A stretch of DNA of 64,000 bases from contig OZ244065.1 in the NCBI GenBank assembly GCA_965215505.1, positions 768,001 to 832,000 of the forward strand, in the 5' to 3' direction. How positions within the stretch are numbered: position 1 is the stretch's first letter; every line of letters starts with the position of its first letter. Origin of the DNA: Capsulimonadaceae bacterium. GTDB lineage: Bacteria > Armatimonadota > Armatimonadia > Armatimonadales > Capsulimonadaceae. Below the pieces are notes generated by a model. It was not told the DNA's origin and made no database searches. It saw nothing but the letters and a program-made list of their open reading frames with translations. Positions 1 to 64,000 of this stretch are shown piece by piece. A program made the translations under genes and the position numbers.

Positions 1-684
1 GGCTTGGAGCAGAGGGTTGATGATCTGGCCGAACGTCTTCTGGCTCTCGTACTTCTCAGACAGTTCCTCTTTGGGCTTCGCAAGCTCGCCGATGTAAGTC
101 GGCCCCCAGCCCTGATGCGCCTGGGCGGCCGTCTGGAAGTAGTCGCCGTAGACGGGGTCGAGGCGCAGGGCGGGCGCTTCGGCGTCCCACACCCAGGTCA
201 GCGGGTGGCCTTCAAAGACATACAAGCGGCCGCCAGGCGCGAGCAGGCGAGCGACGACGGCGGCCCAGCCGTCCATGTCGTGCAGCCAGTTGATCGCGCC
301 GCGTCCGGTGTAGACCAGGTCGGCGGTGCCGTCGAGGTGGTGCGGCGTATCTAAGATATCGCAGCAGAACCAGGTTGCAGGAGCTTTCAGGGCCTCAGAC
401 TTCCGGCGGGCGACGGCGATCATGTCCTCGCTGATGTCCACGCCGACCACCTCTTTTGCCCCCTTGTTCCAGAGCGAGAGCGTGTCCGTGCCGCCCGCGC
501 ATTGCAGGTGGATGGCCCGGCGGCACCACGAGCCGAGGTCGCGAAGGTACGGCTCCTCGGCCTCGCCGAAGTTCATGCCGCCGGCCCGCAAGAACTCGAT
601 GCGGTCCTCCGTACCGTCGGCGTAGTCGGCCGCCGCCTCGTTCCAGGCGGCCCGGTTGGACTGGTGCATCTCGCGGACGGTCAT
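1..684 (-). CDS. Class I SAM-dependent methyltransferase (3' end runs off the window)
   Basis: Not in the ORF track because it has no stop in the window. Manual minus-strand translation from ATG at 684 (GGAG upstream): MTVREMHQSNRAAWNEAA...AIHLQCAGGTDTLSL...VVGVDISEDMI...LLAPGGRLYVFEGHP, which has SAM motif I and post-I/III features. Confidence 0.85.
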   Translation of the reverse strand, partial: MTVREMHQSNRAAWNEAAADYADGTEDRIEFLRAGGMNFGEAEEPYLRDLGSWCRRAIHLQCAGGTDTLSLWNKGAKEVVGVDISEDMIAVARRKSEALKAPATWFCCDILDTPHHLDGTADLVYTGRGAINWLHDMDGWAAVVARLLAPGGRLYVFEGHPLTWVWDAEAPALRLDPVYGDYFQTAAQAHQGWGPTYIGELAKPKEELSEKYESQKTFGQIINPLLQA

Positions 685-722
685 CGGCGTCTCCAAACAA
701 ACAGATCCAAACGGACGGAACA

Positions 723-749
723 AGGCCGTGGGGCATTGCCCCACGGCCT
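723..749 (-). terminator. Intrinsic terminator after amtB-glnK
   Basis: Perfect 12-bp stem AGGCCGTGGGGC-att-GCCCCACGGCCT, followed on the minus strand by TGTTCCGTCCGTTT, ~25 nt after the P-II stop. Confidence 0.7.
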
Positions 750-772
750 CATTGTACCTGACTCCGTGCCGA

Positions 773-1114
773 CTACGAGACGGCGATATCGCCGCGCTCG
801 CCGGTGCGGATGCGGACGGCTTCCAGAACGGGCGTGACGAAGATCTTGCCGTCGCCGATCTCACCCGTCCGGGCCGCGCCCTCGATGGATTCGACGACGC
901 GGTCCATCTGCGAGTCGGCGACCACGACGACGATCTGGACTTTGGGCAGCAGGTTGACCTGGTACTCGGACCCGCGGTAGTGCTGCGTGTAGCCCTTCTG
1001 CTTGCCCGCCCCCTTGATCTCGGTGACGCTGATGCCGTGAATGCCCAGTTCGTCCAGGGCGGATTTGACTTCATCCAGTCGGCTGGGGCGAATGATCGCC
1101 TCGATTCTCACCAT
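773..1114 (-). CDS. glnK: Nitrogen regulatory protein P-II (GlnK/GlnB)
   Basis: IEAIIRP, T-loop YRGSEY, RTGEIGDGKIFV and RIRTGERG motifs; directly downstream of amtB. Confidence 0.95.
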   Translation of the reverse strand: MVRIEAIIRPSRLDEVKSALDELGIHGISVTEIKGAGKQKGYTQHYRGSEYQVNLLPKVQIVVVVADSQMDRVVESIEGAARTGEIGDGKIFVTPVLEAVRIRTGERGDIAVS

Positions 1115-1138
1115 GGTCTTTTCTCCTTGTTCTGGGCC

Positions 1139-2704
1139 TTAATCTATGCCCGCCAGGGCCGGGAGGCCCGCGTTGTCGCCGGAGTAGCCTTCCTCGCCGT
1201 GGTCGGTGATGTCCAGGCCGACCTCCTCGTCATCATCCGGCACGCGCAGGCCGCCGCAGACGACCTTGACGACCGAGCCGATGATGAGTGTCGCCACGAC
1301 GGCCATGATGACCGTCAGCAGTATCGCCTCAAGCTGAGCCACGGGCTGACCCCATGAGGCATCTTTCTGACCGGAGAAGGGTCCACTGGCGACGCCAAGC
1401 TGGGCGCTCCCGCCGGAATTGACCAGAGAGTTAACGGCCCCGTTGGCGAACAGGCCGGTTGCCAGTGCCCCCCACATTCCGCCGCAGGCGTGGACGCCGA
1501 AGACGTCCAAGGCGTCGTCGTAGCGGTTGAGCTTGCCTTTGAGCTGGATCATGGAGAAGCAGATCGGGGACACGATCAGTCCGATCAGCAGGGCATCAAA
1601 GGCGTTCACGAAGCCGCAGGCGGGGGTGATTGCGACGAGGCCCGCGACCGCGCCCGACCCGAAGCCGACCGCCGTGGGCTTCTTGAACCGTATCCACTCG
1701 ATGACGGTCCAGGACATGGCGGCGGCGGCGGTAGCGATGTGCGTGTTGATGAACGCCGCCGTGGCGACGCCGTCGGCGGCGAGCTGCGAACCCGCGTTGA
1801 AGCCGAACCAGCCGAACCACAGCAGGGCGACGCCGATGAGGACCATCGGGACGTTGTGCGGGCGCATCTCCTCCGCGCCGTGGCCGCGCCGCTTGCCGAG
1901 CATCATGCAGAGGACGAGGGCGGAGACGCCTGAAGAAATATGAACGACGGTGCCGCCCGCGAAGTCAATGGCATGGAGCTTGCCGGTGCCGATCAGCCCG
2001 CCATCCCAGACCATGTGCGCCAACGGGTCGTAGAAGAAGGTCGCCCACAGGAGGATGAACAGGCAGTACGCGCCGAACTTCATCCGCTCGGCGACCGCGC
2101 CGGAGATCAGCGCGGGTGTGATGATCGCGAACGTCATCTGGAACAGCATGAAGATCGCGCCGGGAATGGTGGGCGCATTCGAGACGGGCGTCGCGCCCGC
2201 CCCGGCCTGCAACCCCATCCAGCTCATCGGGCTGGCGATGATCAGGTGAAGCGGGCCGTTCACGGCGGTCGGGCCGAAGGCGACCGAGTAGCCCCAGAGC
2301 ATCCACTGGATGCTGATGATGCCGATGGCGACGAAGGACATCATCAGCGTATTCAGGACGTTCTTGGAGCGCACCAGCCCGCCGTAGAAGAGGGCCAGGC
2401 CGGGCGTCATCAGCATGACCAGGGCGGTCGCGACGATCATCCAGGCGGTGTCGCCCCGGCTCGCGCCCTCAGGGGTCAGCGCGGCGTTCGTGATGTTTTT
2501 TAGACTGGAGGAGCTGGAGATGGCCGCGACAGGCTTGACGGTGTCATCCTGCACCATCGTACTGCCGTTGATGTTAGCGGGCGCGGCGGTCGCCGCAGGC
2601 GGCGGAGCAGCGGGCACGGCCGTCGGGGCCTGGGCGTAGACGGTCAGAGACAGCGGCAGGAGCGCCAGCACGCCGAGCGCGTGACGCCAGAAGTTGGGTT
2701 TCAC
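1139..2704 (-). CDS. amtB: Ammonium transporter AmtB with signal peptide and Pro/Ala-rich N-terminal linker
   Basis: MTPGLALFYGG, FQMTFAIITPALISGA, DFAGGTVVH, LWFGWFGFNAGS motifs. Start placed at GTG 2704 because of an AGGAGG SD upstream. Confidence 0.95.
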   Translation of the reverse strand: MKPNFWRHALGVLALLPLSLTVYAQAPTAVPAAPPPAATAAPANINGSTMVQDDTVKPVAAISSSSSLKNITNAALTPEGASRGDTAWMIVATALVMLMTPGLALFYGGLVRSKNVLNTLMMSFVAIGIISIQWMLWGYSVAFGPTAVNGPLHLIIASPMSWMGLQAGAGATPVSNAPTIPGAIFMLFQMTFAIITPALISGAVAERMKFGAYCLFILLWATFFYDPLAHMVWDGGLIGTGKLHAIDFAGGTVVHISSGVSALVLCMMLGKRRGHGAEEMRPHNVPMVLIGVALLWFGWFGFNAGSQLAADGVATAAFINTHIATAAAAMSWTVIEWIRFKKPTAVGFGSGAVAGLVAITPACGFVNAFDALLIGLIVSPICFSMIQLKGKLNRYDDALDVFGVHACGGMWGALATGLFANGAVNSLVNSGGSAQLGVASGPFSGQKDASWGQPVAQLEAILLTVIMAVVATLIIGSVVKVVCGGLRVPDDDEEVGLDITDHGEEGYSGDNAGLPALAGID

Positions 2705-2802
2705 GGAAAAGCATCCTCCTGAAAGGGGGTTTGAGTGTACCGGGTGCTTCATCGCGTGTGCCGGAGGTTGGTTCACCAGGCGTCTCTGCCGGGAGTGCGC
2801 TT

Positions 2803-2832
2803 AGTCTAGCACAGGCCGGGAACCTTTGTCAA
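2803..2832 (-). promoter_or_regulatory. Sigma70-type promoter of amtB-glnK
   Basis: Minus strand TTGACA-N18-TAGACT with TG-n extended -10. Confidence 0.6.
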
Positions 2833-2872
2833 GCCCGCATGCGTACTGCTTCGGGCAATCGTTCTGTCCGCC

Positions 2873-4291
2873 TCATAGGTGGGAGGCAAGATACACCACG
2901 AACTGGTCCTGCGCGCTCCCCGCCTGCCGGGCCGTACCGGGGAAGTTGTTCATCAGCAATGAGAAGGCGTACAGCGCCCCCGAACGGCCCGTGACGTAGC
3001 CGGACAGGGCGCGCACCTGGCCCAAGGTGCCGGTCTTAGCGTGGACGTTATCGGCTGCAAATGTCCCCTTCATACGGCTTTTTAGAGTGCCGTCTACGCC
3101 CGCGATAGGCAGCGAATCGTACCAGACGCGCCAGTCCGGCTTCTGGTGCATGCCCAGGAGCAGGGCGGTCACGGCGCGGGCCGTCACGAAGTTGCGCCGC
3201 CCCACCCCGCAGCCGTCCACCATGCCCAGGGCGGACGTGTCCAGGCCCAGGCCCCGCAGAAATTCTGTTTCGCGCGCATGGCCGATGTCATAAGACAGAG
3301 GCGCGTCGCCGTTCGTGCCGATCAGGCGCACCAGGGACTCGGCCAGCAGGTTGTCGCTGGGCTTGTTCATGCGCGGGAGATACTGTGCCAGCGGGAGGCT
3401 GAGGTGTTCGGCCAGCAGCGCGGTTTGGGCGGGCGTCCTTCCGGTCACAGCCCGGCCTGTCACTTCGATGCCCGCTTTGCCGAGCGACTGCCGCAGCAAG
3501 GTGGCGGCCAGCAGCGGCGGGTCCTGGACGGGGACGTTCTGGTCCAGCACGGCCCCGAGCGGCAGAGTGCCGGTGATGCGAAAATAGTTCTTATCCCAGG
3601 GACGGGCCACGGCGCAGTCGTTCGCCTCCTCCTTCGGTCCTGTCTTCGCGGCGACGACGACCGGCACATAGTCGGTCGGCGGCGTCAGAGTGACGGTCGG
3701 CGGATCGTCCGGCGCTTTGCCCGGCGCGACATGGACACCCAGAACGCCCTCGTTCACTTCCAGGGCCGAAATCTGCGGGAATTCTTCATCGGAGAAGTCG
3801 TCCCACTCCCAGCCGAAGCCGTAAGGCCCATCGGTGAAGAGGCTGCCGTCACCGACGACGTTCCCGTCGATCCGCTTGATGCCCCCCTGGGCCAGCGTTT
3901 GGGCCAAGGCGTCCAGATCGCCCGGCGACAACAGGCCGTCGCCGCCGCCGCGCAGATACAGGCTGCCGTGAACCGTGCCCGCTGCGTCCGGCTTCGCGTC
4001 CGCTTGTATCCTGGTGTGTATCTGGAACCCGTCCCCCAGCACTTCCAGGGCGGCGGCCGAGGTGAACAGCTTGCGGTTGGAGGCGGGGATCAGCCGCGTG
4101 TCGGCGTCATGCGCGTACACAACCTGCCCGTCATCCACGCGGCAGACGATGGCCCCCGTGACGCCGCCTTTCAGGCCGGGAGCCTCTAGCGTCTTGTCGA
4201 GGGCAGGGGCCAGCGAATCCTGCGCGCGGGCCGGTGCGAGGGAAGCGAGCAGTAGGAGCGCGGCCAGCAAAACGGGACGGTGAATCGTCAT
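2873..4291 (-). CDS. dacB: D-alanyl-D-alanine carboxypeptidase/endopeptidase (PBP4, peptidase S13)
   Basis: Signal peptide; PASNRK (SxxK), SDN (SxN) and AKTGT (KTG) motifs; LPIAGVDGTL. Confidence 0.93.
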   Translation of the reverse strand: MTIHRPVLLAALLLLASLAPARAQDSLAPALDKTLEAPGLKGGVTGAIVCRVDDGQVVYAHDADTRLIPASNRKLFTSAAALEVLGDGFQIHTRIQADAKPDAAGTVHGSLYLRGGGDGLLSPGDLDALAQTLAQGGIKRIDGNVVGDGSLFTDGPYGFGWEWDDFSDEEFPQISALEVNEGVLGVHVAPGKAPDDPPTVTLTPPTDYVPVVVAAKTGPKEEANDCAVARPWDKNYFRITGTLPLGAVLDQNVPVQDPPLLAATLLRQSLGKAGIEVTGRAVTGRTPAQTALLAEHLSLPLAQYLPRMNKPSDNLLAESLVRLIGTNGDAPLSYDIGHARETEFLRGLGLDTSALGMVDGCGVGRRNFVTARAVTALLLGMHQKPDWRVWYDSLPIAGVDGTLKSRMKGTFAADNVHAKTGTLGQVRALSGYVTGRSGALYAFSLLMNNFPGTARQAGSAQDQFVVYLASHL

Positions 4292-4737
4292 TCAGCAAAC
4301 CTCTTCGTGAAGTAGTAACCGTCATTACTCATGCCGACCGCGCCGTAGGTCTGATGCGCGGCGGTGCGCGCGTAGCCGGACTCCAGCCGCACCCAGTCGC
4401 ATCCGCGCTCCGCCGCCAGCGAAAAAGCCCGCTCCAAAAGGGCGCGGGCCACCCCCCTGCCGCGAGCCGCTTCGGTCACGATCAGGTCAGGAACCCAGCC
4501 CTGCGGGTGAACATAGTTGAGGTGTTCGCGGAACACCAGCGAGAGAAAGCCGACGATTTTTCCGTCGGCTTCGGCCACAAGAGACGCCGTCTGCGGGTCG
4601 GCGACGTGCCGCTCATAGACGGCCTGCGCCGCGTCCGCCATCTCGGGCGTCAGGCGCGGGCGGCCGAGTTCGGCCAGCAGGGCGGCGACCGGGAGGAAGT
4701 CGGCGGAGGTGATCGGGCGGACGAGGATTTCGCTCAT
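4288..4737 (-). CDS. GNAT family N-acetyltransferase
   Basis: C-terminal 149 aa of the long track ORF: LIVTEAARGRGVARALL (acetyl-CoA motif A). Start at ATG 4737 with TATAAT 6 nt upstream; ATGA overlap with dacB. Confidence 0.85.
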   Translation of the reverse strand: MSEILVRPITSADFLPVAALLAELGRPRLTPEMADAAQAVYERHVADPQTASLVAEADGKIVGFLSLVFREHLNYVHPQGWVPDLIVTEAARGRGVARALLERAFSLAAERGCDWVRLESGYARTAAHQTYGAVGMSNDGYYFTKRFAE

Positions 4738-4821
4738 GGCGTCATTATACACGCTTCCTTTGCCTCCGGCAAGCATGAGGCCGGGGAGGAATCCCCCTTC
4801 CTTCCCCCGAACTAGACTCCC

Positions 4822-5493
4822 ATGACACCTTTGGGAGCCATCTTTGACTGTGACGGCCTGCTGGCCGACACCGAGACGCCGGACTACGACGCCTGGCGCA
4901 TGGTCTACGAGGAGCAGGGCCTGCACCTGCCCGTCGCGCTCTGGGCGGAGAGCATCGGGACTGCGAAGGGCCATGACCGAAACGACTGGCACACGCCGCT
5001 GGCCGAGCGGGTCGGGGCGGGCTACGACCGGGAGGCGACCCAGGCGCGTCGGCGCGCGCACTATCAGGAGGCCATCGGGCGGCTGACGCCGATGCCGGGC
5101 GTCCTGGCCCTGCTGGACGCGCTGGACGAGGCCGTTATCCCCTGCGCCGTCGCCTCTAACTCTGAGCGCGCCTGGGTGGACCGCGTGCTGAACATCACCG
5201 GCCTGACGTCCCGCTTCCGGGTGATCGCCACGGCTGACGAGGTCGCGCGCCCCAAGCCAGCACCCGACGTGTATCTGCTGGCCGCCGAGCGGCTGGGCGT
5301 CGCGCCGGAACACTGCGCGGCTTTCGAGGACTCGCCGCGCGGCCTGGCCGCGGCCCACGCGGCGGGCATGTTCACCGTCGCCGTGCCGACCGCCCTGACC
5401 CGCCACCTGGCGTTCGAGCAGGCGCATCATCTGGTAGAGAGTTTGGAGCGCCTGACCCTGGAACACCTGGGACGTCCACAGGAGAACCAGTGA
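4822..5493 (+). CDS. HAD superfamily phosphatase (beta-PGM/CbbY-like)
   Basis: IFDCDGLLADTE motif I, ASNS motif II, KPAPDVY motif III, FEDSPRG motif IV. Confidence 0.9.
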   Translation: MTPLGAIFDCDGLLADTETPDYDAWRMVYEEQGLHLPVALWAESIGTAKGHDRNDWHTPLAERVGAGYDREATQARRRAHYQEAIGRLTPMPGVLALLDALDEAVIPCAVASNSERAWVDRVLNITGLTSRFRVIATADEVARPKPAPDVYLLAAERLGVAPEHCAAFEDSPRGLAAAHAAGMFTVAVPTALTRHLAFEQAHHLVESLERLTLEHLGRPQENQ

Positions 5494-5960
5494 CATCCCG
5501 TAGGGAGTGTGTCGGGCTTGCCCTACTCGCTGCCACCCTAATCGGTGCCGTCGGGGCCAGTGCTGATCCTGGCGGGCCTGCTATCTCCGGCCTCCGCGTT
5601 GCAAACCGGATGGGGCCGTCGCAGGGAATCGGCACCCGCTTCGCCTGGAGAGTCAGGGCGTCCCGGCAGGGTTCCGTCGTTCAAAGGACGTCCGACGGCG
5701 GCCGGTCGTGGGAGGATAGGACGCCGCCTGGCTTCACCCACTCAGCCCCGGACCTGAACGACGGGGACATTTACCCGTCCAGCTTCGGGATGAGCGCCCT
5801 GGACTCTCAGCGTTGCTGGATCGCTTTCGTCGGTTTGGGGCGTTCACTGTCCGCCTCCGCAACAATGATCCCGAGATGGAGCAGACCGTCAACTATGTGA
5901 CGCATGACGGCGGTGAACACTGGCACATAGCAGAACCCGTCAGGAGAAAATCCATTGACA
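5490..5960 (+). pseudogene. Disrupted secreted Asp-box/BNR-repeat (YCF48-like) protein
   Basis: Signal peptide and TSDGGRSW Asp-box in the 5490 frame; a second Asp-box THDGGEHW lies in a different frame (5813 ORF). Too short for a full propeller. Confidence 0.55.
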
Positions 5961-6908
5961 CCCCAAGAAACTGTCCTCGCGCTCACACGCCACATCCGCG
6001 ACACCGTCCGGCCCCACCTGGGGGCGTGGCACGGGCGGCAGATTTCGGGCACGGCGGCGAGCGGCGATGCGACGTTCGGCATTGACGAGATCGCCGAGGA
6101 GGCCATCGTCTCGTTCATCGAGCGCGAGAAGCTGTCCATCGCGTATTACTCAGAAGACAAAGGGCTGATCGAGTTCGGGGAGTCGCCCGAGGCGGTCCTG
6201 ATCATCGACCCAATTGACGGGACGCGGCCCGCCATCGCCGGGTTTGAGGCCTGCGTCGTCTCAGTCGCCTGGGCGGACTACGCGCCCGATGTGACTTTGG
6301 GGGACGTGCGGTTCGGCTGCATCGGCGAGATCAAGAACGACGACCTGTTCTGGGCGGAGCGAGGCGGCGGGGCGCACTGGATCGGGCCGGACGGGGCGGA
6401 GAAGGCCGCGCGGCTCCTGCCCATTGAAGAGATCGCGAAGGCTCCCCTGACGTTTGAGGTGGTCGCCCGGCCCTTTGAATGGATCGGAGTCGCGCTGGGC
6501 GAGATCGTGGACGCCTCTTCCATGACCGGCGGCTGTTTCCTGTTCAACTCGACGGCGTTCTCACTGACGCGCCTGATGACCGGGCAGCTCGCCGCCACCA
6601 TGGACGTCGGCAACCGGCTCCTGCGCGACTTCCCCGCAGGACGGGAGCGGTTCCTCGCGCTCGGATTCGGCCGGCCCATCGGCCTGTTCGCCTATGACAT
6701 CGCCGCCGCCGCTCTGATCGCGCAGGAGGCGGGCGCGGTGGTCACGGACGCCTACGGGGACTCGCTGGACGGGACGCGGCTTCTGGACACGAGCGAGCCG
6801 AATTTACAGTCCATCTTGGGCGCGTCCAACGGAGTCCTGCACGAGAAACTCTTGGCCGCGATCCATTCCGGGTTCGGGCGGCTTCACATCACCGGGGAAA
6901 CTGAATGA
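5955..6908 (+). CDS. Inositol monophosphatase / FBPase (FIG superfamily) protein
   Basis: GDATFGIDEIAE, SEDKG, IIDPIDGT and YDIAAAALIAQEAGAVVTD motifs. Confidence 0.85.
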   Translation: MTPQETVLALTRHIRDTVRPHLGAWHGRQISGTAASGDATFGIDEIAEEAIVSFIEREKLSIAYYSEDKGLIEFGESPEAVLIIDPIDGTRPAIAGFEACVVSVAWADYAPDVTLGDVRFGCIGEIKNDDLFWAERGGGAHWIGPDGAEKAARLLPIEEIAKAPLTFEVVARPFEWIGVALGEIVDASSMTGGCFLFNSTAFSLTRLMTGQLAATMDVGNRLLRDFPAGRERFLALGFGRPIGLFAYDIAAAALIAQEAGAVVTDAYGDSLDGTRLLDTSEPNLQSILGASNGVLHEKLLAAIHSGFGRLHITGETE

Positions 6909-7348
6909 GCAAACTGCGCTGGGTGTTGATCGGCGGGGGGCTGGCCGCGCTGGGGTATTGGGGCTGGGGGAGGCGTCACGGGCTGTTCGTCAACGACATC
7001 ACGACGGGCGAGTGCGCGGCCTATCCCGCCCTGCGCTCGCGCGTCTACTATGCGGATGTGGCCCAGGCGATGGCGGCTGGGGAGAAGGCTATCCAAGACT
7101 TGAAGCGCTGGAGTCTGGTGCGGCGGGACGGGGAGAACGATGCGCTGGAGGCCGAAGTGCGGACGCCGATCGGACCCTTCACGGACGACGTGACTGTTTA
7201 CTTCTTCTCGCTAGGGGGCGGTCAGACGCGGGTGACGATCCGCTCCCGGTCGCGCGTGGGCCGGGGCGATCTGGGCCAGAACGCCGTACACATCCGCGAG
7301 CTGCAAAGGGCCATGGACGACCGGCTGAACGGCGGGGCGGCGTTCTAG
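6905..7348 (+). CDS. DUF1499-like protein
   Basis: N-terminal hydrophobic segment, NDITT, FTDDVTV and IRSRSRVGRGDLGQNA motifs. Confidence 0.8.
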   Translation: MSKLRWVLIGGGLAALGYWGWGRRHGLFVNDITTGECAAYPALRSRVYYADVAQAMAAGEKAIQDLKRWSLVRRDGENDALEAEVRTPIGPFTDDVTVYFFSLGGGQTRVTIRSRSRVGRGDLGQNAVHIRELQRAMDDRLNGGAAF

Positions 7349-7395
7349 GCGGCTTCTGCCCGCCGGGGAAAGGCCCGTTATTGGGAGGAGCGTTG

Positions 7396-8337
7396 ATGCC
7401 ATCATTCCACATCCGTGCCCTAGACCTGCCTCTGGACCCCGACGTCTACCGCCGCTTTCTACCGGAACCGCCGGACACGGCGGAGGCAGAGGAACGGTTT
7501 GCCCACGACATCACTGCGCTCGGTCTGACAGACGTCTGCATGGCGTTCCTGGGCGAATGTGTGGTCGGGGGCGGCGTCGGGCTGGCGCTGCTGAAAGCGG
7601 AGGGAATGTCGGCCGGTCAGGCGAAGGCACTGGTCATTGTCCCGCCCTCGCAGCGTCGCCGGGGCATCGGCAGCGCGCTCCTGGCCGCCCTGGAAGATGC
7701 CGCTCGGCGGCAAGGACGGACGTCGCTCCAGTGCTATGCCCGTCTGGGGGAGGGCACCCTCGCGTTCGCACTCGCGAACGGCTGGCACGAGACGCGGCGG
7801 GAGGTCGTTCAAAGCACCGGGGTGGACGGGGACTCGGGGTTGGCCCCTCCGACCGTCGCCGACGTGTCCTTCGAAGCCCGGCTGGGGCCGTCCCTCAGCC
7901 GGGATGAGGCGGAAGCGGTCTACGGGGCGTATGCGGACGCGGGGCCGGCCTTCGCGGCGTGCGTGCCCCTGGAAGATTTCATCGGACGTGTCACGCAGGA
8001 GCGGCCCTTCAACCAGGTCGCCGTCGCCTGGCGGGGCGGCCAGTGCGTCGGGATGGCCTGGGGCCAGGATGCCGCGCCTGACGCGGTGTTCAACGAGTTT
8101 ACCGGAGTCCGGCCCGCGTCCGCCGGGAGAGGCATCGCCACCTGCCTCAAAATCCTCCTCGTCCAAGCAGCGCGGCAGGCGGGCCGGCCCCACCTGTTCA
8201 CCTGCAACAGCCCCGGCAACGCCTCGATCCTCGCCATCAACCGCAATCTCGGCTACCGGCCCTACTGCGAGCTGGCGGCGCTTGAAAAGGAGACAGGCCC
8301 GGCTTCCCTTCCCTCACGCCCCCACGAGCTGGACTAG
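7396..8337 (+). CDS. Tandem-domain GNAT acetyltransferase
   Basis: Two motif A copies (VPPSQRRRGIGSALL; TGVRPASAGRGIATCLK) and NASILAINRNLGY; GGAGGAG SD before ATG 7396. Confidence 0.8.
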   Translation: MPSFHIRALDLPLDPDVYRRFLPEPPDTAEAEERFAHDITALGLTDVCMAFLGECVVGGGVGLALLKAEGMSAGQAKALVIVPPSQRRRGIGSALLAALEDAARRQGRTSLQCYARLGEGTLAFALANGWHETRREVVQSTGVDGDSGLAPPTVADVSFEARLGPSLSRDEAEAVYGAYADAGPAFAACVPLEDFIGRVTQERPFNQVAVAWRGGQCVGMAWGQDAAPDAVFNEFTGVRPASAGRGIATCLKILLVQAARQAGRPHLFTCNSPGNASILAINRNLGYRPYCELAALEKETGPASLPSRPHELD

Positions 8338-10041
8338 CGACTGCTGTGCGGCATACTGCACCTGCGGGTCACGACTCTGTGCGAGGCCGCGCAGGGCGGA
8401 GATGACCGGGGCGTCCTTGCTGCCGGACTCGCCCAATGTCACGGCCGCCCAGGTCTGGGCGGGCGTTCCGCCCGAGGCGATGGCCCTGGTCAAGGCGGGG
8501 ACGACGTCCGATTCGGTCAGCGCACCCATGCGGGCCAGGGTCTGGCTGGCGTTGAACGGGGCGGGCGTCGGCTTGTCGAAAGAGGCGACGAGGGATGGGA
8601 TGGCGGCTTGGGCCAGGGCCGGGGTCACCAGCCCCTGCTGGGCCGCGCCCGCGACCGCGCCGTCGGAGTCCCCGAGGGCACGGACGAGGGTCGGGATGAC
8701 GGCGGGGTTGCCGCTGCGCCCAAGCCCGACGGTCGCGCCCTCGCGGACGGCGGGGGGCGTCGAGGGCCGGTTCAAGACCCCGTCGAGTGCGGCGACGGCC
8801 GGGGGCGTGCCGATTCCGCCAAGCGCCTGGGCGGCGGAGGCTCCGGTGTCCGGGCGGGCCAACGCCGCCGAAAGCGGGCCGACGGCGGGCGAGCCGGCGG
8901 ACTGGACGCCCGCCAGGGCGGCGTCGCGCACGCGGGCGTCGAAGTCGCCCAGGGCGGTGACGAGGGAGGCGATCGCCGTGGGACTGGCGACCGGCCCCAG
9001 GGCGAGGGCGGCCTGGGCGCGCGCCTCGCTGTCGGCGTTCACGTCCTGGAGGACGGCGGCCAGGGTCGGCTCGACGCCCCCGACGAGCGGCAGCGCAGCT
9101 TGGGCCTTCGGCACGGCGGCCTGGGCGTCCGCCAGTGCCTTCTGGGCGGCCGTCCGGGCGGCATCATCCTTCGCGGCGGCGAGAGTGGCCTGAGCCGTGA
9201 CGGCCGCAGTCTGAGCCTTGGTCACGCCGTTGTAGGCGGCCAGGACGACATCAGCGAGGGCGACCTGGGCAAGACGCTGCACGGAGGGCTGGTCGGTCTT
9301 GTTGGCGAGTTTGGTCAGCTCGCCGACGCTGGACGGGGCGGCGATCTGGTCCAGTAGACTGACCATCTGCTGGCGGAAGGCGATGTCACTCTGGGCGTTC
9401 GGGTCTTCCAGGTGTGCGACGACGAGCGGCACGGACGGTGCGCCGATCTTTTGCAGGGCGCTGATGGCCGAATCCTGGGCGGCGGAGAGCGGCAGGACGG
9501 CGTTCACCTGGGCGGCGGCCTTGTCGCCGCCGACCTTGCCCAGCACGTCCACGGCGGCCCCCCGGATGTCCGGGTCGCCGTTGGAAAGCCGGTCCACGAC
9601 GGCCTTGAGGTTGGCGTCGTTCTGGCCCGCAAGCGACGCCAGCCCGGCCTTGGCGATATCCTTGACGGCGGTTTCGCCGTCCTTGCAGAGCGCGAACTCG
9701 GTGTCGAGCGACTCCGTCGGCGTGACCTTGTTCTGGGCCGTCAGGCGGGCGACCGAGTCGGCGGCGTTCTTGCGGATCAGGATGCTGTTGACGTTCTGCG
9801 GGCTGGTCTTGTCCTCGTCCGGATTCTGCGTGTTAATCAAAACGTCCATCAGCCGCCCGTTCGCGACCAGGCCCTGCACCGCCCCATCGCGGACGTTCTG
9901 GTCGGGACTGGCGAGGGCGGCTTCGAGCTTCGCCTGCGAAGACCGGTTATAGCTGACCAGGCCGAAGACGGCTAGGACGAGGGCCGCGACGATGACGATG
10001 GCGCGGAGCCTGGCCCGAAAAAAGGAGAGTACGCTGCTCAT
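8314..10041 (-). CDS. Membrane-anchored HEAT/PBS-lyase repeat protein
   Basis: N-terminal TM segment; repeated 'L.D.D..VR..A..AL' units. Confidence 0.8.
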   Translation of the reverse strand: MSSVLSFFRARLRAIVIVAALVLAVFGLVSYNRSSQAKLEAALASPDQNVRDGAVQGLVANGRLMDVLINTQNPDEDKTSPQNVNSILIRKNAADSVARLTAQNKVTPTESLDTEFALCKDGETAVKDIAKAGLASLAGQNDANLKAVVDRLSNGDPDIRGAAVDVLGKVGGDKAAAQVNAVLPLSAAQDSAISALQKIGAPSVPLVVAHLEDPNAQSDIAFRQQMVSLLDQIAAPSSVGELTKLANKTDQPSVQRLAQVALADVVLAAYNGVTKAQTAAVTAQATLAAAKDDAARTAAQKALADAQAAVPKAQAALPLVGGVEPTLAAVLQDVNADSEARAQAALALGPVASPTAIASLVTALGDFDARVRDAALAGVQSAGSPAVGPLSAALARPDTGASAAQALGGIGTPPAVAALDGVLNRPSTPPAVREGATVGLGRSGNPAVIPTLVRALGDSDGAVAGAAQQGLVTPALAQAAIPSLVASFDKPTPAPFNASQTLARMGALTESDVVPALTRAIASGGTPAQTWAAVTLGESGSKDAPVISALRGLAQSRDPQVQYAAQQSLVQLVGA

Positions 10042-10067
10042 AGGGTTCCCCCGGTGGTGATAGGCTT

Positions 10068-10096
10068 ATCTTAAACGAAACGGCGGGGTTTGTCAA
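10068..10096 (-). promoter_or_regulatory. Sigma70-type promoter of the HEAT-repeat gene
   Basis: Minus strand TTGACA-N17-TAAGAT. Confidence 0.6.
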
Positions 10097-10139
10097 GCGG
10101 GACAAGGAGAAGGGGCTGCCCGTGGCGAACTAGGGCCGC

Positions 10140-10817
10140 ATGAGCCTACGGATCGCCATTCTCCTCTCGGGCCGGCACGGGCGCGGGAGCAACATGCAGG
10201 CCATCGCCCAGGCGTGTGCCGACAACCGGATTGACGGCCAGGTCGTCGCCGTCGTCGGCAACCATGCCGACTCGCCCGCACTGGCCCGCGCCCAAGAACT
10301 TGGGCTGGCCGCTGCCGCCGTCTCCTCCCGGCAGGACGAAATCGCCTACGCCGACGCACTGCTGACGGCCTTACGCGGCGCGGACGCCGACCTGGTCTGC
10401 CTGGCCGGCTACATGCGAAAGGTGCCTGATGCCGTCCTTGCAGCCTACACAGGCCGGATGATGAACATCCACGCCGCCCTGCTGCCCGCTTTCGGTGGCA
10501 AGGGGATGTACGGGCAGCACATCCATCAGGCGGTGCTGGACTACGGCGCGAAGGTTTCAGGCTGCACCGTGCATTTCGTGGACGCGGGCTACGACACCGG
10601 CCCGATCATCCTGCAAACGCCTGTGGCGGTAGAAGAGGACGATACGGCGGAGACATTGGCCGCGCGTGTCCTGGCCGCCGAACACCAGACGTATCCGCAG
10701 GCGGTCGCGCTGTTCGCGGAAGGGCGGCTGCGGCTGGAAGGACGGCGGGTGGCGGTCCTACCCCCGTCACCCGCCCTTCCCTCCGAGGGAGGGGGCGGCG
10801 CGCAGCGCCGGGGGTAG
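10140..10817 (+). CDS. purN: Phosphoribosylglycinamide formyltransferase
   Basis: GSNMQAI, LAGYMR, MNIHAALLPAFGG, GCTVHFVDAGYDTGPII motifs. Confidence 0.95.
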   Translation: MSLRIAILLSGRHGRGSNMQAIAQACADNRIDGQVVAVVGNHADSPALARAQELGLAAAAVSSRQDEIAYADALLTALRGADADLVCLAGYMRKVPDAVLAAYTGRMMNIHAALLPAFGGKGMYGQHIHQAVLDYGAKVSGCTVHFVDAGYDTGPIILQTPVAVEEDDTAETLAARVLAAEHQTYPQAVALFAEGRLRLEGRRVAVLPPSPALPSEGGGGAQRRG

Positions 10818-10819
10818 GA
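10756..10819. repeat. Short palindromic element at the purN/kdsA convergence
   Basis: 11-bp perfect outer inverted repeat (TCCTACCCCCG/CGGGGGTAGGA) enclosing CCGCCCTTCCCTC..GAGGGAGGGGGCGG and GGCGC-GCA-GCGCC hairpins. Confidence 0.65.
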
Positions 10820-12871
<2,052 letters not shown>

Positions 12872-12875
<4 letters not shown>

Positions 12876-14005
12876 CTCGGGGCCTTGTCGGACTCGCGCC
12901 GGTAGAGCGCTTCGATGCGGTCAACCATGCGGCCTATGGAGAAATGCGCGGCGGCGCGCGCCCGCCCGGCTTCACCCATGTCATGCCGCAGGCACGGGGC
13001 CGCCGCCAGCCGGGAAAGCGCGGCGGCAAAGGCGGCGGGTTCGGAGGCGGGGACCAGCAGGCCGGTTTCGCCGTCCGTCACCAGTTCGGGCGTACCCCCC
13101 ACCCGGCTCGCGACGAGCGGCTTCCCCAGCGCCATCGCCTGCAAGATGGCGGGCGAGCAGGGTTCCGGCCAGATGGAGGGAACGGCGACGATGTCCAGGG
13201 CGGCGATGACGTTGTTCACGTCATCCCGGAAGCCGGTAAAAATGACCTTCTTGGCGACGCCCAGCGCCGAAAGGTCCCGCCGCAAGGCCGGCATGTCCGG
13301 GCCGTTGCCGACGACCACGGCGCGCAGGCACGGGTGTCGGTCCGCCAGCAGCCGCAGCGCCTCGAACAGCTCGCGGTGGCCTTTCTCCGGCGCGACACGC
13401 CCGACGATGCCGACGGCGATGTCTCCGGGGGTCAGGCCGAGTTTCGCGCGCAGCGCGGGCACGTCGTCGGTCAGCGCGCGGAGCGCCTCGACGTCGGTGC
13501 CATGATGAATGACCTCCATCCGGCCCGGCACGACCCCGTTCGCAAGGTGCATGTCGCGCACCGAGTCGGAAATGGCGATCAGGCGCTTGTGCAGGAAGGC
13601 GAGGATGAAGCGGCCACGCGCCCGGTTCCGAAACGGGAACGGCAGGTGCCAGGTCAGGAAGGATGCGGGCACGCCGGCCAGCCGGGCGGCGGCGGCGGGG
13701 ACGAGCGCGTCTTCCTGGTTGTGGGCGTGGATGACGTCCACCTTCTCCCGGCGGAAGAAGTCCCGGAGCCGCCCGAAGTCGGTCCAGTCCGACTGCCGCT
13801 TGACGGTCGCCTCAAAGGTTTCCAGGCCCATCGCCTGGGCGCGGGTCAGGACGAACTTGCCCGGCCGACCCGCCACGAGGACGCGGTGGCCGCGCGAACG
13901 CAGTTGGTCGGCCAGGGTCAGCAGGTGAAGCTCCAGGCCGCCCCACGCTTCAAGGTTGGTGGCGACCTGCACGATGGTCAGCGGGCGCGAGGGGGAAGAC
14001 GTCAA
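12872..14005 (-). CDS. GT4 glycosyltransferase
   Basis: GGLELH, VGRVAPEKGH, FTGFRDDV, QAMALGKPLVASRVGGTPE. TTG start overlaps the upstream TGA (TTGA); the track's N-terminal extension is a shadow frame. Confidence 0.88.
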
Positions 14006-15144
14006 GAGGCGACCGCCTTCTGCCCCGGTGCCGCGCCGCGGACGGCCTCGTACTCGCGCTGATAGAGGGCCTCGATGCGGTCCGTCATCAGGCTCAGGGA
14101 AAAATGGGACTCGACCCGCTCCCGGCCCGACGCGCCCAGGCGCTTGCGGAGGAAGGCGTCGCCGGCCAGGCGCGCGATGGCGTCCGCGAGGGCGGGGGCG
14201 TCGGACGGGGCCACGAGCAGGCCCGTCTCGCCGTCCGTGATCATCTCCGGCGTCCCGCCCGCGCGGGTCCCGACGACCGGCCGCCCCAGGGCCATGGCCT
14301 GCTGGACGACGGCGGCGCACGGCTCATTCCAGGTCGAGGGCAGGGTCAGGATGTCCAGGGCGGCGATGACATTGTTGACGTCCGGCCGGAACCCGGCGAA
14401 GACGACGCGGTCTTCCAAACCGAGCGCCCGCACCGCGGCGCGGACGGCGGCATCGGACGGCCCATCGCCGACGATGACGAAGCGCAAGGGGTAGCGGTCG
14501 CCGAGCAGGGCGGCGGCTTGCAGCAGGATTTGGTGGCCCTTCTCGGGGGCGACACGCCCGACGATGCCCACCGTCAGGCAGTCGTCGGCGATGCCCAGGC
14601 CGCGCCGGACGCTCGACGGGGAGGCGGTCGTCTGGATGAACTCCTCGATGTTCGTGCCGTGGTGGATGACCTCGACCTTCTCCGGGGGGACGCCGCAGGC
14701 GAGCAGCGTCTCGCGCACGGACGCCGAGACGGTGACCAGCCGGGTCCACAGCACCTGGCTGTAGAGCCACGTCCCGAGCCGGTTCTTGAAAGGGTACGGC
14801 ATGTGGCGCGTCATGATGCGGACGGGGACATGGGCGCGCAGGGCGGCGGCGGGTGGCACGATCATGTCGGTACTCCAGTGGGCGTGGACCACGTCGATCC
14901 GCTTCTCCTGGAGGAACCGGCGCAGCGCGCCGTAGTCGTGCCAGTCGTTCTGCTTCTGGACCGTGATCGGGACCGTCGCCAGGCCCATCTGCCGCGCGCG
15001 CTCCTCGACGAACCGGCCCGGACGGCAGGCGACGGTGACGTCGTACCCCCGGAGCTTGAGCTGCTGCGAGAGGTTCAGGGCGTGCAGCTCCGCCCCGCCC
15101 CAGTTGGGGAACGCGGAGGCCACTTGCAGCACGGAAAGGGGCAT
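14002..15144 (-). CDS. GT4 glycosyltransferase (paralogue of the adjacent GT4)
   Basis: GGAELH, VGRVAPEKGH, QAMALGRPVVGTRAGGTPE motifs. Confidence 0.9.
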   Translation of the reverse strand: MPLSVLQVASAFPNWGGAELHALNLSQQLKLRGYDVTVACRPGRFVEERARQMGLATVPITVQKQNDWHDYGALRRFLQEKRIDVVHAHWSTDMIVPPAAALRAHVPVRIMTRHMPYPFKNRLGTWLYSQVLWTRLVTVSASVRETLLACGVPPEKVEVIHHGTNIEEFIQTTASPSSVRRGLGIADDCLTVGIVGRVAPEKGHQILLQAAALLGDRYPLRFVIVGDGPSDAAVRAAVRALGLEDRVVFAGFRPDVNNVIAALDILTLPSTWNEPCAAVVQQAMALGRPVVGTRAGGTPEMITDGETGLLVAPSDAPALADAIARLAGDAFLRKRLGASGRERVESHFSLSLMTDRIEALYQREYEAVRGAAPGQKAVAS

Positions 15145-15152
15145 GGACGCGG

Positions 15153-15689
15153 TTATCCTTTGGTCCCGGCGGCGGGCGTACCGTAGGCGGCGCAGACGCG
15201 GGCGATGACGTCGGTGGAGGACCGGCCCGCGACCAGCGACAGCAGGCGCACGTCGCCGCCGTAGGCGCGCACGACGGCGGCTTCGGGCAGATCCTCCTCG
15301 CGGTAGTCGCCGCCCTTGACGTAGACGGCGGGGCGCAGCGCCTCGATCAGCGGAACCGGAGTCCGCGTCGCGAACGGGACCACATAGTCCACGCAGGCCA
15401 GGGCCGCCAGCATCTCCATCCGCTCGGCCAGCGGGACGATGGGCCGCAGGTCGCCTTTGAAGCTGCGTACCGACTCGTCGGCATTGACCGCGATGACCAG
15501 GGCGTCCCCGCAGGCGCGGGCCTCGGCTAGATAGCGGGCGTGGCCGACGTGGAGCAGGTCGAAGACGCCGTTCGTGAAGACGACGGTCTCGCCCGATGCC
15601 TGCCGGGCCGCGACCAGTGGCGTCAGTTCTTCGAGCGTCTTGACCTTGTCTGCTGTGCTAACGGGCGCTGACGGGGAGTGCGATGCCAT
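15153..15689 (-). CDS. hldC: D-glycero-beta-D-manno-heptose 1-phosphate adenylyltransferase (RfaE domain II)
   Basis: VFTNGVFDLLHVGH, NADESVRSFKG, RPI, VKGGDY, GRSST motifs. Confidence 0.92.
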   Translation of the reverse strand: MASHSPSAPVSTADKVKTLEELTPLVAARQASGETVVFTNGVFDLLHVGHARYLAEARACGDALVIAVNADESVRSFKGDLRPIVPLAERMEMLAALACVDYVVPFATRTPVPLIEALRPAVYVKGGDYREEDLPEAAVVRAYGGDVRLLSLVAGRSSTDVIARVCAAYGTPAAGTKG

Positions 15690-16749
15690 GGGATCTCCTT
15701 TCAGGCCGGCTCATCCGTAGGTCGAGGGCGGCGATCACGGCGGGGACGCTCAGGTCCTGCATGCACATCATGTCGCCGCGCGCGCAGATGCGGTCGCGGC
15801 ACGGCACGCAGAGCAGCGCCCGGTCAATCAAGACGGTGCTGGTGTCGGTCAGCGGCCCCGTCCGGTCCGGGTCCGCCGCGCCCGAGAGGACGACGAGCGG
15901 CGTGCCGACGGCGGCCCCGATGTGCATCGGGCCGGTGTCGCAGGTCAGCAGGGCGTCCGCGCGGGCCAGGACGGCCCCGAACTCCTTGACGGTCAGCCGC
16001 CCGGCCAGGTTGATGATGCGCGCGTCGGCGGAAGACACCTCGCGCGCCAAGGCGACCTCGTCCAACCCGTCCATGACCGTCTTGAAGGAGGCGGGCGCTC
16101 CGGTCACGGCCACCCTGACGCCAGGCTCTCCGGCCCAATGGGCGGCGACAGCGCGGAATCGTTCCAGCGGCCAGCGGTTGAGCGGACGGGAGGCGGCGGG
16201 GTTGATGACCAGCAGCCGGTCGGCCGGCAGCACCCCGGCCTCGGCGACCTTCCGCGACGCCGCCCGCCGGTCGGCATCGGGAATGATGAAATCCAGCGAC
16301 CGGTCGGAAAGCGGGGCGACGCCCAGTGGAGCCAGCTCTTTATAAAAATCGTCCACGGCGTGGGCGACGCGGCCCGTCTCGGGCCGAACCGCCATGCACT
16401 TCGTGAAGGTCAGGCGCGTCCGCGCGCCGCTGGCCGCCGCCATCAGGTACGACTTGGCGCTCGGGTGCAGGTTGATGACCAGGTCATAACGCGCCCGCGC
16501 CACACGCCACAGGAACGGCACGAAGTGGTCGAGCCGCGAGTCCACCCCGCGCTTGTCGAACACGATCACGTCCCGCACGCAGGCATGCCCCGACAGGGCA
16601 TCCTTCATGCCGCCGCCGACGATGAAGTCAATGACGATGCCCGGAAAGGCCGCATGGAGGGCGCGCACGGAAGGCGTCGCCAGCAGGATGTCGCCCATGC
16701 CGCCGAACCGGATGAACAGGGCGCGTTTGAAGTCACAGGATTGGGTCAT
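15658..16749 (-). CDS. GT9 heptosyltransferase family protein
   Basis: GGMGDILLATP, CDTGPMHIGAAVG motifs; C-terminal CVPC-x4-C-x6-C. Confidence 0.9.
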   Translation of the reverse strand: MTQSCDFKRALFIRFGGMGDILLATPSVRALHAAFPGIVIDFIVGGGMKDALSGHACVRDVIVFDKRGVDSRLDHFVPFLWRVARARYDLVINLHPSAKSYLMAAASGARTRLTFTKCMAVRPETGRVAHAVDDFYKELAPLGVAPLSDRSLDFIIPDADRRAASRKVAEAGVLPADRLLVINPAASRPLNRWPLERFRAVAAHWAGEPGVRVAVTGAPASFKTVMDGLDEVALAREVSSADARIINLAGRLTVKEFGAVLARADALLTCDTGPMHIGAAVGTPLVVLSGAADPDRTGPLTDTSTVLIDRALLCVPCRDRICARGDMMCMQDLSVPAVIAALDLRMSRPERRSHGIALPVSAR

Positions 16750-16783
16750 CAGTGATCCGACAGCAGACCGAAACAGACGAAAA

Positions 16784-18904
16784 TCAGACGGGACTCAGTT
16801 TCCCCACCGCAGCCCGACTCTGCGCCAGGAGCGAAAGCGCCGCCGCCCGCACGGCCCCGATCTCCAGGGAAGCCATCGTGCCGTCCGGCGATTCAAGAAC
16901 GCGGTGGCACGGCCCGTAGTTCCCCCACTTGCGCGGGTTGGTCGGCCCGAACAGGGAGACGGTGGGCACGCCGAGCGCGACGGCGGAGTGCATGATGGCG
17001 GTGTCGTTGCCGACGAACAGGCCAAGCTCGGACACCAGCGCGAGCGACCCGCGCAGGTCGCAGGCACCCGCGAAGGAGACGACGCGCGCCCGCGTCTCCG
17101 GGGGACAGCAGGCCAGCAGCTCCTCGGCGGCGTCCCGCTCGTCGGGGCCGCCGATCAGAGCGATTCGCAGGCGCGGGTCCTGCCCGAGCAGAGCCTCGGC
17201 CACCTCGGCGAAGCAGGCCGCGCCCCAGCGCTTGCGGGGCAGGCTGGCACCCGGCTGGATGCCGACGAGGCAGTGGCGGGGGATGTCCATGCCGAACGCC
17301 TCCCGCAGCCGCGTCCGCGCCCGCCGCGTCTCGTCCTCGCTCACCCACAGCTCCAGGGCGGGGTTGACCGGCGCGTAGGGCGCGACGGCGTGCAGGACAT
17401 CAAAATAGCAGGCGACCTCGCTCTTCTCCCGGTCGTAAGGGACGCGGCGGTTCAGCAGCGGCCCGCGCCCCTCCGACTCGAAGCCCGCCCGGACGCGGAT
17501 GCCGCCGAGCCAGGGCGTCAGGGCCGAGTGGAAGGAGCGGTTGAGGGCGAGGCAGAGGTCGAAGCGGCCCGCCCGGAGCCGCCGCACGAGGCTGAGGTAG
17601 GGCCGCCTCCCCCGGTCGGACTTGTACGGGTCGAACTCGATGATCTCGTCCAGGTACGGGTTGTTTTGCAGCAGGACGCGCGCGTTCTTCCCGGTCAGGA
17701 GGGCGATGTGGGCGTCCGGCCACTGCGCCCGCGCCGCCCGGAAGATCGGGATCGCGAGCAGGGTGTCGCCGATGAACCGGAACTTGGTGGCGATGAGGAT
17801 GCGCCGGACATCGCCGCCGACTTTCGGCTCGTAGGGGCGGACGACGGCATCCCGTCCGGGCCGGACGGCCGCGACCTGTGGCAGCAGGGTCAGTCGCCCA
17901 CGGCGGAGCCGCAGCAGGCGGCGGGCGGCCACGATGACCTCGTCCGGCGAGATCGCCCGCAGGCAGTCGTACCGGCCCTCGCAGGTCGGGTGGTTGCCGC
18001 AGGGCGCGCACGGCAGGGCCTTATAGATCGCCTCGGAACGGTCATCGAAGGGACCCGTCACGGCGGGGTCGGTCGAGCCGAAGAGGGCCAGGGTGGGCGT
18101 CCCGACCGCCGTCGCCAGGTGCATCGGCCCCGAGTCGGCGCTCAGAAGCAGGTCACACCTCTGGAGGACGGCGGCCAGCGTCTTGACCGAGGTCCGGCCC
18201 ACGAGGTTGACGGGCCGGGCGCGCTGGGTGAGCCGCATGACCTCGGCGGCAAGGGCGGTGTCCTCGATCCCCGAACCAACCAGAACGCAGGGGGTGTCCG
18301 CCAGGCCGTCCAGGGCCAGCGCGAATGAGGCGGCGAACCAGCGCTTCTGCGGCCGGGTCGCGCCGACGTTGACGGCGAGTACGGGGCCGTCCGCCGTGAT
18401 TCCTGCGGCGGCCAGGAGGGCCGTAGAGGCCGCCTTGGACTCGTCATCCACGGTCACGACCAGCCGGCGGGCGTCCCGACTCGGCGCGTCCGGCAGGGGC
18501 ATCGTGTCCAGCATGGCGTCGGCCATATGGGTCGCGCGGGTCTGCCGCAGCTCGGTCAGGAATCGGTTCATGCCGCGCCCGCCCTGCCCGACGCGGCGCG
18601 GGGTGCGGGCGAGCCAGGCGGCGGCGGCATACGCGGACAGGGGCGGCAGGATGACGGCGTCCGTATACTTGCCGTCGCGGAGCAGGCGGTAGGTCTGCAC
18701 CACGCGCGCCCAGCTCCCGCGCGCCGTGCGCGCGATGATCGTGTCAAGGTCCGGGTTGTTTTGCAGGACCTCCGCCGCCGCGCCCGCCCCGACGACGGTG
18801 TCGATCCGGGCCTCGGGGTAGGCGCGGCGCAGGGCGGCGATGGCCGGGGTGGTCAGCAGGGCATCCCCCATGTAGTTCATGTTGACGACCAAAAACTTGT
18901 GCAT
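16784..18904 (-). CDS. Fused tandem GT9-GT9 heptosyltransferase (WaaF-like x2)
   Basis: Two complete GT9 modules: NYMGDALLTTP...DSGPMHLA and RFIGDTLLAIP...NDTAIMHSA. Confidence 0.88.
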   Translation of the reverse strand: MHKFLVVNMNYMGDALLTTPAIAALRRAYPEARIDTVVGAGAAAEVLQNNPDLDTIIARTARGSWARVVQTYRLLRDGKYTDAVILPPLSAYAAAAWLARTPRRVGQGGRGMNRFLTELRQTRATHMADAMLDTMPLPDAPSRDARRLVVTVDDESKAASTALLAAAGITADGPVLAVNVGATRPQKRWFAASFALALDGLADTPCVLVGSGIEDTALAAEVMRLTQRARPVNLVGRTSVKTLAAVLQRCDLLLSADSGPMHLATAVGTPTLALFGSTDPAVTGPFDDRSEAIYKALPCAPCGNHPTCEGRYDCLRAISPDEVIVAARRLLRLRRGRLTLLPQVAAVRPGRDAVVRPYEPKVGGDVRRILIATKFRFIGDTLLAIPIFRAARAQWPDAHIALLTGKNARVLLQNNPYLDEIIEFDPYKSDRGRRPYLSLVRRLRAGRFDLCLALNRSFHSALTPWLGGIRVRAGFESEGRGPLLNRRVPYDREKSEVACYFDVLHAVAPYAPVNPALELWVSEDETRRARTRLREAFGMDIPRHCLVGIQPGASLPRKRWGAACFAEVAEALLGQDPRLRIALIGGPDERDAAEELLACCPPETRARVVSFAGACDLRGSLALVSELGLFVGNDTAIMHSAVALGVPTVSLFGPTNPRKWGNYGPCHRVLESPDGTMASLEIGAVRAAALSLLAQSRAAVGKLSPV

Positions 18905-18910
18905 CGTTAG

Positions 18911-19960
18911 TCAGTTTACCCGCAAGACGGCCAGTTTCCCGCCGACCGCCGCCAGAACGTCTTCGGGCGTGATCCGCGCCAGGCACGCCGCCCCTGCCTC
19001 GTCGCTGGGGCGCTTGCCCGGAACCACCGCGCCGGGCGCGGGGTCGTGCAGGACGACGTTCCGCGCACCGTAAGGCCCGTGCCGGGCGGGGTCCGTCGCG
19101 CCGAACAGGGCGACGACGGGCGTGCCGACGGCGACGGCAATATGCATGGGGCCGGTGTCCGCCGTCACCAGCAGGTCGCAGGCGGCAAGAACTGACGCCA
19201 GCTCGCGCAGAGTCGTTTCGCCGGCAAGGTCCACATACCCCGCCGCCAGACCCGGCAGGATTTCGGCCACGGCCTGTGCGTCGTTCCTGTCGCCGACGAA
19301 GACGACGCCCGACCCGGAGATCGTTAATGCCCGCGCGACGGACGCCCACCGCTCGACCGGCCAGCGCTTGTAGGCGCGGGACGCGCCGACGTTCAGCGCG
19401 ATCCAGGGGCGCGGCAGGCCCGCAAGCCACTCGCCCGCCCGCCGCGCCCCCTCGGCGGCCAGGTACGTCTGCGGCGTGAACTCCGGGTGCGCGACATGGA
19501 CGCCGAGCGCCTCGGCGAAGCCATACAGCAGGTCCACCTCGTGCCGGTCCCGTGCCCGTCCGGGGATGACGGGGTGCGTCAGGAACAGGGCGTTCGCCTC
19601 GCGGTTCCGGTCCCAGCCCGCGCGCACCGGTGCGCCCGACAGCCATGTCGCCAGGCCGCTCAGGAAAAGCCCCTGCATGTCCAGGGCGATCTCATAGCGG
19701 TCCGCCCGCAGTTCGGCCCGGAGCGCCCGAATCTCACCCAGGGAGGGCCTGTCGGGCATGACATACAGGCGGTCAACAAACGGGTTGCCGCGCAGGACGT
19801 CCGCACAGCGACGGCGGACCACCCAGCCCAGCGTCAGGCGCGGCGCGGCCTCCTTGATCGCCTGCACGACCGGCAGTGCGTGGATCACGTCGCCGATGGA
19901 ACTGGTCTTGACGACCAGCAGATGTGAGATGTCAGTGAGCGGCGGCAGGGGCCTGGGCAT
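18911..19960 (-). CDS. GT9 heptosyltransferase I-like (WaaC-like)
   Basis: VKTSSIGDVIHALP, DMQGLFLSG, ADTGPMHIA motifs; start at ATG 19960 overlapping the lpxL 3' end. Confidence 0.88.
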   Translation of the reverse strand: MPRPLPPLTDISHLLVVKTSSIGDVIHALPVVQAIKEAAPRLTLGWVVRRRCADVLRGNPFVDRLYVMPDRPSLGEIRALRAELRADRYEIALDMQGLFLSGLATWLSGAPVRAGWDRNREANALFLTHPVIPGRARDRHEVDLLYGFAEALGVHVAHPEFTPQTYLAAEGARRAGEWLAGLPRPWIALNVGASRAYKRWPVERWASVARALTISGSGVVFVGDRNDAQAVAEILPGLAAGYVDLAGETTLRELASVLAACDLLVTADTGPMHIAVAVGTPVVALFGATDPARHGPYGARNVVLHDPAPGAVVPGKRPSDEAGAACLARITPEDVLAAVGGKLAVLRVN

Positions 19961-20882
19961 TTTCGCTCTCTTCCACGGCTTCCATGTCCGCCGGGGGCGG
20001 CACGCGCCAGCGGTCATGCAGCCACAGCCATTGGTCCGGGTACTGCCGGACCACATCCTCAATGATTGCCGTGAGCTGCGTCATGATCCGCAGGATGTCA
20101 GCGTCCCGGTCGCCCGTGGACTCGGCGACTATGCCCGGACCCATGATTATCTTGTAAGTGCCGTCCGGCTGGCGCGGGCAGAAGATCGGCAGCAGCGTCG
20201 CGCCCGTCTTCAAGGCCAGCACGGCGGGTCCGGCGACGGTCCCGGCGAGTTTACCGAAGAACGGGACGAACACGTCTTCGGATTTCTGGTCGGGAACGAT
20301 GGCGATGCGGCCGTTCTCGCGCAGCGTCTTGAGCAGCGCGCGTGGCGACTCGCCGCGCGGATGGACCGTGTTGCCGCCGCTGCCGCGTATCCGGTCCGTC
20401 AGCGCGTTGAACTTCTCGTCCTCGCTCTGGCGGGCGATCACCAGGATCGGGTGCCCGGCCAGTGCCAGGTACTTCGCGCTCCACTCCCAGTTGCCCAGAT
20501 GGGCGGCGATGATGATGACACCTTTCCCGCGCGCCTCGGCGGCCTCCAGAGGCTCCATCGAGTCCAGCTTGACCCGCTCCTGAAGCTCGGCGAGAGTCAT
20601 GTCGGACCCCTTCAGGAACTCGACCAGCAGGGCGCGGGTGAAGTGCTGGAAGACGCGCTTGATCAGGCCCTGCCGCTGGTGTTCGGTGAGGGAGTCACCG
20701 TAGGCGATCTTGAGGTTCTTGTCGGCCACGTTCCGGTAGCGCCCGGACAGGTGATAGGCCAGAGTCCCCATCGAGGTCCCCCAGGCCAGAGCCGGCTTCC
20801 AGGGGACGCGGCGAAGGATGACGAACAGCATCCACAGCGCGTTCCTAGCGAAGCCCTGCCACAATTGTTTGCTGATACGCAT
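19932..20882 (-). CDS. lpxL: Lipid A late acyltransferase (LpxL/LpxP family)
   Basis: AHLGNWE (HxxxxE), VPDQ, VPFFG, YPDQWLWLHDRW motifs. Confidence 0.9.
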   Translation of the reverse strand: MRISKQLWQGFARNALWMLFVILRRVPWKPALAWGTSMGTLAYHLSGRYRNVADKNLKIAYGDSLTEHQRQGLIKRVFQHFTRALLVEFLKGSDMTLAELQERVKLDSMEPLEAAEARGKGVIIIAAHLGNWEWSAKYLALAGHPILVIARQSEDEKFNALTDRIRGSGGNTVHPRGESPRALLKTLRENGRIAIVPDQKSEDVFVPFFGKLAGTVAGPAVLALKTGATLLPIFCPRQPDGTYKIIMGPGIVAESTGDRDADILRIMTQLTAIIEDVVRQYPDQWLWLHDRWRVPPPADMEAVEESENAQAPAAAH

Positions 20883-20891
20883 ACGACGATA

Positions 20892-22040
20892 CTATCTCAA
20901 CCGGTCCATGACCCGTTCCATGAAACCCGCCTCATCCTCCACGGTCATCTCGATTCGCAGGGCGTAAAGGGGCAGATCCCACACCCCGCCCCCGCTCGCG
21001 TGGGGCCACTTCACGGCGTCTTTTTCCGTCATCACCAGCGCCTCGGCACCCGCCTGTACGGCGGCATCCATGGCGGTCCGCGCGTCGGAAGGGCTGATCT
21101 TGTGGTGGTCGGCCCACGCCCGGCTGCCGACGACTTCGACCCCCAGGTCGCGCGCAAGCGTCTCGATAAACGACTGCGGCTGGGCGATGGCGGAGGCGGC
21201 GAAGACGCGCCGACCGCCCAATGCGGAAAGCGGCTGCATTGGGGCCGACAGGTCATCGGCGGCGACCAGACCGGCAGCACGGTGGTCGGCGAAGAAAAGC
21301 GGCGCGTCCGGTGCCAGCGCAGCGACCCGTCCGGCCAAGTCCTGCCGCTCACCGGCCGTCAGCCCACCGGCGCGGGTGGCGACGACGACCCCGGCCCGGC
21401 GCAGGTGGCGCTTCGGCTCGCGAAGCAGGCCGCGCGGGAGCGGGAAGCCGTTGTCGAAGGGGCGGCGGGCATCCAGCAGCACGATGTCCATGTCCCGCTG
21501 AAGCTGCCAGAACTGAAAGCCGTCGTCAAGAATCAGAGTGTCCAGCCCGAAGCGGCGCATCGCCTCCCGGCCGGACTGCCGCCGGTCTTTGCCGACCAGG
21601 ACGGGGATGCCGGGCAGCGTCCGGGCGAGAAGGCAAGGCTCATCCCCGACCTGTTCCGTCGAAAGGGAGATTTCGCCTCCGTCCGAGACGACGCGGACGG
21701 AATGGCCCTCGCCGCCGTGTCCCCGGCTCAGGACCGCGACGCGCTTGCCCTGCCCCTGCAACCGTCGGCAGAGGAGCTGCGTCATGGGCGTCTTGCCCGT
21801 GCCGCCGACGGACAGGTTGCCGACGCTGATGACGGGGATCGGCAGCCGGTCCCGCCGACGCAGTCCCAGCCGCTCGCCCGCCAGATAGCCTTCCAACCCG
21901 GCGTCGTAGAGTGCCGCGCAGCCGCCGAGCAGCCCGCGCAGGGCGGCGGCGGCCGGGCCGGGCCGTCCCGGCTCGGCGATGACGCTCAGGACATAGTTTT
22001 CCGCGCTTTTGCCGTCTAGGCGCGACGCCAAAGGCCCCAC
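20892..22040 (-). CDS. lpxK: Tetraacyldisaccharide 4'-kinase
   Basis: PVISVGNLSVGGTGKTP, SRGHG, GDEP, LDDGFQ, PRGLLRE, MTEKDAVK. Start approximate (GTG 22040). Confidence 0.93.
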   Translation of the reverse strand: MGPLASRLDGKSAENYVLSVIAEPGRPGPAAAALRGLLGGCAALYDAGLEGYLAGERLGLRRRDRLPIPVISVGNLSVGGTGKTPMTQLLCRRLQGQGKRVAVLSRGHGGEGHSVRVVSDGGEISLSTEQVGDEPCLLARTLPGIPVLVGKDRRQSGREAMRRFGLDTLILDDGFQFWQLQRDMDIVLLDARRPFDNGFPLPRGLLREPKRHLRRAGVVVATRAGGLTAGERQDLAGRVAALAPDAPLFFADHRAAGLVAADDLSAPMQPLSALGGRRVFAASAIAQPQSFIETLARDLGVEVVGSRAWADHHKISPSDARTAMDAAVQAGAEALVMTEKDAVKWPHASGGGVWDLPLYALRIEMTVEDEAGFMERVMDRLR

Positions 22041-22711
22041 CCCGTCCGCGCCTTGCCATCCGGCTGGACCGCGCCGACCTCGCGCTCGGCCTGGTCTTCC
22101 AGGGCGGTGATCGCCGCGCCGACGCGGTCGGCCCATAGCTTCTGGTCCGCCTCGCTCCGGGCGTCAGCCGGGATGTGGATCGGCTCGCCGTAGATCCAGA
22201 CGACACGGGCGAACGGCAGCGGGACCATGTACTTGTCCCAGGCGGGCATCAGCTTTCGCGGGTAGGCGCTGATGCCGGACGGGATGATAGGCGAGCCGGA
22301 CTTCTGGGCGAGGAAGATCGCCCCCGGCTGGACGACGTGGCTCGGCCCGCGCGGGCCGTCCGGGGTGTGCGCCAGAGTGGCCCCCGCTTTGAGGTGCCGG
22401 GTCATGGTCAGGGCGGCCTGCACCGCGCCGCGCGCCGAGGTCGAGCCGCGCACCGTGTTGATGCCGCACCTCTGGAAGAGGCGGTTCTGTAACTCGCCGT
22501 CACGCGACGTCGAAACCATCGCCCAGTACCCCCGGTTGCGGAAGAAGGCGATGGGCATGAAGGTCCGCCCGTGCCAGGAGACGAGGATGACGCCTTTGCC
22601 GGCCTGCTGGGCGGCACGCACATGGTCCTCACCGGTGATCCGCACACGCAGAGTCGCGGACAGCAGCCGGACGATCCAGTAGGCCAGGAATGGGATGAAA
22701 CGCTGTTTCAT
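22016..22711 (-). CDS. DUF374 lysophospholipid acyltransferase family (LpxJ-like)
   Basis: WHGR, STSRDGE, VRGST, TPDGPRGP, WDKYMVPLPF motifs. Confidence 0.88.
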   Translation of the reverse strand: MKQRFIPFLAYWIVRLLSATLRVRITGEDHVRAAQQAGKGVILVSWHGRTFMPIAFFRNRGYWAMVSTSRDGELQNRLFQRCGINTVRGSTSARGAVQAALTMTRHLKAGATLAHTPDGPRGPSHVVQPGAIFLAQKSGSPIIPSGISAYPRKLMPAWDKYMVPLPFARVVWIYGEPIHIPADARSEADQKLWADRVGAAITALEDQAEREVGAVQPDGKARTGWGLWRRA

Positions 22712-22733
22712 GGTGAGACTTTTCCGTCCGCCC

Positions 22734-24602
22734 TTAAGGCAGCGCGGGCACCGCGCGGCTAGGGTCCAGGCGTTCCTCGTCTTCCCCCGTGTCTCGGCTC
22801 GCGTCGTCTTCGCCCGCGTCCTTCCAGGGGAACTTCTTCTCGTGGAACCGCTCGTACAGGTGCCGGTACAGGCCGTCTGGGCGGCGCATCAGCTCGTTAT
22901 GGGTCCCACTCTCGACGATGCGCCCGGCCTCCATGACCAGTATCTTGTGCGCGTTCTGGATGGTGGAGAGCCGATGCGCGATCACCAGGGTCGTCCGCCC
23001 GCGCATCAGTGTTTCCAAAGCCTCCTGCACCACCTTCTCGGACTCGGCATCCAGGGCGGATGTCGCCTCGTCCAATATCAGGATGCGCGGGTCTTTCAGC
23101 AGGGCGCGTGCGATGGCGATGCGCTGCCGCTGCCCGCCCGAAACCTGCTTGCCGCGCTCCCCGACGAGTGTGGCGTAGCCGTCCGGCATGATGGCGGGGT
23201 TCGTGATGAAGGAGTGGGCATTTGCCGCCCGCGCCGCCGCCTCGATCATGCCGTCTGTCGCGAGCGGGTTGCCATACGCGATATTGTCGCGGATCGTCCC
23301 GCCGAACAGCACCGTCTCCTGCGGCACAATGGCGATCTGACGCCGCAGTGAATCGAGAGTGACGCGGCGCAGATCGTGACCGTCCACGCGGATGGCTCCG
23401 CCCTGCGGGTCGTAGAAACGCGGGATCAAGTCGGCGATGGTACTCTTGCCCGCGCCGGACGAGCCGACGACGGCGACGACCTCACCGGGACTCATCGTGA
23501 ACGAGATGTCGCGGAGGACGGGCGTGTCCGGGTTATAAGCGAAGGCGACGTGGTCGAACTCCACACTGCCGGTCACTTCGGGAAGCATGACCGCCTCCGG
23601 CGCGTCCTCGATCTCCGAGCGGACATCCAGGACATTCTCGAAGATGCGCCCGCTCCCGGCCTGAATCTGCTCCCAGGTGACTTTCGCCCCGCCCAGACCG
23701 CCCACGCCTTTCGCGATCAGGTTGAGCGTGAACACGAACGTGCCGACTTGTCCCAGCGTCAGCTCATTGCCGGCAACCATGTGTCCGGCCACCCACAGCG
23801 CGAAGGCGATGCCGAACGCGCCGATCAGGTCGTTGGTCGGCTTGATGCGTGCGGCCTGACGAACGACGGCCATGCTGAAGTCCTTCGCGGCCCGGTTCTC
23901 CTCCTGGAACTTCCGGACGGTGTGCTTCTCCGCGCCAAACGATTGGATGATGCGGATGCCGCTGAGAGTCTCCTCCATCAGCGTGTTCAGGTCGGCGAGT
24001 TTGTTCTGCGTGTCCCCGGTCGAGCGGCGGATGCGGCGGGTCAGCATGTTGATGCTGTAGGCCATCAGGGGGAACGCGACCAGCGCGATGAGAGACAGTT
24101 TGACCGAGATGAGGAAGATGCCGACCAGCCCGCCGACGACATAGAAGGGCGCGGGGGCGAGGTCCTTCAGCCCGGAGATGGCCTGCTGGAGCAGGGGGAC
24201 ATCGTTGTTCATCGTGGACATCAGCGCGCCGGTCCGCTGCCGATTGAAGAAGTTCAGCGACAGACCCTGGAGGTGGTTGTAGATGCGGTTCCGCAGGCGC
24301 AGCCCGAGCCTCTGCCCGGCCTCGGAGAAGAGAACCATGTCGCCGTAGGTGAGGAACCAGCGCAGAGCGTAGATGCCGATGATCGCCAGGCTGACGAGGT
24401 TCAGGCGGTGCAGCTCGACAGCATCCACCTTGCTGACGGCGGCCTGATTCGCCGAATCAATGAACGGCTTCAGCAGACTCGCGACCGCGCCGTCTGTAGA
24501 GGCGACCCCGGCGGCGCAGAGCAGCGCCCCAATCAAGTACCAGCGGTCCTGCTTCATGTAGGGCCAGAGCAGGTTCCATATGCGGCGTGGTGGCAGTGTC
24601 AT
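22734..24602 (-). CDS. msbA: Lipid A-core ABC exporter
   Basis: ABC TM domain plus GSSGAGKST, SGGQRQRIAIARA, ILDEATSALD; position within the lpx cluster. Confidence 0.9.
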   Translation of the reverse strand: MTLPPRRIWNLLWPYMKQDRWYLIGALLCAAGVASTDGAVASLLKPFIDSANQAAVSKVDAVELHRLNLVSLAIIGIYALRWFLTYGDMVLFSEAGQRLGLRLRNRIYNHLQGLSLNFFNRQRTGALMSTMNNDVPLLQQAISGLKDLAPAPFYVVGGLVGIFLISVKLSLIALVAFPLMAYSINMLTRRIRRSTGDTQNKLADLNTLMEETLSGIRIIQSFGAEKHTVRKFQEENRAAKDFSMAVVRQAARIKPTNDLIGAFGIAFALWVAGHMVAGNELTLGQVGTFVFTLNLIAKGVGGLGGAKVTWEQIQAGSGRIFENVLDVRSEIEDAPEAVMLPEVTGSVEFDHVAFAYNPDTPVLRDISFTMSPGEVVAVVGSSGAGKSTIADLIPRFYDPQGGAIRVDGHDLRRVTLDSLRRQIAIVPQETVLFGGTIRDNIAYGNPLATDGMIEAAARAANAHSFITNPAIMPDGYATLVGERGKQVSGGQRQRIAIARALLKDPRILILDEATSALDAESEKVVQEALETLMRGRTTLVIAHRLSTIQNAHKILVMEAGRIVESGTHNELMRRPDGLYRHLYERFHEKKFPWKDAGEDDASRDTGEDEERLDPSRAVPALP

Positions 24603-24608
24603 GGTGTC

Positions 24609-25244
24609 CTAGTGTACCAGAAAAGGCAGCCTGAGAAACCGCAGGCTCAGAAGGAGGACAAAGATCAAGGCGAACGTGGCCGAAGTCTGTTCGCGGTTTT
24701 TGAGGGCCTGCGCCCACTCGAAGCGGCCCGCGCCGGTCGTGCGCGGCAGGGGCGAGGGCAGAAGGCGCGGCACGCGGCGCACATAATCCAGGTAGGGGGC
24801 ACCGAACTTGGCCGTCAGGAACGCCTCCTCGTAGAAGATGGCGGCGAGGTGGAAGACCAGGAACAGGGCCACCATCAGGCCGACGCCCCACAGGCCCAGG
24901 CCGGAGATCAGGCCGTAGCCGACGGCCAGCAGCAGGGACCCGAAGTAGAGGGGGTTGCGGACGTAGGCGTAAGGCCCGCCCGTGGCGATCTCGGCGTCTT
25001 TGGCGATGTACCCCGCCGACCAGAAGCGGACGATCTCGCCCAGGACGACGAGGCCTACGCCCGCTCCGTAGGCGGCCCAGCCGCCGTAATCCCGGTGCAA
25101 CGTCAGCGACAGGGCCAGCAGCAGTAGGGGGACGAGCCAGGTGAAGACGGTACGGCGGCGCACGAGGAACGGCGGCTTCATTGTTGGTGAAGGATTGTTT
25201 TCAGGCGAAAGTTTGTCGGACACGGGGTTCTCGGATCGGGTCAT
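24609..25244 (-). CDS. Isoprenylcysteine carboxyl methyltransferase (ICMT/Ste14/PEMT) family membrane methyltransferase; candidate lipid A methyltransferase
   Basis: Multiple TM segments; ATGGPYAYVRNPLYFG and EEAFLTAKFGAPYLDYVRRVPR signature motifs. Confidence 0.85.
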   Translation of the reverse strand: MTRSENPVSDKLSPENNPSPTMKPPFLVRRRTVFTWLVPLLLLALSLTLHRDYGGWAAYGAGVGLVVLGEIVRFWSAGYIAKDAEIATGGPYAYVRNPLYFGSLLLAVGYGLISGLGLWGVGLMVALFLVFHLAAIFYEEAFLTAKFGAPYLDYVRRVPRLLPSPLPRTTGAGRFEWAQALKNREQTSATFALIFVLLLSLRFLRLPFLVH

Positions 25245-26656
25245 AATGTTTTGTCGGGTTCGGTGGCCGACGGCGGCGCGGCGATGAGGTCCAGGAGCAG
25301 CGCGGCGGCACGGCGGACGCCTCCAGGCCGGCCGAGGCTGTCTTCAATCAGGACGTTCAGGCGCTCCTTCAGCTTCAGGATGCGCTCCGGCTCCAGCAGC
25401 ATCTCCACGGCCAGGGCGGAGATCGCCTCGGGGGTGGCATACGGCCCCAGCAGCTCGGCGACCAGGCGTTCCCCGGCCAGGATGTTCGGCATCCCCAGGT
25501 GGACGATGCCGTGCGACCCCGACCGCAGGAGGAACTCCAGGGACTGGAGCAGCGAGCCACGGTAGACGATGACCATGGGCTTGCGGAGGATCATCGCCTC
25601 CAGAGTCGCGGTGCCGGACTTGGTCAGGACCACATCGGCCCGCGCCAGGACGTCCCAGGTCAGGCCCGCCGCGATCACGATGGGCGCGGGTCCGGCGGGC
25701 GGGGCGCTCGGCGCGTGCAGGTCCTCGTCGGCGCGCGGCGGCGGCACGGTCACGCCCTCGTTGGTGGCGAGCTGCGGGGTCGGCATCAGGCCGTGGGCGA
25801 ACCGGGCCAGCCGGTCGCTCGCCCGTGCCGCCATGGTTTGGAGGCCCGCGCCGCGCCCGCCGGCCGCCTGCGCCCGCCGGATGATCCCTTCGGCCAGGGG
25901 CTGCCAGGTCGGCGAGGTCAGCGCGAGGACGAACTGGACGCCGGGGATTCGGCGGCTGATCTCGCCGGCCGCGCCGACCAGGGCGGGCAGGATGTGGCGG
26001 ATCTCGCCCCGCCGGCTCCCTGGCAGGAGGGCGACGATGGGGCGGGCCGGGTCCAGGCCGAACCGCTCATAGAAATCGGCGTCGGGCAGGGCCGGCTTGA
26101 CCAGGTCCAGCAGCGGGTGGCCGACGAAATGGGCGTCCGCCCCCTCGGCCCGCAGTAGCGCCTCCGACCAGGGGAAGGGCGTCACGATGCGGTCGGTCAG
26201 CACCGCCAGGCTCTTCGCGCGGGGGCGCGGCACGGCCTGACGCCGCCACGATCCGGGCGGGAAGTAGTAGAAGACCGGACAGACCGCGTGTTTCTTGATC
26301 CAGCGCGCCAGCTTCACGTTGAACGCGCCCGCGTCTATGAGGACCAGCACGTCGGGCGGGTCGCGCCGCAAGGCGCGCTCCATCTCCCACAGCACCCAGT
26401 ACATGCCGGGGATCTTCGGCAGGGTGTCCGCGATGCCGATGGACGCCCACGGGTCGCTGTCGTGGCGCACCTGGAAGCCCGCTTCGGCCAGGAAATGGCC
26501 ACCGATGCCCCAGGCCTCCACGGTGCGCGGATGCACCATCGCGCGCAGGGCCGTCAGCAGGGCCGCGCCTTGCCGGTCACCGGACGGCTCCCCGGCCACC
26601 ATGGCGATTCTTAGCGGCTTTAACGACGCCTCGGACACGCGCGTACCCTCCCTCAC
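25241..26656 (-). CDS. lpxB: Lipid-A-disaccharide synthase with internal insertion
   Basis: VAGEPSGD, FVGHPLLD, LLPGSRRGEI, KSGTATLE, GMPNILAG motifs. Confidence 0.93.
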   Translation of the reverse strand: MREGTRVSEASLKPLRIAMVAGEPSGDRQGAALLTALRAMVHPRTVEAWGIGGHFLAEAGFQVRHDSDPWASIGIADTLPKIPGMYWVLWEMERALRRDPPDVLVLIDAGAFNVKLARWIKKHAVCPVFYYFPPGSWRRQAVPRPRAKSLAVLTDRIVTPFPWSEALLRAEGADAHFVGHPLLDLVKPALPDADFYERFGLDPARPIVALLPGSRRGEIRHILPALVGAAGEISRRIPGVQFVLALTSPTWQPLAEGIIRRAQAAGGRGAGLQTMAARASDRLARFAHGLMPTPQLATNEGVTVPPPRADEDLHAPSAPPAGPAPIVIAAGLTWDVLARADVVLTKSGTATLEAMILRKPMVIVYRGSLLQSLEFLLRSGSHGIVHLGMPNILAGERLVAELLGPYATPEAISALAVEMLLEPERILKLKERLNVLIEDSLGRPGGVRRAAALLLDLIAAPPSATEPDKTL

Positions 26657-27447
26657 TGCCGGGGCGCGTCGTTCTGGCGGCCGTTCGAGCCGAAGCGGAT
26701 GTTGCGGATGAAGTCCACCAAATAATCCCGTTCCGGGCTGGGGGCGACCTCGTTGTCGATCGTCTCGATGGCCTGGGACATGTTCATCTGCGAGCGGTAC
26801 AGCAGCTTGTAAGCCTGCTTGAGATCGGCGCGGACGGGCGAGGAGACGCCCGAGCGGCGCAGGCCGATGACGTTCAGGTCCAGCACCTTACAGGGCCTTC
26901 CGTCGGCCATCATGAAGGGGGGGATGTCCTGGACCACCTTGGAGTAGCCGCCGACCATCGCCAGCCGTCCGATTCGCACGAACTGATGGACGCCGACGAA
27001 GCCGCCGAAGTTCACCCGCTCCTCCACCTCGACGTAGCCCGAGATGCCGGTCATGTTCGCCATCGTGATGCCGCTGCCGATGCGGCAGTTGTGGCCGATG
27101 TGGGAGTAGGCCATGATGAGGTTGTCGTCGCCGATGCGGGTCTCGTTCCCCGCGCCGGCCGCGCGGTGGATGGTGACGTGTTCGCGGATGATGTTGTTGT
27201 CGCCGATGACCAGGAAACTTTTTTCGCCTTTGAACTTCCGGTCCTGCGGGATGCCGCCCAGGACGGCTCCGGGGAAGATGTCGCAGGCGCTGCCGAGGGT
27301 GACGTAAGGCTCGATGACGACGTGCGGGCGCAGGCGCGTCCCGGCCCCGATGGCGGCCTCGGCCCCGACCACGGCGTAGGCACCGATCTCGACATCATCG
27401 CCGAGGACCGCGCTGGGATCAATGCTGGCTGTAGGGTGGATCTTCAT
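26653..27447 (-). CDS. lpxA: UDP-N-acetylglucosamine acyltransferase
   Basis: IHPTA, PQDRKF, REHVTIHR, HIGHNC, VHQFVRIG, GLRRSG; hexapeptide repeats. Confidence 0.95.
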   Translation of the reverse strand: MKIHPTASIDPSAVLGDDVEIGAYAVVGAEAAIGAGTRLRPHVVIEPYVTLGSACDIFPGAVLGGIPQDRKFKGEKSFLVIGDNNIIREHVTIHRAAGAGNETRIGDDNLIMAYSHIGHNCRIGSGITMANMTGISGYVEVEERVNFGGFVGVHQFVRIGRLAMVGGYSKVVQDIPPFMMADGRPCKVLDLNVIGLRRSGVSSPVRADLKQAYKLLYRSQMNMSQAIETIDNEVAPSPERDYLVDFIRNIRFGSNGRQNDAPRQ

Positions 27448-27533
27448 GCAGGGATGGTGTCTCTTCCGCGTGGACGAACAAGGGTTGACGAACTGGAAAC
27501 GATCGGGCGTCCGAAAAGGGTCTGCCGGAGGTG

Positions 27534-27971
27534 CTAGAAAGAGTCAACCAGCGCGAACATGATCTGCGCCACCGCCACTTCCTGGCCCCCCACGCGGGCG
27601 ACGCAGCGCACCTTGCCCATGTTGCTGCGGACGCGCAGCAGCTCGGTCTCCATCTCCAGGGTGTCGCCGGGGACGATGGGGCGGCGGAACTTGACCCCGT
27701 CCAGAGTCCCCAGGTAGGCCAGCTTGCCCTTGTGTTCCTCCACCGAGAGGATCATCACCCCGCCGACCTGCGCCATCGCTTCGATGATCAGGACCCCCGG
27801 CATGACGGCGCGCTGCGGGAAGTGTCCCTGGAAGAACGGCTCGTTGGCCGTCACGTTCTTGATCCCGACGGCCCGCTTGCCCGGCTCCAGCTCCAGTATC
27901 CGGTCCACCAGCAGGAACGGATAGCGGTGCGGCAGGATTTTCTTGATGTCGTCTATCTCAAGTACAGGCAA
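27534..27971 (-). CDS. fabZ: 3-hydroxyacyl-ACP dehydratase
   Basis: LPHRYPFLLVD, FFQGHFP, MPGVLIIEAMAQ motifs; TTG start with GAGGAG SD. Confidence 0.96.
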   Translation of the reverse strand: MPVLEIDDIKKILPHRYPFLLVDRILELEPGKRAVGIKNVTANEPFFQGHFPQRAVMPGVLIIEAMAQVGGVMILSVEEHKGKLAYLGTLDGVKFRRPIVPGDTLEMETELLRVRSNMGKVRCVARVGGQEVAVAQIMFALVDSF

Positions 27972-28004
27972 AATTGTCTCCTCTGAGGACTCTACGATGC
28001 GGTT

Positions 28005-28829
28005 CTACGATAGCAGGCGCGCGAGGCGCACGTTCAGTGTGTGGCTGGGCTTGATGGCGATGATGTGCGCTTGCAGCGGCTGGCCGACCAGCGCCAGGTC
28101 GCCGATCAGGTCGAGCAGCTTGTGACGGGCCAGCTCGTTCAGGAAACGCAGCCCGTTCAGACAATCTCCCATGTCGTTTAACACGATGGCGTTCTCGTAA
28201 GAGGCACCCAGACCCAGGCCGTGCGCGCGCAGCGTCTCGATCTCCGACAGGAAGCCGAAAGTGCGCGCGGGCGCGATCTCCCGGCCGTAGTCTTCCGAGG
28301 CCGGGTCAAAAGTGACGCCCTGCGTACCGATCGCCGGGCGGTCGGGGTAGTCCAGCACGACGGTCACATGGAACCGGTCGGCGGGCATGACGACTATGGT
28401 TGAGCCGCCCTCGGCCACCATCTCGGGCCGCCCGAAAGTCATGGCGCTGACGGTCGTTCCCTGCTCGCGCAGGCCCGCCTCGCGGATGAGCGCGACGAAC
28501 GGGGCAGCGCTGCCGTCCCCGGCGGGCATCTCCCCGCCCTCGGTCTCGATCACGGCGTCGTCCACGCCCAGGCCGGCCAGGGCCGAAAGGACATGCTCGA
28601 CGGTCTGGACCTCCACGCCATTCAGCCCCAGCCGTGTGCAGCGGGAGGTGTCGGTGACGTTCGCGGCGCGGGCGGGTATCTCCCGTCCACTCCGCTTGTC
28701 CCGGAAGGCCAGCCCGGACCCCGAAGGGGCGGGGTGGAAACGGACGGAGGCGTCGGCCCCGGAATGCAGGCCGACGCCTTCATGGACTCGACTGGGGACG
28801 GTCAGCGTGACGCGCGGGCGCTCCGTCAC
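28005..28829 (-). CDS. lpxC: UDP-3-O-acyl-GlcNAc deacetylase
   Basis: [37 protein letters not shown] motifs. Confidence 0.95.
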
Positions 28830-29878
28830 CGGTCCTGCCCTTTTTCTTTTTCCAGGGCGGCCAGGCGCTCCTCCAAGTCCTTGATCTGCCGGTTCATCTC
28901 GGGCAGCTTGCCGTAGAGGGCCTGCGAGCGCATCTCCTGCCCATGCGGGCGGGCATACATGCCGGAGACGAACGACTGCGGCGGCACGTCGCTGATGATG
29001 CCGGCCTTGGCGGCGACGATGGTGCCGTCCCCGATGGTGACGTGGTCCTTGACGCCGACCTGGCCGGCCAGGATGACGCCGTCGCCGATGTCCACGCTGC
29101 CCGAGACGCCGACCTGGGCGACGATCACGCAGTTCTTGCCCACGGTGACGTTGTGGCCGATGTGAACCAGGTTGTCTATTTTGGTGCCCATCCCGATGCG
29201 GGTCGAGCCGGTCCGAGCCTTGTCAATGGTGACGTTCGCGCCGATTTCGACGTCGTCCTCGACGATGACACGGCCGATCTGCGGGATCTTGTAGTGGCGG
29301 TTCTCGATGAACATGTAGCCGAAGCCGTCCGTGCCCAGGACGCTGCCGCTGTGGATGACGACGGCGTTCCCGATCTCGGTGTCGTCGTGCAGGACGACAT
29401 GTGGGTAGATCACACAGTTGTCGCCGACGGTGACGTTGTCGCCGACATAGACGAACGGGTAGATGACGCAGTTCTCGCCCAGGCGCACGTTGTCGCCGAT
29501 CACGGCCAGCGCGTGGACCGATGCGTTGCGCCCGAAGGAGACGTTCTCGCCGATGACGGCGGTCGGGTGGATGCCCTTGTAGACCTTCGGCTCGGGCGCG
29601 AAGATGCGGAGGACCTGGGCGAAGGCGAAGCGCGGGTTCTTGACGCGGATCAGCGGCTTGCCGCCCGAACGCTCGGCGGACACGGGGCTGTTGGCGTGGG
29701 CGATCACGGCGGAAGCCCGCGAGCGGCCCGCGCTGGTCAGCAGCTTGTCGTTCTCGGCGAACGTGATGTCGCCGTCCTGCGCGTCCTCGATGCTGGAGAT
29801 GCCCCGGATGGCGATGGAACCATCGCCCTCCACCGCGCCCTCAATGAGCGCGGCCAGTTGTCCCACGGTTGTTTGCAA
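28826..29878 (-). CDS. lpxD: UDP-3-O-acylglucosamine N-acyltransferase
   Basis: [32 protein letters not shown] motifs; TTG start with TAAGGAG SD. Confidence 0.95.
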
Positions 29879-29947
29879 TGTCCTCTCCTTAATTCAGCGC
29901 CTCGACATCCCCCGAAACACATTCCAGGTATACCCACGCCGTCCCGG

Positions 29948-30044
29948 TCATAGCCGCCAGGTCATCATAGCCGCCAGGTCATCATAGCCGCCAGGTCATC
30001 ATAGCCGCCAGGTCATCATAGCCCCAGGTCATCATAGCCGCCAG
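29948..30044. repeat. 17-bp tandem repeat (TCATAGCCGCCAGGTCA), ~5.8 copies
   Basis: Exact units start at 29948, 29965, 29982 and 29999; a 16-bp unit with one deleted G at 30016; a partial unit at 30032-30044. No spacers. Confidence 0.95.
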
Positions 30045-31195
30045 ACTCCCGCCCGCATGGCTTCCACCATGCGCGGCGTCAGGTCCCGGTCACCGGGCCG
30101 GGGCGGGCCGAAGGTCACGTCCCAGTTCAGCCGGCCCGCCGTGTCCAGCGCGGACGCCCGCGTGTCGTCATACAGGTGCCCCACCCAGCGCGCTCTCTGC
30201 GCGCTCAGGTGCGCCTCGGCTTCCGTGAGGCTCCTCCGGGCGAGCGCGGCACGGCCGACGTCCGGCCCCTTCGGCAGCGTCTGCGCCCCGGCCTCGCCGG
30301 CAACAGAGACCGGCGCGGGCCGCGCCAGTGCGCCCAGCAGGGCGACACGCTGCCGCGTCAGCCGTCCCGCCTGATCGGCGAGGAAGCGGTCATCATTCGA
30401 TCGCAGGCGGGACTCCAACGCGTCCGCCTGCGCCTGAGCGTAGGCGGCGCGCGCCGAGAGAGTGCCCCGGACCTCGGCGGCCTGACGCTCCTGTTCGGCG
30501 TCTCGAGCCTGTACGCGCGCCGCACCCAGTTCCTGGAGCCTCGCGCGGTCCGCATCCACCTTCGCTTGCAGCGTTTCGCGCACCGGGGCGGGGGCGGGTG
30601 CCTGTTTCCAGGGGCTGCTGTCCACCGTCTGAGTCAGGGCGGCAATATCGGTCCGTAGGAGCTGCATCTCCAGGTCCGGCTGGATCGTGGTCGCCCCGGC
30701 GGGGAGCGGATACTGCGAGCGGGCGGCGCGCTGCCACCCGCTCCGCCCGGCAGCCACCTGTTCCGCCCGCGCCATCGCGCGCCGCCCGCGCAGCCCGTCC
30801 AGCAGAGACCCCTGCACGGCGGTCAGTCTTGCCCCCTCGCGCCCGATGTCTGCGGGCGGCAGGGCGTCGGCGGGGCGGGCGGGGCCGGCCGGCAGGGCAG
30901 GCAGCGTCGCGATCTTCTCGTCCGGCCGGTCCGGGGGCGGCAGGGCGCGCGCCGCCGCTTCCAGCCGTCGCAGGGCGGCGTCGTATCGCCCCACCCCGCT
31001 CCAGCCCGGATGCCGGCGCGTCAGGGCGTCCAGGCGAACATAGCCGCGCAGGGGCGGGGCGGGGGCCGGACGCCTGGTGGCCGCGCACCCGCCGCAGAGC
31101 AGGGCGAACACAGTCAGTGCCGTCCAGGCTCGGGCGAGCCTACTCCCGGCGGCCCTACTTGTTGATCCGCTTGACCACGTCCGCAGTGATGTCAT
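30032..31195 (-). CDS. Putative lipoprotein, elongated OmpH/Skp-like coiled-coil protein (start uncertain)
   Basis: Lipobox-like ALLCGGC; N-terminal GYVRLDALTRRHP and C-terminal DLTPRMVEAM resemble OmpH termini; long helical middle; adjacent to skp. Confidence 0.55.
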   Translation of the reverse strand: MTSLRTWSSGSTSRAAGSRLARAWTALTVFALLCGGCAATRRPAPAPPLRGYVRLDALTRRHPGWSGVGRYDAALRRLEAAARALPPPDRPDEKIATLPALPAGPARPADALPPADIGREGARLTAVQGSLLDGLRGRRAMARAEQVAAGRSGWQRAARSQYPLPAGATTIQPDLEMQLLRTDIAALTQTVDSSPWKQAPAPAPVRETLQAKVDADRARLQELGAARVQARDAEQERQAAEVRGTLSARAAYAQAQADALESRLRSNDDRFLADQAGRLTRQRVALLGALARPAPVSVAGEAGAQTLPKGPDVGRAALARRSLTEAEAHLSAQRARWVGHLYDDTRASALDTAGRLNWDVTFGPPRPGDRDLTPRMVEAMRAGVWRL

Positions 31196-31799
31196 TGGTC
31201 GTGTATACCGCGAGGTTCGAGTCGAAGACCACGGAAAGCCCCTTCTGCTGGGCGACGGCCGCGATGGCCTCCTTGACGCTCACGGTGAACTCGGTGTTGT
31301 CCTTTTCCTGGAGCGCCTTGAGCTGGTTCTGGTAGCCGTCGCCGATCTCCGACAGGGTCGCCTTGCCCGCGTCATACTGGCTCGTCAGGGAGGCGATCTT
31401 GGCCGTGTCGGCGGGCGTCGGTGCCTTCACCTGCTGCAAGTCGGTCAGCTCCTGGGCGGCCTTGGCGGCCTGGGCCTGGAGTACGGTGGCGCGCGTCCGG
31501 TCCGCCTCGGTCGGGGAGGCTTTGCTGAGGAGGCCGCCCAGCTCGGTCTGCTCGGCCTTGGAGAGCATGATGCTGGCGGCCTGCTGGGTGAAGGCGGTGT
31601 TCAGCCGGTCGGCCAGGGCCTTCAGGTCGGTGTCATACTTGGCCTTCTTGGAGGACTCGGACTGGAGCTTCGAGATGTCCACGCTGCCGAACGTGGGCAT
31701 CCCGGAGACGGGCGCGGCCTGCACAGGCCGGGCGAGCAGGGACGGGGTCAGCGTCAGTGCGGCGGCCCCGAGGATCAGTAGTTTGCGATAGCGTGTCAT
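31155..31799 (-). CDS. skp: OmpH/Skp periplasmic chaperone
   Basis: Signal peptide, FGSVDISKL, coiled coil, VAQQKGLSVVFD...DITADVVKRIN; follows bamA. Confidence 0.85.
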   Translation of the reverse strand: MTRYRKLLILGAAALTLTPSLLARPVQAAPVSGMPTFGSVDISKLQSESSKKAKYDTDLKALADRLNTAFTQQAASIMLSKAEQTELGGLLSKASPTEADRTRATVLQAQAAKAAQELTDLQQVKAPTPADTAKIASLTSQYDAGKATLSEIGDGYQNQLKALQEKDNTEFTVSVKEAIAAVAQQKGLSVVFDSNLAVYTTNDITADVVKRINK

Positions 31800-31858
31800 A
31801 GGTTCCTTCTGTCAGGTGTTTGTTTTGTCTGTTTTGTCTGTTAGGCTTTGCCGGGCCG

Positions 31859-34030
31859 TTAGAACGACTGCCCGATGCTGAACTGCGTCCGCCCGCCGCG
31901 CGAGCCGGACGTCGGGATCGCGTAGTCCAGGCGGATGGGGCCGATGGGCGTGACCAGCCGGATGCCCAGCCCGTAGTCCGCCTGGAGCTGGAAGTTCGAG
32001 TGCTGACGCAGGCCCGGCTGCTGGTAGATGCTGCCCCAGGCGTCCCCGCCGTCGAACAGAAGCACGCCCTGGAAGTTGTTGTCCTTCTTGCTGAACGGGA
32101 GCCGCAGCTCGGCCTGGAAGAGGGCAAGATTGCTGCCCCAGAACCGGTCCGTGTCGTACCCGCGCAGCGAGTCCGCGCCGCCGAGGAAGTACTGCTCGAA
32201 GAACGGGATGTTCTTGGCCGTCGCCCCGATCAGCAGGTGCGTCGCCAGGACGCGCTTGGGCTGGTTGAAGTTGCCGACCTTGCGCGGCCCCTCCAGGCTG
32301 GAGTACTGACGCAGGTCCAGGCCCAGCTTGCCGAAGTTCTCGCGGCCCGGCGGGAGCGGGCTGACCGCCAGACTGTCCGAGGCGCGGGTGCGGGCGGTCA
32401 CGATCTCGTAGGAGAGGGAGCGGAAGCCGCCCGCGGCGGGCGCGTCCGCGTTGTCCCGGTTGCTGAAAATGCCGCGCGCGCCCAGCCCGAAGACGGTGCC
32501 GTTCTGACGGATGAACTGGTCCTGAGTCAGCAGGGTGACGTTGTCGGTGCTGACGTCCTCGCCCCGGAACGTGATGCCGCCGGTCAGGAAGTCGCTGATG
32601 GAGCGGTTGACGCCCACGACGCCGCCTCGGCGTCGCTCCAGGTAGGTGTTGTCGTTACCGGTGGTGGTGCCCCCACTCTGGAACTGGCCCGAGTTGAACC
32701 GGTAGACGGCCTTGTCATAGACGTCCACGTCCAGTGAGGTGTGCTTCTTGTCCAAATACGGTTCGAAGAAGCCGAGTTCCAGGCTGCTCTGGCTGTTGAT
32801 ACCGCCGACCTCCCACTGGAGGCTGACGCGCTCGCCCAGACCGCGGAAGTTGTTCTGCGCGAGTTCCGCCCGCCCGACCAGCTTGGAGCGCGAGGAGTAG
32901 CCGACGCCAACCGAGACCTGGCCGCTGCGCTTCTCGGCCACGGGAATCACGACGTCAATCTTACCCACGTCCACCGGGTTCAGGTCGGCCGGGCCGACCT
33001 CGTCGAACAGCCCAAGGCCGTAGATGCGGGTCTCCTCGCGCTGGAGTTTGTGCTGGTCCAGCACGTCGCCGACCTTGGAGCGCATCTCGCGGGTGACGAC
33101 CTGCGTCTTGGTCTGCTTGTTACCCTTGACCGTGATCGAGTTGATGTGCGCTTCCACCAGGGGGATGTTGAGGACGCCGGTCAGCGGATCAATGTTGATG
33201 TCGGAGCTGACATCGAAGATGTACCCCTGCTGGGCGACATAGCCGGTCTGGTGGTTGGTCAGGCCGTCCAAGTCCCGCTCCAGGACGTTGGCGTTCAGGA
33301 CCTTGCCCTCCTGCGTGACCATCCGCGCCTTGAGGACGGACGAGGGGATCGTCGGCTCGCCCGTCGGCGTGTTCGCCGTGAATTTGATCGCCTTGACGAC
33401 CGGGTTCTCCCGCACCGTGAAGGTCACGTCCACGCCGCCGGCCGGGTCCGGCTCGGCCCCGACGCCCACGTCGCCGTTGAAATAGCCCATGCCTTTGACC
33501 GCGTCGCGGGCGGCGTCAGCCAGCCCGGCGGTGTAGGAGTTGCCGAGCCGCAGGCCCGCCGAGGAGGCGACGGCGCGGATGGCGTCGCCGTTGATGTTGG
33601 CATTGCCGACGATCGAGATGCGCGAGACGCGGCCCGTGAGCTGCGGTGCCCCCGGCCCGCCGCCGTCGCCCGTCGCCGCGCCGGGCAGGTTGAGCGGGGG
33701 CAGGTTGAAGGCGGGCGGGGCGGCGGGGGGCCCGGCGGGCGTCGGGTTGCCCGGCGGGGGCGCGACCGGCGGCGTGGCGACCGGGGGCGTGACGATGGGC
33801 GGGTTGGTGACGGACGGCAGAGTCGGCGCGGGGGCACCCGCACCGCCCGGCGGCGGGCCGGACGCCCCGCCGGGGGCCGGGGTCACCGCCCCGCCGGGCG
33901 AGGTCGTCCCCGCGTCCTGTGCGGAGGCGGGGGTCTGCGGCGGCAGGCTGAGGAGGGCGATTGAGGCAGACACGACGAGGGCGCAAGCTTTCCGTTTCAC
34001 TTGCGCCCGATTTTTATCCCAGAGTACCAA
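31859..34030 (-). CDS. bamA: Omp85/BamA outer-membrane assembly factor with Pro-rich N-terminus
   Basis: POTRA motifs (IVGNANI, VKGNKQTKTQVVTREM), GGADSLRGY, GIRLVTPIGPIRLDY, C-terminal FSIGQSF. Confidence 0.93.
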   Translation of the reverse strand: MVLWDKNRAQVKRKACALVVSASIALLSLPPQTPASAQDAGTTSPGGAVTPAPGGASGPPPGGAGAPAPTLPSVTNPPIVTPPVATPPVAPPPGNPTPAGPPAAPPAFNLPPLNLPGAATGDGGGPGAPQLTGRVSRISIVGNANINGDAIRAVASSAGLRLGNSYTAGLADAARDAVKGMGYFNGDVGVGAEPDPAGGVDVTFTVRENPVVKAIKFTANTPTGEPTIPSSVLKARMVTQEGKVLNANVLERDLDGLTNHQTGYVAQQGYIFDVSSDINIDPLTGVLNIPLVEAHINSITVKGNKQTKTQVVTREMRSKVGDVLDQHKLQREETRIYGLGLFDEVGPADLNPVDVGKIDVVIPVAEKRSGQVSVGVGYSSRSKLVGRAELAQNNFRGLGERVSLQWEVGGINSQSSLELGFFEPYLDKKHTSLDVDVYDKAVYRFNSGQFQSGGTTTGNDNTYLERRRGGVVGVNRSISDFLTGGITFRGEDVSTDNVTLLTQDQFIRQNGTVFGLGARGIFSNRDNADAPAAGGFRSLSYEIVTARTRASDSLAVSPLPPGRENFGKLGLDLRQYSSLEGPRKVGNFNQPKRVLATHLLIGATAKNIPFFEQYFLGGADSLRGYDTDRFWGSNLALFQAELRLPFSKKDNNFQGVLLFDGGDAWGSIYQQPGLRQHSNFQLQADYGLGIRLVTPIGPIRLDYAIPTSGSRGGRTQFSIGQSF

Positions 34031-34083
34031 ACATTCGCTCCCTTGTGAGTTCCCGCATTCTCAGGCTTCAGGCCCGGCGGCAT

Positions 34084-34734
34084 TCAGGTCTTCAGGTACG
34101 GCTCGACTTTCTGCCGCACCATCGCCCGCGCCCGGTTGATCCGCGTCTTGACCGCTTCCAGGGTCAGGCCGGTGACTTCGACGATCTCGTTGTATGATAA
34201 CCCGTCCACGTCCCGCAGGACGAGGACGCTCTTGTAGGCGGGCTGGAGGCTGTCCACGGCCCGATTGATCTGGGCCTGCAATTCCTTCTGCTCCAGCAGC
34301 GGTGCGGGGGAAGCGCTCCAGTCCGCGATCTCGCGCGTCTGGGCGGCCTCTTCGGCACCCGCCGCGTCCCCGGCCATGCCGGCGTCCAGGGACGGGCCTT
34401 CCATCTCACGCTGGCGGTCCCGCTGCTTGAACCGGTTCTTGCAGTGGTTCTCCGCGATGCGGAAGAGCCAGGTCGTGACCTTGGCGTCGCCTCGGAACTG
34501 GTCCCGCGCCCTGTGGGCGGAAAGGAAAGTCTCCTGGGTCAGGTCCTCCGCCTCCTCGCGGCTCCCGACCCGCTGGTAGATCGAGTTGTAGATCTTTTCG
34601 CCGTAGCGGGCGTAGAGGGCGTTGAAGTCGTGGACCAGCGCCACCTCATCGGGCAGCGCGGCGGCCCCGTCACGCGGCGTCCCGGAATCCCATCCGTTAT
34701 TTGGTTTGTTCCGAGCGCGCGGCACCAGGGCCAT
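34084..34734 (-). CDS. ECF sigma-70 factor (RpoE/SigW-like)
   Basis: AEDLTQETF, TWLFRIAEN, LSYNEIVE, VKTRINRAR motifs. Start placed at ATG 34734, downstream of the ECF-like promoter. Confidence 0.9.
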   Translation of the reverse strand: MALVPRARNKPNNGWDSGTPRDGAAALPDEVALVHDFNALYARYGEKIYNSIYQRVGSREEAEDLTQETFLSAHRARDQFRGDAKVTTWLFRIAENHCKNRFKQRDRQREMEGPSLDAGMAGDAAGAEEAAQTREIADWSASPAPLLEQKELQAQINRAVDSLQPAYKSVLVLRDVDGLSYNEIVEVTGLTLEAVKTRINRARAMVRQKVEPYLKT

Positions 34735-34749
34735 TGCGTCATTCCTTTG

Positions 34750-34775
34750 GACAAAACTGAAAGCGAAAGGTTTCA
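34750..34775 (-). promoter_or_regulatory. ECF-type promoter, probably autoregulatory
   Basis: Minus strand TGAAAC-N16-TGTC(CAA), preceded by an A-tract, immediately upstream of the sigma gene. Confidence 0.6.
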
Positions 34776-34812
34776 CTTTTTTCTTTTCGGCCACGAAGCG
34801 GCAGGGGACTGG

Positions 34813-37800
34813 CTAGAATTTCAGCACGCCTTCCAGCGTTACCGTGTTGTTCTTCTGGTCGTCGGTCGAGACGCCGATGCGGTAGCGGCTGGTGATGTCG
34901 TACCCCAGTTTCAGGGTGTACTGCGGCGGCAGCAGAGTCTGGTCGGTCACGCCGCGCGCCCCGAAGGAACGCGAGAAGGTGACGTCCACTTTGGGTCCGA
35001 TCTGCTTGGTCACGGTCACGAAGACCGGCTGGTTCGGGTCGTAAGTAACGTTGACGTCTTCCAGCCCCAGCGCGCCCGCCAGCGACTCGGTCAGCGGCGT
35101 CAGCAGGGTCGGGATGGCAACGTTCGCGAGGGCGGTCTTGAACTGGTCCTCCAGGACGGTCTGGCCGCCTGACCCGCCCCCGGCCGCCGCCACCAGGGCA
35201 CCGGCGGGGATCAGGGCGGCCACCATCTGCGCCTTGGTCAGCCCGGCGGGGGACGAGTAGAAGTCGTCGTGCAGCTTGGCCGGGTCGGTCGAGCCGAGCA
35301 GGCCGTAGATGTGTACGGTGATGGTGTAGCGCTGCCGGTCGCTGCTGAGGGGGTTGGTGCCGCCGAACGCGGTGTTCCCCTGCGGGGCGGTCTCGCCGAT
35401 GCCGCTCCCCGCCACCGTCCGGTACTGCGCCAGCGTGGCCTGGGTGGGCGAGACCGTCGTCTGCGCCCAGATGTTGACATTGGTCTGGAGGCCCGGCACG
35501 CCGTTCTCATCCTGCCGGGGGTACTCCACGCGGACGACGTTGTTCCCGTTCCCGTTGAGGCTGATCGCCTCGGTGTCGCGGGGCTTGACGATTTTCAGCA
35601 GCGTCGAGGGCGGCAGGATGAACTGGCCGCGCTCCACCTGCAAGGTCCCGGCGAAGCGCGGGGCGAGCAGGCTGCCCTGGAGCCTCACCTGGCCCCCCGC
35701 CTCCGCTTGCAGCAGCCCGCCCTGAACGCGCACGGTCTTGGTGCGCCCGCCGCCGAGCTGCAAGACCACGTCGAACGTCGGATCGAATGGGGAGGGCGCT
35801 TTCGCGGCGTCCGCGCCGCCCGTGGGCGAGGGGAGCGTCGCGGTCGCGTTGCTGATCACGATGGGCGCGTCAGGGGGCGTGGCGATGACCGGCGTCTCGA
35901 ACGGACCCGTGACCGTCAGGACGCCGTTGATGGTCGCCTTCAGGGCGCTCTGGAAACTCTTCGCCAGCAGGTTCTGCTTGCTGTTCTCGTCCACGCCGAG
36001 GTCTTTGGTCGTCAGCCGCAGGCTGAGACTCTGGCTGCCGAGGAGGCCCGCGCCACCCGTCAGCGTGAAGCCGCCGCCTTTGCTGGACCGACCGGTGAAC
36101 GTCTGGACGGTCGCCTTGTTATCCGCAAGAACAACGATCGCGTTGATTTTGTTCACCGAAGTGTCGAAGCCGGCCAGCCCGAAGGACGCATCGGAGAGGG
36201 TCGCCAGGCCCGACAACTGCCCGCCGCCGAAGTTCGCGGTGACCGACAGGCGTCCGCCCGTCTTCTTCGGGTCCACGACGCCGGGGCTGAACCCGGCCAG
36301 CGCGGAGAGGTCTTGGACGTTCAGGACGGCCCGCAGGTCCTGGTCGGGCAGGCGGGCGGCCTCGCGATTCGCCGCGCCCAGGCTTGTGGCCGTGATCAGA
36401 GGCAGGCTGCCGGAGAGCGTCGCGACGAGGCGGCCGTTCTTGAACGCGGACAGCTCGCTCACGGTCAGGATTTTGGGAGCGTCCGGCGTGGCCGAGGCCA
36501 GCGTGATCGCGCCGCTGCGGATGCTGTCCAGGGCATAGGCGGGCGTGTCCGCGCTGACGACCTCACTGGCCGCCGGTTTGGCAGGCTTCTTGGCACCCTT
36601 CTTCCCGGCCTGTATGGCGATGACGGCCGGTTTCGGGGCGGCGCCTTCGGGATTGGAAAGACTGACCGAGGCAACCAGGTTGGGCGAGCGGGTCGGGCCG
36701 GACGCGTCAACGGACAGGGCGCTGACCTCGCGCGGCAGGGCGCGCAGGAACGGGACGGCAGGCGGGAAGGCGGTCCCGAGGAGCGCCAGCGGGATGTTGG
36801 AGGCGTCCAGAGTGGCGGCGATGTCGCCGTCTAGATTCGCCGTGCCGGAGACGTTCAGGAAGGCGCGCTCGTTGGTCGCGCGGAGCTGATGCACGGTGAC
36901 GGTCCGGTCGCGGTACTCCACGTCCGCCGAGGCCGCCCCGACCGGGACATTGGCCGCCAGCAGGTCGGTGGCGGCGGCCTTGACCGACCCGGAGGGCCGC
37001 GCGCCCGCCGTGTAGGCGAGGGTAGCCGTCAGGCCGGCCAGCTTTGTGTCGCCCAGCGTCAGGGCCTTGGCGCTCAGGTCCGCCCGCGCCGTCAGGGCGG
37101 AAAGCGGCCCGTCCAAAGTCAGGCGCGGCAGGGCGAACATCCCCGAGATGGGCTGCGGCAGGTCCGAGACCCGCGCCAGGAGGCTCTTCCCGGCGGCAGT
37201 CTGGGCGAACCGGCTGGCCCGCAGAGTCGCGAAAACGTGCGAGAGCCGTTCCGGGGCGCTTAAGGGGATGGCTCCCGCCAGGGCGAGCGCCCCGACTCGG
37301 TGCGGGTGGGCTGGCGTCGGGAGTGTCAGGCGCAGGGAATTGACGTCGTACTCCACCGGCCCGCCGGCCTCGCCGACGTAGTCGGTCGGGGGCGAAACGA
37401 TGAACCGCCACGGGCCGCCGGTCTGCGTCAGGACGCCGTCGTCGTAGCGGCCCGCCAGCGCAAGCGGCGCGAAGGTCTGGCCGTCCACGACGAGGTCAGG
37501 CAGGGTGAGCGAGGTCAGGGCCACATGGGGGGCTTGCGCGGTCCCGCTGAAATGGCCGGCGAAGCCCAGCGTGCCGTCCACGTCCGCCGAGGGCAGCAGC
37601 AGCGAGTCGAACCGGGCGAGGTCCAGGCCCGAAGCCGCGAAGTCCGCGCGCAGCAGCCCCGAGGCCGTCCGCTCCCCGCTGGCCCGCAGTGTCGCCCCCT
37701 CCGACCGGACGAGGCCGTTCTGGACGCGCAGGACGCCCAGGGCGTAGCGGACGTCGGCGGCGACGAGGTCCAGGCGGTAGTTCCCGACCGTGGCGTCCGA

Positions 37801-40029
37801 GACGTCCGCGTGGCCCGAGACGACCGGCGTCTTCAGCCGCCCCGTGACGCGGAAGTCGCCCGCCGCCGTCCCCGACAGGTTTGGCAGGCTGGCCGTCAGG
37901 GTCCGCGCGGTCTTCGGGGAGGGGGCGGAGGCGGACTCGGCGAGGCGCAGGAAGTCGGCCACGTCGCCTTTGGAGACATGGACGTTCAGGGCCAGCAGCG
38001 GGTCCGCCCCCGCGAGCGGCGTCACCGCGCCGTCAAGTCTGGCCTCGGTGGGGAAGCGCCGCAGAGTCACGTCCCGCAGCCGGACGCCGGCAAGCCCCGC
38101 CGAGATGTTCCCGGTGACGAGGTCGGCCGAGTAGCGCCCGAAGCGCGGCTCGATCAGCCGCGCCGCTCCGACCGCCTGGGGCGCGCTGGCCGGGCCGATC
38201 ACTTTGCCGTCGAAGGCCGCCCGCCCGCCAAGTGCGAGGTTGGAATACGGCCGGAGAAGGGCGGCGACGTCAAGCCCCGCCGTCCGCACGGTCAGGTCCC
38301 AGCGCCCCGTGCCGACCGGGACCGTCCCGCTGACGGCCGCCGTGCCGCTGGCGTCCCGTGCGACCATCCGGGTGAGCGTGATCGCCCCGCCCTGCGTCCA
38401 GGCGACGCGGCCCGTGAGCGAATGCAGCATCGTCCGGCGCAGGCGCAGGTTCGCGGCGCTGACGTTCGCGACGACGGAGAGGGGCCGCCCCTGGTTGTCG
38501 GCGAGGAACTGCACGTCCGCCACGCCGCCGAGGTTCAGGTTCTTCGCCTTGACGGCGGGGGGCAGGCGCAGGGCGGCGAGGTCCACGCCTTTCACCATGC
38601 CCGCCAGCAGCAGGACGGGTTTTGCACCGGACAGGTCTACTGTCCCGCGCAGGGCGGCCTGCCCCGTGCCGTTCAGCCGGAAGGTCACGGAGGGGACGGA
38701 GAGGACTCGATTGGCATAGGTGGCCTGCACCGCCAGGTTCGTCGCCTGGTTGCCGGCATACACGACGGCGGGGAGGGCGGCGCTGACGGTGATGGTGGGG
38801 CTGCCCGGCGTCCCGGTGAAACCGACACGCACGGGACCCGGCGCGACCGTGAATCCGGGCGGCAATTTCAGGACCGGCACGGCGGCGGCCAGCCGGACCG
38901 GGTCCAGCCGGGGCGACGAGGCCGAGACGGCGACCTGCGGGTGCTGGAAGTCGAAGACGGTGCCGGACACCGCCAGTGTCTGCCCCGCCAGGGCGGCGCG
39001 GGCGTCGAGGGAGAGGCCCGCGCCGGTGAAAGACGTCGTCCCGTTCAGGTCTTCCAGCGGCAGCGCGAGGATCTTCTTGTTTGAGGCCAGGATGGTGACG
39101 TGGCGCACGGCTAGGGTGCCGGAAAGGTCCAGCAGGCGGCCCGGCGCGGGCGTGGCCCCCTCGTTCGCCAGCGTGACGTCGGCGTCCGCCCGGCCCCGGA
39201 CGATCCGCGCCTGCGGGAAGGCTTTGAAGTAGTCAGTCCAGTACGCCGCGTCGGCGTTCGTCGCGACGACGTGCCCTCGGTAGCGTCCCGCCACCAGCCG
39301 CGACACGTCGCCGTTAACCAGCAGAGAATTGAAGCGGTTTTCCGATGCCGTCCCGCGCCCGCGCACGTCGAAGTAGACGTTGCGCGTGGAGAAAAAGTCC
39401 GCCGTGCCCTCGACGGCGGTCAGCGTGTTCAGGGCGGGCCGCTTGCCCCGGTCGGGGGCGTCGAAGTCGCGGAACCGCAGCAGCCCATCGTGTACGAGGA
39501 TGCGGCCGACGAACGGCATGCTCGTCGTCTTGGTCTTGGGCTTAATGAGGTCGCTGAAGTTGTACCGGGTGGAGGAGAGGCGCTCGACGAGAACGGTGGG
39601 GTGGTCCACCGTGATGTCGCCGATGGCGTGGGCGGCGTTGCCGCTGTCAAAGAGGAGGGAGTGCAGGTTGTAGTCAACGGTCAGCCGCCTGGCCGTCAGC
39701 GTCGCCTCGCCGCCGCCTTGGGCGAAGGTGGCCTTGTTCGCGATGGCGATGTCGGTGAGGACGAGGACGCCGCGTTTGCCGAAGTCCGCCCCGCCGATAT
39801 GCACCTCATGGCCGGTCTGCCGGGTCAGTTCGGCCTCGGCGATGGGGACGAGGTGCGCGCGCAGCAGGTGATAGACCGAGGCGAAGTAGACGCCCGCCGA
39901 GACGGTCAAGCCGACCACCGGCAGCACTGCCAGCCCGCGCAGCGTCCACCGGGCGGCGGCGGGCAGTCGGGGACCGGGGCGGCTTCTCTGTCGCCGCCCT
40001 TTAGGCTCTCGCTGACGTGGTTGACTCAT
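34813..40029 (-). CDS. tamB: TamB / AsmA-like translocation-and-assembly protein
   Basis: 1738 aa; N-terminal TM; repetitive beta-strand-like sequence; C-terminal DUF490-like region ending in ...LEGVLKF; upstream of bamA. Confidence 0.85.
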   Translation of the reverse strand: MSQPRQREPKGRRQRSRPGPRLPAAARWTLRGLAVLPVVGLTVSAGVYFASVYHLLRAHLVPIAEAELTRQTGHEVHIGGADFGKRGVLVLTDIAIANKATFAQGGGEATLTARRLTVDYNLHSLLFDSGNAAHAIGDITVDHPTVLVERLSSTRYNFSDLIKPKTKTTSMPFVGRILVHDGLLRFRDFDAPDRGKRPALNTLTAVEGTADFFSTRNVYFDVRGRGTASENRFNSLLVNGDVSRLVAGRYRGHVVATNADAAYWTDYFKAFPQARIVRGRADADVTLANEGATPAPGRLLDLSGTLAVRHVTILASNKKILALPLEDLNGTTSFTGAGLSLDARAALAGQTLAVSGTVFDFQHPQVAVSASSPRLDPVRLAAAVPVLKLPPGFTVAPGPVRVGFTGTPGSPTITVSAALPAVVYAGNQATNLAVQATYANRVLSVPSVTFRLNGTGQAALRGTVDLSGAKPVLLLAGMVKGVDLAALRLPPAVKAKNLNLGGVADVQFLADNQGRPLSVVANVSAANLRLRRTMLHSLTGRVAWTQGGAITLTRMVARDASGTAAVSGTVPVGTGRWDLTVRTAGLDVAALLRPYSNLALGGRAAFDGKVIGPASAPQAVGAARLIEPRFGRYSADLVTGNISAGLAGVRLRDVTLRRFPTEARLDGAVTPLAGADPLLALNVHVSKGDVADFLRLAESASAPSPKTARTLTASLPNLSGTAAGDFRVTGRLKTPVVSGHADVSDATVGNYRLDLVAADVRYALGVLRVQNGLVRSEGATLRASGERTASGLLRADFAASGLDLARFDSLLLPSADVDGTLGFAGHFSGTAQAPHVALTSLTLPDLVVDGQTFAPLALAGRYDDGVLTQTGGPWRFIVSPPTDYVGEAGGPVEYDVNSLRLTLPTPAHPHRVGALALAGAIPLSAPERLSHVFATLRASRFAQTAAGKSLLARVSDLPQPISGMFALPRLTLDGPLSALTARADLSAKALTLGDTKLAGLTATLAYTAGARPSGSVKAAATDLLAANVPVGAASADVEYRDRTVTVHQLRATNERAFLNVSGTANLDGDIAATLDASNIPLALLGTAFPPAVPFLRALPREVSALSVDASGPTRSPNLVASVSLSNPEGAAPKPAVIAIQAGKKGAKKPAKPAASEVVSADTPAYALDSIRSGAITLASATPDAPKILTVSELSAFKNGRLVATLSGSLPLITATSLGAANREAARLPDQDLRAVLNVQDLSALAGFSPGVVDPKKTGGRLSVTANFGGGQLSGLATLSDASFGLAGFDTSVNKINAIVVLADNKATVQTFTGRSSKGGGFTLTGGAGLLGSQSLSLRLTTKDLGVDENSKQNLLAKSFQSALKATINGVLTVTGPFETPVIATPPDAPIVISNATATLPSPTGGADAAKAPSPFDPTFDVVLQLGGGRTKTVRVQGGLLQAEAGGQVRLQGSLLAPRFAGTLQVERGQFILPPSTLLKIVKPRDTEAISLNGNGNNVVRVEYPRQDENGVPGLQTNVNIWAQTTVSPTQATLAQYRTVAGSGIGETAPQGNTAFGGTNPLSSDRQRYTITVHIYGLLGSTDPAKLHDDFYSSPAGLTKAQMVAALIPAGALVAAAGGGSGGQTVLEDQFKTALANVAIPTLLTPLTESLAGALGLEDVNVTYDPNQPVFVTVTKQIGPKVDVTFSRSFGARGVTDQTLLPPQYTLKLGYDITSRYRIGVSTDDQKNNTVTLEGVLKF

Positions 40030-40067
40030 GCAGTTTGGAGGGCGGACACGAGGTTCGCCCTCCCAGT

Positions 40068-41024
40068 TCAGGCGGCCTTCTCCGCCCGCATCGCCAGGAA
40101 CTTGTCACTGAACTCCTTGGCGTTGTACGAGGACCGGATGAACGGGCCGGAGGCGACGAACAGGAAGCCCATCGCCTCGCCGATCTCCTTGTATTCGGCG
40201 AAGATGTCCGGGTGGACATACTCCACCACGTCCAAATAGTTCTTGCCCGGCTTCAAGTACTGGCCGATCGTGACGGCGTCCACGTCATGCGCCTTCAGGT
40301 CTTCCATAAGGGCGACGACCTCCGCCTTCGTCTCGCCAAGGCCGACCATCAGGCCGCTCTTGGTGTAGATGCTCGGGTCGGCGGCCTTGACGTACCGCAA
40401 GAGCTGGAGGGAGCGGGCGTAGCGGGCCTGCGGGCGCACCTGCCGGTAGAGGCGCGGGACCGTCTCGATGTTGTGGTTGAAGACGTGCGGCTTCGCATCA
40501 ACGACGGTCTGGATGTTCGCTTTGTTCCCCAGAAAGTCGGGCGTCAGCACCTCGATGATCGTCTCGGGCAGCAGGCGGCGGAGCCACTGGATCGTCTCGG
40601 CGAAGTGGCGGGAGCCGCCGTCGGGCAGCTCGTCGCGGTTGACGCTGGTGACGACGGTGTGTTTCAGGCCCAGGATCGCTGCGCTCTCGGCGACGCGGCG
40701 CGGCTCGTCGGCGTCCAGCGCCCCACCCTTCCCGGTCTTGACCGCGCAGAAGCGGCAGGCGCGGGTGCAGGTGTCGCCCAGGATCATGAAGGTGGCAGTC
40801 TTCTTGGACCAGCACTCGCCGAGGTTCGGGCAGCGGGCCTCCTCGCAGACGGTCACCAGGCCGGACCGGCGCATCAGCCCTTCGACCTCCTCGATCCCCT
40901 GCCGCTTGGGCAGCTTGATCGTCAGCCACTCCGGGATGCGGCGGTTGAGGACCGGGCCGACCGTGCGCGCGGGCGGGGACGGGAGGCGGGAGGGGAGGAC
41001 ATCGAGTTGGATCAGTTCAGCCAT
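40068..41024 (-). CDS. lipA: Lipoyl synthase
   Basis: CEEARCPNLGEC and CTRACRFC clusters; NHNIETV, KSGLMVGLGE, RSSY motifs. Confidence 0.97.
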   Translation of the reverse strand: MAELIQLDVLPSRLPSPPARTVGPVLNRRIPEWLTIKLPKRQGIEEVEGLMRRSGLVTVCEEARCPNLGECWSKKTATFMILGDTCTRACRFCAVKTGKGGALDADEPRRVAESAAILGLKHTVVTSVNRDELPDGGSRHFAETIQWLRRLLPETIIEVLTPDFLGNKANIQTVVDAKPHVFNHNIETVPRLYRQVRPQARYARSLQLLRYVKAADPSIYTKSGLMVGLGETKAEVVALMEDLKAHDVDAVTIGQYLKPGKNYLDVVEYVHPDIFAEYKEIGEAMGFLFVASGPFIRSSYNAKEFSDKFLAMRAEKAA

Positions 41025-41046
41025 GGATTTGCACTTTCTGGCATTG

Positions 41047-41076
41047 ATTATAGCGTTTTCGGGGGCGCAAAGTCAA
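41047..41076 (-). promoter_or_regulatory. Sigma70-type promoter of lipA and probably the envelope superoperon
   Basis: Minus strand TTGACT-N18-TATAAT; the -35 contains the TGA stop of the upstream ATPase gene. Confidence 0.7.
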
Positions 41077-43127
41077 CGCGCTTCCTTTAACTGGACTGTT
41101 TCAGGCAACGATGAGGGCAATGCGCTCTTTTGCTTTTGCGCCGCAGAGCTGAGGAGCTGACGCGCTATTTCGCGCTCTTCTGCGGAGAGGCACAGCAAAA
41201 CGCGATCGTCATGGGTCTCCATGTACACAACAGCGGCTTCCATCAGGCGCAACGTCTGGCCGAACACCTCAACTTGTGCGGCTGCTTCCTGCCACTGCTT
41301 AAGCCAATCTTTTCTGACTGAGTCGCTGAATGCTGGGTGCAGCAAGGACGGGACTATCGTCATCAAGCCGACAGCCAAAGAAGAGGAAAGATCATGTTGC
41401 AGGCTGGTCTCCAGTAGATCGGCGATCTTATTTTTCCAGTCTCGCTTTTCATTGTGGGTACACAACAAAGCGACGGTGATGTCAGCCATGTAAGTCCCAG
41501 TCAGAATAAACCATCCCATCCACTTGTCAGGCTGCGCTGTGTCTGACATGTCAAAGACGCGTATCACTTTATTTAGCTGGTCTAGATCACAATCAATCAC
41601 CAACTTCCCTAGCCAAAGGCTACTCATATCATAAACTTTCCCTGGTTCCATAAATTCCAGGCGACCCTTCGCGGCTTGATCTCCCGCCGCGACGGCTTCT
41701 TCAAGTCGGTTAAGCTCCAACAAACACAGACTCATGCACATCCAATCATCGGCAGCACCGCGAATGGCCACTAATTCTTCCGCAATCCGAAGGGACATCC
41801 CGTAATTTTTGACACTGAAAGATGAGAGGAGATCGTTTTGACAGGCCGCGACGCGGGGATCATCGTTTTCACTCTCTAAAGTATCCAGCGCGTACTGCAC
41901 ATACTCGCGCTCTAAAGGTGTTCCAGTCTCAAGCAGCGATGAATAGTGCTGCCGTAGTTCAACCGATGTGTACCACAGCCTCAAGAAATCCACGAACAGC
42001 TTGATTGGGCCGCCGCGACTCTTTTTAATGTCTATGCACATCCGCATCAGTGGCTCGCGCAGTTCATAGTAGGACTCGCGCCCGACCGCCTCCGAGACTA
42101 CATAGCCCTTCGCCCGCAAGTCTTGGAGCTGACCGGAGGCCGTCTGCTGCGTGACGAAGCAGCGTTTGGCGATCTCCTTCACGGGAACCGCGCCGCGATG
42201 ATCGCAGAGGAAGTCCACGATTTTGCGCTGCTGGGGGGAAAGCCATTTCATTTTGGCCTGATAGTACGGCGTCAGCTCATCCAGCATGTGCATGAACGGG
42301 TCCACGAGTTCATCCAGGGCTTCGCGCGTTAGGAACTGGGAAAAGATGACGTAGACACGCGGGTTGCCGCCGGCCAGGTGATGGACGGCGCGGATGCGGG
42401 CACGTCCCATGGGGGCCTGGATAAAGGCGCAAAGGTCGCGCTTGTCTTCCAGATCAGCGATCTTCGTCAAGAGGGCCGTGGCATCATCTAACGAAAGGTC
42501 TTCGAGCAGGTGAATCGTGAAGAAGCCGTAGAAGGGAGAGGTACGACGCGAAACGTCTTTGAACAAACTCTGCGCCGTGGCGATAATGATCCAAAAAGGG
42601 TCTTCCTGGATGAATGAGCGCAGCCGCTTTTGGCCGACCTCCCCCATACCTTCGAACAGGTCATTTAGGTTTTCTGCCAGGACGAGCAAGGCGCGTTCCC
42701 CGACGTAGCCTTTGAGCACGGCGGCAGCGGTTTGTTCGGCTTCCGCCGCCGGAAGGCTGTACAGGGCCTCGATTTTTTCCGCCAACGCGGCATCTTTGTA
42801 TTCGGCCTGCAATGCCGTGAGGAGGCGGAGCAGGAGATCAAGGAATGAAGAGACACCCCATTCTTCTTCCCGCAGCCACGCAACGCGCAGGCGGTCACGC
42901 AAATCTTCTCGCCGACAAACGCGGTGATAGATCAGCGAAACCAGGTGTGTTTTGCCGATGCCGCGCGGCCCAATCAGCAGCGAGTAGTGTTTGGAAGGCG
43001 TCAGCGCACTTTCGGCGATGACTTCCACGACTTCCTGAGCGAGTTCTTCGCGCTGGACAAAAATATCTTCCAGCGTCTTGGCGCTCATCAGGCTGGGCGT
43101 GAAATAGGACAAAAAATCAGCCCTCAT
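41073..43127 (-). CDS. STAND-like P-loop ATPase with winged HTH and C-terminal TPR-like helical region
   Basis: Walker A GPRGIGKT; degenerate Walker B LVLAENL; AGGNPR (GxP); wHTH-like VKEIAKRCFVTQQTASGQLQDL..GYV; helical repeat C-terminus; low GC. Confidence 0.75.
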   Translation of the reverse strand: MRADFLSYFTPSLMSAKTLEDIFVQREELAQEVVEVIAESALTPSKHYSLLIGPRGIGKTHLVSLIYHRVCRREDLRDRLRVAWLREEEWGVSSFLDLLLRLLTALQAEYKDAALAEKIEALYSLPAAEAEQTAAAVLKGYVGERALLVLAENLNDLFEGMGEVGQKRLRSFIQEDPFWIIIATAQSLFKDVSRRTSPFYGFFTIHLLEDLSLDDATALLTKIADLEDKRDLCAFIQAPMGRARIRAVHHLAGGNPRVYVIFSQFLTREALDELVDPFMHMLDELTPYYQAKMKWLSPQQRKIVDFLCDHRGAVPVKEIAKRCFVTQQTASGQLQDLRAKGYVVSEAVGRESYYELREPLMRMCIDIKKSRGGPIKLFVDFLRLWYTSVELRQHYSSLLETGTPLEREYVQYALDTLESENDDPRVAACQNDLLSSFSVKNYGMSLRIAEELVAIRGAADDWMCMSLCLLELNRLEEAVAAGDQAAKGRLEFMEPGKVYDMSSLWLGKLVIDCDLDQLNKVIRVFDMSDTAQPDKWMGWFILTGTYMADITVALLCTHNEKRDWKNKIADLLETSLQHDLSSSLAVGLMTIVPSLLHPAFSDSVRKDWLKQWQEAAAQVEVFGQTLRLMEAAVVYMETHDDRVLLCLSAEEREIARQLLSSAAQKQKSALPSSLPETVQLKEAR

Positions 43128-44296
43128 TCGACGGCACCTCTTTGCAGCCGCCAGTAGCGCTGGATCAATGGGAAATAGAAGCGATAGTTGCCGTCAGTCT
43201 CCTGTGTCAGATAATGGTCACGCTCAAGCAGGGAGAGCAGAGCGCGTGTCTGTTCCTTATCGGCCGTGATAATTCGCGATTTAAGTCGGTTGAACACCTC
43301 CACGAATGGCATGGCGGCATCAGCGAATGCAAGGACATCCAAAACCGCCAGCGCCAGGGGGACCTTGTCCGCGCTATAGTAGGAGGAGAGACGGTCAATA
43401 TAGTGGCGAAGTTGCCAGCGATCCTGGGGGTCGGTTAATCCCCGGCTGATGATGGTTTCAACGGTCCCCACATCCGCAGTCCCTTTCGCGCTCTTGAGTT
43501 GCCTGACGACATGATGGATATAGAAGGGTATAAAATCCACACCTTGCGCGATGGCCTCAGCCACCGCCTCGGCATCTTTGGCCTCGATCTTAGTCCCATG
43601 CAGCAGGCGGCGCGCGAGTTCGCTGGCATCTTCGGGAGCCAGGGGCGGCACCTCCTCGACATACATATCGTTGATAGGGGCATTGCTGTACCCTGCCGCC
43701 CGCAGGGCTGTGAGAACATGATGCAGGCCGATCGAGCCTGTGTAGACCATCCGCAGGCGTGGGTGCATCTGACGTAGGGCACGCAGCGTGTTCAGAATCT
43801 CCATCGCGACGTTTTCGCCGTTTCCCTTCTTGATGTTGTCCAGCATCATGGGGATCTCGTCCCATTGAAAGATCAGCATGGCTTCTTGCTCTTCCATGAG
43901 GTCCGCAATGATGCTGGTTAGCAGATCTTTCCAGAAGGGGGCAGCGACTTCAGGGAACTTGACAAAGTTCTCGAACTCCGCGCCCTTCAACTCGGATAGG
44001 AATTTCCGTGTTCGGGTTGTGTTCCGCTTTTTCGTGCTGAGAAACGCCTCGACATCGGCGAAGACGAGTTCGGCAAACTCCAGCGGCGTGTGTATATCCT
44101 CTAAATCGTGATAAACAAGCAGTTTTCCGGGGCGCGCTTCAGCCCGCATCTTTTTCAGAATAGAAGTCTTTCCAATCCGCCTCTCGGAAGTCAACACCAG
44201 ACTTTGGACTTCCAACACGTCCCATAAGGATGCGATCAAGTCATCGCGGCCGATAATATCAGATGCTGCGATTTCGCCGCCAGGATTAGCTTGCAT
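43124..44296 (-). CDS. STAND-like AAA/P-loop ATPase (effector-less)
   Basis: IIGRDD, Walker A SERRIGKTS, Walker B IFQWDEIP, VYTGSIGL, DFIPFYI, C-terminal wHTH-like LLERDHYL..YRF; ATG 44296 with AGGAG SD; ATGA overlap with the partner gene. Confidence 0.8.
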   Translation of the reverse strand: MQANPGGEIAASDIIGRDDLIASLWDVLEVQSLVLTSERRIGKTSILKKMRAEARPGKLLVYHDLEDIHTPLEFAELVFADVEAFLSTKKRNTTRTRKFLSELKGAEFENFVKFPEVAAPFWKDLLTSIIADLMEEQEAMLIFQWDEIPMMLDNIKKGNGENVAMEILNTLRALRQMHPRLRMVYTGSIGLHHVLTALRAAGYSNAPINDMYVEEVPPLAPEDASELARRLLHGTKIEAKDAEAVAEAIAQGVDFIPFYIHHVVRQLKSAKGTADVGTVETIISRGLTDPQDRWQLRHYIDRLSSYYSADKVPLALAVLDVLAFADAAMPFVEVFNRLKSRIITADKEQTRALLSLLERDHYLTQETDGNYRFYFPLIQRYWRLQRGAVE

Positions 44297-44317
44297 AGTT
44301 TTATCTCCTACAACCCT

Positions 44318-44345
44318 ATTATACACCAAAATTGATGTACGTCAA
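44318..44345 (-). promoter_or_regulatory. Sigma70-type promoter of the ATPase pair
   Basis: Minus strand TTGACG-N16-TATAAT, 21 nt upstream of the ATG. Confidence 0.65.
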
Positions 44346-44431
44346 TATTAACTTATGTCACCCAAGAGAATTATCCCCTACTTGGTTTCTGCAACGAACG
44401 AGCTTCTACGGCTAAAAACGTCCGCGTTCGG

Positions 44432-44460
44432 TTGACAAGGTGGCCTTCATCACTTATAAT
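44432..44460 (+). promoter_or_regulatory. Perfect-consensus sigma70 promoter of hppA
   Basis: TTGACA (44432-44437)-N17-TATAAT (44455-44460); TAAGGAG SD at 44502. Confidence 0.85.
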
Positions 44461-44512
44461 AGCAACAAGAACAAAATGAGCCTGGCCGACGGTGGCCGAG
44501 GTAAGGAGTGCT

Positions 44513-46945
44513 GTGTTGTCCAAGAAAGTCCGGCGGACGCGGCCGATGCTGAGTTTCTTTCCCTTGGCGGCGGCCCTGCTGCTGGGGAGCGCCCGCGCCT
44601 CGTATGCGGGCGGCGAGGGGGTGATACTCCCCGCCTTCACCACGCCGGTGTACGGCGTCCTGACGTTCGTACTCCTGACCTCCCTCATCGCCCTGGCCTA
44701 CGGCTTCGTCCTGCGGTCCCAGGTGAGCCGCCTGTCGCCCGGCACGCCGGCCATGCAGGAGGTTGGCGCGGCGATTCGGTCGGGCGCGCTGGCCTACCTC
44801 GCCAAGCAGGTCCGGACGATGCTGCCGCTGGTGGCGATATTGGCCGTACTGCTCGTCTTTCTGTATTACGGCCAGTACGGGCTGACACTGGCCCTGAGCA
44901 TCGCCGCCGCCTTCCTGGCGGGCGTCGTGCTCTCCTACACGGCGGGCTATGTCGGCATGGGCATGGCGGTGATCGGCAACCAGCGGACGGCCAACCAAGC
45001 GCTCACGACCTACAAGGGCGCGCTGGAGACGGCCTTCAAAAGCGGGGCGGTGGCCGGCATGATGACGGTCGGCCTGGGCCTGCTGGGCGCGACGGTGATC
45101 TTCCTCATCTTCCGCAGCGACGCCATGAAGGTGCTGATCGGCTTCGGGTTCGGCGGCAGCCTGGCTGCCCTGTTCATGCGCGTCGGCGGCGGCATCTTCA
45201 CCAAGTCGGCGGACGTCGGCGCGGACCTTGTGGGCAAAGTGGAGCAGTCCATCCCGGAGGACGACCCGCGCAACGCAGCGACCATCGCCGACAACGTCGG
45301 GGACAACGTGGGCGACTGCGCGGGCATGGCCGCCGACGTGTTCGAGTCGTACCTGGTTACGCTCGTCGCCGCCCTGCTGCTGGGGGCGGCGGTCGGGGCA
45401 CGCACCGGCAACCCGGCCTTCACACTGCCCTTGATCCTGTTCCCCCTGGTCATCCACGGCGTCGGCATCCTCGCCTCGGTCGTGGGCGTCGCCTCCCTGC
45501 GCGGCAAGGAGGACATGAGCCTTGACCCCCTCGTGCCCATCAACCGGGGCTTCTGGCTGACCGGGGCCATCGCGACGGCCCTGCTGGTCGGCGCGGCGTT
45601 TCTCCTGCCGGGGCTGCGGGACGGCATTACAGTGGACGGGCGGACCTATGGCCCCGTCTATTTCATCGCCGCCACAGTGATCGGCGTCATCCTGGCCCTG
45701 GTCATCGGCAAGCAGACCGAGTACTTTACCGGTTCGGACAAGCGGCCCGTCAACGAAGTCGCGCACGCCTCACAGACCGGGGCGGCGACCCTGATCCTCT
45801 CGGGCTTTTCCCTTGGCCTTGAAAGCGCGGCGTGGAGCGCCGCCGTGATTGTCGCCGCCCTGTTCTCCATCGTGCTGCTGTTCGGCGGCAGCGCCCTCCT
45901 GTCGGCCTACGGCATCGCGCTGGCCGGGCTGGGGCTGCTGACCACGACGGGCTATGTCCTGGCGATGGACACCTTCGGCCCGATTTCGGATAACGCCCAG
46001 GGCATCTTCGAGATGTCCGGCGCGGCCCGCGAGCAGCATTCAGGGCGCAACGGGAGCGCGCCGACGGCCATGACGGGCGACAAGGTGGTTTCCAAGCTCG
46101 ACTCGGCGGGGAACACGACCAAGGCCCTGACCAAAGGCTTCGCCATCGCGACCGCCGTGATCGCCGCCGTGGCCCTCTTTCAAGGCTTCGTCTCCGACGC
46201 GGGCCTGACGCCCGCCGACTTCAGCCTGGTGCAGCCGCGCGTCTTCATCGGCCTGCTCATCGGCGGCGCGGCCCCGTTCCTGTTCTGCTCGTTCGCCATC
46301 AATGCCGTCTCGCGGGCGGCTTTTCAGCTCGTGGAGGAGGTCCGGAGGCAGTTCCGCGACATCCCCGGCATCATGGAAGGCACGGGGAAGCCCGACTACG
46401 CCCGGTGCGTCGAGATCGCCACGGCGGCGGCGCAGAAGGAGCTGCTGGGGCCGGGCATCCTCGCCATCTGCCTGCCCATCCTGGTCGGCTTCGGCCTGGG
46501 CGCGGCGGCCCTCGGCGGCTACCTCGCCGGGGCCATCGTGACGGGGCAGCTCATGGCGGTCCTGCTGGCGAACTCCGGGGGCGCGTGGGACAATGCCAAG
46601 AAGAAAATCGAAGACGGGATGTTCGGCGGTAAAGGTGGCGACCAGCACAAGGCCAGCGTCATCGGCGACACGGTGGGCGATCCGTTCAAGGACACGGCGG
46701 GGCCGGCCCTAAACCCGCTGATCAAGGTGATGAACCTGGTCGGCGTCCTGATCGCGGGCGTCGTCGTCAGCACGGCGGGGAACGGCCTGGTCCGGGGCAT
46801 CGTCGTGGTCGTCATGGCCGCGCTGCTGGCGGGCGCGATCCTGTTCTCCAAGCGCGGTGGCCTGGCCGACATGGCGGACGTCGAGGCCGAGGGGGACGGG
46901 CCGGAGCAGGTACAAAAGCAGGAGCAGACGTCTTCGCGGCGGTGA
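44513..46945 (+). CDS. hppA: Membrane-bound H+-translocating pyrophosphatase, predicted K+-independent
   Basis: GGGIFTKSADVGADLVGKVE, PEDDPRN, DNVGDNVGDCAGM, GDTVGDPFKDTAGP motifs; GNTTK carries Lys at the K+-dependence position. Confidence 0.95.
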   Translation: MLSKKVRRTRPMLSFFPLAAALLLGSARASYAGGEGVILPAFTTPVYGVLTFVLLTSLIALAYGFVLRSQVSRLSPGTPAMQEVGAAIRSGALAYLAKQVRTMLPLVAILAVLLVFLYYGQYGLTLALSIAAAFLAGVVLSYTAGYVGMGMAVIGNQRTANQALTTYKGALETAFKSGAVAGMMTVGLGLLGATVIFLIFRSDAMKVLIGFGFGGSLAALFMRVGGGIFTKSADVGADLVGKVEQSIPEDDPRNAATIADNVGDNVGDCAGMAADVFESYLVTLVAALLLGAAVGARTGNPAFTLPLILFPLVIHGVGILASVVGVASLRGKEDMSLDPLVPINRGFWLTGAIATALLVGAAFLLPGLRDGITVDGRTYGPVYFIAATVIGVILALVIGKQTEYFTGSDKRPVNEVAHASQTGAATLILSGFSLGLESAAWSAAVIVAALFSIVLLFGGSALLSAYGIALAGLGLLTTTGYVLAMDTFGPISDNAQGIFEMSGAAREQHSGRNGSAPTAMTGDKVVSKLDSAGNTTKALTKGFAIATAVIAAVALFQGFVSDAGLTPADFSLVQPRVFIGLLIGGAAPFLFCSFAINAVSRAAFQLVEEVRRQFRDIPGIMEGTGKPDYARCVEIATAAAQKELLGPGILAICLPILVGFGLGAAALGGYLAGAIVTGQLMAVLLANSGGAWDNAKKKIEDGMFGGKGGDQHKASVIGDTVGDPFKDTAGPALNPLIKVMNLVGVLIAGVVVSTAGNGLVRGIVVVVMAALLAGAILFSKRGGLADMADVEAEGDGPEQVQKQEQTSSRR

Positions 46946-47991
46946 CACCATCTATGGCAAGAACGGCATTCGTCACCGGCGCGACCGGATTTTTGGGCCT
47001 AAACTTGGTCAGTCTACTCACGGAGCAGGGCTGGAAAGTGACGGCCCTGCACCGGCCCTCATCAGACCTGACCTACTTGAAGCGGTTCCCCGTCACGCTG
47101 GCAGAGGGCGAGATCGAGGAGGCCGCGTCACTGGACCGGGCCATGCCGGAGGGGCTGGACGCCGTGTTCCACGTCGCGGGCGATGTCAGCTTCTGGTCGG
47201 GCCACCGGGCGCGGCAACTACGAACGAACGTCGAAGGGACGAGGAACATGGCGGAGGCCGCCCGGCGCAAGGGCGCGAAGCGGTTCATCCACACCTCCAC
47301 GGTCGCCGTCTACGGGCAGCAGCCCGGCGTATTTGACGAGTCCGCCCCGCACCTCGGCAGGACGTCCCCCATCGGCTATCTTCATACGAAGGCTCTGGCC
47401 GAAGAGGAAGTGCGGAAGGCAGTCGGTGAGGGTCTGGACGCCGTCCTCCTCAACCCGGCGAACATCGTCGGGCCGTATGACCTGAGCAACTGGTCGCGCC
47501 TGTTCCGCCTGGTGGCCGAGGACAAACTGCCGGGCGTCCCGCCGGGCCGCGCGCCCTTCTGCCACGTCGCCGAGGTGGCGAAGGCGCACCTGGCGGCGTT
47601 CGAGCGGGGGCGGACTGGCGAGAACTACATCCTGGGCGGGACGGAAGCCACATACGTCGAGGCGTTCGCCGCCGTCGGCAGACTGCTGGGGCATCCGGTC
47701 CCGAGTAAGCCGATCCCTGCTTTCGCGCTCGCGCTCGCCGGGCGTCTGGGCGAGATGGCTTCGCGCCTGACACACAGGGAGCCGGACCTGACCCCCGAGA
47801 TGGCGACGCTGCTGTCCAGCGCCATCCTCTGCCGCAGCGACAAAGCCGCGCGGGCGCTTGGGTTTCAATCGGTCGCGCTTGATGTGATGTTCGAGGACTG
47901 CTACCGGTGGATGGTGGCGGAGGGGATGATCGGCCCAGGCAAAGACGCAGAAGGAGGGCAAGGAGGGCGGGGGGACCCCACCCCTACATGA
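46942..47991 (+). CDS. NAD-dependent epimerase/dehydratase (dihydroflavonol reductase/HpnA-like extended SDR)
   Basis: VTGATGFLG, FHVAG, NVEGT, HTST, YLHTK (YxxxK) motifs. Confidence 0.88.
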   Translation: MTPSMARTAFVTGATGFLGLNLVSLLTEQGWKVTALHRPSSDLTYLKRFPVTLAEGEIEEAASLDRAMPEGLDAVFHVAGDVSFWSGHRARQLRTNVEGTRNMAEAARRKGAKRFIHTSTVAVYGQQPGVFDESAPHLGRTSPIGYLHTKALAEEEVRKAVGEGLDAVLLNPANIVGPYDLSNWSRLFRLVAEDKLPGVPPGRAPFCHVAEVAKAHLAAFERGRTGENYILGGTEATYVEAFAAVGRLLGHPVPSKPIPAFALALAGRLGEMASRLTHREPDLTPEMATLLSSAILCRSDKAARALGFQSVALDVMFEDCYRWMVAEGMIGPGKDAEGGQGGRGDPTPT

Positions 47992-48022
47992 TTGGCCGTA
48001 GGGGCGGGGTCCCCCCGCCCTC
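47963..48022. repeat. Inverted doublet of GTAG-family REP-like sequences (REPIN-like)
   Basis: 25-bp arms at 47963-47987 and 47998-48022, 24/25 complementary. Each reads GTAG + GGG(C/T)GGGG-TCC-CCCCGCCC hairpin. Confidence 0.75.
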
Positions 48023-48043
48023 TTCCTTCTTCCGCTGCTTTCC

Positions 48044-50020
48044 CTACCCGCCCAACTCCCCCAGCCGGTCTAAATACGCGCAGGCCGTGGTGACGAACTG
48101 GGCGTGGGACCAGGTGAGCGGGGCGACGGACAGCGGCTGGAGGGAGAATGGGTGGATCTGCTCGGACAGCACGCCCGTCGGCGAGGCGCAGAGGGCGGCC
48201 CATTCCAGCAGGTCGAGCGCGGCCTTCAGGTCCGCCTTCTTGTTCGCCGTGGCGATGTACCAGTCAGCGAGCCAGAGTGTGCAGATGATCCACGGATTGC
48301 CGGGGACCTTCTCAAAGTCGTCGGTGACGCGGAAGTAGTAGTCCCGTTCGTAACGCGCCAGCCCGCCTGCCCCGGCTTTGACCCACAGACTGCGGCCCAT
48401 CCTGCCCATCGTCGCGGCCACCTTTGGGTCGTCGGCGGGCAGGACGCCGAAGGCGAAGAGGGCGTAGGCGGACGCGTCGCAGGTCATGTCCCACGTCAAA
48501 GTCCCGTCGGCATCGGTCGTCACCATGCGGGCGAAAGAGTCGGCCTCCGGGTCCCAGAAGTGCGTCAGCAGGGCGGCCTTGACCTCCTCTGAGGCCTGCA
48601 AATACCGGGCTGCATCGGCGGCGTCGCCGAACTCTTCCGCCAGTTCGGAAGCAGCGCGCAGGGCGGCGATGACGGCCGCCGTGGTGAAGATGTGTGTCCC
48701 GCGCCGCTCCTCCCAGATGTCCCAGGAGGCCAGCGGCAGGCGCGTCCTGGGGTGCCGGAAGTCCGCCATGAAGTCGGCGGCGGGCCGGATCAGCCGGCGG
48801 TAGAGGGGGGCCGCAAAATCGCGGTCCCCGTAACGCTTGAAGTGCTGATCGAACGACCAGACGACCAGGGCGGTGCCATCTTCTTGGAAGGGGATTTCGG
48901 GGCCTTCGCCCTGGATAAACCAAGGGTGCCAGGACGCGCCGACGGTGCCGTCCGGCCCGTACTTGTGCATCAGCGCCGCCCGGCCTTTGGGCAGGACGCG
49001 CGCGCAGAACTCGAAGAAGGGCCGGGTAATCTCGGACAGCCCGACCCGATCCAGCGCGAAGGAGACTAAGGCCCCATCGCGCGGCCACATGTAGGAGTAG
49101 TGCGCGCGGGCCGTCTCCATGATGTCACTGTCGTTGGACGCTAGGATGGCCCCACGCTTGTCGCACTGGGTCTTGATGAGCAGCAGACTCCGGGTGAACA
49201 GGGCGGCGACGCGCGGCGGCAGGCCGTCCAGGTCGGTGCGGCGGAGGGCATAGGTGCCGTCGTGCGCCGCCGTCTCCGTCAGGGCCTCCTCAAAGCCGCG
49301 CTTGAGCAGGGCGGCCTGGGAGGCGATGACCTCTTCGCGCGTTTCGCCGACCGTCATCCAGGCGCGCAGGACCGCTTCGCCGTGGCCCGGAACGCGCGCA
49401 GAATAGCCGATGACGCTGTCCACAGACCCCTGCGCGATGGCGCTGCCGGATAGATGGCCATCCTCGGCGTCCCGCCAGGTGCCCTCGGCCCCCCGGAAGC
49501 CCTTCTCGCCGCAGGCATACTGCCTAATGCCCGAACGATCCTCGCCGTACTGCCCGCCGAACAGGAAGTAGCGGTCGCGCTTGTAGTGGATCATGGCGGC
49601 GGCATAAGGGTCATAGAACGTCGTGTCGCCGATGTCGCTCTCGTCAATCCGCAGGTCGTGGGCGAAGAACAGACGGACCTCGCGCGCCTCTTCGTGCGTG
49701 TTCTCTACCCGGAACCGCTGAACCAGGACGTTCTCATCGTGCAACACGCCCTGGGCCACGCGCAGCCGTATCCCCAACCCGACGTGAAAGGCAGTACAGT
49801 CCGTCACCAGTGTGTCGGCCTCATAGCCAATCTTCCACCCCCACCCTTCATCGTCCAGCCAGGCGAACGCGTCGCCCTCCGTCCAGACGCCGACGCGGCA
49901 GCGGTGCCCGCCGACGTGGTTGGCCCAGCCGACGTAGGGGTAGTAGATGTCGCGGATGAACAGGTGGCGGTCGAGGTTGACCAGCAGCTCCCCGTTCCCG
50001 AGGACGATGTCGCGAGGCAT
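48044..50020 (-). CDS. Glycoside hydrolase family 15 (glucoamylase/trehalase-like)
   Basis: YSYMWPRDG, WDIWEER, LSEQI, APLTWSHA motifs. Confidence 0.9.
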   Translation of the reverse strand: MPRDIVLGNGELLVNLDRHLFIRDIYYPYVGWANHVGGHRCRVGVWTEGDAFAWLDDEGWGWKIGYEADTLVTDCTAFHVGLGIRLRVAQGVLHDENVLVQRFRVENTHEEAREVRLFFAHDLRIDESDIGDTTFYDPYAAAMIHYKRDRYFLFGGQYGEDRSGIRQYACGEKGFRGAEGTWRDAEDGHLSGSAIAQGSVDSVIGYSARVPGHGEAVLRAWMTVGETREEVIASQAALLKRGFEEALTETAAHDGTYALRRTDLDGLPPRVAALFTRSLLLIKTQCDKRGAILASNDSDIMETARAHYSYMWPRDGALVSFALDRVGLSEITRPFFEFCARVLPKGRAALMHKYGPDGTVGASWHPWFIQGEGPEIPFQEDGTALVVWSFDQHFKRYGDRDFAAPLYRRLIRPAADFMADFRHPRTRLPLASWDIWEERRGTHIFTTAAVIAALRAASELAEEFGDAADAARYLQASEEVKAALLTHFWDPEADSFARMVTTDADGTLTWDMTCDASAYALFAFGVLPADDPKVAATMGRMGRSLWVKAGAGGLARYERDYYFRVTDDFEKVPGNPWIICTLWLADWYIATANKKADLKAALDLLEWAALCASPTGVLSEQIHPFSLQPLSVAPLTWSHAQFVTTACAYLDRLGELGG

Positions 50021-50044
50021 GGTGGGTTTCCGTTTCTGCCCCTC

Positions 50045-50074
50045 AGTCTACCCGCCGGGCCGGAGCTTCGTCAA
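50045..50074 (-). promoter_or_regulatory. Sigma70-type promoter of the GH15 gene
   Basis: Minus strand TTGACG-N18-TAGACT. Confidence 0.5.
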
Positions 50075-50110
50075 CAAGAAACCGCCCGGCCCCATCCAAG
50101 GGCCGGGCGG
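50072..50110 (-). terminator. Intrinsic terminator after the secreted hypothetical protein
   Basis: 11-bp stem CCGCCCGGCCC/GGGCCGGGCGG, 7-nt loop, followed by TTTCTTGTTG on the minus strand. Confidence 0.75.
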
Positions 50111-50132
50111 CGCTGTCCGTGGGGTGCCTGCT

Positions 50133-52187
50133 CTACGGGGTGGGCGGCGCGGCAAGGTCCAGATACAGCGGGAAGAACTCCCCATAAACGGCACGCTTCT
50201 GGTCCCACACGTCGGGGAACATGCCCAGGAAGACCGAGGCGACCGGCCCGGCCTGTATGGCCTGGGGCAGAAACGGCTGCAACGACGCCGCCTGCGCGAG
50301 CTGCGACGTGTTCAGGGCCGTGGCGGGCAGACGCCCCTCCAGCAGAGCCGTGCGGCCGGTGTCGTCCAGCGTCCCGTACAACTGCGCCGTGTGCGCGAGT
50401 TGTTTGATCGCGTTGATCGCGTCGTAAAAGGGCGGCCTGCGGATCTCCGGCTTCATCATTCCATTGTAGCCGGGGAACAGGGCGATATGGCTGGGCACAT
50501 AGGGATGCGACTTGCCATACAGGTCGGCAGTGGAGGCGATGTTCTGCACGGCCAGGTCCCTCTCCTCCGGCTGGAACAGCGCCAGGCCGTTGTAGATCTG
50601 CCAGGGCGTCAGTGTGCTGAACACCTCCGCCGCCCAGTCCCAGTTCCGCTTCAGCGTCGCCTCCCGCTCCTCCGGCGGCTGAGGGGCGGCCTGAACGCCA
50701 GCCTTCTGCCGGGCGGCCTCCTGCTTCCTTGTTTCGAGGACGGCGGCGAACCAGCGGCGCAGCAGCGGCTCGGGCACCTCCAGGCCGTCATCACGATACC
50801 AGCGGTTGTTGCGGATCAGGGTGACGCCGTCCGCGTCCTTCGTCCAGCTTATGTCGCGCCTGGCCGCCATCTCGTCCAGTTCGGTCGCCAGCGGACGCTT
50901 CACCGGCAGCTTCTTCTGGTCGGGGGGCATGTCATAGCCGTCCTTGGAATAGTAGTCGCAGACATATTCCAAGTGCCCCTGCGCCCCCAGCCAGTCCGTC
51001 TGCGCCGCCCGGCTGATCAAGGGCGGCAGATCGTTGAAGCCCCTGTGCGGTTCGGGCGGCAGTTTCGGCAGCGCGTTGGGCCAGACGCGGCTCGTATGGT
51101 AGGCGATCAGGGTCTTCCACTCTTCCGGCGGCACCAGCTCCTTCCGCCGCACGGAATCGACCAGTCCGGCATGGTTCAGGTACACGGGCAGCATGTTCAG
51201 GTATGTCGGCCACATCGGGGCGTCCAGGCTGACCTCCGAGCTGACCGATGGCGGGCAGTTGTACGGCGTTGCGGATACGCCGTAGCCGCCGCTCTGGAAC
51301 AGAAAATAAACCCGACTCGGGTCAAACGTCGTCAGGTCCTTCTGCGCCTTGACCGCGAAGCCCGCATAGGCGGGCGGTGCCTGGGCCAAGCGGTTGACGT
51401 TGTTTTGCATCGCCGTTTTGAACTTTTCCTGGGTGTCGGCGGACATCTGCCCCAGCCACGCGAGGAAACCGGACTTCTCCCCTTCACCCCCAAAGCCGAC
51501 GTCTTGCAACTGGTAGAAGGCGTCGAAGTTCACACTGGCGGCGATCCGCTCCTTCAGCGGCTGCGGCAGAGAGTGGAAGAAGTCGTGCTGGTCCGCCACT
51601 TCCTTCTCGGCGGCCTGGTTCCACTGCTCCAGGTCCGGGTCGGTTTCCTTGAGCCTCTGGGCCTTCGTCTCCATGGCGGCCAGCACGAGCCGGCGCTGGC
51701 GGACCAGTGACTTTTCGCGCTCCCCCAGGAACAGCCGCCACCACTCCGTTCGGGCGTCGGCGGCCTGCTTGGTCATGGAAAGCTGGTAGCCGTGCGGCGT
51801 GCGCTCCCACACGCCCGGCACCATCTCGGCCAGGGCGGTCATCAGGGTCCGCAGCGGGCGGTTGTTCAAACGCACCTGGAGCTTGAGGTCGGCGCAGTCG
51901 GGGGCGGCGGTCAGCAGGAAGCGGTGGCCGTCCTCCATCTTGTCTGTACTCTTGTCCAGGCTCTCCTGTTGCAGCACCTCGCCCAAGGGGACGCTGATGA
52001 GGTCGAGGGTGACGGGCCGGTCCAGGCGGCTGTCCCTGTCCAGCATCGTCTTCTGGCTGACGGCAGGGGGCGCGGCGGGGGCAGGCTTCTGGGCGAGGGC
52101 CGCGCCGGGCAGCACGGCCAGGAAAAGTAAGAGCGCCGCCGAGGGGCAGGGGCGGCGGGCGCGGCGGAGTGATGACAGTCTGTTCAC
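50133..52187 (-). CDS. Secreted hypothetical protein with possible STN/secretin-N0-like N-terminal domain
   Basis: GTG start with AGGAGG SD; signal peptide ending ALA-Q; DSRLDRPVTLDLISVPLGEVL; typical coding bias; no catalytic motif recognised. Confidence 0.65.
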   Translation of the reverse strand: MNRLSSLRRARRPCPSAALLLFLAVLPGAALAQKPAPAAPPAVSQKTMLDRDSRLDRPVTLDLISVPLGEVLQQESLDKSTDKMEDGHRFLLTAAPDCADLKLQVRLNNRPLRTLMTALAEMVPGVWERTPHGYQLSMTKQAADARTEWWRLFLGEREKSLVRQRRLVLAAMETKAQRLKETDPDLEQWNQAAEKEVADQHDFFHSLPQPLKERIAASVNFDAFYQLQDVGFGGEGEKSGFLAWLGQMSADTQEKFKTAMQNNVNRLAQAPPAYAGFAVKAQKDLTTFDPSRVYFLFQSGGYGVSATPYNCPPSVSSEVSLDAPMWPTYLNMLPVYLNHAGLVDSVRRKELVPPEEWKTLIAYHTSRVWPNALPKLPPEPHRGFNDLPPLISRAAQTDWLGAQGHLEYVCDYYSKDGYDMPPDQKKLPVKRPLATELDEMAARRDISWTKDADGVTLIRNNRWYRDDGLEVPEPLLRRWFAAVLETRKQEAARQKAGVQAAPQPPEEREATLKRNWDWAAEVFSTLTPWQIYNGLALFQPEERDLAVQNIASTADLYGKSHPYVPSHIALFPGYNGMMKPEIRRPPFYDAINAIKQLAHTAQLYGTLDDTGRTALLEGRLPATALNTSQLAQAASLQPFLPQAIQAGPVASVFLGMFPDVWDQKRAVYGEFFPLYLDLAAPPTP

Positions 52188-52470
52188 GGGCGAACCTCCT
52201 GACAGGGCATGACACGGAGAGGGGTGGGAAACGCCTTCGCCTGGGTGTCTTCTCGGCGCCGGCGCGACGTCGGGCCTGATGGTAGGAGTATACAACAATG
52301 TTGGCAAACAATACAATAGACCTGCTGCATAAGCTTCTGCTCCCCGGACTGAAATCCAGGTCTTGGGCAAAGCAAGTGTCCGCCTGCGCGGACATAGGAG
52401 CGGCTTTCTTTGTCCTGGCCCCTAATCGTTTCGCTCCGTAGCGTGGTGAACCAGGTGGACGCTCACACTT

Positions 52471-53064
52471 TCACAGCCCCAGGATTAATTCTTGGGGACT
52501 TATGCAAGATGTCTGATACAGGGCATTGGCAGTACGCTCCACACGGGTCGTGTGTTCGTGGTAGTCCACGCGGTAGACGTCCGGGCTTGCCAAGCCCTGC
52601 CACTGGGCAAAACCCACGGCATCATCAAAGGACTTCAGGATGAGTGCCAGGAGATTGCCATGGGTGACCACGACTGTTGTTGTCAGCTCGGCCTCGGCGA
52701 TCTCGGTGATTGCTTCCCTGCCGCGTTCCATCGCCGCCCGGCTTGACTCGCCGCCCGGCAGGCGGAGGTCCAAGTCAGTGAAACTCCTCTCCAGCTTCTC
52801 GCGCCATTGCGGTAACGGGCCGCCGCATAAGACACGCTCCCGCAGACGTTCATCTACCTGGATGGATAGGCCGCAGAGTTTTGCAAGCGGTTGTGCCGAC
52901 TGATAGGCCCGCAGCAGTGGGCTCGAAACGACTCGTGTGATGGGTTCCTTGGAGAGATACTGCGCGAGTACGAGTGCTTGCTTTTGCCCACACTCTGTGA
53001 GGGGTGCATCAGGCTCCTGGCCCGACGTCTGGCAGTGGCGGATCAGATAGATGGTTCGTGACAT
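52471..53064 (-). CDS. Histidine phosphatase family protein (phosphoglycerate mutase-like)
   Basis: YLIRHCQT, SSPLLRAYQSA, DERLRE, GGES, VVTHG motifs. Confidence 0.88.
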   Translation of the reverse strand: MSRTIYLIRHCQTSGQEPDAPLTECGQKQALVLAQYLSKEPITRVVSSPLLRAYQSAQPLAKLCGLSIQVDERLRERVLCGGPLPQWREKLERSFTDLDLRLPGGESSRAAMERGREAITEIAEAELTTTVVVTHGNLLALILKSFDDAVGFAQWQGLASPDVYRVDYHEHTTRVERTANALYQTSCISPQELILGL

Positions 53065-53192
53065 CTCGTTTTCATCAAGGGAGGGGACAAAAGGCAATGC
53101 CGGCGTGGATTTGCGTGTAACGCGATTATCGCCGTAAAGTGGTAGAATATGGCTGCCCGCCCGTTCATCGCCCCGCCCCGGAAGGTTACGCC

Positions 53193-55217
53193 ATGCCCGT
53201 ACAAAGCGCCACGCCAGTTCAGGAGGCTGACCAGGCGGCACCGCTGCCGCCGATCCGCCGCCGGTCGGTGACGCCGCGCGCCGTCCTACTGGGCGTCCTG
53301 CTGCTGCCGGTCAACGCCTATTGGGTCATCTGCATGGAGCTGATGCGGTACTCGGCCCACCCGACAACCCTCTCCCTGTTCTTCAACTGCGTGTTCCTGC
53401 TGGTCGTCCTCACACTGCTGAACGGCCTCGTCGCCCGCATACTGCCGCGCTGGGCGCTGTGTCAGGGGGAGCTGCTGCTGGTCTATTCCATGCTCGGGGT
53501 CGGCACGGCCATGTGCGGGCACGACCTGCTCCAGATCCTGCCGCCGATGCTGGCCTGGCCGGTCTACAAGACGTCCGGGGAGAACCACTGGGACCAGCTC
53601 TTCGCGGGGGCCTACCCACGCTGGCTGACGCTGACCGATTATGGCGCGGCGCGGGACTTCTTCGTCGGCAACTCCACCCTCTACACGGCCTCCCACCTGC
53701 GCGCCTGGGCGGTTCCCGCCCTGACCTGGTGCGCGTTCCTGCTGATTTTGTTGTTCGTGCTGCAATGCGTGAACGCCATCTTGAGGAAGCACTGGACGGA
53801 CTCGGAGCGGCTGACCTATCCCCTCGTTCGTTTGCCTTTGGAGATCACCGCCCAGGCGCCGGGCGGACCGGGCGGGACGCCGCTGACGCGCCAGCGCCTT
53901 TTCTGGGGCGGCTTCCTCCTGGCGGCCGTGGTGGACACGGTCAACGCCCTCAACTACTACTACCCCGCCGTGCCGTCCATCCTGACGCCGGGGAACGGGC
54001 AGAGTTTTTTGGACCTGCACCAGTTCGTCACCGCCCGGCCCTGGAACGCCATCGGCTGGACGCCGCTGTCGTTCTACCCGTTCGTCATCGGACTGGGGAT
54101 GCTGATGCCGATGGACTTTTTGTTCTCCATCTGGTTCTTCTATCTGTTCTGGAAGCTGCAATCAGTCCTCGTGGTGGGCTTCGCGCTCGACGCCGACCCG
54201 CGGATGCCATACGCCAATTATCAGTCGGGCGGAGCCTACTTCCTGTTCTGCGTGTCCAGCGTGTGGCTTGCGCGCGGCTTTTTGAAGCAGGCCTGGCGGC
54301 GGGCGGTGGGCCTGTCCAGCGCAGTAGATGACCGCGATGAGCCGCTGCGCTACGGGACGGCCTTCACGGGCATCGGCGGCGGGCTGGTGCTTTTGGTCGG
54401 CTTCTCGATCTACTTGGGGCTGGCCTGGTGGCTGGCCGTGCTGTTCTTTTTCCTTTATCTTTGCCTCGCCCTGGCGATCACGCGGATGCGCGCGGAACTC
54501 GGGACGCCGATTCACGACCTGCACAACACGGGGCCGGACGTCCTGCTGCCGGACCTGCTGGGGGCGCGGAGCCTGAGCCACCAGGACCTGGGCGTCTTCA
54601 GTCTGTTCTTCTTCTTCAACCGCGCCTACCGGTGCCAGCCGATGCCGATCCAGCTAGAGGCGTTCAAGATGGCCTCCGTTACGGGCAGCCCCACCGAGAT
54701 GGGCCGCGAGATGCGCGGCTGGTTCTGGGCCTTGCTGCTGGCGGGCGGTCTGGGGGCGCTGTGCGCGTTCTGGGCGATGCTGCACCTGACCTACCAGTTC
54801 GGGGCGCTCGCCAAGGCCGACCACGGAGCGATGCAGGCCTTCGGCAGCGAGTCGTGGAGCCGGCTCACAAGTTGGCTCCAGCAGCCCAAGCCGGCCAACC
54901 GGTCGGTCGCGTGGGCACTCGCAGTCGGCTTCCTGTTCGCGGCCTTTTTGCAGGCGATGCGGATACGCTTCTTCTGGTGGCCCTTCCACCCGCTGGCCTA
55001 CGCCGTGTCGTCGTCGTTCGAGATCAATCTGGTCTGGATGCCGCTGCTGATCGCCTGGATCGTGAAGAGCCTGATGCTGCGCTACGGCGGCGTGCGGACT
55101 TTCCAGTCGTCCCTGCCCTTCTTCTACGGCCTGATTCTGGGCCAGTTCGTCGAGGGCAGCCTGCTCAACATCTGGGGCATCATCACTGGCACGCCGACCT
55201 ACCAGTTCTGGCAATAG
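53193..55217 (+). CDS. DUF6785/DUF6784-like polytopic membrane protein (putative transporter)
   Basis: Many TM segments; ERLTYPL, RMRAELG, WWPFHPLAY, RYGG...PFFYGLILG motifs. Confidence 0.7.
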   Translation: MPVQSATPVQEADQAAPLPPIRRRSVTPRAVLLGVLLLPVNAYWVICMELMRYSAHPTTLSLFFNCVFLLVVLTLLNGLVARILPRWALCQGELLLVYSMLGVGTAMCGHDLLQILPPMLAWPVYKTSGENHWDQLFAGAYPRWLTLTDYGAARDFFVGNSTLYTASHLRAWAVPALTWCAFLLILLFVLQCVNAILRKHWTDSERLTYPLVRLPLEITAQAPGGPGGTPLTRQRLFWGGFLLAAVVDTVNALNYYYPAVPSILTPGNGQSFLDLHQFVTARPWNAIGWTPLSFYPFVIGLGMLMPMDFLFSIWFFYLFWKLQSVLVVGFALDADPRMPYANYQSGGAYFLFCVSSVWLARGFLKQAWRRAVGLSSAVDDRDEPLRYGTAFTGIGGGLVLLVGFSIYLGLAWWLAVLFFFLYLCLALAITRMRAELGTPIHDLHNTGPDVLLPDLLGARSLSHQDLGVFSLFFFFNRAYRCQPMPIQLEAFKMASVTGSPTEMGREMRGWFWALLLAGGLGALCAFWAMLHLTYQFGALAKADHGAMQAFGSESWSRLTSWLQQPKPANRSVAWALAVGFLFAAFLQAMRIRFFWWPFHPLAYAVSSSFEINLVWMPLLIAWIVKSLMLRYGGVRTFQSSLPFFYGLILGQFVEGSLLNIWGIITGTPTYQFWQ

Positions 55218-55226
55218 AAGACGCCG

Positions 55227-55502
55227 TCAGCGCACGAGGCCGAGCAGGTCCCCGACGGTGCGGTGCTTCTCGACGGCGTGACGCAGCGGCTCCTCGCCGT
55301 GGACCTCGTACTGGTTACGCCGCCCCTCCCGATGGCGGGTGATCACGCCCGCCTCCTCCAGATCCGCGACAATCCGAAACACGGCCCGCTCGGTGATCCC
55401 GACGCGCTCCGCCACATCGCGCAGCCGCAGTTCCGGGTCCTCGGCGAGACAGATCAATACATGCGAATGGTTGGTCAGGAACGTCCAGGGGGGCGTGGGC
55501 AT
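55227..55502 (-). CDS. Small winged-helix (MarR/AsnC-type HTH) transcriptional regulator
   Basis: [44 protein letters not shown] motifs. Confidence 0.88.
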
Positions 55503-55520
55503 CGGTCATCTCCCGGAATA

Positions 55521-55574
55521 ACATGATTATAAATACATGAAACACTTGACATGTATTTGTTTACATGTCACAAT
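55521..55574. promoter_or_regulatory. Operator array overlapping the icd promoter
   Basis: ACATG at 55521, 55535, 55549 and 55563; inverted repeats AAATACATG-N10-CATGTATTT and TGACATGTA-N6-TACATGTCA; plus-strand TTGACA (55546)-N17-CACAAT (55569). Confidence 0.75.
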
Positions 55575-55617
55575 TGTCGCCGACGGAGTCAGTATACTCA
55601 GAAAGCGAGAAAAAGCG

Positions 55618-57081
55618 ATGTTCGATGCACCCGCACCCCCCACCCCGCGCCGGGCGATTACGGTCGCGTTCGGTGACGGGATCGGCCCGGAGATCATGGA
55701 GGCCACGCTACACGTCCTGATGGCGGCGGGGGCGCAGTTCGACATGGACATCATCGAGATCGGCGAGGGCGTTTATCGGCGCGGCTTCTCGGCGGGCATC
55801 GAGCCGTCGGCTTGGGAGTCACTGCGGAACACGAAAGTCTTCCTGAAAGCGCCGATCACCACGCCCCAGGGCGGCGGCTTCAAGAGCCTGAACGTCACCA
55901 TCCGCAAGACGCTGGGCCTCTACGCCAATGTCCGCCCGTGCGTTGCCTACGCGCCGTTTGTCCAGACAAGGCACCCGGCGATGGATCTGGTCATCGTGCG
56001 GGAGAACGAGGAAGACCTGTATGCGGGCATTGAACACCGGCAGACCGACGAGGTGATGCAGTGCCTGAAGCTCATCACCCGGCCCGGCTGTGAGAAGATC
56101 GTGCGCCATGCCTTCGAGTACGCGCATCGGCACGGGCGCGGCAAGGTCACCTGCATGACCAAAGACAACATCATGAAGATGACCGACGGGCTGTTCCATC
56201 AGGTCTTCGACGAGATCGGGGCGGAGTATCCCGGCATCGAGCGCGAACACATGATCATTGACATCGGGGCGGCCCGGATGGCGGACACCCCGGAGGTCTT
56301 CGACGTGGTCGTCACGCCCAACCTTTACGGCGACATCCTCTCGGACATCGCCGCCCAGGTCGCCGGCTCGGTGGGGCTTGCGGGTTCAGCCAACATCGGC
56401 GAGCGGGTGGCGATGTTCGAGGCGATCCACGGGTCGGCCCCGGCAATCGCGGGCCAGGACATCGCAAACCCCTCCGGCCTGCTGCTGGCCGCCGTGCAGA
56501 TGCTGGTCCACATCGGGCAGCCCGACGCCGCCGCGCGGGTGCATAACGCCTGGCTCTGCGCCTTGGAGGAGGGCGTCCATACCGCCGACATCTACGCCGA
56601 AGGAGTCAGCGCGCGGCGTGTCGGGACGCGGGAGTTTGCCGAGGCGGTCATCACCCGACTGGGCCACACGCCGGGTGTCCTCAAAGCCGTCCGGTATGAG
56701 GCCGCACCGGAAACTCCTCCCGTCGCCTTTCACTCACGGCCCGCCCCGACTCGGAAGGATTTAATCGGCGTGGACGTGTTCCTGCACTGGCGGGACGGCA
56801 GCCCGGACCAGCTCGCCCGCGCATTGGAATCGTCAGGCAGCGACGACTTGGCGCTCACCATGATCACCAACCGCGGCGTCAAGGTCTGGCCGGGTGGGAT
56901 GCCGGAGACGTTCTGCACGGACCACTGGCGCTGCCGGTTTATGTCCCCCGAGCCGATCCGCCACGCGCAGATCATCGGCCTGCTCGGGCGGATCGAGGCT
57001 GCGGGTCTGGACTTTATCAAGTGCGAGAACCTGTGCAACTTCGACGGCAAGCCGGGCTTCGCGCTGGGGCAGGGGCAATGA
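55618..57081 (+). CDS. icd: NADP-dependent isocitrate dehydrogenase (type with C-terminal extension)
   Basis: GDGIGPEI, KAPITTPQGGGFKSLNVTIRK, RENEEDLY, NLYGDILSD, EAIHGSAP, FCTDHWRCRF motifs. Confidence 0.95.
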   Translation: MFDAPAPPTPRRAITVAFGDGIGPEIMEATLHVLMAAGAQFDMDIIEIGEGVYRRGFSAGIEPSAWESLRNTKVFLKAPITTPQGGGFKSLNVTIRKTLGLYANVRPCVAYAPFVQTRHPAMDLVIVRENEEDLYAGIEHRQTDEVMQCLKLITRPGCEKIVRHAFEYAHRHGRGKVTCMTKDNIMKMTDGLFHQVFDEIGAEYPGIEREHMIIDIGAARMADTPEVFDVVVTPNLYGDILSDIAAQVAGSVGLAGSANIGERVAMFEAIHGSAPAIAGQDIANPSGLLLAAVQMLVHIGQPDAAARVHNAWLCALEEGVHTADIYAEGVSARRVGTREFAEAVITRLGHTPGVLKAVRYEAAPETPPVAFHSRPAPTRKDLIGVDVFLHWRDGSPDQLARALESSGSDDLALTMITNRGVKVWPGGMPETFCTDHWRCRFMSPEPIRHAQIIGLLGRIEAAGLDFIKCENLCNFDGKPGFALGQGQ

Positions 57082-57120
57082 TGGTTCTTCCAAGGGCCTG
57101 CAACGGGGTACAATAACCGC

Positions 57121-59910
57121 ATGGAAAAAGAGGAAATTAAGGGCCGGGACGAGGGCGGGGGCGAACTGGCGCGGGACGTGCGGCTGCTGGGCAATGCCCT
57201 CGGTGATGTGCTGCGGGAGCAGGGCGGTGAGGCGCTGCTTCAGACCGTCGAACGTATCCGGGCGCTGACCAAAGAAGCGCGCAGCCGTCAGGGGCAGGAC
57301 TCCGCCGAAGCCGAGCTAGACGCGCTGTTCGGCGGGATGGAGTTCTGGGAGGCCCTGCCGGTCCTGAAGGCGTTCACCACCTATTTCCAACTCGTCAATC
57401 TGGCCGAGCAAAAGGAGATCGTGCGGGTCAACCGGCGGCGGGCCTTCGAGGCGGGCGACCAGCCCCGGCCCGAATCGGTGCGGGACGCCGTGAAGACCCT
57501 GCGCGAGTCGGGCGTGACGGCGGACGAGATGCGCGCCCTGGTCGCCTCCCTCTCGATCCAGCTCGTTTTCACTGCCCACCCCACCGAGGCCAAGCGGCGG
57601 AGCGTCCAGGAGAAGCTGCACCGGCTTTCGGACTATCTGGGCCGTCTGGAAGAGCCGCTGCTTTCGCGGAGCGAGCAGGAGCGGCTGGAGATGGATGTCG
57701 CCGCTGAGACCGAGATATTGTGGCAGACCGACGAGGTCCGCCAGCGCCGCCTGTCCGTGCTGGACGAGGCCCGGAACATCCTGTTCTACTTCGGCGAGAC
57801 TCTGTTCCATGTGACGCCGCGCCTGTACGCCGATCTCGAAAAGGCCCTGGCGCAGTGGTATCCCGGTGAGTCGTTCGACATCCCCGTCTTCCTCGAATTC
57901 GGGTCTTGGGTGGGCGGCGACCGCGATGGCAACCCGACGATCACGCTGGCGCACACTGCCGAAGTGCTGCGGCTGCACCGCAGCCAGGTCCTCGCGCTTT
58001 ACATCCCCGCCGTGCGGAGCCTGAGCGACCGCCTGAGCCAGTCCCTCCACTATGTCGGCGTCTCGGAGGCGCTGGAACGCTCGCTGGAACAGGACGCCGA
58101 GCGGCTGCCGCAGGTGGTGACCGAGGCGGCGGGGCGCAGCCCGACGGAGCCGTACCGGCGCAAGTGTGAGTTCGTCTGGGAGCGCCTGCGGCGGACGCAG
58201 GCCGGGGACGAGGGCGGGTACACGTCGGCCTCGGAGTTCATGGCCGACCTGGAAACGATCCGCGAGTCGCTGGAAGGAAACGGCGGCCACTACGCCGCCC
58301 GGCGCGCTCTCGCCCCGCTGATCGCCCAGGTGCGCCTGTTCGGCTTCCACCTGGCCCGGCTGGACATCCGGGAACACAAGGAAAAATATCTGGGCGCATT
58401 GGCCGCCGTGCTTGCCGATCAGGGGGTGGACTGGGGAAGACTGACCGAGGCCGAAAAAGTCGCCCTGCTGGAGCGGGAGATCGGCGGGCGTCGGCCCCTG
58501 GTCACCGCCCGGCTTGAGTTCGACGAAGAGACGAACAAGACATTGGGCCTGTTCCGGCTCGTCTCCGACAAGATCGAGGCGCTAGGGCCGGAAGCGGTCG
58601 GCTCGTTCATCCTGTCCATGGCCTCGGGCGTGTCCGACGTGCTGGCCGTGCTGCTTCTGGCGAAGGAGGCCCGGCTGGCGGACCTGCAAGCGGACAGCGG
58701 CTGGTCGCGTGTAGATGTCGTGCCGCTGTTCGAGACGATCGAGGACCTGGAGAACGCGCCCGACATCCTGGACACTTTGCTGTCCAACCCGCTCTACCGG
58801 CGCAACGTGTCCCTGCGCGGGGACAGCCAGGAGGTCATGGTCGGCTACTCGGACAGCAACAAGGACGGCGGGTATCTGACCGCCAACTGGAAGCTGTATG
58901 TCGGGCAGGCGCGGCTTGCCGCCGTCGCGCGGCGTCACGGCGTCACCCTGCGCCTGTTCCACGGGCGCGGCGGGGCGGTCGGGCGCGGGGGAGGCCCGGC
59001 GGGCAAGGCGATCCTGGCCCAGCCGCCGGGCAGCGTCCGAGGCCGGCTGAAGATCACCGAGCAGGGCGAGGTCATCGCGGCCCGCTACTTCGACCAGGAG
59101 ATCGCCTACCGGAACCTGGAACAGATCACCCACGCCGTGCTGATGGCGAGCGCGGAACACGGCTCGCGGACCGACGAGACGCCGCCCGCGTGGGCGGAGG
59201 CGATGGACGAGGTTTCGGACGCGGCCTTCCGCGCCTACCGCGCCCTGGTCTACGACGACCCGCATTTTGTCCGGTTCTTCCAGGAGGCGACCCCGGTGGG
59301 CGAACTAGCCCAGCTCAACATCGGCTCGCGCCCGCCCAAGCGGACCGCCTCGGACCGCATCGAGGACCTGCGCGCGATCCCCTGGGTCTTCTCCTGGATG
59401 CAGTCCCGGTACACCCTGCCGGGATGGTACGGCGTTGGGACCGCACTCGCGGGCTACGCCGACCAGTCCCCGGAACACCTGACGCGCCTGCGGGAGATGT
59501 ACCGGCGCTGGCCCTTCTTCGCGACCATGCTGGACAATGCCCAGATGTCGCTCGCCAAGGCCGACATGGACATCGCCGCCCGCTATGCACGCCTGGTCAC
59601 GGACCAGGCGATGGCGCAGCGCATCTACGGCACCATCGCCGGGGAGTTCCAGCGTTCCGTCGCCGTCATCTGCCGTATCACCGAGCGGGAGGCGCTGCTG
59701 GACAACCAACCCATCCTGCAAAAGTCCATTCGCCTCCGCAATCCCTATGTGGACCCCCTGAGCTATTTGCAAGTGGAACTGCTGCGCCGCCTGCGCGCCC
59801 TGCCGCCGGAGGGCGACTCGGAGGACCTGAAAGCCCAGCGCCGCGACCTGCGCGCCGCCGTACTGCTGTCAATCAACGGGGTGGCGGCGGGGGTGAAGAA
59901 CACTGGATGA
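57121..59910 (+). CDS. ppc: Phosphoenolpyruvate carboxylase
   Basis: VFTAHPTE, GGDRDGNP, GYSDSNKDGG, FHGRGGAVGRGG, LRAIPW, RNPYVDPL, C-terminal KNTG. Confidence 0.97.
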   Translation: MEKEEIKGRDEGGGELARDVRLLGNALGDVLREQGGEALLQTVERIRALTKEARSRQGQDSAEAELDALFGGMEFWEALPVLKAFTTYFQLVNLAEQKEIVRVNRRRAFEAGDQPRPESVRDAVKTLRESGVTADEMRALVASLSIQLVFTAHPTEAKRRSVQEKLHRLSDYLGRLEEPLLSRSEQERLEMDVAAETEILWQTDEVRQRRLSVLDEARNILFYFGETLFHVTPRLYADLEKALAQWYPGESFDIPVFLEFGSWVGGDRDGNPTITLAHTAEVLRLHRSQVLALYIPAVRSLSDRLSQSLHYVGVSEALERSLEQDAERLPQVVTEAAGRSPTEPYRRKCEFVWERLRRTQAGDEGGYTSASEFMADLETIRESLEGNGGHYAARRALAPLIAQVRLFGFHLARLDIREHKEKYLGALAAVLADQGVDWGRLTEAEKVALLEREIGGRRPLVTARLEFDEETNKTLGLFRLVSDKIEALGPEAVGSFILSMASGVSDVLAVLLLAKEARLADLQADSGWSRVDVVPLFETIEDLENAPDILDTLLSNPLYRRNVSLRGDSQEVMVGYSDSNKDGGYLTANWKLYVGQARLAAVARRHGVTLRLFHGRGGAVGRGGGPAGKAILAQPPGSVRGRLKITEQGEVIAARYFDQEIAYRNLEQITHAVLMASAEHGSRTDETPPAWAEAMDEVSDAAFRAYRALVYDDPHFVRFFQEATPVGELAQLNIGSRPPKRTASDRIEDLRAIPWVFSWMQSRYTLPGWYGVGTALAGYADQSPEHLTRLREMYRRWPFFATMLDNAQMSLAKADMDIAARYARLVTDQAMAQRIYGTIAGEFQRSVAVICRITEREALLDNQPILQKSIRLRNPYVDPLSYLQVELLRRLRALPPEGDSEDLKAQRRDLRAAVLLSINGVAAGVKNTG

Positions 59911-59917
59911 CGTAACT

Positions 59918-60397
59918 GTGGTAGAACTTGGCGTGGACCAGCAGGAGTTCATGGATGAGCTGATCCGCGCGGACATGGTCTTGGAGGCGGTCAAGTTCTA
60001 CCGGCACGTCACGGGATGCGGGTTGAACCAGGCAGTCGAAGCAATGGTCATGCGAAAGCAGCACCAGGGGGTGAGTTTTTGGGGCGACAGCCTTGCCCGT
60101 AAACGCGCTTTCGAGAGGCTGTACGCCATCAAAGACCCGGTCATCGTCATCGAGGGTTCGTGGGAGGGAGACAGTTGGGGCTGGATGGTTGTGCTGATGG
60201 CCATCACGCTCGCCCCGTCTGAGTACCACACGAGGTACACGGCGCATGGCCTCTGTGCTGTGAGGCAGTTTGAGTATCAAGTGGAAAGAGCCGCAGCCCT
60301 GGGGCGGGAACTGGCTGAGGCGGCAGGGGCACCCTTTTACCTGACGAGCGTTGAGGTAGACGATGAAGTAAGATGGTGGGACACGCAGCGGGCCTGA
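59918..60397 (+). CDS. Hypothetical protein with L7/L12-CTD-like helix motif
   Basis: LEAVKFYRHVTGCGLNQAVE followed by IEGSWEGDSWGW; 159 aa. Confidence 0.55.
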   Translation: MVELGVDQQEFMDELIRADMVLEAVKFYRHVTGCGLNQAVEAMVMRKQHQGVSFWGDSLARKRAFERLYAIKDPVIVIEGSWEGDSWGWMVVLMAITLAPSEYHTRYTAHGLCAVRQFEYQVERAAALGRELAEAAGAPFYLTSVEVDDEVRWWDTQRA

Positions 60398-60444
60398 AAG
60401 TCTCCCTACAGTCGCCTGTGCCAAAATCCCAGGCCGTTAGACAC

Positions 60445-61293
60445 TTATCCGCACTGCCACAGGAAAAGGCCCTGGGGCGTGACCGGATCGGGACTGATGA
60501 ACAGGTAGCCAGTGCCGAGGTCGCCGAAATCGGCGGCGTCAACGTCGTAAGCGGAGACAGACCCGAGCGGGGACACGCCTGGAGCATAGATGCCGCCGCG
60601 CAGGTCGGGGTCAGGGCTGGCCGGCTCGCTTGCCTCGACCCTGCCGTCCTCCTTGCTCCGGTGCCAGACAGTCACACCCGCCGCATCCGCGCTGGGGATG
60701 GGGCCGGGGAGATTATAAGCGGAGCCCAGTTGCGCCGCGAAGCGGAAGGCAGGATCGAAGCTCTCGCCCCCCTGTATCCACAGCGGGACGCTGCCGAGTT
60801 TCGCGCCATCAGCGACACTGGCTATTGTTGTTTCCGTGGCCTCATCGTGCCATCCGTAGCTGTCCCCGTTGAGGAATGCGGGTTTCAGATCCGGCGTCAC
60901 CAGATCGTCCCGCTCCTCCCAGGCCGTGACACGCATCTCGATCTGCTTGGGCGTACCCGGCGCGGGCGGCTCGGTTAGGCCGCTGCCGAGTTCGTGGGCG
61001 TCGAGGAAGACGACAGCGTTCGCGCCGCTGCCGGCGGCATAGTTCTCGCAGTCGGTTTCGTCCGGGGAATGGCCGCATTGGAAGACCAGCACCGCGCGGC
61101 CGTCCGCTCCCAGGTCGAGCCGTCCTGCGCTGTGGGTAAACGTGGCGAGGTGCGTCTGCGGGTGGCCGCATCCGAGGCAGAGCGGCCACTTGTCAGCGGG
61201 CAGCCCCCAGGGCAGACCACCGAACTTGTCGCATGACTGCGTCTGTGGTGGAGAAAGCGCGCCCAGAGCCAGCGTCGGCACGAAATATCTCAT
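60445..61293 (-). CDS. YwqG/DUF1963-like hypothetical protein
   Basis: Duplicated KFGGLP / KLGSVPLWIQ motif, WPLCxxC, DFGDLGTGYLF and C-terminal WQC; GGAGG SD. Confidence 0.65.
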   Translation of the reverse strand: MRYFVPTLALGALSPPQTQSCDKFGGLPWGLPADKWPLCLGCGHPQTHLATFTHSAGRLDLGADGRAVLVFQCGHSPDETDCENYAAGSGANAVVFLDAHELGSGLTEPPAPGTPKQIEMRVTAWEERDDLVTPDLKPAFLNGDSYGWHDEATETTIASVADGAKLGSVPLWIQGGESFDPAFRFAAQLGSAYNLPGPIPSADAAGVTVWHRSKEDGRVEASEPASPDPDLRGGIYAPGVSPLGSVSAYDVDAADFGDLGTGYLFISPDPVTPQGLFLWQCG

Positions 61294-61321
61294 GTAATCT
61301 TCCTCCCCCGACTCAAAGCCA

Positions 61322-64000
61322 TCACGGCACCTCCACCATCTCCACGTCGTCTATCCAGACCTTGGGCTGATGCCCGGCAGCGTTCGTCGCCAGTTGCAGG
61401 GAAATCGTCGCCCCGGTCGCCCCGTATGGAGCGGCGTAGGGGACGGCGACGTTGTAGTAGTTGAAGCGGGCGTCGCGCAGCGTCTTCCAGCCCTCCGGGT
61501 CGGCCTGCTCGTTGGCGACCCAGACGGCGCCGCCGGGGTGGCCCGGCGGGACGTGCCAGGAAACCCAGACCTCAAACGCGGCGTAGCCCCGGCCAAGCCC
61601 CACGGCCTTCTTCTCGGGTGCCAGCCCATCGGAACGGAAGTGCAGGCGCAGCGTGTAATGCTGCCCGCCGACGACCGGGACGGTCTGGGTCACATTCACA
61701 TACCCCCCACCCTTGCCGCCGCTTGCGGCTTTCAGGAAGTCCTCGTATTTCGGGGCCGCGTAGGCATCGGGCGGGTACGTCACGGGTGTAGTCTGCTCTA
61801 AAAGGAGCGACTGTGTTCCACTATGCGCCGCACCGGGGGTCAGCCGGGCCGAAGCCCCGTTCCGCTGTTCGCCGACGATCCAGCCCGTCTCGGCGGAGGC
61901 AGCCAGCGGCGACTCGAAGCCGCCGTTCTGCACGAGGTTCGGCCCCAGCGGCATCTCCAGCGGCCCCCAATTGCCGGGCGAAAGCCGCGCCTCCGTGGTC
62001 AGGTCGGCGGTCATCCGGGTGTCCTGGTTATAATGGTACAGCCGGAGCGACCGGCTGCGCCCCGTGTCATCGGCGTAGATGACGCCGACATCCCCGCGCA
62101 GATCGTCCGTCACCAATGGGTCTAGTCCGAGGTCGGCCAGCGGCACGGCGGCTTCCAAAGTGTAGGAGCCGGATCCGCGCTTGAAGGCGACGCGGGCGTT
62201 CGGGAGCAGCACGATCCTGTCTACCCGTGTCGCCATGAGCTGAATGGGGGTTTGTGTACCCGGCACGACGGGGCGGTACAGGACGGCGACCGACTTTCCT
62301 GCGTAGAAGCCGAGCAGCAGGCGCTCGTCGCCTACCACGGGTGCGTAGTGGACAGGGTCGGGGCGGGGGGACAGCATCAGGTCCACGCAGTCGCCTGAGA
62401 GGAACAGCGTCTGCCAGTTTGTCCCTTTGTTGACGAGAGATGCGCCCCGGACGGCGTAAGCCAGGTAGAGGTTCCGCGCGTCCCGCGCCAGTGCGACGCG
62501 GGCCGTGCGGCCCCTGCCGCCTTCCAGCATGACGCTCGCCGCCATGTCCCAGCCGCTCAGGCTCCCGTTGATCGCGGGAGGCGTCGCCGCCCAGGCGACG
62601 TGAATGATCGGGGGCGGGGCGGCAGGCTTCGGAGTAGGCGCGGCGCGCGCCACGGCCGCCGCCTGGGCATCGGCCGCCGTCAGCCGAAGCGGCTCTTCAA
62701 AGCGCCCGCCGGTCAGCCCGGTGAGGCGGAGCAAATGGTAAGCGTCGTTCGCGCCGTTGATGATCTCGGGGACACCGCCGGGCGTCTGGTAAGTATAACG
62801 GTACGACTCATCCCATTTGGCGGCGGGGCCGAGCCGCGTGTCGTCGAGCAGGGTGCCGACGTACAGCCCGTCTGTGGTCAGCAGGTACGGGCGGTAGTTG
62901 CCATGCCAAAGCCACGTCACCAGGACTTGTCCCAGGCCGGGCGCGGTGAACTCGCCGATGACGGCGTCCGCCAGCACGTCCTTGACGCCCTGCTTTGCTA
63001 TGTCCGGGCGCGCGACGCCCCACAATTTGCTGCCGTTCTGGTCGAAGCAGGCGAGGGCATCATGGCCGGGCGCGTTGTACTCGTACCCGTAGGAGACGAC
63101 CAGCTTGTCGTCCTGGGTGACGTACAGGCTGCTGATGTTCCCCGGCTCATCCGTCAGCAGGATTCGCCGCGCGTGGGCGATGTCGTAGACCGGTGCCCCG
63201 CCGGGTGTCCAGCCGGACACGTCCACGCGGTAGACGGCCTCCTTGTCTTTGGTAAAGCCAGCGAAGGTGATGCTGCCGTCCGAGCCGACGGCGGCCCCCC
63301 ACCCCAGGGACCACTCCGGCTGCCTGCCCTCGTCGTAGGCGGCGGAGCGGCTGACGGTCTGCGACCAGTGCATCTCGCCGGGCTGGACCAGACCGTCCCC
63401 GTCGTCATCTGTCCAGGAGAAATTGTCGCCGGAGTGGCCGCGAAAGAAGTCCGGATACCAGTCCGGGTAGGAGTGCGTGTGCAGGTCGCTGTCCCAATCC
63501 TGCCTGGCTGTGCCGTCCCCCGAAGTCAGGCGGCTCAAGCCGCCCAGGGCGGCGACGGGTTGGAGGCGGTCGCCGTCCCGGCACAGGATGGTGACGATGC
63601 CCCGGTCGCCGACGATGCCGAGGTACTGTCTGCCGCCATGCGTGAACGAGCGCGCGGCGGGGGCACCGCCGTTCGCGCTCGGCAGGAACGGCTGGTCTTT
63701 CTCCATCCGGCGCAGCGGTGTGGCGACGGGGACGGCGGTCTTCCTGGCTTCGTCCACGCGCCAGAACGCGCCTTCGGCGAAGACGCGGGACGGGTCGCCG
63801 GGGTCACGCCAGAAGGGCGGGCCGCCGCCATAGGGGGCCGGGCCGAGGTAGTCGCGGACGAACGCGCCGGTTGCGGAGTCCCAGACGCTCACGCGGCACG
63901 GGGAGTCATCGTCCTCCGCCACCCACAGCCGCCCGGCGTCGGTGACGGCCAGGCCGCGCGGGACCAGCATACCCGCCGGGCCCAACGCCCCCACCCAGGG
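61322..64000 (-). CDS. Large extracellular protein: NHL/beta-propeller, DOMON/CBM9-like and CBM4-like domains (5' end outside the window)
   Basis: PRGLAV..GRLWVAE (NHL-like); INGSLSGW...DARNLYLAYAV...GDCVDL...YTLEAAVPLADLG (CBM9/DOMON-like); NLVQNGGFE...VWIDDV (CBM4-like). Frame is open to the window edge. Confidence 0.7.
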   Translation of the reverse strand, partial: PWVGALGPAGMLVPRGLAVTDAGRLWVAEDDDSPCRVSVWDSATGAFVRDYLGPAPYGGGPPFWRDPGDPSRVFAEGAFWRVDEARKTAVPVATPLRRMEKDQPFLPSANGGAPAARSFTHGGRQYLGIVGDRGIVTILCRDGDRLQPVAALGGLSRLTSGDGTARQDWDSDLHTHSYPDWYPDFFRGHSGDNFSWTDDDGDGLVQPGEMHWSQTVSRSAAYDEGRQPEWSLGWGAAVGSDGSITFAGFTKDKEAVYRVDVSGWTPGGAPVYDIAHARRILLTDEPGNISSLYVTQDDKLVVSYGYEYNAPGHDALACFDQNGSKLWGVARPDIAKQGVKDVLADAVIGEFTAPGLGQVLVTWLWHGNYRPYLLTTDGLYVGTLLDDTRLGPAAKWDESYRYTYQTPGGVPEIINGANDAYHLLRLTGLTGGRFEEPLRLTAADAQAAAVARAAPTPKPAAPPPIIHVAWAATPPAINGSLSGWDMAASVMLEGGRGRTARVALARDARNLYLAYAVRGASLVNKGTNWQTLFLSGDCVDLMLSPRPDPVHYAPVVGDERLLLGFYAGKSVAVLYRPVVPGTQTPIQLMATRVDRIVLLPNARVAFKRGSGSYTLEAAVPLADLGLDPLVTDDLRGDVGVIYADDTGRSRSLRLYHYNQDTRMTADLTTEARLSPGNWGPLEMPLGPNLVQNGGFESPLAASAETGWIVGEQRNGASARLTPGAAHSGTQSLLLEQTTPVTYPPDAYAAPKYEDFLKAASGGKGGGYVNVTQTVPVVGGQHYTLRLHFRSDGLAPEKKAVGLGRGYAAFEVWVSWHVPPGHPGGAVWVANEQADPEGWKTLRDARFNYYNVAVPYAAPYGATGATISLQLATNAAGHQPKVWIDDVEMVEVP

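Follow-up and report, generated by a model that had tools for sequence, protein, structure and literature searches.

What is a pair of GC-poor ATPase genes doing between two housekeeping genes, and how did it come to be there? The genes, here termed g1 and g2, lie in a 64-kb window (the whole stretch of DNA that was analysed) of a Capsulimonadaceae genome, and a sequence-only reading had put them forward as a candidate defence or conflict system. Here we establish the anatomy of the locus, its insertion, the obligate pairing of the two genes and a conserved operator array restricted to their promoter, and then weigh what the pair might do.

A low-GC insertion between lipA and hppA

The g1/g2 block proved to be an insertion of ~3.34 kb that separates the divergent lipA and hppA promoters (Table 1). 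In the two closest relatives (L010 and L011) these promoters stand back to back at an empty site, and homology to that site stops at 41081 and restarts at 44421. GC content was 0.48-0.59 over 41000-44499 versus 0.62-0.75 in the flanks, and the flanking genes were identified as lipoyl synthase (TIGR00510, 392 bits, cut-off 310) and membrane pyrophosphatase (TIGR01104, 682 bits, cut-off 652), which bears out the earlier description of a low-GC module wedged between lipA and hppA. A search of the insert ends for terminal direct or inverted repeats found none bounding it, no terminator-like site of note was seen on the 3' side of g2 on the same strand, and no Rfam family matched within 40800-44700. 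The g2 stop codon (41073-41075) sits within the -35 box of the lipA promoter and was altered where the insert joined host DNA. These sequence comparisons indicate a horizontally acquired, self-contained cassette.

The same insertion was present at ~99.4% identity in contigs of other sequencing runs, and no empty-site joint was seen in the contigs compared from four runs. The listed coding differences between populations numbered 24, divided into 12 synonymous and 12 non-synonymous changes. The shared insertion and the synonymous half of these changes are taken as signs that the cassette is maintained. In run X6, contigs broke inside g1 and their loose ends resembled the inverted repeats of an insertion element; if that is what they are, loss of g1 is tolerated. 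A classical type II toxin-antitoxin system was considered and rejected, both proteins being far larger than such a system would have, and the X6 break would point the same way.

Table 1. Features of the cassette and its junctions (window positions; residue numbers where stated)
Feature	Position	Strand	Basis
Host lipA promoter, TTGACT-N18-TATAAT	41047..41076	-	kept in empty sites
g2, 684 aa, ORC/STAND-like NTPase, ATG start	41073..43127	-	profiles, alignment, AF2, Foldseek
Inserted low-GC block	41082..44420	.	empty-site homology ends, GC drop, no bounding repeats
g2 conserved C-terminal domain	residues about 602-669	-	alignment, model
g2 TPR-derived helical arm	residues about 400-600	-	alignment, model
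g2 winged helix, MarR-type	residues 296-356	-	MarR_2 profile at 296-347
Predicted recognition helix of g2 winged helix, residues 326-339 (TQQTASGQL...)	42111..42152	-	third wHTH helix in AF2 model
ATGA start/stop overlap of g1 and g2	43124..43127	-	gene coordinates
g1, 390 aa, AAA+ ATPase (archaeal-ATPase/ORC-like core, lid, C-terminal winged helix)	43124..44296	-	AF2, Foldseek
g1 Walker B WDE, residues 145-147	43856-43864	-	alignment
g1 Walker A, residues 36-45	44162-44191	-	alignment
Shine-Dalgarno AGGAGA of g1	44304..44309	-	sequence
Downstream half-site TTGGTGTA, fused to -10 box, 16 bp in phase, 4 mismatches/14 nt	44316..44329	.	sequence
Cassette promoter, TTGACG-N16-TATAAT	44318..44345	-	11/12 positions match
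Central operator, exact palindrome TTGACGTACATCAA, covers -35 box	44332..44345	.	only exact copy in window and genome
Upstream operator-like site GTGACATAAGTTAA, 16 bp out from central, 3 mismatches	44348..44361	.	family 16-bp phasing
Host hppA promoter, TTGACA-N17-TATAAT	44432..44460	+	right-flank marker

Two overlapping genes for ORC/STAND-type ATPases

The two co-oriented reading frames, their ATGA overlap and a promoter of their own were all present as first described, the region holding seven promoter-like sites against 1.7 expected. We took the start of g1 as the ATG at 44296, behind the AGGAGA, and not the TTG at 44329 that opens the longest reading frame. The overlap would be expected to couple translation of the two genes. 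Both proteins adopt ORC/STAND-type folds by Foldseek, in agreement with their description as paired STAND-like ATPases, and show no pairwise sequence similarity to each other (best E 1.0).

The AF2 model of g1 (pLDDT 87.9) includes a C-terminal winged helix, so that the 'bare ATPase' of the sequence-only reading had to be revised. The motifs SERRIGKTS (residues 37-45) and WDE noted there are present, and both are invariant across 36 aligned homologues. The best Foldseek matches were 2qen (TMq 0.69) and 2fna (TMq 0.66), followed by ORC/Cdc6 and NB-ARC chains, and ESM Atlas neighbours included ATPase_2 and AAA_35 clusters. Among Pfam models only AAA_14, AAA_16 and AAA_22 matched, each below its cut-off, and PF01637 did not match at E <= 1. 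No fused g1 of greater length turned up among proteins of 684-2000 aa, which is weak evidence. With canonical Walker A and B motifs, g1 would be a catalytically competent AAA+ partner, produced by translational coupling.

In g2, the domain order in the AF2 model (pLDDT 78.1) is that of STAND proteins: NTPase, helical domain and winged helix, then a repeat region. ORC/Cdc6 chains ranked first in Foldseek, and the STAND-TPR protein 6mfv, Avs3 and Apaf-1 were also matched. The Walker A motif was correctly called intact (GPRGIGKT, residues 53-60), with G53, R55, G56, G58 and K59 invariant in 30 sequences. The Walker B position reads hhhh-A-E-N (LVLAEN, residues 147-153), E152-N153 following a strand at 146-151. 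It does lack the usual hhhhD[DE] acid pair of STAND proteins, as had been remarked, but the label 'degenerate' does not hold: E-N shows no variation across the 30 family members aligned, and the odd motif (hhhh-x-E-N) is, from the alignment, best described as a family trait and not as decay. Hydrolysis of NTP by g2 is probably poor because E-N replaces the acid pair. A GxP motif in the helical domain is a defining feature of STAND proteins, and one had been reported here. The window copy does read GGNP at residues 253-256, but most relatives read GGNH; G253, G254 and N255 are conserved and the proline is not.

The winged helix of g2 was confirmed by MarR_2 (Pfam, 34.5 bits, cut-off 27, residues 296-347), whilst an ArsR/SmtB NCBIfam model scored 39.7 bits, under its cut-off of 55. 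Its predicted recognition helix is highly conserved in the family alignment. The TPR-like tail described earlier gave no match to any Pfam TPR model in the window copy, but in relatives the homologous region forms true TPR arrays, and TPR number varies among these on a conserved g2 core. The nearest relatives, P0004 and P0005 (73-74% identity), have the same short g2 architecture, so the short arm appears to be a lineage trait. The window g2 also carries N155 where the family has a nearly invariant D; with most TPRs lost and this substitution, the copy could be weakened.

A palindrome array overlies the cassette promoter

A 14-bp family palindrome, TTGAYGTAYRTCAA, occurs in arrays phased 16 bp that overlie the g1 promoter across phyla, a feature that is new to the present analysis and was absent from the sequence-only reading. 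The exact palindrome in the present locus has a single copy both in the 64-kb window and in the entire 6.18-Mb genome, at the cassette promoter. Five places in the genome differ from it by one mismatch: one in the promoter of a second, distant cassette, which carries its own operator variant there, three within long ORFs and one immediately beyond the end of an ORF. The arrangement of a half-site joined to TATAAT recurs in other loci.

Across the family loci, the 15,000 nt of sequence ahead of g1 contained a 10-nt core 78 times (53/75 loci), versus 25 times in 1.127 Mb elsewhere. Allowing up to 3 mismatches (<=3), the 14-mer occurred 106 times in 12,320 nt (60/77 loci) against 226 times in 1.143 Mb; at <=2 mismatches, the 250 nt preceding g1 held 57 copies and the remainder of the loci 12. 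Neighbouring sites were spaced by exactly 16 bp in 39 of 46 cases. Part of this conservation could stem from the -35 and -10 consensus that the sites overlap.

The recognition helix of g2 co-varies with operator type across loci. Loci with the canonical helix had an ACGTA core in 43 cases and lacked it in 2, compared with 10 and 6 for non-canonical helices, in counts that ignore relatedness. From the type of domain and this covariation count, uncorrected for relatedness, we infer that g2, rather than g1, reads the operator. The winged helix, first proposed as an output, looks more like a reader of the conserved operators that the cassette carries on its promoter, and 14-bp palindromes over the -35 and -10 boxes, read by g2, would make the cassette repress itself. 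The operator and winged helix, with their natural specificity variants, form a ready set of orthogonal repressor-operator parts.

The genes are always paired and patchily distributed

Of 80 loci fetched, two ended before g2 could appear; in the remaining 78 the order g1 then g2 was kept without exception, as would be expected if homologues always occur as a pair. There was no third conserved gene, and no other neighbour family was present in more than 7 loci. The loci came from Cyanobacteria, Planctomycetota, Verrucomicrobiota, Acidobacteriota, Proteobacteria and other phyla, and the family comprises 923 clusters at 50% identity (E <= 1e-30) in at least 220 species genomes. Distribution was patchy, as predicted: a g1 homologue was found in 6 of 40 relatives, the two closest having the empty site, and within the genus in 2 of 23, where it shares 48-50% identity and occupies other loci. 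Vertical syntenic inheritance, homologues occurring singly and a match to a characterised non-defence family were each looked for and not found.

In one locus (L047) the pair is flanked by a serine integrase and an excisionase on one side and a terminase on the other, a prophage-like position. Otherwise, 50,697 phage records and the IMG/VR viral contigs yielded no homologue, neither protein matched PHROGs, and 72,556 plasmids gave only two weak matches (24-26% identity). One of 120 listed g1 homologues carries TIR_2, and 1 of 150 representatives has an SAV_2336 N-terminal domain fused ahead, which we take to be the vWA component of MoxR-vWA ternary conflict systems.

Defence context and closest known systems

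In the window copy, Pfam revealed no effector domain (nuclease, TIR, SIR2 or protease) in g1 or g2, and PADLOC gave no match for g1 and matched g2 through its winged helix only; on both counts the first reading, which saw no effector and could name no system, was upheld. The enrichment near defence genes that it called for did not appear. Cassette neighbours were mostly housekeeping genes; 7 of 149 neighbouring proteins at 38 loci matched PADLOC at E <= 1e-10 (a count without a formal enrichment test), these including a transposon TnpB, an rRNA methyltransferase and a TPR protein, and about 3 of the 38 loci had a plausible defence neighbour.

The cassette resembles Avs/AVAST, bNACHT and NLR-like proteins in the layout of g2 (an ORC/STAND NTPase, then a winged helix and a TPR-type arm variable between relatives), in Foldseek matches to Avs3, Apaf-1, NRC proteins and 6mfv, and in its horizontal, patchy distribution. 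It differs in having two genes and not one, no N-terminal effector and no PADLOC match to such a system, in a MarR-type winged helix that is a putative sequence reader tied to conserved operators, and in the E-N Walker B of g2; no defence-island context was seen. The PF01637 archaeal ATPases PABY2304 (2qen) and SSO1545 (2fna) are the best fold matches of g1 over AAA+ core, lid and winged helix, but g1 falls below the Pfam model, and neither a function nor a partner has been assigned to these proteins. Archaeal Orc1/Cdc6 (2qby, 2v1u) shares this three-part fold with both g1 and g2, at fold level only, together with a winged helix predicted to read DNA and repeated sites directly upstream of the gene; the sites of the cassette, by contrast, are 14-bp palindromes embedded in a promoter, and g2 has a TPR arm. 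MalT, GutR and AfsR likewise combine NTPase, repeat sensor and DNA binding in one protein. Their DNA-binding domains are of the LuxR type or SARP, and they control regulons, whereas the only target found for the cassette was its own promoter.

The nSTAND2 operon (Kaur, Iyer, Burroughs and Aravind, eLife 2021, PMC8195603), in the text of that article, is a mobile bacterial operon encoding an active STAND-type NTPase and a second one whose NTP motifs are altered, and a hetero-multimer of the two has been proposed. The g1/g2 cassette is likewise mobile and places two STAND-type NTPase genes side by side. The inactive nSTAND2 partner, however, has lost its P-loop and carries GT4 or HEPN effectors as described there, whereas g2 keeps GxxGxGKT and carries a winged helix, TPRs and a C-terminal domain without GT4 or HEPN; the article text describes no operators. 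The signature motifs of g1 and g2 (ERRxGKT, TGSIGLH and GPRGIGKT) were missing from those rows of its alignment that were compared by eye. A full-text literature search that included PMC7159879, PMC13581612 and PMC8195603 found no description of the pair or its operator, although the supplements of these articles could list the clade.

Possible functions of the cassette

The reading we favour is that of an acquired cassette of two paired ORC/STAND-type ATPases that controls its own promoter and most likely serves as an immune or conflict-type sensor, and we hold it with roughly even confidence. In such a sensor g2 would be the receptor, binding NTP through its intact P-loop, with the TPR-derived arm, variable among relatives, as the likely ligand sensor; ligand capture would alter its oligomeric or DNA-bound state and allow it to engage g1. 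A g1-g2 heteromer is presumed here. The earlier idea of an active and a partly inactive ATPase stands insofar as g1 has a canonical Walker B and g2 lacks the acid pair. Structure prediction of the complex, in which g2 was entered as residues 1-490 and 562-680, scored 0.01, which speaks neither for nor against a heteromer. An immune or conflict role would be consistent with the patchy horizontal spread, the variable TPR arm, the single TIR and SAV_2336-N fusions and the one prophage position, all of which are indirect support. There is also a slim chance of a more specific form, an effector-less immune switch built like an origin-recognition machine, in which g2 would polymerise on the 16-bp-phased promoter palindromes and, once its TPR arm captured an invader protein, this repressor filament would convert to an active g1-g2 ORC-like ATPase assembly acting directly on DNA, through loading onto the invader, silencing it or stopping its replication, with no release of a nuclease or NADase. 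Should the cassette be an immune sensor, it would represent a widespread family that pairs two ORC/STAND-type ATPases without a classical effector, under a portable promoter-operator nearly unchanged across phyla, and would make it testable how effector-less NLR-like proteins deliver their output and how potentially harmful modules stay silent after horizontal transfer.

That the pair is instead an ordinary ligand-responsive transcription factor, a STAND regulator of the MalT, GutR or AfsR kind which, assisted by a helper ATPase, senses a metabolite or stress outside defence, we regard as unlikely. Its architecture of ATPase, TPR and DNA-binding domain parallels such regulators, which the text of a STAND survey (Nature 2026, PMC13581612) names as non-immune clades, and the sequence-specific operators on a promoter and the housekeeping neighbourhoods would suit it too. 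Yet no conserved target gene lies beside g1/g2, the genome has no exact operator outside the cassette and the one-mismatch places offer no better than a second cassette, ORF interiors and an ORF end, and self-only regulation has no evident use; a patchy, horizontally scattered distribution and the existence of a TIR fusion also sit poorly with it. A selfish maintenance or replication module, the relic or addiction element of an integrated replicon with ORC-like initiator relatives and an iteron-like array, is improbable. It would account for the DNA-bound archaeal Orc1/Cdc6 among the fold matches of both proteins, for a repeat array directly upstream of the genes, as archaeal orc1/cdc6 adjoins its origin, for movement without a recombinase of its own and for the copy in a prophage-like element. 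The repeats, however, coincide with the -35 and -10 boxes and do not flank an unwinding element, initiators are not characterised by a variable TPR sensor, searches of the plasmid, phage and IMG/VR collections turned up practically no members of the family, no other replicon genes accompany it, and the X6 break, if due to an insertion element, argues against g1 as an essential antidote.

We likewise give little probability to the copy in this genome being a decaying passenger with no present function. Such decay is suggested by the lack of recognisable TPR repeats and the N at nearly invariant D155 in g2, by its reshaped stop codon at the host junction and by the 12 non-synonymous changes among the listed population differences. 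Against it, both frames are open with all other invariant residues intact, the short arm is common to P0004 and P0005, the promoter, operator and Shine-Dalgarno are intact, and the 12:12 split is well under the roughly 3:1 expected without constraint. Even as no more than a relic, or a regulator of itself alone, the locus would neatly illustrate how a cassette can insert cleanly between two promoters.

A cassette inserted between lipA and hppA

A two-ATPase cassette of a widespread, unnamed family, whose promoter-operator is remarkably well conserved, was inserted cleanly and recently between the divergent genes lipA and hppA. It comprises g1, encoding an AAA+ ATPase, g2, encoding an ORC/STAND-like NTPase, and their own promoter. 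The flanking genes encode lipoyl synthase and a membrane pyrophosphatase, each above its curated NCBIfam cut-off, and a TamB-like protein is encoded further left. The feature is real, and the sequence-only reading gave a good description of it: the genes, their overlap, the promoter, the low GC content (0.48–0.59 inside the block vs 0.62–0.75 outside) and the flanks were correct, with the g1 start as the exception. The longest g1 ORF begins at TTG 44329, and the start was set at ATG 44296 because AGGAGA lies 7 nt upstream and all homologues begin there (MxANPGG). Promoter-like sites numbered 7 in the 3.7-kb region vs 1.7 expected.

Coordinates of the cassette, its promoter and operator-like sites, and the adjoining lipA promoter
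Feature	Position	Strand	Basis
Two ORFs, together filling the span	41073–44296	minus	ORF scan
g2 (684 aa)	ATG 43127 to TGA 41073–41075	minus	ORF
g1 (390 aa)	start ATG 44296	minus	AGGAGA 7 nt upstream and homologue starts
ATGA shared by g1 stop and g2 start	43124–43127	minus	coordinates
Near-consensus promoter TTGACG-N16-TATAAT	44345–44318	minus	11/12 positions
Exact operator, over the -35 box	44332–44345		pattern match
Weaker operator-like site, 16 bp to one side	44348–44361		pattern match
Weaker operator-like site, 16 bp to the other side, fused to the -10 box	44316–44329		sequence reading
Preserved lipA promoter, g2 stop codon inside its -35 box	41047–41076		position of overlap

The lipA gene was found in 25/25 genomes searched, and the lipA loci of eleven relatives, each with 1.5-kb flanks, were compared. 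None of these 11 carried g1 or g2 at the locus, and in the two closest relatives (lipA 96 % and 94 % identical) hppA directly adjoins lipA with the promoters back to back. When the window was aligned to these two empty sites, homology ended at 41081 and restarted at 44421; therefore, approximately 3.34 kb stands in place of a spacer of some 20 nt. The joints share sequence only as CGCG-type microhomology. The insertion is not bounded by terminal repeats, contains neither a recombinase gene nor a tRNA, and matches no Rfam family. The last codons and stop of g2 extend into host sequence. No clear terminator was found downstream of g2, so that cassette transcripts may read into lipA, and the insertion may likewise add read-through transcription into tamB. 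The distribution of homologues, a check suggested in the sequence-only reading, was patchy: a g1 homologue was present in only 6/40 relatives and, within the genus, in 2/23 (48–50 % identity), at other genomic places.

Pairing and family size

Pattern scanning of one genome per species confirmed at least 220 stretches, and 80 loci were fetched, two of which lie on contigs that end before g2. On the question of whether homologues always occur as a pair, g1 was followed by g2 in 78/78 evaluable loci: both genes share a strand, and they lie no more than 400 nt apart in 77 of these loci and 512 nt apart in the other. Those loci of the six g1-bearing relatives with enough room showed the same order. 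Clustering of the 912 ORFs of the 80 loci revealed no other family in more than seven loci. In an exhaustive profile search with clustering at 50 % identity, 923 clusters passed E ≤ 1e-30 and 4,250 passed E ≤ 0.001. Five Microcoleus loci (L027, L030, L033, L036 and L041) displayed a g1–g2 gap of 278–512 nt compared to the usual 0–90 nt.

The two ATPases

Pfam matches of g1 to AAA_14, AAA_16 and AAA_22 were all sub-threshold; PADLOC and NCBIfam gave no match, nor did PHROGs at E ≤ 1e-5. In its AlphaFold model (pLDDT 87.9), built from a 36-row alignment, the AAA+ core is accompanied by a lid and a C-terminal winged helix. The closest PDB structures were 2qen and 2fna, archaeal ATPases with TMq values of 0.69 and 0.66, and next came ORC/Cdc6 and NB-ARC proteins. 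Residues invariant in 36 homologues included G7, G16-R17, E38-R39-R40-x-G42-K43-T44, D146-E147 and T186-G187-S188-x-G190-L191-H192, and g1 looks like an active ATPase.

No pairwise sequence similarity was detected between g1 and g2. For g2, AAA_16 fell below the Pfam cut-off and MarR_2 above it (residues 296–347), whilst all PADLOC matches were to Csa3- or CasR-type winged helices. The model (pLDDT 78.1) placed, in order, an NTPase, a helical domain and a wHTH, in which helices 298–308, 316–322 and 327–339 precede a hairpin; an arm of helical repeats comes next, and a further helical domain forms the C terminus. Foldseek ranked ORC/Cdc6 proteins first (best E-value 1.6e-7, 7jgr_G; 2qby_A TMt 0.57), followed by the STAND-TPR protein 6mfv, Avs3, Apaf-1 and SAMD9. 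In an alignment of 30 relatives, identity was 50–60 % over the first ~400 residues and a C-terminal block was conserved (W608, W612, R642, L644-L645, E650-x-R652), with TPR number varying widely and lengths of 584–1076 aa. In the window g2, as in its closest relatives P0004 and P0005 (73–74 % identical), the arm was much reduced with no recognizable TPR profile. The Walker B motif had been described as degenerate, and the acid pair is indeed absent; the strand expected to end in these acids ends in E152-N153 in every aligned sequence, and the unusual motif is thus a family trait. It is predicted to reflect NTP binding with slow hydrolysis.

An operator array and its candidate reader

Just upstream of g1, almost every locus carried one to four copies of a 14-bp palindrome near TTGACGTACGTCAA or TTAACGTACGTTAA, hereafter the operator. 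The 10-nt core RAYRTAYRTY occurred 78 times in 15,000 nt upstream (53/75 loci) vs 25 times in the remaining 1.127 Mb, and the 14-mer with up to three mismatches 106 times in 12,320 nt (60/77 loci) vs 226 times in 1.143 Mb elsewhere. With up to two mismatches, 57 sites lay in the 250 nt before g1 vs 12 anywhere else in the loci. Spacing was exactly 16 bp in 39 of 46 neighbour distances and 32 bp in three more. The exact pattern had a single occurrence in the 64-kb window, which is also the only one in the 6.18-Mb genome; five places in the genome matched with one mismatch (one at the promoter of a second cassette, three inside long ORFs and one past an ORF end), and a reversed control pattern occurred at one place. 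A palindrome inside g2 (41539–41558; GTGTCTGACATGTCAAAGAC) contains TGACATGTCA, which looks like a pair of operator half-sites around a shortened centre, probably by chance.

Where the canonical core was lacking, the locus had repeated variants of its own, such as the TTGACATA, TTGACTTATG and AACAYRTGTT types, and the third helix of the g2 wHTH (TxQTASSQL) tended to change along with the variant. An ACGTA core was present in 43 loci and absent in two with the canonical helix, and present in 10 and absent in six with a non-canonical helix (Fisher's test, P=0.003, uncorrected for relatedness), which is no more than suggestive of co-variation between recognition helix and operator type. Because the g1 winged helix matched no DNA-binding profile and its third helix is hydrophobic, the predicted operator reading was assigned to g2 as the putative reader, and the cassette is predicted to repress its own promoter.

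The second cassette is a distant member of the same family elsewhere in the genome (G000:C1:3184267-3186704; loci L104 and L108). Its g1' is 28 % identical to g1. Its g2' has 859 aa, matches AAA_16 and MarR_2, contains many TPRs and shares 31 % identity with g2; the two genes overlap by 8 nt. This cassette has its own operator variant, TTGTCGTATATCAA, ~40 nt upstream, which suggests two orthogonal systems in one cell.

A possible role in defence

The immune role proposed from sequence drew support from horizontal, patchy spread over many phyla and from a repeat arm that varies around a constant core. A TIR_2 domain was fused to one of the 120 g1 homologues listed (E 3e-22; C-terminal in P0149). 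A further homologue, P0302 (one of 150 representatives), is a fusion in which g1 follows a SAV_2336 N-terminal domain (445.7 bits, cut-off 200) of 477 aa, whose DESVS motif is similar to a vWA MIDAS; we take this domain to be associated with MoxR-vWA conflict systems. In L047, a locus from a Capsulimonadaceae MAG, the pair was flanked on one side by a serine integrase (phrog_95, E 3e-81) together with an excisionase-like HTH, and on the other by a terminase large subunit (phrog_2, E 5.5e-35; L047:7420-15116); by this arrangement the cassette is cargo of a prophage-like element.

Against this role, the cassette matched no defence profile, and its homologues were absent from phage and IMG/VR collections, with two weak plasmid matches only. 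The proposed enrichment near defence genes was not borne out: neighbours were overwhelmingly housekeeping, and PADLOC matched 7/149 neighbour proteins, including TnpB, an rRNA methyltransferase and a TPR protein. Pfam also identified Uma2 nucleases, MazE and a PLD-type protein among the neighbours. In a 2026 STAND survey (PMC13581612), defence association is defined by effector content or defence context, and by those criteria the clade would probably not be called defence-associated. An immune interpretation is plausible, and we place a defence or conflict role at slightly below an even chance. The broader reading of a self-regulated, obligately paired sensor cassette, taken as a whole, appears evenly balanced.

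Relation to known systems

Among published concepts, the closest is the nSTAND2 operon (Kaur et al. 2021, PMC8195603), a mobile pair of genes for STAND NTPases, one of which is inactive and fused to GT4 or HEPN. In contrast, the atypical partner g2 keeps an intact P-loop, the fused modules differ, and the published alignment rows compared by eye lacked the g1 and g2 signature motifs. The receptor logic is also that of Avs and bNACHT proteins, but these are encoded by single genes and carry effectors. The g1 fold recurs in PF01637 archaeal ATPases, which have no assigned function or partner. Archaeal Orc1/Cdc6 proteins have the fold and gene-adjacent repeats in common with the cassette, and MalT-type regulators the logic of ATPase, sensor and DNA binding. 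A full-text literature search found no published description of the pair or operator, though supplementary lists may include the clade.

Variation between populations

Contigs from two other public sequencing runs spanned both junctions at ~99.4 % identity, and among the four runs compared no contig bridged an empty site. Of the coding differences listed between runs, 12/24 were synonymous. In run X6, two high-depth contigs end inside g1 at 43380 and 43378 with a 3-nt overlap. The free ends of the two contigs form an inverted-repeat pair, a pattern that an insertion element duplicating a 3-bp target in g1 would leave; if so, that population tolerates g1 loss. Codon 155 of g2 (42665) encodes N in the window, D in contigs of runs X5 and X6, and a nearly invariant D in the family. 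Codon 327 (42147), in the recognition helix, encodes Q in the window and H in most relatives and in contigs of run X4.
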